Assembly (NCBI GenBank): GCA_003558085.1
Contig: PWMT01000091.1
Span: forward strand, 1 to 20,945
DNA: 20,945 nucleotides
Source: Methanobacteriaceae archaeon
Lineage (GTDB): Archaea > Methanobacteriota > Methanobacteria > Methanobacteriales > Methanobacteriaceae
Direction: 5' to 3'
The position numbers and the translations under genes are program-made. Shown in pieces: positions 1 through 20,945 of the stretch (positions within the stretch are counted from its first letter, which is position 1; each line of letters begins with the position of its first letter). The notes under the pieces were generated by a model. The model was given only the letters and a program-made list of their open reading frames with translations, was not told the DNA's origin and searched no databases.

Positions 1-102
1 TATTAAATTCTACTTTAGACAAATTTTCACCCCCTTTTCTTGACATATATTAATATATGTCAAGAAAAGGGGGTGAAAATTTGTCTAAAGTAGAATTTAA
101 TA
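1..102. repeat. Perfect spacer-less 102-bp palindrome (51-bp arms) running off the window's left edge
   Basis: 1..51 is the exact reverse complement of 52..102, centred on ...tgacatatatt|aatatatgtca...; the right arm contains the RBS and first 7 codons of the downstream CDS. Confidence 0.97.
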
Positions 103-395
103 TGGAAAACCTGCAAAAATGTATATGTAATACCTGCCCAGTTCAAGCTGAGAGTGAATGTGTTAAAGAAAAACAGAAGAAAGTACAGGAAAAGTTGCCA
201 GAGATGATGGAGAAAGATATGATGCCTGAACCGGAAATGGTTCCAGGATTATATTGTGCCCAGGGAACAGCAACCTGTGATGGTCTCGATCCTGATAAAA
301 TGTGCCAGTGTAATGAATGCCCAACATGGAAGGAATATAATCTGGCTGATGGTGAACCCATGGGATACTTCTGTAGGGATGGAGAAGCACGGTAA
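81..395 (+). CDS. Small Cys-rich putative metal-binding protein, DUF2769-like
   Basis: 10 Cys, including two CxCxxCP motifs plus LYC..G...C and YFC..G, the pattern I recognise for DUF2769. TTG at 81 follows a GGGGGTGA SD (69-76), so it is preferred over the ATG at 57. Confidence 0.75.
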   Translation: MSKVEFNMENLQKCICNTCPVQAESECVKEKQKKVQEKLPEMMEKDMMPEPEMVPGLYCAQGTATCDGLDPDKMCQCNECPTWKEYNLADGEPMGYFCRDGEAR

Positions 396-409
396 AAACT
401 TAATTCTTA

Positions 410-423
410 TTTTTTATTTTTTT
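410..423 (+). terminator. Oligo-T tract, probable archaeal terminator of the DUF2769-like gene
   Basis: TTTTTTATTTTTTT lies ~15 nt after the stop codon. Confidence 0.4.
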
Positions 424-510
424 CAAGGTGAAATTAAAATTTTTAAACTATATTAGTATTTATATCAAGGTAATAATCAGCCATAATATTTCAATATGGT
501 TATTAATTGG

Positions 511-692
511 AAAAAAAGTCGTTTTATTTTAGTAAATAAAAGTAGGCTTCCAGAGAAAATTTAGGGGTTGTTAGGAGTGAAAAAGGGAGGTGTTATCTCT
601 GGAAGCCTAAATTTTTTTCAGCTTTCAACAAAATAAATAGATAATACGTTGAAAACTGCAAATTGGGGGTGATGTGTGCATACCACACACAT
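511..692 (-). ncRNA. Putative structured small RNA with anti-SD motifs
   Basis: Hairpins at 672-678/686-692 (7 bp), 619-629/648-658 (11 bp, whose single mismatch is G-U only on the minus strand), 543-556/596-609 (perfect 14 bp, 39-nt C-rich loop) and 522-529/534-541 (8 bp AU). Upstream BRE-TATA at 729-714 and a U7 tract at 517-511. Confidence 0.6.
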
Positions 693-713
693 AATTATAT
701 TCCCATGTTTTCC

Positions 714-729
714 TATATAAATTTATCGG
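714..729 (-). promoter_or_regulatory. Archaeal BRE + TATA box, predicted TSS ~692-690
   Basis: Minus strand reads CCGATAAA-TTTATATA, a near-consensus BRE/TATA. No long ORF follows it, only the hairpin cluster. Confidence 0.65.
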
Positions 730-870
730 TTCAAATATAAATTTTAAAATTAGCTATATCTATAAGCATAATTAGTAACCGAACATACCATTTAATTAAT
801 CATAAAAGCAGAATTAAAAAAGTGACTTATACAAAATAACAAATTAAAATTAGGATTAGTAGGGATGTAA

Positions 871-1563
871 ATGAAAACCACACTTAAAGGACCTATATTT
901 ATCGGTCGCAGTTGGTTAGAATATTTAAAAATGTTTAATCTGGATCTTAAAGAATTAAATAACTGGAATATTCTTGACTGTGCTGCAGGTGCCAGTTCAT
1001 TCACGGCTTACATGTTTAAAAATCATCTTAAGAGTATCGCCGTAGATTTAAAGTACGATAAGACTCCAGAATTTTTAGAGAAAATGTGTAAGCAACACCT
1101 CCAAGTCTTGGTGGATTCCCTACAGCCCTTGCAGAATCATTTTGAGTGGTACTTTTTTAAAGATCTGGAAGAACTTAAAAAACATCGCATGCAATCCTGT
1201 CAAGAATTTGCTAGAGACTACCAAAAGGGATGGGGAAAAAGATACCTAAAAGCAGATTTAATTGACTTACCCTTTGCAGATAATAGTTTTGATCTAGTGC
1301 TCTGTGCCCACTTACTATTTATTTATGATCATCGACTTAGCGCTGATTTTCATTTAAAAGCAGTGCAGGAGATGATAAGGGTTACTAAAAACCAACTAAG
1401 ATTGTATCCCCTGGTAAAACATAAAGGAGAAAAATCAGTAATGGTGGATAAAGTAATCCAGAATTTACCCTTAAATTATCAGGCCCAGCTTGTTCCTGTG
1501 GATTATCAGTTTCGTCGAGGAGGAAATGAAATGCTGGTTATATCCAAGAAAACCAGCAAATAA
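871..1563 (+). CDS. Class I SAM-dependent methyltransferase, substrate unknown
   Basis: Motif I ILDCAAGASSF, AVD, and the post-II motif ADLIDLPFADNSFDLVLC; AGGGATG SD upstream. Confidence 0.85.
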   Translation: MKTTLKGPIFIGRSWLEYLKMFNLDLKELNNWNILDCAAGASSFTAYMFKNHLKSIAVDLKYDKTPEFLEKMCKQHLQVLVDSLQPLQNHFEWYFFKDLEELKKHRMQSCQEFARDYQKGWGKRYLKADLIDLPFADNSFDLVLCAHLLFIYDHRLSADFHLKAVQEMIRVTKNQLRLYPLVKHKGEKSVMVDKVIQNLPLNYQAQLVPVDYQFRRGGNEMLVISKKTSK

Positions 1564-1565
1564 AA

Positions 1566-4145
1566 TTATTCACTGATTTCTTTTACAATAGCTTGGTGCA
1601 TTCTTTTAATAAATTCTATTCTTTCCTCGTATTTTAAAACATCCAAGTAACCTTGTGCTACCAGATTAAAAGCAAAGGGTGAGGGAATTTTGGTGTTGAA
1701 CTGTTTAATTTCCATCTGCTTACTTTCTATCCAACCTAAAACTCTTTGAGCATTCTTAACATCCATATAATCTTCAATTACTTCTCTACGTGCTTCTTGC
1801 AGTATGGAGAAATTATCATCCAAATCCTTAACAAATTTTAACAATATTTTCCCTTTAACTTGCTGACGACCCACAGACTTTTCCTGACCTTTATAACGTC
1901 GAAGTATCATTAAAGATCTACCAGCGCAATGGCGAAACCTACTGGCCAAGGTCTCGGTTTTATCTATAGCCTTAATCAAAATATCCTCCAGATTTTCCGA
2001 ATTCAATTTTTTAAAGGCCTCCAACCCACCAATTTTCCCTTCAGAACTTAAATAGAATCCATTATCGGATACTGATATCATCACATCTCTTTTATATTTT
2101 TTAGCGATTATATAGGCTAAAGCCCGGGACAGGGCATCGTTTACTCTTCGGCCAAACAAACTATGGAAAACCACGAATTTTCTACCACCAAAACCAGTAT
2201 AATATTCTACTAGCAAACGGCGATTGCTGGGTATATGTGCATAGAGGTACTGTTCTTTAAAATATTGATAAATAGAGTGGGCTGCATTGTAATCCACGTA
2301 TAAATAGTCGTGAATGAATTTTAGGATTTCTTTTTTACTCCTACCATAGTCAAACTTACCATCCATTATATCCCTAAATCGTTGAATATCCACTGCCAAA
2401 TCAAAAGAAAGTGGTAATTGTTCGGAAAACCAAGAAGGAATTGTTGGAGGTCCTGAAGATGGACTGACGTTAACGCTCATTCCTCTTGCATAATTAAAAC
2501 GATAAATATTACCGCCCAAAACAAAGGTGTCTCCTTTGCGTAGTTTTTCCATAAATTCTTCCTCGATACGACCCACCACTTTTCCAGCACACTTAACCAC
2601 TGCTGCAGTACGGTCAGGTATAGTTCCAATATTGGTGGAGTAAAGCATGCGTGCAAGTTTTCCTCGTTTACCAAATAAGTTCTCCTCATAATCCACCCAA
2701 ATCTTAGCATATACATATCTATCTTCCAGGCTGGTATATTCACCAGCCATATAACTTAAAACACTCCTGAAATCTTTTTTAGATAATTGCTGATAACAAT
2801 AACTCTTTTGAATTACATCCAAAGCATAATCTATGTCCCATTTATTTTCAATAGCCATTCCATAGATATGTTGGGATAAAACATCTAAGCAGTTAGTGGG
2901 AATATTTATAGAATCAATGTTTCCTTCTAAAGCATTTTTTAAGATTAAAGAACATTCTAATAAATCATCACGATCCACTACCAACATCCGACCCTTGGAT
3001 TTCTCATGTAAGCGATGACCACTACGACCAATTCGTTGTAAAGCTCTGGAAACAGATTTAGGTGAACTGACCAGTATAACCAAGTCGATATATCCAATAT
3101 CAATACCCAACTCTAAAGAGGTGGAAGAGACCACAGCCTTCAATTTCCCTTCTTTTAATTTATTTTCAGCTTCTAAGCGCATTTCCTTAGAAAGAGAGGA
3201 GTGATGGGCCATTATATTTTCTTGATGGTAATTATCTTTAAAACGTTTTTTAAGATTATATACAATGCTTTCAGTACCACTCCTGGTATTGGTGAAAATT
3301 AAGGTAGTTTTATGGTCCTGTATAAGATGATCCAGCAGATCATACATGGCGGTATTGGTTTCTTCTGGATCAGCAGCAATGATATCATCCACCGGGCAGA
3401 TAACTTCCATATCCAATTTTTTCAAGTAATTAATATCCACGATAAGACAATCCCTGACCTGGCCATATTCATATCCCACCAAAAATTTAGCTACTTTTTC
3501 CAGGGGCGATACAGTAGCCGATAAACCTATACGGGTAAAAGTGCCAATATGATGTTGTAGTCTTTCTAGACTCAAAGAAAGATGCACTCCTCTTTTATTT
3601 TCAGCCAGGGAGTGAATTTCATCTACTATAACATATTTTACCATAGAAAGCTTTTCCCGAAATTTAGGGGCTACTAGTAATATGGATAAAGTTTCGGGAG
3701 TGGTAATCAGGATATGTGGTGGTTTTTTTAACATAGCCGCCCTTCTAGAGGGAGGTGTATCACCGGTACGCACTGCTTTTCTTATACCTAATTCCTTACC
3801 AGCTATTTTCTCTATTTCTCTTAAAGGTTCCTCTAAATTTTTTTCTATATCATTATCCAGAGCTTTAAGTGGAGAAATATAAATACAGTACACTTTATCC
3901 TCTAATTCTCTCTTACTAGAAAGATCGGTTAGTTGACTGAGTATGGATAAGAAGGCAGTTAAGGTTTTACCTGAACCTGTAGGAGAGGAAACCAGCACAT
4001 TTTTTTTAAGATTAATATCCATTATAGCATATTTTTGAGCTGGAGTGAAGCTTTCAAAGTTTTTCTTAAACCATTTACTTACCCAGGGATTTAGATTAGC
4101 GTGAATTTCTTTATCAGAATATACTTTACTCTGTTTAGTTATCAT
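1566..4145 (-). CDS. lhr: Lhr-family SF2 ATP-dependent DNA helicase (archaeal Lhr-core)
   Basis: Q-motif FTPAQ, Walker [40 protein letters not shown]; 859 aa with Lhr-type C-terminal domains (SPFAFNL). Confidence 0.93.
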
Positions 4146-4227
4146 AATATCTCTTTAAAATTTTTAGACTTAATATCAGCTTTATAGTATTCCTTTAATA
4201 ATTAAACATTATTTTTGAATGAAAAAA

Positions 4228-4974
4228 TTATATAAACTTGGTGCTAGCTTGTAGTAAATCATTTACTCTTCCAAAAGGAAAAATTTCAAAGTCCTCCACA
4301 CCGTAAACCTTGAAATTATCTATGCTTTGCCGGGTTAAGAAAGGTGAGAGGAGTTTTTCATGGAGAATATCTGATCCTTCTGATATAAAATTAAAGGAGG
4401 GCATAACTATCAGTTCTCTATCTTTTAAATATCCCTTAAGAAAACATTTAATCTTCTCCACTCTTTCTCCATTTCGAAGTCCTATACAGGGATGTTCATG
4501 TCCGATTATTAGACATTTCTCTTTAAATTGATTTAGATCTGGTAGCTGATGACCATGTAGTAATAAAAAATTTTCCAAGGAAAAGTGATCCCTCATTTCC
4601 AGGCCCATTTTATCACTGATATACCGGGTGAAATTATCATGATTACCTTTTATGAGTATTACCTCAGTGAAGTTATCCTGTAGATACTCTAAAAAACTTT
4701 TCACCTCTTTCCATTCCTGCCAGGATATATTGCCAAATTCATGCTTAAGATCTCCATTTATAATTATTTTATCACAGGGACTTAATTGCTTTATTTCTTC
4801 TAAGCGGTCTAAAATTTTTTCAAACTGGAATTTAGGTATCATAAATCCTTCTCTATTTAAAGAATGCTCATATCCTAAATGCAGATCAGAAATGATGAGG
4901 TAATCATTTATTTGAAGTGCTAGATCAATCATTTCCACTCCATCCATAAGTGAGTTTGATTTGAGCTTAATCAT
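4228..4974 (-). CDS. Calcineurin-like metallophosphoesterase (Lhr-associated MPE type)
   Basis: DLHLG, GDLKH, GNHD, HGH, GHEHP and MPSF motifs; GGAG SD; directly upstream of lhr on the same strand. Confidence 0.9.
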   Translation of the reverse strand: MIKLKSNSLMDGVEMIDLALQINDYLIISDLHLGYEHSLNREGFMIPKFQFEKILDRLEEIKQLSPCDKIIINGDLKHEFGNISWQEWKEVKSFLEYLQDNFTEVILIKGNHDNFTRYISDKMGLEMRDHFSLENFLLLHGHQLPDLNQFKEKCLIIGHEHPCIGLRNGERVEKIKCFLKGYLKDRELIVMPSFNFISEGSDILHEKLLSPFLTRQSIDNFKVYGVEDFEIFPFGRVNDLLQASTKFI

Positions 4975-5134
4975 TTAAAGACTCCGAAAACTATGGTTAT
5001 AAATTCATGATAACTTTTAAAACTAATCCTGAAATTACTTATTAAATATCATTTAGAGAACAAATAAGTAAATTGTTCGTTATATCTCCAACTACCCATA
5101 TAAATATATCCTTTTTTTTAGGATATTAAAAAAT

Positions 5135-5164
5135 TATTCCCGGGTTTTAAAAGACCCGGGAGTA
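5135..5164. other. GC-rich intergenic stem-loop (possible terminator or protein-binding site)
   Basis: TCCCGGGT (5138-5145) pairs with ACCCGGGA (5154-5161) and the stem extends through two T-G pairs. Confidence 0.5.
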
Positions 5165-5241
5165 TTATTATTAATAATTAGGGATGAATAAGCTTATATC
5201 CGGATATTATATTTTAAAATACTATTAAATAGGAAATTAAT

Positions 5242-6165
5242 TTAAATTATAATTAGATAAGCAAAATAAATTGCAGTTAAAACTCCCATTAAGACTAGTG
5301 CATTTAAAATTATAAAAGATAATTGAGTGGCTTGCTGAGGGTCTTCTGGTTTTTTTATAAACCCATATATGTTGGGTACTACTAACAGCATACATATTCC
5401 TGCTATAATTCGAAAATCAATAACTGCAGGGAAAAATCCGCTTATAATTAAACTTATCAGTATTAAAGATCCAGCTAGAGAACTTAAACCCATTAATTTA
5501 AATCCTAATTTTCGACCATATTTTACAATCAAATTCTTTTTACCGCCTAGGGTATCCGCCTCTTTATCAGGGATCTGCACACTTAAAATAAATAATAACT
5601 GGAAGATCATTAATGGGATAGAAAATAATATTATAGTTTGATCTATATGGCCAGTTAGGGCCAGATAACCAAAACCAGGAATTATTAATCCGGTTAAAAT
5701 GGTGCCTATTTCACCTAAACCACGATAAGATAATTGTAAAGGAGGGGCAGTATAATACCATCCTAGTAGATTACCAAAGACCGCCCATAAAAAAAATACT
5801 AAAGTGGAATAATACCAGGCAAATAATAAGGAAAGAAAAATGGAGCTAAAAATTAAGAACAAGGCGAAGTTATAGGAAAAATTTATTAGGTGCGGATTAT
5901 CTTGTAAAATACCACTACCACCAGTAAATTGGGTTACTTCACTAAAAAGATCAGCATCCAAGTCAAAATAGTCATTGCTATAGGATACTGATAAATGGGC
6001 AGGCATTAATACCATATAACCAAATATAAATCTAAAGTAGGAGAAATCATCAATAACCAAGGCAGCTAAAAGTCCACCTAATGAATAAAGTATAAAACCA
6101 GCTACTAAAAACTGAATTCTACCTAGTTTAATTATTTTAATCAGATCATCCATTTTTTTTACCAT
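5242..6165 (-). CDS. UbiA-superfamily membrane prenyltransferase, MenA-like
   Basis: Multi-pass hydrophobic protein with NDYFD..AD, TGGSG, YYTAPPLQLSYRGLGE and QIPDKEAD..GGKKNL motifs typical of the MenA/UBIAD1 branch. Confidence 0.85.
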   Translation of the reverse strand: MVKKMDDLIKIIKLGRIQFLVAGFILYSLGGLLAALVIDDFSYFRFIFGYMVLMPAHLSVSYSNDYFDLDADLFSEVTQFTGGSGILQDNPHLINFSYNFALFLIFSSIFLSLLFAWYYSTLVFFLWAVFGNLLGWYYTAPPLQLSYRGLGEIGTILTGLIIPGFGYLALTGHIDQTIILFSIPLMIFQLLFILSVQIPDKEADTLGGKKNLIVKYGRKLGFKLMGLSSLAGSLILISLIISGFFPAVIDFRIIAGICMLLVVPNIYGFIKKPEDPQQATQLSFIILNALVLMGVLTAIYFAYLIII

Positions 6166-6344
6166 AATGCAAATTAGTATGATTTAACTGCTATTTATAA
6201 GGATATAATATTAATTTAAATATATATATCTGATTTAGACTATATTTATCCCCTATTGGTGTAACTTTTGCAGCCAAAATACATATTATAGGAATTGTAA
6301 TTAAGCATAATATAATTATATCTAATGATAGGGGATGATATCAC

Positions 6345-6926
6345 ATGAGCGATAATGATGATTCTACAAAAATGGTTTTAGATGAAGCTATTATTAATTT
6401 AAAAAGCGAAGATCCAGAAATTCGCAAAAAGGCTGCTGATGATTTAGCCCAGATGCAGGAAGAAGCATCAATAACTCCCCTTATAGATGCATTAAGAGAT
6501 GAAAATCCACAAGTACGTTTTAAAGCAGCACAAGCTTTAGGTAAAATGGGTAAAGAAGCAGTAGAACCTTTAATCAAAGTTTTAAATCAGGAAGATGGTG
6601 AAACTCTTCGCTATGCTACTTTCGCCTTAAATAAAATAGGAGATCCTGCAACGGTGGATCATTTTATTTTAGCTTTAGATGATGATGATTGGGGAGTTAG
6701 GAAAGTAGCTGCTAGATCCTTAGGAGAGTTAGGGGATAAAAAAGCAGTTCAACCCCTAATTAAAATGTTAATTGATGATGATTGGGGGGTTAGATTAGCA
6801 GCAGTAAGATCTCTAGGGGACCTTAAGGATGAAGCAGCCATTGACCCTATAAAAAAAGCACGCCGCAAAGGGGATAAAGATTTTAAAAAAGCAGCTAATA
6901 AGTCTTTAAAAAAGATTCAAGCTTGA
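6345..6926 (+). CDS. HEAT-repeat (PBS-lyase-like) protein
   Basis: ~31-aa repeats of the form D...VR..AA..LG.L.D..AV.PLI; DDDWGVR recurs at a 93-bp period (6681, 6774); AGGGGATGA SD. Confidence 0.9.
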   Translation: MSDNDDSTKMVLDEAIINLKSEDPEIRKKAADDLAQMQEEASITPLIDALRDENPQVRFKAAQALGKMGKEAVEPLIKVLNQEDGETLRYATFALNKIGDPATVDHFILALDDDDWGVRKVAARSLGELGDKKAVQPLIKMLIDDDWGVRLAAVRSLGDLKDEAAIDPIKKARRKGDKDFKKAANKSLKKIQA

Positions 6927-7240
6927 TTAAACCATAACATGGTGGAAACTGTTACATAATCTATTTTTAGTAAATTTTTTCCTTTTTTAATTTTAGGGGT
7001 ACCTCATTTTTAAGAATATTGACTTTACATTAAACTAGTATCTTAGTTAGCATTAATCTAAGCTTACCAACATTTAAGTAAAGTTTAAATAAAACCTTCC
7101 ATAATAGTTAGTAATTATACAAACTAAATACTGATATAAATAAACTTAATCATAGTTAATTGTTCTAAAATTAAGGTTTAAATTACTTTATATTCATTAT
7201 TAAATAAAAATACTTCAATATAAACAGAAATAAGTTAAAT

Positions 7241-7257
7241 TTAAAAATTTATATATA
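7241..7257 (+). promoter_or_regulatory. Probable TATA box of the crtI-crtB-lyeJ operon
   Basis: A-rich BRE-like segment followed by TTTATATA at 7248-7255, ~55 nt before the ATG. Confidence 0.45.
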
Positions 7258-7307
7258 GTAATAATACATAAGATACTTATTCAAGAATAGGTTTACTGAG
7301 TGATAAA

Positions 7308-8783
7308 ATGAAAGTGATTGTTGTAGGATCTGGTTTTGGAGGTTTATCTGCTGCAGCTTTATTTGCTAAAGAAGGACATGAAGTCATGGTATTAGAAAAA
7401 AATGAATCTCCAGGGGGAAGAGCCAGTGTATATAGTGAAAATGGATTTAATTTTGATATGGGTCCCTCTTGGTATTTAATGCCTGATGTTTATGAGGATT
7501 TTTTTGCAGAGTTTGGCAAAAAACCGGAAGATCTTTTTGAATTAAAAAGACTGGATCCTTCTTATCGTGTTTTCTTTGATGATACCAAAGTGGTGGATAT
7601 TGCTTCTGATTTAGAAGAAAATTATCAACTCTTCGATGCCTTTGAAGAAAATGGTGGAGAAAAACTAAAGGAATACTTGGAATCTGCCCAGAAATTGTAT
7701 GAATCTTCAGTAAAAGAAATGTTATATAAAGATTTTCGTTCTATCTTTGATTTTTTAAATGGCAAGCTACTTTTACAGGGAATAAGACTCAATATTTTAG
7801 AAAGCCTAGAACATTTTGTAAATAAACGTTTTGAAAGTGATGAAGCCCGTAAAATCGTGGAGTATTCCATTGGATTTCTAGGAGGATCACCCCAAAACAC
7901 TCCTTCCATGTACCATATCATGTCCCATATTGATCTGACCTTAGGTGTTTTCTATCCAGAAGGAGGTATGAGAAAAGTAATCCATTCCATATATGAATTA
8001 GCTTTAGCTTATGGAGCGGAATTCAAATTCAACGAACCTGTAATTTCTTTTGAAGTGGAAGATAAGCAAATAAAACAGGTAGTTACCCCCTTAGGAGTTT
8101 ATGATGCAGATTTAGTACTGGTGAACGCTGATTACGCTCACAGTGAAATAGATTTATTAGATGATAAATATCAAACTTACAATGAAAAATATTGGGATAA
8201 CAGAATCATGGCTCCCTCAGCTTTTGTAGCTTATGTGGGAGTGGATAAAGTGGTGGATGCTCTAGACCATCATAACCTATTTCTAAAAGAAGATTGGTCC
8301 ACTAAATTTGATCAACTATTCGATCCAGAAAAGATAGCTTGGCCTGATTCTCCCTCTTATTATGTGAATGTACCTTCCCGTACTGATTCAACTGCAGCAC
8401 CTAGTGGAAGCGATACCTTGTTCATTCTAATACCCTTAGCCACGGGACTGGAAGATACTCTAGAAAAAAGAGAAAGATTATATCAGCATGTTATGGATGA
8501 TTTGGAAGATAAAATCGATGAAAATATTAGAGACCACATAGTAGTTAAAAAAATATTTGCCTTAGATGACTTTAAAGAAAGATACAATGCTTATAAAAGC
8601 ACCGCACTGGGAATATCTCACACTCTAAGACAAACTGCCCTCTGGAGACCAGCCCATAAAAGTAAAAAGGTAGATAATTTATATTATTCAGGTCAATACA
8701 CTCATCCTGGAATTGGAGTGCCTATGACCTTGATCTCTTCCCAAATAGTTGCCCGGGAAATTAATGAAGAACTTAATAAATAA
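7308..8783 (+). CDS. crtI: Phytoene desaturase / carotenoid 3,4-desaturase family FAD oxidoreductase (CrtI/CrtD)
   Basis: Rossmann motif VVGSGFGGLSAA..LEKN..PGGRA, FDMGPSWYLMP, YPEGGM, C-terminal THPGIGVPMTLISS; adjacent to crtB. Confidence 0.9.
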   Translation: MKVIVVGSGFGGLSAAALFAKEGHEVMVLEKNESPGGRASVYSENGFNFDMGPSWYLMPDVYEDFFAEFGKKPEDLFELKRLDPSYRVFFDDTKVVDIASDLEENYQLFDAFEENGGEKLKEYLESAQKLYESSVKEMLYKDFRSIFDFLNGKLLLQGIRLNILESLEHFVNKRFESDEARKIVEYSIGFLGGSPQNTPSMYHIMSHIDLTLGVFYPEGGMRKVIHSIYELALAYGAEFKFNEPVISFEVEDKQIKQVVTPLGVYDADLVLVNADYAHSEIDLLDDKYQTYNEKYWDNRIMAPSAFVAYVGVDKVVDALDHHNLFLKEDWSTKFDQLFDPEKIAWPDSPSYYVNVPSRTDSTAAPSGSDTLFILIPLATGLEDTLEKRERLYQHVMDDLEDKIDENIRDHIVVKKIFALDDFKERYNAYKSTALGISHTLRQTALWRPAHKSKKVDNLYYSGQYTHPGIGVPMTLISSQIVAREINEELNK

Positions 8784-8804
8784 ACTGAGGGTGATGAATT
8801 TAAT

Positions 8805-9695
8805 ATGATTGATCAGACTATTCACTCCATATTTAAGAAAGGGAGTAATACTTACTATTATAGTACAATTTTTTTTCCCAAAGAAATAAAAAAAGATGTT
8901 TTCATTTTATATAGTTTTTTAAGAAAAGCAGATGATTATGTAGATGATATACCCCAGGATGTAGAAGGATTCTATGCTTTTAAAGAAAGATACAAAACTG
9001 CGCTGGAAGGAGAAAAGACTAATGATGTAGTGGCTGATTCATTCGCAGATTTAATTCATAGAAAACAAATTGATCAAGCCTGGGTTGATGCATTTTTAAG
9101 ATCTATGGAGATGGATCTTTCCATATCCAATTATGCAACATTTAAAGATCTTAAAACTTATCTCCATGGTTCAGCTGAAGTGGTAGGCTTGTTCATGGCT
9201 AAAATAATGGGTCTTTCTAAGGAATCATATAAAAGTGCACGTTATTTGGGTCGAGCCATGCAGTATATGAATTTCATCCGGGATATTGCTGAAGACTTAG
9301 AGCTGGGGAGAGCATACTTTCCCCAAAAGGAGCTGCGCAAATTTGATTTAGAGGACTTAACTTTAAGAGAAGTAAAAACGAAACCTGATAATTTTAAATC
9401 CTTTATAAGAGATCAGATAGATATCTACCATTCCTGGCAGGCTAAGGCCGAGGAAGGATATTCTTATATTCCTTATCGTTACCTAATACCGATTAAATCT
9501 GCTGCTGATATGTATACTTGGACCGGATCCCAAATATATCAGGATCCCTTCCTAGTTTATAAACGTAAAGTCAAACCTAGAGTATTACGCATCGTTGGTA
9601 CAGTAATATCCAATTCTCTTAAAAGTTATCTAATCGTTAAAAAACTATCCTGTCCCTTCCATGATAGTTCTGATAGAGAAAATTATTCTAGATAA
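8805..9695 (+). CDS. crtB: Phytoene/squalene synthase family protein
   Basis: KGSNTYY, RKADDYVDD, SMEMD, AEVVG and LGRAMQYMNFIRDIAEDLELGRAYFP motifs; GAGGGTGA SD. Confidence 0.9.
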   Translation: MIDQTIHSIFKKGSNTYYYSTIFFPKEIKKDVFILYSFLRKADDYVDDIPQDVEGFYAFKERYKTALEGEKTNDVVADSFADLIHRKQIDQAWVDAFLRSMEMDLSISNYATFKDLKTYLHGSAEVVGLFMAKIMGLSKESYKSARYLGRAMQYMNFIRDIAEDLELGRAYFPQKELRKFDLEDLTLREVKTKPDNFKSFIRDQIDIYHSWQAKAEEGYSYIPYRYLIPIKSAADMYTWTGSQIYQDPFLVYKRKVKPRVLRIVGTVISNSLKSYLIVKKLSCPFHDSSDRENYSR

Positions 9696-9742
9696 TTTTA
9701 TACTATCTCACATACTTAACCATCCATTATGCAAGGAGTTTT

Positions 9743-10591
9743 ATGCTATCCTTTTTATTTAAAATTTCCCGTTTCCGATTTTGGATATATACCGGGGGAA
9801 CCTATGTAGTGGGCTATGCACTGGGAGCAACTCTTTTTTCTGATTTCCTACGCCCGGAATATTATATATATTTAATATACTTCTTTCTACCAGCCAATAT
9901 ATTTATTTACGGTGTTAATGATTACTGGGATCAGGATACCGATGAATTAAACCCTAAAAAAGATGAAAAAGAGCACCGACTAAAAATTAGAGAGAAATCT
10001 AAATTGCTTTACACCATCTATCTTCTAACTGGACTGAGCCTAATATTGATGTTTTTTCAAAATTGGGGTGAGCGTTTAATATTTGCTGGATTTCTATTCC
10101 TATCCTACTTTTACAGTGCACCACCCTTACGTTTTAAAGAAAAACCATTTTTAGATTTCTCTTCTAATCTATTATACATTATGCCAGGATTATTTGCCTA
10201 TTATTTAGTGGCAGGAGTTTTACCTTCAGGGCTAATATTGCTAGGGGCTTATTTTCATATTTCCGCCATGCATATTTTCTCAGCCATACCAGATATAGAA
10301 TATGATAGTAAAAGTGGAATTAGGACCACTCCAGTAGCTATTGGCCAAAAACCAGCTTTAATTTTAACCTTATTTTTCTGGATACTATTATCAGCCATAG
10401 TTATTTATTTGGCCCAGTTCCATATTCTAAGCTTTCTAGTTATTCTTTACCCTCTATTCCCTTTAAGTTTACTTTTATTCCCGAAATTAAATATTGATAA
10501 ACTTTACTGGTATTTACCCTACCTGAACACTGCCTTGGGCGGTCTTCTATTTCTATTTTTAATCAATTATCAAATCTTTAACTGGTTTTAG
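9743..10591 (+). CDS. lyeJ: UbiA-family prenyltransferase, lycopene elongase (LyeJ/CrtEb type)
   Basis: SRFRFWIY, YGVNDYWD..TDELNPKK, YSAPPLRFKEKPFLD..SN and AMHIFSAIPDI..D...GIRT match the lycopene-elongase signature; follows crtB; AGGAG SD. Confidence 0.8.
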   Translation: MLSFLFKISRFRFWIYTGGTYVVGYALGATLFSDFLRPEYYIYLIYFFLPANIFIYGVNDYWDQDTDELNPKKDEKEHRLKIREKSKLLYTIYLLTGLSLILMFFQNWGERLIFAGFLFLSYFYSAPPLRFKEKPFLDFSSNLLYIMPGLFAYYLVAGVLPSGLILLGAYFHISAMHIFSAIPDIEYDSKSGIRTTPVAIGQKPALILTLFFWILLSAIVIYLAQFHILSFLVILYPLFPLSLLLFPKLNIDKLYWYLPYLNTALGGLLFLFLINYQIFNWF

Positions 10592-10600
10592 TTTAGGTTG

Positions 10601-10700
10601 AATAGAATATTTTCTTAGGGTTTGGAGAGAAATAGATTTTATTTTTTTGGTTTATTAAAATAGATGTTTTCTTTTCATGGTTAATAATAGATTTTAATTT
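10601..10700 (+). repeat. Four degenerate ~27-30-nt tandem units (AATAGA-T-tract-GGTT) between convergent genes
   Basis: AATAGA at 10601, 10631, 10659 and 10686, each followed by a T-rich run and preceded by GGTT. Confidence 0.55.
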
Positions 10701-11454
10701 AAACCTCAAAATTACCGACCCTACCTCGGGTAGACCATATAATAAAAATTATCAGGCTCACTCCTATTAAGCAGGGTATATATAACTGCAGATAAAAGTT
10801 CACCGCACTCCAAAAAACCATAATCAATAATAAACTAGAAGATAAAGCTTCTGGTTTCACCTCTCTTATTTTTGAAGTAGTAATACTCACCCCCAGGAGT
10901 GAGGCTATAAATCCAGAGACCACCCATCCTAGAAAATTCATTAAAGGTACTCCATAAAAAATTCCTGGTTCTTTCCACACCCAAAGCTGGAGAGCTACAG
11001 CTGCAGGATCTAAAACCAAGTCACTTATCACCAGTAAAAAAGTGGATAATATTATAATTGACCATAAGCCAGCTTTATTAATTTTAATTTCACTGGCCAA
11101 ATATAGACAACCAATAAAAATAGGAATCCAAGCAAAGGGAAGCATAATCGGAGTTGTTCCCCATAATTTAGGACCAATCAAACCAGTATAATAAAATTCT
11201 GAATAAGGAATCCCAGTATAAATAGCCAGTGTTTCTATAATCAAAGCATAAATACTCAAGCTAATAAGCAGAACTAAACCTTTCCTCCAACCTAACCATA
11301 ATAGCACTGCTATAAAGGAAGGCAGAGCTAAAAATAGAATAAAAAATAGGGATATGATAGCATTTTCTGGACCTATCTCCACATTAGTAACAAAAAAAGC
11401 TGCAATCAAAAGAGAAAAACTGATAATATAAATAAATTTAGAATAATCCTTCAA
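10699..11454 (-). CDS. cruF: Carotenoid 1,2-hydratase (CruF / bisanhydrobacterioruberin hydratase family)
   Basis: Membrane protein with IE.LAI.TGIPY..F.Y...GPKL, LPFAW, DLVLDPAAV and W.W...G.FYGVPL.NFLGW. TTG start with an AGGAG SD inside the end of the upstream gene. Confidence 0.82.
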   Translation of the reverse strand: MKDYSKFIYIISFSLLIAAFFVTNVEIGPENAIISLFFILFLALPSFIAVLLWLGWRKGLVLLISLSIYALIIETLAIYTGIPYSEFYYTGLIGPKLWGTTPIMLPFAWIPIFIGCLYLASEIKINKAGLWSIIILSTFLLVISDLVLDPAAVALQLWVWKEPGIFYGVPLMNFLGWVVSGFIASLLGVSITTSKIREVKPEALSSSLLLIMVFWSAVNFYLQLYIPCLIGVSLIIFIIWSTRGRVGNFEV

Positions 11455-11459
11455 AATAA

Positions 11460-12302
11460 CTACTCCTTTTGAGGTTTATCTATTAAACAGTATATATCAT
11501 TTCTTCTATTTTTAAGAAGAGGTAATTCAGTTCGAATTTTCTCTTCATCTTCCAAATTCAAGTCAACATATAATATTTCTTCTTTAACTCCTGCTTCTAC
11601 TATAACATCCCCCCAGGGATTAGATACTAGAGAATGCCCATAAGCCACATAAGAAGCTTCATGATCACGGGCAGGTGATGCAGCAGCTACGAAAACCTGG
11701 TTATCTATGGCTCTAGTTCTAAGCAGGGTTTTCCAGTGGACTGGGCCGGTAGTCAAATTAAAGGCACCAGGATAAACCAATAAGCAGGCGCCTTTTAGGG
11801 TCATTAGGCGGGCTAACTCAGGAAAACGAAGATCATAACAAATAGCAATACCTATTTTTCCTAAATCAGTGTCAATGACAGTTACTTTATTACCAGCACT
11901 GAGAACATCAGATTCTTTAAAATAAATTTCACCAGGCACATCTATGTCAAATAGATGCATTTTTCGATGGAAACCTAATATTTTACCTTTATCATCGAAA
12001 AAAAAGCTAGTATTATATATTTTCCCCTTACTAATTTCAGGAATAGATCCAGCCACACAGTGCACTTTATTATTCCGGCAAATAGAGGCCAAGGATTTTA
12101 AGGTAAGACTGTCATCTTTTAGCTCAGCATACTGGGAAAATTTAGCAGTCTCATAGGGACAGTTGAACATTTCTGGTAAGATAACTAGATCAGCACCTTT
12201 TCTACTAGCAGCAGATATCATTCTTTTTGCTTGCTCAATATTAGCTGATTTATCATCCACCACTTTCATTTGTAATAGTGCTAATTTGATTTCTAAAACC
12301 AT
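11460..12302 (-). CDS. Carbon-nitrogen hydrolase (nitrilase superfamily, Nit1/Nit2 omega-amidase-like)
   Basis: Catalytic triad E (LPEMF), K (HRKMHLFD), C (ICYDLRFPE); PGAFN.TTGP.HW, RAIDNQ and GHS....PWG. Confidence 0.9.
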   Translation of the reverse strand: MVLEIKLALLQMKVVDDKSANIEQAKRMISAASRKGADLVILPEMFNCPYETAKFSQYAELKDDSLTLKSLASICRNNKVHCVAGSIPEISKGKIYNTSFFFDDKGKILGFHRKMHLFDIDVPGEIYFKESDVLSAGNKVTVIDTDLGKIGIAICYDLRFPELARLMTLKGACLLVYPGAFNLTTGPVHWKTLLRTRAIDNQVFVAAASPARDHEASYVAYGHSLVSNPWGDVIVEAGVKEEILYVDLNLEDEEKIRTELPLLKNRRNDIYCLIDKPQKE

Positions 12303-12398
12303 AATCTGACCTCTAGAATATTTATATTATTTATTGGTTGAGATAATTCTAGATTATTATATTTGGAGCTTTAGTTAGTAATAAAGATTTAAATCAAA

Positions 12399-13529
12399 TT
12401 AGGGACCAAAATGTCCTCTCTCAGTTTGAACGATCACTGTTTTCAGGCCTAATTCATTGAACATATTTTTAATTTCAACCATTTCCTGCCAATTCGGCTT
12501 TATAAGTTCATTTCTTCTAAATTCAGGCCTGTAATCTAGAATACAAACCTGAATTTTAGGATCCCAGGCTTTAATCTTTTCTCCCATTTTCATTAATTCT
12601 GATTTGGAGATTAATTGCTTATTATAGGGTATTCCAATTCCAAGAAATATAGATGGTTTTTCAGGATACCTGTTAGTAGATTTTAGTTGGAAATCATTTA
12701 ATTCATTATCTGATTCAGTTTTAATCACGTGATCCATATTATAATGTTCAATCAGATATTTTACCGAATTCCAGGAATTTTTAAGGTATTGGTTTGCTAA
12801 ATCGTAATCTTCCATTCCAGTGATTAATTGAAATGTGGAAACTTCCCAGCCCTTTAAATCTATACCTATATAATTCATACCTGCTTTTACTAGCTGATCT
12901 AAGTAGTGGGGGGTTAAAATGGTTCCATTAGTATCCACATGAATGTTAAGATTATTTTTATTTTTTTTAATAGACTCTATGGTTTTCAGTAGCCAGGGCC
13001 TATTTAAAGTGCTTTCTCCTCCCGAGAAAGTTATGGTATCAACTTCATGTACTTCTTTTAGACCCCATAGAATCTGAGCTGTTTCTTGCGGATCTAATAA
13101 ACTTCCTAAATCTGTAAAAGCGATCTTATAATTCTGGCACTGGGGACAGCGAAGATTACATCCATGTGTGAAGACTACCACTTCTATTGGTTTCGTTTGT
13201 ATCTTTAAAAAATAAGGAGTTCCTACCCCACCCACATAATGTGCTCCGAAGCCACTTACTACTCTTAAAACCTGCTTAGAACTATATTTAAGAGTTTCAA
13301 TATACATATCTTTTTTTAAAGGCGTAATGCAAGCTAAAGATGTTTTTCCATTTATTTTAACTGTACAGGCCCAACATCCTCCACAATTACAGGGCATGAA
13401 AATAGAGTCTCTTTTATCAACATCGCCATCAGTTAATAATTTATTGATCTTAATTCCTGCAGATATAAGGGCATCCTTAACCATACCTTTGGATTCTATT
13501 TCACGGCCGTTGACCTTTACTTTGAACAA
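12399..13529 (-). CDS. Radical SAM protein (PFL-activase-like) with N-terminal [2Fe-2S] ferredoxin-like domain
   Basis: CNLRCPQC, FSGGE, DTNG and IDLKG motifs; N-terminal PCNCGGCWACTV..NG....ACITP; TTG start behind an AGGTGA SD. Confidence 0.85.
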   Translation of the reverse strand: MFKVKVNGREIESKGMVKDALISAGIKINKLLTDGDVDKRDSIFMPCNCGGCWACTVKINGKTSLACITPLKKDMYIETLKYSSKQVLRVVSGFGAHYVGGVGTPYFLKIQTKPIEVVVFTHGCNLRCPQCQNYKIAFTDLGSLLDPQETAQILWGLKEVHEVDTITFSGGESTLNRPWLLKTIESIKKNKNNLNIHVDTNGTILTPHYLDQLVKAGMNYIGIDLKGWEVSTFQLITGMEDYDLANQYLKNSWNSVKYLIEHYNMDHVIKTESDNELNDFQLKSTNRYPEKPSIFLGIGIPYNKQLISKSELMKMGEKIKAWDPKIQVCILDYRPEFRRNELIKPNWQEMVEIKNMFNELGLKTVIVQTERGHFGP

Positions 13530-13751
13530 TTCATTTCACCTAATTTAATATTATATATTTTTTAATATAAAATATCTATTTATTATAAAAATTAGCTTTT
13601 AGGAAAGAGTTAGGGTAATTTATCCATTTATTAGCCTATAATCATAGTCCACCATAGATAGTTCTATAAACTTAAAACTATATAGTATGTTAAATAAAAT
13701 TTCGATTCAGTTGATACTTAAAAATAAGATAATTCTTATAAGGAAGATTAT

Positions 13752-14606
13752 ATGCCTACGCCAGAACATGAAATAAACTCCATAGAAAAATTATTATCCT
13801 CGAATCAGTACTTACCAGACCATAATATTTCCCTAACAGTCTTTTTAGCTTTAAAACTCCAAAAACCAATATTGGTTGAAGGCCCTCCTGGAACTGGAAA
13901 AACGGAATTATCTAAAGCGGTTTCCCGGGCGTTGGATAGGGATTTTTTCCGCATTCAATGTTATGAGGGTATAACCTTTGAACAGATCGTAGGGGAATGG
14001 AATTATCAAAAACAGTTACTTTATCTAGAGATGTCTCGATTGCAGGAATTGGATGAAGATGTATTCCAGAACCAATTCTTTATAAAAAGACCTCTGCTTT
14101 CTGCTTTTATCAATAAGAAGCCTTCAGTATTACTTATTGATGAGATAGATAAAGCTGATGAAGAAGTTGAAAGTTTTCTATTACAAGCTCTAGGCGAAAA
14201 ACAGATTACAGTAAATGACTTGGGAACTTTTGAGTTAGAGAATGATTTGATAGTATTTTTAACTTCTAATTCTCAAAGAAACTTGTTGGAAGAAACCAAG
14301 GATCGTTGCTTATATTTGTATATTGACTACCCTTCCCTGGAAAGGGAAATTGAAATTGTCACTGCTTTATTACCAGAGGCACCTTCAAATCTGGTGGAGG
14401 GTGTGGTGCAGATGATTCAAAAAATAAGAAATTTGACCTTGATCAAAAAACCCTCTATTAGAGCCACGGTGGATTGGGTTAAAACTATACTAGCTTTAGG
14501 TTATAGCCAATTGGATGAGGAAACCTTTCAGGATACAGTAGGGGTAGCACTTAAAAATCAGGACGATAAAGAAAAAGTGAAAAACCAATTTTTTAATAGT
14601 AAATAA
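13752..14606 (+). CDS. MoxR-family AAA+ ATPase (CoxD-like)
   Basis: Walker [24 protein letters not shown], Walker [12 protein letters not shown] and PSIRATVDW. Confidence 0.9.
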
Positions 14607-14627
14607 TTCTTTTATAAGGATGTTAAA

Positions 14628-15812
14628 TTGAAAATGGAAATGAAGGATATGGCTCTTCTTTCAGCTAACCTTCGAGCCAAGGGCATACCTGCCAGTGTTA
14701 GAAGTACAAAAACAGCTTTTTCAGCTGCTAAACTTTTTAATCAAATATCTTCTAAGGATAATTATCCTTACCTAAAAGATGCTCTAGCAGCTATCTATGC
14801 TAAAAATAAAGATCAAAGGGAAGAATTTGAGCAAGTTTTTCAGGAAACTTTCCCTGAGTATCAACCAGCAGCACAAGTTATGGAAAACATCTCCGATACT
14901 CGTAAAGAACATGGAAAGAACCAGGATAAATCCTCTCATCTTAAATTGAAACAGAATTCTTTCACATTTAAAAAGGATTCTAAGGATAAGCAAATAAAAA
15001 TGATTGAAGATGATATTAATTTTAAACCACCTATAGATGATTATCCGGGTCTGGACTTGAGAGAAAATTCTTTAATGGAGCTAGATATAAATCATCTGGA
15101 TTTTTATGAAGTGGAACTATTTGAACTATGCCAAAAATTAGGTCGTAAAATTGCTAACCATAGGGCTCGCAGATATAAACAGGCTAAAATTAATCGAATT
15201 GACATTAGAAAGAGTATTCGTAAAAATCTTAAGTATGGTGGTGCCTTAATTGAACTGGAGAAAAGCAAACCTAATTTAAAAAAAAATAGGCACTTTTTTT
15301 TAAGTGATGTTAGCGGATCCTGTGATTGGGTAAGCAACTGGTTTTTTTGTATATTATTTTCGGCCCAGAAATCATTTAAACAATCACGTTTTTTTGATTT
15401 TGATAATAAAGCGGTAGAAACGACTGTGGCATTATCAGAGAACAATCTTATGGATGCTTTTACCCGGGTTAGAGATATACGCCAAAAAAATATTATGATA
15501 CATGGAACTTCAAACATGTATACTGCCTTTTACAGCTTTATAGAACAGACTCAACTAAATCACAAGTCAGTAGTATTGATATTAAGTGATTGTCGTGATT
15601 GGGCCGGACCTAAAGATAATGGTAGGCCTTCAAGTTCAAAATTAATAGAAGAGATGTGCCAACTTTCTAAAAAAGTGATGATTCTAAATCCCGAGCCAGA
15701 AATTAAATGGAATGTGGTGGATAGTTGTGTGAGTGATTATGAAAATGCAGGGGCTCAAATAAAAGAGGTTAGAAATCTCAAACAACTAGCCCGACTAGTA
15801 GAATACATTTAA
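14628..15812 (+). CDS. VWA-domain protein (CoxE-like partner of MoxR)
   Basis: MIDAS motif DVSGS...GTS...LSD, ID.RKSIR.NL..GG and LNPEP...W...DS; 21 nt downstream of the ATPase. Confidence 0.85.
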   Translation: MKMEMKDMALLSANLRAKGIPASVRSTKTAFSAAKLFNQISSKDNYPYLKDALAAIYAKNKDQREEFEQVFQETFPEYQPAAQVMENISDTRKEHGKNQDKSSHLKLKQNSFTFKKDSKDKQIKMIEDDINFKPPIDDYPGLDLRENSLMELDINHLDFYEVELFELCQKLGRKIANHRARRYKQAKINRIDIRKSIRKNLKYGGALIELEKSKPNLKKNRHFFLSDVSGSCDWVSNWFFCILFSAQKSFKQSRFFDFDNKAVETTVALSENNLMDAFTRVRDIRQKNIMIHGTSNMYTAFYSFIEQTQLNHKSVVLILSDCRDWAGPKDNGRPSSSKLIEEMCQLSKKVMILNPEPEIKWNVVDSCVSDYENAGAQIKEVRNLKQLARLVEYI

Positions 15813-15830
15813 AATCTTTTAATTCATTAA

Positions 15831-16580
15831 TTAAAATAAATCTAGGGTTATCTTTTTTTCATTTTTTAATTCATTAGGCGGTTCCAAGGATTTAAATTCT
15901 AAATTATTTTCTTCTAATAATTCCAATGCATCTTCAGTTATGGATGGAGCCACCAAAATACCTCTTACTTCTTTTTTATCATCTTTAAAATCATTTAAAT
16001 ATCTTTTAAGCTGTTTAACTGCATTAGTCCCTGCTTTTCTACTTTTCAATTCAAGTATCATTAGCTGCCCCTTACTATCCTTTCCCAATATATCAATAAA
16101 ACCCTTTGAAGTGGAATATTCTCGGACGGTGGGTCTAAAACCTTTTTCAATTAATTCAGGATGTTTCCAGATTAGTTCACCCATATCTTTTTCATGTCCG
16201 CATACTTCTAGTTCCTGTGCATCCTGACACTGATAATAGGAGACTAGATGCACTTCTTTTAACTCCACTTTTAAGTGTTCCTGTGGTATTCTACGCACAC
16301 TTTCTAAAAAAACCACACCATTTTTCATGGATACTTTAGAACGTGATTTAGGAGGCTGCCAATTAACCGGATCTAATTTTCTATCCTGGTGTATTAAGAA
16401 GGAACCATCTGGTTTGATCAATATCATTCGCTCCCCAAATCCTAATCTACTGCGAGCTCGGCCTTCATAGGTGGCTTGACAGCAAGCTAACAATATTATT
16501 AGTGCTCTTTTACGAATTCCAGTATCAATAATTTTAAAACAATCTGTTGGAGAAGGAGATTCTAGGGAAATAAATTTCAT
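15831..16580 (-). CDS. nucS: Mismatch-specific endonuclease NucS/EndoMS
   Basis: [24 protein letters not shown], RecB-like IDILG..ELK and [16 protein letters not shown]-box-like C-terminus KITLDLF. Confidence 0.95.
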
Positions 16581-16823
16581 AGAATTAATTAATTATTGGA
16601 TATAGATAACCATTTCGAATAATCTCCAGCTCTAAGTATTAATAATCACATCTTTTATTGATAAGCATTTAGAAAGGCCTGCTCTATTTATGTACTAGAT
16701 AGTCTAATATTATTTTTTAAGCTCTTCTTTAAATAAAAAAATATTAAATAAGAATAGAAAATTTCACTATAAGAATCATTAATAAAGTAGAATATTTAAA
16801 TTTAAGCATGAGTAGTTGATTTA

Positions 16824-18242
16824 ATGTTAGATCCCCAAGATTTCTCCATTAAAACTGAACTGGCCCCTGCCTATTATAACCAAGTTATAGATTTTATTTA
16901 CAAATATTATTTTTATCCCCAACCTGATAAATTCAAGGAAATTGAAAAAACTATTAGGGATGGTAAAACTTATTTAAATTTCATTTATACTGATAATGAT
17001 GGTGAAATTAAAGGAAAAATTAAATCTGGAAAAGAAGTAAAAGTTAAATTAAAAATTATAGGAGAAGTCTCTTCCCGTACTTTGGATAAATTAGCTGAAG
17101 ATATTTTTATTGCGGTTCAAATTTTTGAAGAAAATGTACGTCAACACACCATCTATTTTGCCTGGGTAGAAGGACAAAAGATAATACCAGAAAAACCACC
17201 TAACATTAGAAAGAAAACCTCTAAAAAACTTTTTGGTAGTAATTTAATCGTGCTTTTAGCTCTATTTTTCATAATAAACATATCATTGTTTCTATTATTC
17301 GGTCTATTCATTGCTCTTATTCTGATTATTTTAATACAACTTTTAGTGGTTATATTCGCCTATAAAGTTTTCATGATTACTGCGGATTGGAAGATCACTC
17401 CTGAAAATCCCAATATTCACATCATGCAGTATCAACTTCCTGAGGATGAGTACAAATTCTTTGAAAAACAATTAGGTAAAAATGCGCTTATCGAGATTAA
17501 AAAAGAGATTTATGATTCCACTTTGGCCCAGGGAGTTCCACCTACCTGTGAGATGGGAGAGGAAATATTAAATAAGTATGGTTTTAAGTGCAATCCTCTC
17601 CAATCCACTTATAAGGTTATAAATGTTTATGATATTGTAGAAGAGGCCGCTGAAAAATTTGATTTAGATCTGCCTCAGATTATTATCAATAATAATCTAC
17701 TGCCTAATGCAGCTGCTACCGGGCCCAGCCCCAATCGGGGTCTGGTATTGATCACTACCGGACTTTTAGTTCAACTTAATCAAGAAGAAATATTAGCTGT
17801 AGTAGGACATGAAATGGGTCATCTGGTAGGTAGAGATCCTATCATACTCTTTGCATTAATATCAGGGGAATTTATATTACGCCTGACGGTTCTCTTACCC
17901 ATTGTTATCATAAATCCCATCGTCTACTTAATTGTAGCTATGGGTCTAATATTTTTCGTGGCTAAATTTTTCGAGGCACGTGCAGATCTATTATCCGTAA
18001 TCAAAATTGGAAAACCTGAAATATTAGCCCAATCATTGCGTAAAATCGCTTATCAAAAATTACAAATTGAGAGATTTGCTTCTTACCGTATTTCTAGCTG
18101 GATAGGTTGGGATCCTCACCCCCCTATTTATTTTAGAGTAAAAAGATTAGAGAAAATGAAAAATGTGGAGGAAATAGAAAATCCTTTAATACAATCGGTT
18201 AAGGATGTTTTCAGTGGATTTAAAGCTGCTTTTAAAAAATAA
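16824..18242 (+). CDS. M48 family (HtpX-like) membrane Zn metalloprotease with long N-terminal extension
   Basis: PNAAATG, ITTGLL, HEMGH, EARAD and HP....R motifs; two hydrophobic TM blocks. Confidence 0.88.
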   Translation: MLDPQDFSIKTELAPAYYNQVIDFIYKYYFYPQPDKFKEIEKTIRDGKTYLNFIYTDNDGEIKGKIKSGKEVKVKLKIIGEVSSRTLDKLAEDIFIAVQIFEENVRQHTIYFAWVEGQKIIPEKPPNIRKKTSKKLFGSNLIVLLALFFIINISLFLLFGLFIALILIILIQLLVVIFAYKVFMITADWKITPENPNIHIMQYQLPEDEYKFFEKQLGKNALIEIKKEIYDSTLAQGVPPTCEMGEEILNKYGFKCNPLQSTYKVINVYDIVEEAAEKFDLDLPQIIINNNLLPNAAATGPSPNRGLVLITTGLLVQLNQEEILAVVGHEMGHLVGRDPIILFALISGEFILRLTVLLPIVIINPIVYLIVAMGLIFFVAKFFEARADLLSVIKIGKPEILAQSLRKIAYQKLQIERFASYRISSWIGWDPHPPIYFRVKRLEKMKNVEEIENPLIQSVKDVFSGFKAAFKK

Positions 18243-18245
18243 TCA

Positions 18246-18265
18246 TTTTTTTAAAAATTTTTTTT
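18246..18265 (+). terminator. Oligo-T terminator of the protease gene
   Basis: T7 and T8 tracts immediately after the stop codon. Confidence 0.5.
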
Positions 18266-18430
18266 CTCTAACTGGTACATCCTTCGCTATATATTTTTTT
18301 AGATTAGTACAGAGTAAATATTGAGGAGTGCATAATCAATTTTTATTACATCCCTTTGCATAAGAGTATCTAGTTAATTTGGCCCTATATTAGTTCTTAA
18401 TTTAAAATTAAAAATAAGATGATTTAATAT

Positions 18431-18805
18431 TTAAATGGCCTCAATGAGGGATGATAGATCAATTTTTTCTATTTCCTGGCAATCTCTAAGTCCATATTTT
18501 TTACAGAGATAATCTGTATTTATCTTATTTATTATCTCTTCAAAAGTAGCATCTTCATTTACATTATAATCAAAAGATTGCTTTTTAATATCTTCTAAAG
18601 CCAGAATAGATTCTTCTAAGAAATCTGCTGCATTTTCCATTTGCACTAATTTTTTTACCTGGGGATTTCCATCTAGGTTCCGGGAGAATAATTCATTATC
18701 CAGGCCTTCTAAAAAAAACTTTTTTAATAATTTTTTTTGAGAAAGATACTTGTAAATAATTATTAATTTTTCTTGCAATTCTACAGCTTCTACTTTATTA
18801 AGCAT
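18431..18805 (-). CDS. Hypothetical protein (helical, acidic C-terminus)
   Basis: 124-aa ORF filling the intergenic gap, AAGGAG SD upstream, no recognisable motif. Confidence 0.7.
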   Translation of the reverse strand: MLNKVEAVELQEKLIIIYKYLSQKKLLKKFFLEGLDNELFSRNLDGNPQVKKLVQMENAADFLEESILALEDIKKQSFDYNVNEDATFEEIINKINTDYLCKKYGLRDCQEIEKIDLSSLIEAI

Positions 18806-18973
18806 AAACAGACTCCTTTACCATATTTTTGTTCACATTATTATAGATATGATATATTCCTAGAGATAATAAAATCAGGAAATATTAATAAAACCTAGTC
18901 AGGATATTTATAAATACTTTAAATCCTAGTTAAATTAAAACTAATTCTTAGTTTTATGGTAGGTGAAATAGTA

Positions 18974-19213
18974 ATGGTTACTTATAAAATAGAAATGGAT
19001 CGTTTGATGTGCATATCCTGCGGTAATTGTGTTGAAACTTGTCCTGATTTGTGGGAAATGGCTGAAGATGGCCTATCTAATCTTAAAAACTCTGAAATTG
19101 ATAATGATATTCAAAAAAAAGAAATTGGGGATTTAGGTTGTAGTTTAGAGGCTGCTGAGAAATGTCCGGTTTTATGCATCACTGTTTTTGAGGACGGGGC
19201 GGAATTGGTTTAA
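18974..19213 (+). CDS. Monocluster ferredoxin
   Basis: CISCGNC...CP plus distal AAEKCPV; acidic. ATG at 18974 sits behind an AGGTGA SD (18961-18966) and is preferred to 18956. Confidence 0.88.
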   Translation: MVTYKIEMDRLMCISCGNCVETCPDLWEMAEDGLSNLKNSEIDNDIQKKEIGDLGCSLEAAEKCPVLCITVFEDGAELV

Positions 19214-19244
19214 AGTTAAATTAATTATTAGTTTAAGGGATACG

Positions 19245-20219
19245 ATGTTTGAGCAGATTAAACCAGAATATTATAAACTAACTAATTTTAAATTTGAATC
19301 CGGAGAGCGAATTGCCTCCCTGCAGGTGGAATATTCTACGTTAGGAGTTCCATTTAAAGACGATCAAGGTTACATTACCAATGCCATTGTTTATGTGCAT
19401 GGTTGGAGTGGAGATTTTTCTTCTGTTGAACGTTTGAAAGATTTAACCGGTCCAGGTAAACCTTTAGATATAAATAAATATTTCATAATCTCTCCCACTG
19501 CACTAGGTTCTCCAGGATCTGCTTCTCCTTCCACTACCAATTTAGGAGCTGATTTTCCACAGTATAATATCCGGGACATGGTGAATTTTCTACAAACTTT
19601 TATTAAAGAAAAATTTCCCATAAAACACTTAAAAGGAATAATCGGTAACTCCATGGGCGGATTTCAAGCCTTAACCTGGGCGGTTTTATACCCAGATGAT
19701 ATGGACTTTATAATCCCTCTAGTTTCCTCTTACCAATCTAAAGGCTGGAATTTTGCTTTATTTTACTATATGAATTCCCTTATAGAGAATGATCCTGAAT
19801 ATCTAGGCGGAGCTTACACAAAAAATCCTTCACGTATAACTGCAGCTGCTTCCCAGTTTATGTACCTATTTGGTTTTTCCAGGGATCACTATCAAAACAG
19901 TGATAATCATGAAATTGCAGATTCAATGGCTATAATGGGTGAAGAAGGATCTTTAAGGGATGCTAACGATATAGTTTGGAGGAATAGAGCTGCTATGGCC
20001 TATAATATAAAAAACGTAGTCAATAAGATCCAGGCCAAAACTTTGATAATTGCAATTAAAGAAGACCTATATTTCCCTCCAGAATATGATGCCCTACCAC
20101 TTTCTGAAGCTATACCTGGAGCAGATTTATTAATTTATAGTTCTAAATGGGGGCATGTAGGATCCCAGGAAATAATTAAGATTGAACAAGAATTAGCACA
20201 GTTTTTAAATAAAATTTAA
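19245..20219 (+). CDS. Alpha/beta hydrolase, homoserine O-acetyltransferase (MetX)-like
   Basis: FKFESGE, GPGKPLD..KYFII, FP..NIRDMV, nucleophile GNSMGG, EDLYFP (Asp) and WGH (His). ATG at 19245 follows AAGGGA and avoids overlap with the ferredoxin. Confidence 0.82.
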   Translation: MFEQIKPEYYKLTNFKFESGERIASLQVEYSTLGVPFKDDQGYITNAIVYVHGWSGDFSSVERLKDLTGPGKPLDINKYFIISPTALGSPGSASPSTTNLGADFPQYNIRDMVNFLQTFIKEKFPIKHLKGIIGNSMGGFQALTWAVLYPDDMDFIIPLVSSYQSKGWNFALFYYMNSLIENDPEYLGGAYTKNPSRITAAASQFMYLFGFSRDHYQNSDNHEIADSMAIMGEEGSLRDANDIVWRNRAAMAYNIKNVVNKIQAKTLIIAIKEDLYFPPEYDALPLSEAIPGADLLIYSSKWGHVGSQEIIKIEQELAQFLNKI

Positions 20220-20233
20220 GCATATAATTATAA

Positions 20234-20310
20234 TTAGGGAGGGATTAATCTTATTATATTTTTGGAGTTAGGTAGGATTAATCGTATTATGGGAATTAGG
20301 GGGATTAATT
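20234..20310 (+). repeat. Three degenerate copies of an SD-containing unit TTAGG(N)nGGATTAAT
   Basis: ttagggagggattaatcttattat (20234), ttaggtaggattaatcgtattat (20268) and ttagggggattaatt (20296); the last directly precedes the TTG start. Confidence 0.65.
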
Positions 20311-20595
20311 TTGCAGGTTAAAGTAATTGATTATGGATTTAAAGAGGAAATAGAACTTAATTATGTAAGATATCGGGTTAGTGGTTTGGATAAAAAGTCT
20401 CTAGAAAAAGTATATACTAGTTTAGAAGAAGAAATGGAAATAGATTCTCAAGATTTGATTATTACACTCTATTTTCCTCCAGAATATTATCCTTTCGGAT
20501 CCAATGAAGCTCAACTTCGATTGCAAGATTTCATTTCCCGGGAAGAAATCGAGATGACTGTATTCTTATCCAGCATTTTAGAAGAAAATTTATGA
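20311..20595 (+). CDS. Small acidic hypothetical protein (resembles DUF5750 family from memory)
   Basis: 94-aa ORF with AGGGGGA SD and TTG start; YYPFGS..A...DF..REEIEM..FLS motif. Confidence 0.7.
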   Translation: MQVKVIDYGFKEEIELNYVRYRVSGLDKKSLEKVYTSLEEEMEIDSQDLIITLYFPPEYYPFGSNEAQLRLQDFISREEIEMTVFLSSILEENL

Positions 20596-20611
20596 CTAAG
20601 GAAGACTTATT

Positions 20612-20869
20612 TTGAACCTCACCCTTAAAAAACTACAAAAAACATCTAAAGGATGGATGGTAATATTTTTAATCGATTTAGAAGCTAAAAACATCTCTCT
20701 ATTTTTAAATAAATATTCTAGATACTTAAGGGATTACGAAATAATAATTAAAAATAAGAAACTATATTTAAAACGATATTTTCAAAGATTAGAGCCCTGG
20801 GAAGACGAGACTACAGAGGCCGTGGTCAAGAGTATTGAATTAGAATTAAAAGCATTGATAAATAAATGA
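20612..20869 (+). CDS. Hypothetical protein
   Basis: 85-aa ORF with AAGGA SD and TTG start, 16 nt after the previous gene. Confidence 0.6.
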   Translation: MNLTLKKLQKTSKGWMVIFLIDLEAKNISLFLNKYSRYLRDYEIIIKNKKLYLKRYFQRLEPWEDETTEAVVKSIELELKALINK

Positions 20870-20945
20870 TTATTAAATTTTAATCTATTTTAGGCTTGGA
20901 TTTTAATTTTAACAACATTAGAGATATTAAGATAACCCCCACCAA

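What the first reader, a model, noticed from the sequence alone, without database searches (positions are those of the whole stretch)
511..729. Unannotated multi-hairpin small RNA displaying four anti-Shine-Dalgarno motifs
Seen: a near-consensus minus-strand promoter (CCGATAAA-TTTATATA, 729-714) points into an ORF-poor gap. About 30 nt downstream of the start of the TATA box begin four consecutive hairpins that end in U7. The only mismatch in stem 2 (622/655) is a G-U wobble on the minus strand, which agrees with the promoter. The SL1-SL2 linker region reads AUCACCCCC. The 39-nt loop on the perfect 14-bp stem reads UAACACCUCCCUUUUUCACUCCUAACAACCCCUAAAUUU, holding three more C-rich motifs (CACCUCC, UCACUCCU, AACCCCU). 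Established: the archaeal 16S 3' end is AUCACCUCCU, and Methanosarcina trans-acting sRNAs (e.g. sRNA162, from memory) mask RBSs with C-rich single-stranded segments. Inference: this is a trans-acting translational repressor carrying several anti-SD variants that match the SD spellings used in this genome (GGAGGUG, AGGAGUGA, GGGGGUGA). I know of no described family like it in Methanobacteriales.
Basis: partly seen in the sequence, partly recalled or inferred. Interest (0 to 1): 0.8.

Follow-up and report, generated by a model that had tools for sequence, protein, structure and literature searches.

The report
Small RNA complementary to mcrB start
This is a conserved, single-copy small RNA gene of Methanobacterium-like archaea and Methanothermobacter whose exposed loop is complementary to the ribosome-binding site of the first gene of the methane-forming enzyme operon, which suggests that an RNA helps control methanogenesis.

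Summary
On the minus strand, a BRE/TATA promoter (729-714) precedes hairpins that fold far better than shuffles (z -7.25). The first three hairpins are conserved; the fourth hairpin and its U7 run are not. The element is single-copy, has no Rfam match, and a covariance model finds it in 47 of 151 Methanobacteriales genomes. Of 27 base pairs, 12 show compensatory changes. A Methanothermobacter homologue is present in 17 RNA libraries.

The interpretation needs sharpening. The invariant loop segment UUUUUCACUCCUAACAA (584-568) is less a generic anti-SD than an antisense of the mcrB translation-initiation region, UUGUUAGGAGGGAAAAA|AUG. mcrB is the first cistron of mcrBDCGA (MCR isoenzyme I). That site is the best non-self Watson-Crick complement in two whole genomes. 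In 27 of 33 genomes, 15-21 of 24 positions pair. Positions -14 and -15 covary between the sRNA and the mRNA. A different non-coding element in another family carries a perfect 20-nt anti-mcrB sequence.

The most likely function is a trans-acting sRNA that occludes the mcrB SD and start codon. No experiment shows this, and the direction of the effect is inferred. I found no prior description, so this looks like a new sRNA family of a known mechanistic kind.

The parts
714..729 (-). Archaeal promoter: BRE-like CCGATAAA (729-722) plus TATA box TTTATATA (721-714)
   Evidence: Read directly. TTTATATA stands at the same distance from hairpin 1 in 17 of 20 aligned homologues.
690..692 (-). Predicted transcription start (inferred, not measured)
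   Evidence: It lies about 27 nt downstream of the TATA centre, at the foot of hairpin 1. This is inferred from the usual archaeal TATA-to-start spacing.
672..692 (-). Hairpin 1 (GUGUGUG...CACACAU)
   Evidence: MFE. In the consensus helix, 3 of 7 pairs show double-sided changes and 95.5% of cells are paired.
665..673 (-). Single-stranded linker AUCACCCCC (C-rich, resembles the 16S 3' end)
   Evidence: It is conserved as AUCACCCCC in the window's clade and in Methanothermobacter, and as AUCAAACCCC-type in genus g13.
619..658 (-). Hairpin 2
   Evidence: MFE. It is the helix that covaries most: 6 of 8 pairs have double-sided changes and 98.5% of cells are paired.
543..609 (-). Hairpin 3: a 14-bp stem (609-596 with 556-543) presenting a 39-nt loop (595-557)
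   Evidence: MFE. The stem sequence CUUCCAGAGA/UCUCUGGAAG is almost invariant across the family: 6 of 12 pairs never vary and 3 have double changes.
568..584 (-). Anti-mcrB segment UUUUUCACUCCUAACAA, complementary to G000:C110:15780-15796 (positions -17 to -1 of mcrB) in 16 of 17 positions
   Evidence: That mcrB site scores highest of 2894 candidate start regions, and it is the only non-self Watson-Crick site with 16 of 17 matches in the whole 1.86-Mb genome.
586..592 (-). CACCUCC motif in the loop (canonical anti-SD core)
   Evidence: It is conserved only in the window's clade and in Methanothermobacter. Genera g13, g25, g27 and g16 have GCCA or UCCA there instead, which pairs with the mcrB AUG.
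534..542 (-). T-rich tract CUUUUAUUU directly after hairpin 3; the likely main termination site (inferred)
   Evidence: T-rich runs follow hairpin 3 in most Methanobacteriaceae homologues. That archaeal RNA polymerase terminates at oligo-T is established knowledge, not tested here.
511..541 (-). Hairpin 4 (541-534 with 529-522) plus U7 (517-511); window-specific, possibly a second terminator
   Evidence: MFE. It is not alignable in relatives.

Best explanation
Window 534/511-692 (minus strand) encodes a trans-acting small RNA of about 155-180 nt. It has its own BRE/TATA promoter and three conserved hairpins.

The third hairpin is an almost invariant 12-14-bp stem. [quoted passage not shown] The pairing runs from about -17 to -1 here, to +4 in Methanothermobacter, and from -14 to +4 in other clades.

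The duplex covers the Shine-Dalgarno sequence GGAGG, and in most clades the AUG as well. The most likely effect is therefore occlusion of the 30S binding site and reduced McrB/MCR I synthesis. This would add a post-transcriptional layer to the known H2- and growth-phase-dependent choice between MCR I and MCR II.

Shown here: the gene, its structure, its conservation, the complementarity and its covariation.
Inferred: transcription in this organism, pairing in vivo, and the direction of the effect (repression rather than stabilisation).
For: The gene is real.
- The minus-strand fold has z = -7.25.
- It is single-copy in its own genome.
- A covariance model finds full-length hits in 47 of 151 Methanobacteriales genomes, mostly one per genome.
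- 12 of 27 pairs have compensatory changes, and 0 of 500 shuffles reach the observed values.
- The promoter is conserved at a fixed distance.
- The sRNA sits divergent from the same methyltransferase gene in 17 of 31 other genomes, spanning two families.

The family is expressed.
- 21 of the 22 sequencing runs listed hold the Methanothermobacter homologue; 17 of them are recorded as RNA libraries, and the 21 holders come from 17 studies.
- In a DNase-treated metatranscriptome, contigs inside the sRNA have depth 9000-18000 against 243-389 for flanking contigs.
- In a defined-community transcriptome, a 158-nt contig has depth 65.8 against 3-25 for the flanks.

The target is mcrB.
- mcrB has the top-scoring start region for ungapped complementarity to the invariant loop segment in both genomes scanned: score 33 against a next best of 31 among 2894 ORFs in G000, and 33 against 29 among 5026 ORFs in G049.
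- In scans of every position on both strands, mcrB is the best non-self Watson-Crick site. In G000 it matches 16 of 17 (next best 15). In G049 it matches 19 of 21 (next best 16).
- The MCR II gene mrtB is not complementary: score 16, close to the median of 14.
- In 27 of 33 genomes with both sequences, 15-21 of 24 anchored positions pair.
- In g25 and part of g27 the pairing is a perfect 17-18 nt covering the SD and AUG. In g13 the loop GCCAUUUUUCCCCCCUACA pairs over about 20 nt with one mismatch.
- Intermolecular covariation at -14: U:A in 14 genomes, G:C in 8, G:U in 3, mismatched in 2. At -15: G:C in 13, U:A in 8, mismatched in 6. In a permutation among genus representatives, 82 of 5000 permutations reach the observed score.
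- In family f3 (g29), three genomes carry a different conserved non-coding element with its own TATA box and a perfect 17-20-nt anti-mcrB sequence.
- In five genomes without the sRNA, all 21 matches to the anti-start-region 17-mer are ordinary start regions of ORFs.

Background from papers.
- RBS-masking sRNAs exist in methanogens (sRNA154 and sRNA41; passages of PMC5867862).
- MCR I and II are differentially synthesised with growth phase and H2 supply (passages of PMC3087415).
Against: - There is no experimental evidence for pairing or regulation.
- No RNA data were examined for the window's own organism. The runs that were laid are contigs, which cannot show strand or transcript ends. In two of the four runs the sRNA sits on contigs no deeper than the flanks.
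- The mcrB transcription start is not known here, so the presence of -17 to -1 in the mRNA is inferred.
- In the window's clade and in Methanothermobacter the duplex has an internal A·G mismatch at -7.
- 6 of 33 genomes, all in g27, lack the motif. Five of them have an altered mcrB leader, GGGACAAAAUG.
- A divergent family member in g29 keeps the hairpin 3 stem, but its loop lacks the mcrB-specific extension.
- The mcrB core UAGGAGGGAAAAAAUGGC is nearly universal in the order, including in genera with no sRNA. So its conservation does not depend on the sRNA.
- The covariation rests on only one or two evolutionary events among related lineages.
- RNAduplex energies alone do not single out mcrB. 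It ranks 4th of 810 ortholog pairs, and shuffled loops give similar energy distributions.
- The ORF sets came from a crude home-made caller.
Confidence: 0.6

Rival explanations
1. It is a generic anti-Shine-Dalgarno regulator or sponge. Several C-rich segments (AUCACCCCC, CACCUCC, CACUCCU, CCCC) bind many G-rich ribosome-binding sites, and mcrB is only one of many targets.
For: - Three or four C-rich, G-free single-stranded motifs are present.
- The genome's start regions are enriched in AGGTGA, GGTGAT and AGGAGG.
- Other mcr cistrons have matching SDs: mcrG has GGAGGUGC and mcrA has GGGGAGGU(G).
- The g29 family member keeps C-rich motifs without the mcrB extension.
- The very high depth in one metatranscriptome would suit a titrating RNA.
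Against: - CACCUCC is absent from g13, g25, g27 and g16.
- Pairing energies to all start regions do not differ from those of shuffled loops.
- A generic anti-SD role would not explain 20 invariant loop nucleotides, including UAACAA. It also would not explain the covariation with the mcrB leader at -14 and -15.
- mcrB is the unique best Watson-Crick site genome-wide in two genomes.
Confidence: 0.2
2. It pairs with the mcrB leader but acts positively. It would protect the 5' end of the very abundant mcr mRNA from 5'-3' exonucleases, or remodel the leader, so that MCR I synthesis rises.
For: The complementarity evidence is the same as for the best explanation. The site covers almost the whole short leader, so a duplex could shield the 5' end (inference). 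The sRNA is abundant in RNA libraries from methanogenic reactors, where mcr is presumably highly expressed (inference).
Against: The duplex covers the SD, and in many clades the AUG as well. In known cases this blocks initiation (PMC5867862 passages). Nothing here bears on mRNA stability.
Confidence: 0.12
3. It is a protein-binding or otherwise structural RNA. The invariant hairpin 3 stem and U-rich/C-rich loop would be a protein platform (for example for an Sm-like protein, or for proteins that bind the 16S 3' end), and the mcrB complementarity would be incidental.
For: The hairpin 3 stem is conserved in sequence rather than only in pairing: 6 of 12 pairs never vary. The loop holds a conserved U5-6 run. 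AUCACCCCC resembles the 16S 3' end; that resemblance is recalled and was not tested, because no 16S gene is in the MAG.
Against: Incidental complementarity would not be the genome-wide best site in two genomes. It would not covary with the target. It would not recur on a different RNA scaffold in g29.
Confidence: 0.06
4. It is not an independent RNA gene. Instead it would be terminator or leader structures of neighbouring genes, a small-protein gene (the 31-aa ORF at 593-688, minus strand), or a repeat.
For: A 31-aa ORF overlaps the element. Hairpins with U-runs can act as terminators. In g29 the analogous element lies upstream of a radical-SAM gene.
Against: - It has its own conserved promoter.
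- The downstream gene differs between lineages: a convergent DUF2769 gene here, a flavodoxin-like gene about 250 nt away in L016.
- Indels between close relatives are not multiples of three, and the ORF ends inside the loop here but runs on in L016.
- It is single-copy.
- RNA-type covariation is present.
Confidence: 0.02

Closest known systems
Methanosarcina mazei sRNA41 (also sRNA154 and sRNA162)
   Same: These are intergenic archaeal sRNAs of a methanogen. Their exposed anti-RBS sequences mask ribosome-binding sites of central-metabolism mRNAs and repress translation (passages of review PMC5867862). Like them, this element has its own promoter, is a structured RNA of about 100-200 nt, and is predicted to occlude an SD.
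   Different: It comes from a different order and has a different predicted target (mcrB rather than the ACDS, glnA2 or MM2441 mRNAs). No homology was detected: nothing in Rfam 15 matched. A direct comparison with the sRNA41, sRNA154 or sRNA162 sequences was not possible because I hold none of them. The function of those sRNAs is experimentally shown; this one is predicted.
Bacterial C-rich-motif sRNAs (RsaE/RoxS type; recalled, not looked up)
   Same: They carry several C-rich, G-free unpaired motifs in loops and linkers that pair with G-rich SD regions of metabolic mRNAs.
   Different: They are bacterial and unrelated in sequence. There was no Rfam hit to RsaE or any other family at the gathering threshold. 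Here one motif extends into a 17-21-nt gene-specific antisense.
Rfam RF01065 23S-methyl motif (best sub-threshold Rfam match)
   Same: It has two tandem hairpins followed by a U-run, which gives a weak structural match over 538-665.
   Different: The score is 25.3 bits against a gathering score of 50, with E = 0.077 for a 471-nt search. That family is a bacterial cis-regulatory motif. This element is not a member.
Non-coding anti-mcrB element of family f3, genus g29 (found here: L262, L263, L270)
   Same: It is a conserved intergenic element with its own TATA box. It carries CCAUUUUUUCCCUCCUAACA, a perfect complement of that clade's mcrB positions -16 to +4, followed by C-rich tracts.
   Different: It has a different architecture. 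The R1 model scores it only 11-13 bits. It has no CUUCCAGAGA stem, the order of motif and GUGUG hairpin is reversed, and it lies directly upstream of a radical-SAM gene, so it may be a leader. Whether it is homologous or convergent is open.

Membership tests
Any Rfam 15 family | A covariance-model score at or above the family's gathering threshold | tested here: not met
   There were 0 matches at gathering in the whole window. The best sub-threshold hit is 25.3 bits against a gathering score of 50.
Trans-encoded RBS-masking sRNA (kind, not a homology family) | An independent transcription unit in an intergenic region (own promoter and terminator) | tested here: met
   A conserved BRE/TATA stands at a fixed distance. 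T-rich tracts follow hairpin 3. The neighbours are convergent or divergent and vary between lineages. The promoter is identified from sequence only.
Trans-encoded RBS-masking sRNA (kind, not a homology family) | A discrete, stable transcript on the predicted strand | tested here: inconclusive
   The Methanothermobacter homologue is held by 17 RNA libraries. In 2 of the 4 runs that were laid, it has depth far above the flanks. Contigs give no strand or ends, and the window's organism was not examined.
Trans-encoded RBS-masking sRNA (kind, not a homology family) | An unpaired segment complementary to the SD/start region of a trans-encoded mRNA, beyond chance | tested here: met
   The mcrB start region is the top hit in two genomes. 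In 27 of 33 genomes, 15-21 of 24 positions pair.
Trans-encoded RBS-masking sRNA (kind, not a homology family) | Compensatory covariation between the sRNA and its target | tested here: met
   At -14, U:A changes to G:C or G:U. At -15, G:C changes to U:A. In the genus-level permutation, 82 of 5000 permutations reach the observed score. The support comes from few independent events.
Trans-encoded RBS-masking sRNA (kind, not a homology family) | A change in target translation or protein level when the sRNA is removed or overproduced | not testable with these tools
   This needs genetics, toeprinting or reporter assays.
MITE / dispersed repeat | Many genome-wide copies with terminal inverted repeats and target-site duplications | tested here: not met
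   Only the self-match is significant in the 1.86-Mb genome, and all other matches have E >= 0.057. There are one or two matches per genome in relatives.
M. mazei sRNA41 / sRNA154 / sRNA162 families | Sequence or structure homology to those RNAs | not tested
   I held no sequence of these RNAs. Only indirect evidence exists: no Rfam family matched.

The most novel reading that the evidence does not exclude
This is a dedicated riboregulator of methyl-coenzyme M reductase, conserved across Methanobacterium-like genera and Methanothermobacter. An abundant sRNA clamps the SD and AUG of mcrB but not of mrtB. It thereby helps set the MCR I/MCR II balance, and so the methane-forming capacity, in response to H2 supply or growth phase. 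A second, architecturally different anti-mcrB RNA in another family would mean that RNA control of mcr arose or was re-invented more than once.
Probability: 0.4. Interest if true: 0.85.

Novelty: new member of a known kind. Interest (0 to 1): 0.72.

Why it matters
MCR catalyses the methane-releasing step and is among the most abundant proteins of methanogens. What the passages I read describe of its regulation in Methanobacteriales is transcriptional: a response to H2 and growth phase, and a candidate IMPDH-related regulator (PMC3087415 passages).

A conserved sRNA that is antisense to the mcrB start region would be the first natural post-transcriptional regulator proposed for mcr. It would also be the first conserved sRNA family described for Methanobacteriales. 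My literature searches (listings only) found neither, though subscription journals are not covered.

The idea can be tested directly. It could give a handle on methane output in digesters, biomethanation reactors and guts.

Tried and rejected
- Rfam search, at gathering and at permissive E-values: nothing usable.
- Repeat or MITE: rejected, because the element is single-copy.
- Search for a near-perfect 20-mer target. In the own genome the best hits had 3-5 mismatches and were not compelling. In five relatives, with up to 3 mismatches, only the sRNA genes themselves turned up plus one 3-mismatch site. mcrB was missed because the 5' GGGG part of the 20-mer does not pair.
- RNAduplex of the whole loop against 2873 start regions: shuffled loops gave the same energy distributions, so energy alone is uninformative.
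- Candidate target C142:22845-22872, the RBS and start of a 237-aa lipoprotein-like gene. It pairs in 25 of 28 positions, against a maximum of 22-23 in 20 shuffles. The extended complementarity is not kept in same-genus orthologues, and the gene was not found in 0 of 9 Methanothermobacter genomes. I kept it only as a possible lineage-specific target.
- Motif searches for UAGGRGUGRRRR and GGGGGUGAU near starts: no coherent gene set emerged.
- The covariance-model search at phylum level returned the same genome set as the order-level search and added nothing.
- A more sensitive model search in five genomes without a hit gave only one weak, non-syntenic hit without a TATA box, in G028.
I built it on a trimmed alignment.
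- The translations were one base out of frame. One search is the corrected version, and only one search is used.
- Read laying: parts without cover in some runs, and the contig ends at L016:1508 and 1431, were not used as evidence for transcript ends.
- The earlier-findings index had nothing on this genome or sequence.
Full report
**1. Observation**

The window is the whole of contig C109 of a 1.86-Mb MAG with 175 contigs. On the minus strand, CCGATAAA-TTTATATA occupies 729-714.

Folding 505-700 on the minus strand gives four hairpins:
- Hairpin 1: 692-672.
- Hairpin 2: 658-647 with 630-619.
- Hairpin 3: a 14-bp stem (609-596 with 556-543) and a 39-nt loop (595-557).
- Hairpin 4: 541-534 with 529-522, followed by U7 at 517-511.

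The MFE is -48.5 kcal/mol, z = -7.25, and 0 of 200 shuffles fold as well. The plus strand folds less exceptionally (z = -3.07).

**2. Is it a real, conserved element?**

- It is single-copy in its own genome. Only the self-match is significant, and 29 other short matches have E >= 0.057. A MITE or repeat is therefore excluded.
- Rfam 15 has no match at gathering in the window. A permissive search gives only four sub-threshold hits, the best at 25.3 bits against a gathering score of 50.
- A DNA search of 61 genomes (the window's own plus 60 relatives) found clear homologues in all 3 other genomes of the same genus (84-85% identity). It also found them in several other genera of the family and in 9 of 9 genomes of a second family, genus g28 (69-71% identity).
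- Record titles of equivalent hits read Methanobacterium sp., Methanobacteriaceae archaeon and Methanothermobacter sp.. The matching bit scores tie g28 to the Methanothermobacter title and g1 to a Methanobacterium sp. title.
- The alignment shows a conserved BRE/TATA at a fixed distance: TTTATATA in 17 of 20 sequences. It also shows hairpin 1 followed by AUCACCCCC, hairpin 2, and hairpin 3 with its loop. Hairpin 4 and U7 do not align.
- A covariance model (R1: 156 positions, 27 pairs) finds full-length matches in 47 of 151 Methanobacteriales genomes, usually one per genome.
  - Found: g1 2/2, g13 17/17, g27 10/11, g25 2/2, g24 2/2, g11, g15 and g16 1/1 each, g28 9/9.
  - Not found, under the strict filters: g5 0/35, g3 0/13, g26 0/12, g19 0/9, g14 0/9, g18 0/4. 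The phylum-level one search returned the same genome set.
- On 44 distinct sequences, 97.7% of cells are paired against 29-56% for slid partners. 12 of 27 pairs show double-sided changes, and 0 of 500 column shuffles reach any observed measure. Hairpin 2 covaries most (6 of 8 pairs). The hairpin 3 stem CUUCCAGAGA/UCUCUGGAAG is nearly invariant in sequence.
- The alignment was fitted to the model, which favours the structure. RNAalifold on an independent MAFFT alignment gave the same three helices.

**3. Context**

The sRNA gene is transcribed divergently from a class-I SAM methyltransferase gene (871-1563; Pfam Methyltransf_11). A convergent Lhr-type helicase gene follows (1566-4145). The sRNA-methyltransferase adjacency recurs in 17 of 31 other genomes examined, including all nine Methanothermobacter genomes.

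The gene downstream of the sRNA varies. Here it is a convergent DUF2769 gene (57-395). In locus L016 it is a flavodoxin-like gene about 250 nt away. The element is therefore not a leader of a fixed gene.

A 31-aa ORF overlaps the element. Indels between close relatives are not multiples of three, and the reading frame ends at different places in different genomes. A coding role is unlikely.

**4. Expression (family level only)**

Of the 22 runs listed, 21 hold it; 17 of those are recorded as RNA, and the 21 holders come from 17 studies. Four runs were laid, and all are kept as contigs.

| Run | Library | sRNA region | Flanks |
|---|---|---|---|
| X8 | DNase-treated metatranscriptome | short contigs at L016:1512-1586 (hairpin 3 5' arm plus loop), depth 9000-18000 | 243-389 |
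| X17 | defined-community transcriptome | 158-nt contig at 1431-1588, depth 65.8 | 3-25 |
| X15, X5 | transcriptome; metatranscriptome | region lies on contigs of flank-like depth | - |

Contigs cannot give strand, ends or expression level. Depth over conserved parts also sums across related organisms. This therefore supports an abundant RNA without proving it. The window's own organism was not examined.

**5. What does it act on?**

Early attempts were uninformative:
- 20-mer searches.
- RNAduplex against all start regions, where shuffled loops did as well.
- A 25-of-28 match to the RBS of a lipoprotein-like gene on C142. It beats 20 shuffles, but it is not conserved in orthologues.

I then fetched a whole Methanothermobacter genome (G049, 1,751,377 bp). 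I called ORFs crudely in both genomes (2894 in G000, 5026 in G049) and paired orthologues (1430 reciprocal best hits).

Results for the invariant loop segment UUUUUCACUCCUAACAACCCC:
- Ungapped complementarity against positions -45 to +25 of every ORF ranks the same gene first in both genomes, with score 33. The next best scores are 31 in G000 and 29 in G049, and the 99.9th percentiles are 28 and 27.
- The site is UUGUUAGGAGGGAAAAA, immediately 5' of the AUG.
- The gene is mcrB. It is followed by mcrD, C, G and A, so this is MCR isoenzyme I.
- In scans of every position on both strands, mcrB is the best non-self Watson-Crick site. In G000 it matches 16 of 17, with one site at 15 and fourteen at 14. 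In G049 it matches 19 of 21, and the next best is 16.
- With G·U pairs allowed, G000 has two other sites at 16 of 17, while in G049 mcrB stays unique at 20 of 21.
- The MCR II gene mrtB of G049 scores 16, near the median.
- By RNAduplex rank product, mcrB is only 4th of 810 ortholog pairs.

**6. Comparative test**

I collected the mcrB leader from 52 genomes: 50 fetched, plus G000 and G049. The family sRNA sequence is available for 33 of them.

The core UAGGAGGGAAAAAAUGGC is almost universal in the order, with or without the sRNA. The bases upstream differ by lineage, and the sRNA loops differ in step with them.

| Clade | mcrB leader | sRNA loop |
|---|---|---|
| g1, g11, g15, g24, g28 | UUGUUAGG | CCUAACAA |
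| g13 | CUGUAGG | CCUACA |
| g27 (3 genomes) | CGUAGG | CCUAU or CCUAC |
| g16 | AGUUAGG | CCUAAC |

In g13, g25 and part of g27, the loop has GCCAUUUUUU where the window has CACCUCCCUUUUU. That sequence pairs with AAAAAAUGGC, which includes the start codon.

The longest uninterrupted duplexes are:
- 17-18 nt (-14 to +4) in g25 and three g27 genomes.
- 14 nt in g16.
- 8-16 nt in g13.
- 9-10 nt, plus a second block after one mismatch, in the window's clade and in Methanothermobacter. In Methanothermobacter the whole duplex spans -17 to +4, with one A·G mismatch and one G·U pair.

Anchored on CCUA:UAGG, 27 of 33 genomes pair at 15-21 of 24 positions. At -14 the pairs are U:A (14 genomes), G:C (8), G:U (3) and mismatched (2). 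At -15 they are G:C (13), U:A (8) and mismatched (6). Each sRNA pairs better with its own leader at -17 to -14 than with leaders of other genera (mean 2.93 against 1.96 of 4). In a permutation among nine genus representatives, 82 of 5000 permutations reach the observed sum. These lineages are related, so the covariation reflects only one or two events.

**7. Results against, or complicating**

- Six g27 genomes lack the motif. Five of them have an altered leader, GGGACAAAAUG. That could be co-loss, but it also means the pairing is not universal.
- One g29 genome has a weak true family member (30.5 bits). It keeps the GGCUUCCAGAGA/CUCUGGAAGCC stem and C-rich motifs, but its loop (UUUUCACCCCAAAA) lacks the mcrB-specific extension.
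- The internal A·G mismatch persists throughout the window's clade and Methanothermobacter.
- The mcrB transcription start is not known here. I only infer, from TATA-like sequences about 50 nt upstream of the AUG, that the leader includes -17.

**8. An independent line of evidence**

I searched 151 genomes for the antisense 17-mer CCATTTTTTCCCTCCTA with up to 2 mismatches. Besides the mcrB leaders themselves, perfect or near-perfect copies appeared in three g29 genomes at a second locus.

That second locus is a conserved intergenic element. It has its own TATA box (TTAAATATAA), the sequence CCAUUUUUUCCCUCCUAACA (a perfect complement of that clade's mcrB -16 to +4), C-rich tracts and a GUGUGGGG...CCCCACAC hairpin. 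It lies upstream of a radical-SAM gene. Read as a start region, it opens no ORF (which corrects the off-by-one frame).

Other near-matches that I checked are ordinary start regions of genes. In five complete or near-complete genomes without the sRNA (g5 x2, g14, g26, g19), all 21 matches are ORF start regions. So non-coding anti-mcrB sequences occur where the sRNA family or the g29 element occurs, and not in these controls.

**9. Mechanism**

Shown here:
- A conserved, structured, single-copy RNA gene.
- A long loop on an invariant stem.
- Complementarity of that loop to the mcrB SD/AUG region that is specific, top-ranked and partly covarying.

Inferred:
- The RNA is made in this organism from 690-692 to the T-tract after hairpin 3 (about 155 nt) or to U7 (about 180 nt).
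- It pairs with the mcr mRNA in vivo.
- It blocks initiation.

RBS masking by sRNAs is documented in Methanosarcina (passages of PMC5867862). In Methanothermobacter, MCR II is made preferentially early and MCR I late in growth, and they respond to H2 supply (passages of PMC3087415). An RNA that binds mcrB but not mrtB would fit that switch.

The direction of the effect is open, since protection of the mRNA 5' end is a possible alternative. The other C-rich motifs could touch further ribosome-binding sites, including mcrG (GGAGGUGC) and mcrA (GGGGAGGU[G]). The fwdC start region is another candidate; it scores 27 in both genomes. None of these was tested across lineages.

**10. Known or new?**

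There is no Rfam family. Five literature searches (I read listings only) returned no paper describing such an sRNA in Methanobacteriales or a natural sRNA acting on mcrB. One preprint in the listing concerns engineered silencing of mcrB. The library lacks most subscription journals, and supplements were closed, so an earlier mention in a transcriptome supplement cannot be excluded.

I file it as a new member (a new family) of a known kind, the trans-acting RBS-masking sRNAs. Its predicted target is of unusual interest.

**Verdict**

- The sRNA gene is real and conserved: about 0.9.
- It pairs with mcrB: about 0.6-0.65.
- It represses translation: about 0.45.
- Interest: 0.72.

Noticed in passing
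window 1-102: The first 102 bases of the contig are a perfect palindrome: arms 1-51 and 52-102 are 100% complementary with no spacer. It overlaps the start of the DUF2769 ORF (57-395). It looks like a fold-back assembly artefact at a contig end, so bases 1-51 and the listed ORF start at 57 should not be trusted.
   Followed up: no
L262:235-391 (-), L263, L270 (genus g29 of family f3): This is a conserved non-coding element with its own TATA box. It carries a perfect 17-20-nt antisense of that clade's mcrB start region, C-rich tracts and a GUGUGGGG hairpin, and it lies directly upstream of a radical-SAM gene. It could be an independent anti-mcrB sRNA or a leader of that gene.
   Followed up: partly
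L265:100-274 (+) (G038, genus g29): This is a divergent member of the sRNA family (30.5 bits). It keeps the GGCUUCCAGAGA/CUCUGGAAGCC stem and C-rich motifs, but its loop (UUUUCACCCCAAAA...) lacks the mcrB-specific extension.
   Followed up: partly
G029:C12:103209-103321, G125:C5:19753-19897, G143:C11:554568-554669, G155:C17:45952-46032 (genus g27): Weak second matches to the sRNA model (29-35 bits) lie immediately beside the main copy, which suggests tandem partial duplicates in this genus. L066:1357-1469 starts with a hairpin-1-like GGGUGUGU...CACACC followed by UCACCCCCCC.
   Followed up: no
L112:1501-1623 (+) (G028, genus g26): This is a weak model hit (30.2 bits). It has a hairpin, a CCCCCC linker and a UUUCCCAGAC/GUCUGGGAA stem whose loop contains GGAUCACCUCC. 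There is no obvious TATA box, and it is not next to the methyltransferase/Lhr pair. It may be a remote relative or a chance match.
   Followed up: partly
G000:C142:22845-22872 (+), outside the window: The RBS and GTG start of a 237-aa lipoprotein-like gene pair with 25 of 28 loop positions, above the best of 20 shuffles at 22-23. The pairing is not conserved in same-genus orthologues. It is a possible lineage-specific second target.
   Followed up: yes
G000:C95:1594-1612 (+) and G049:1424547-1424565 (+), outside the window: The start region of a fwdC-like gene (MSEIIITPK...), GGUGAUGUUAUGAGUGAAA, is identical in both genomes. It scores 27 against the loop segment in both, among the top 7, and it has the top RNAduplex rank product. 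It is a possible second methanogenesis target in the CACUCC-type clades. I did not examine it in other lineages.
   Followed up: no
mcrB leaders of 52 genomes: The leader UAGGAGGGAAAAAAUGGC(A/G)AAG, and a GTATAC-like hexamer (GTATAC, GTATAT, GTGTAC or ATGTAC) about 25-33 nt upstream of the AUG, are conserved across nearly all genera of the order. Genus g14 uses TTG as the mcrB start codon.
   Followed up: no
window 871-1563 (+): A class-I SAM methyltransferase of unknown substrate (Methyltransf_11, E = 5.8e-10) keeps its divergent position next to the sRNA gene in 17 of 31 other genomes across two families. I did not explore whether it is functionally linked to the sRNA or to MCR methylations.
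   Followed up: partly
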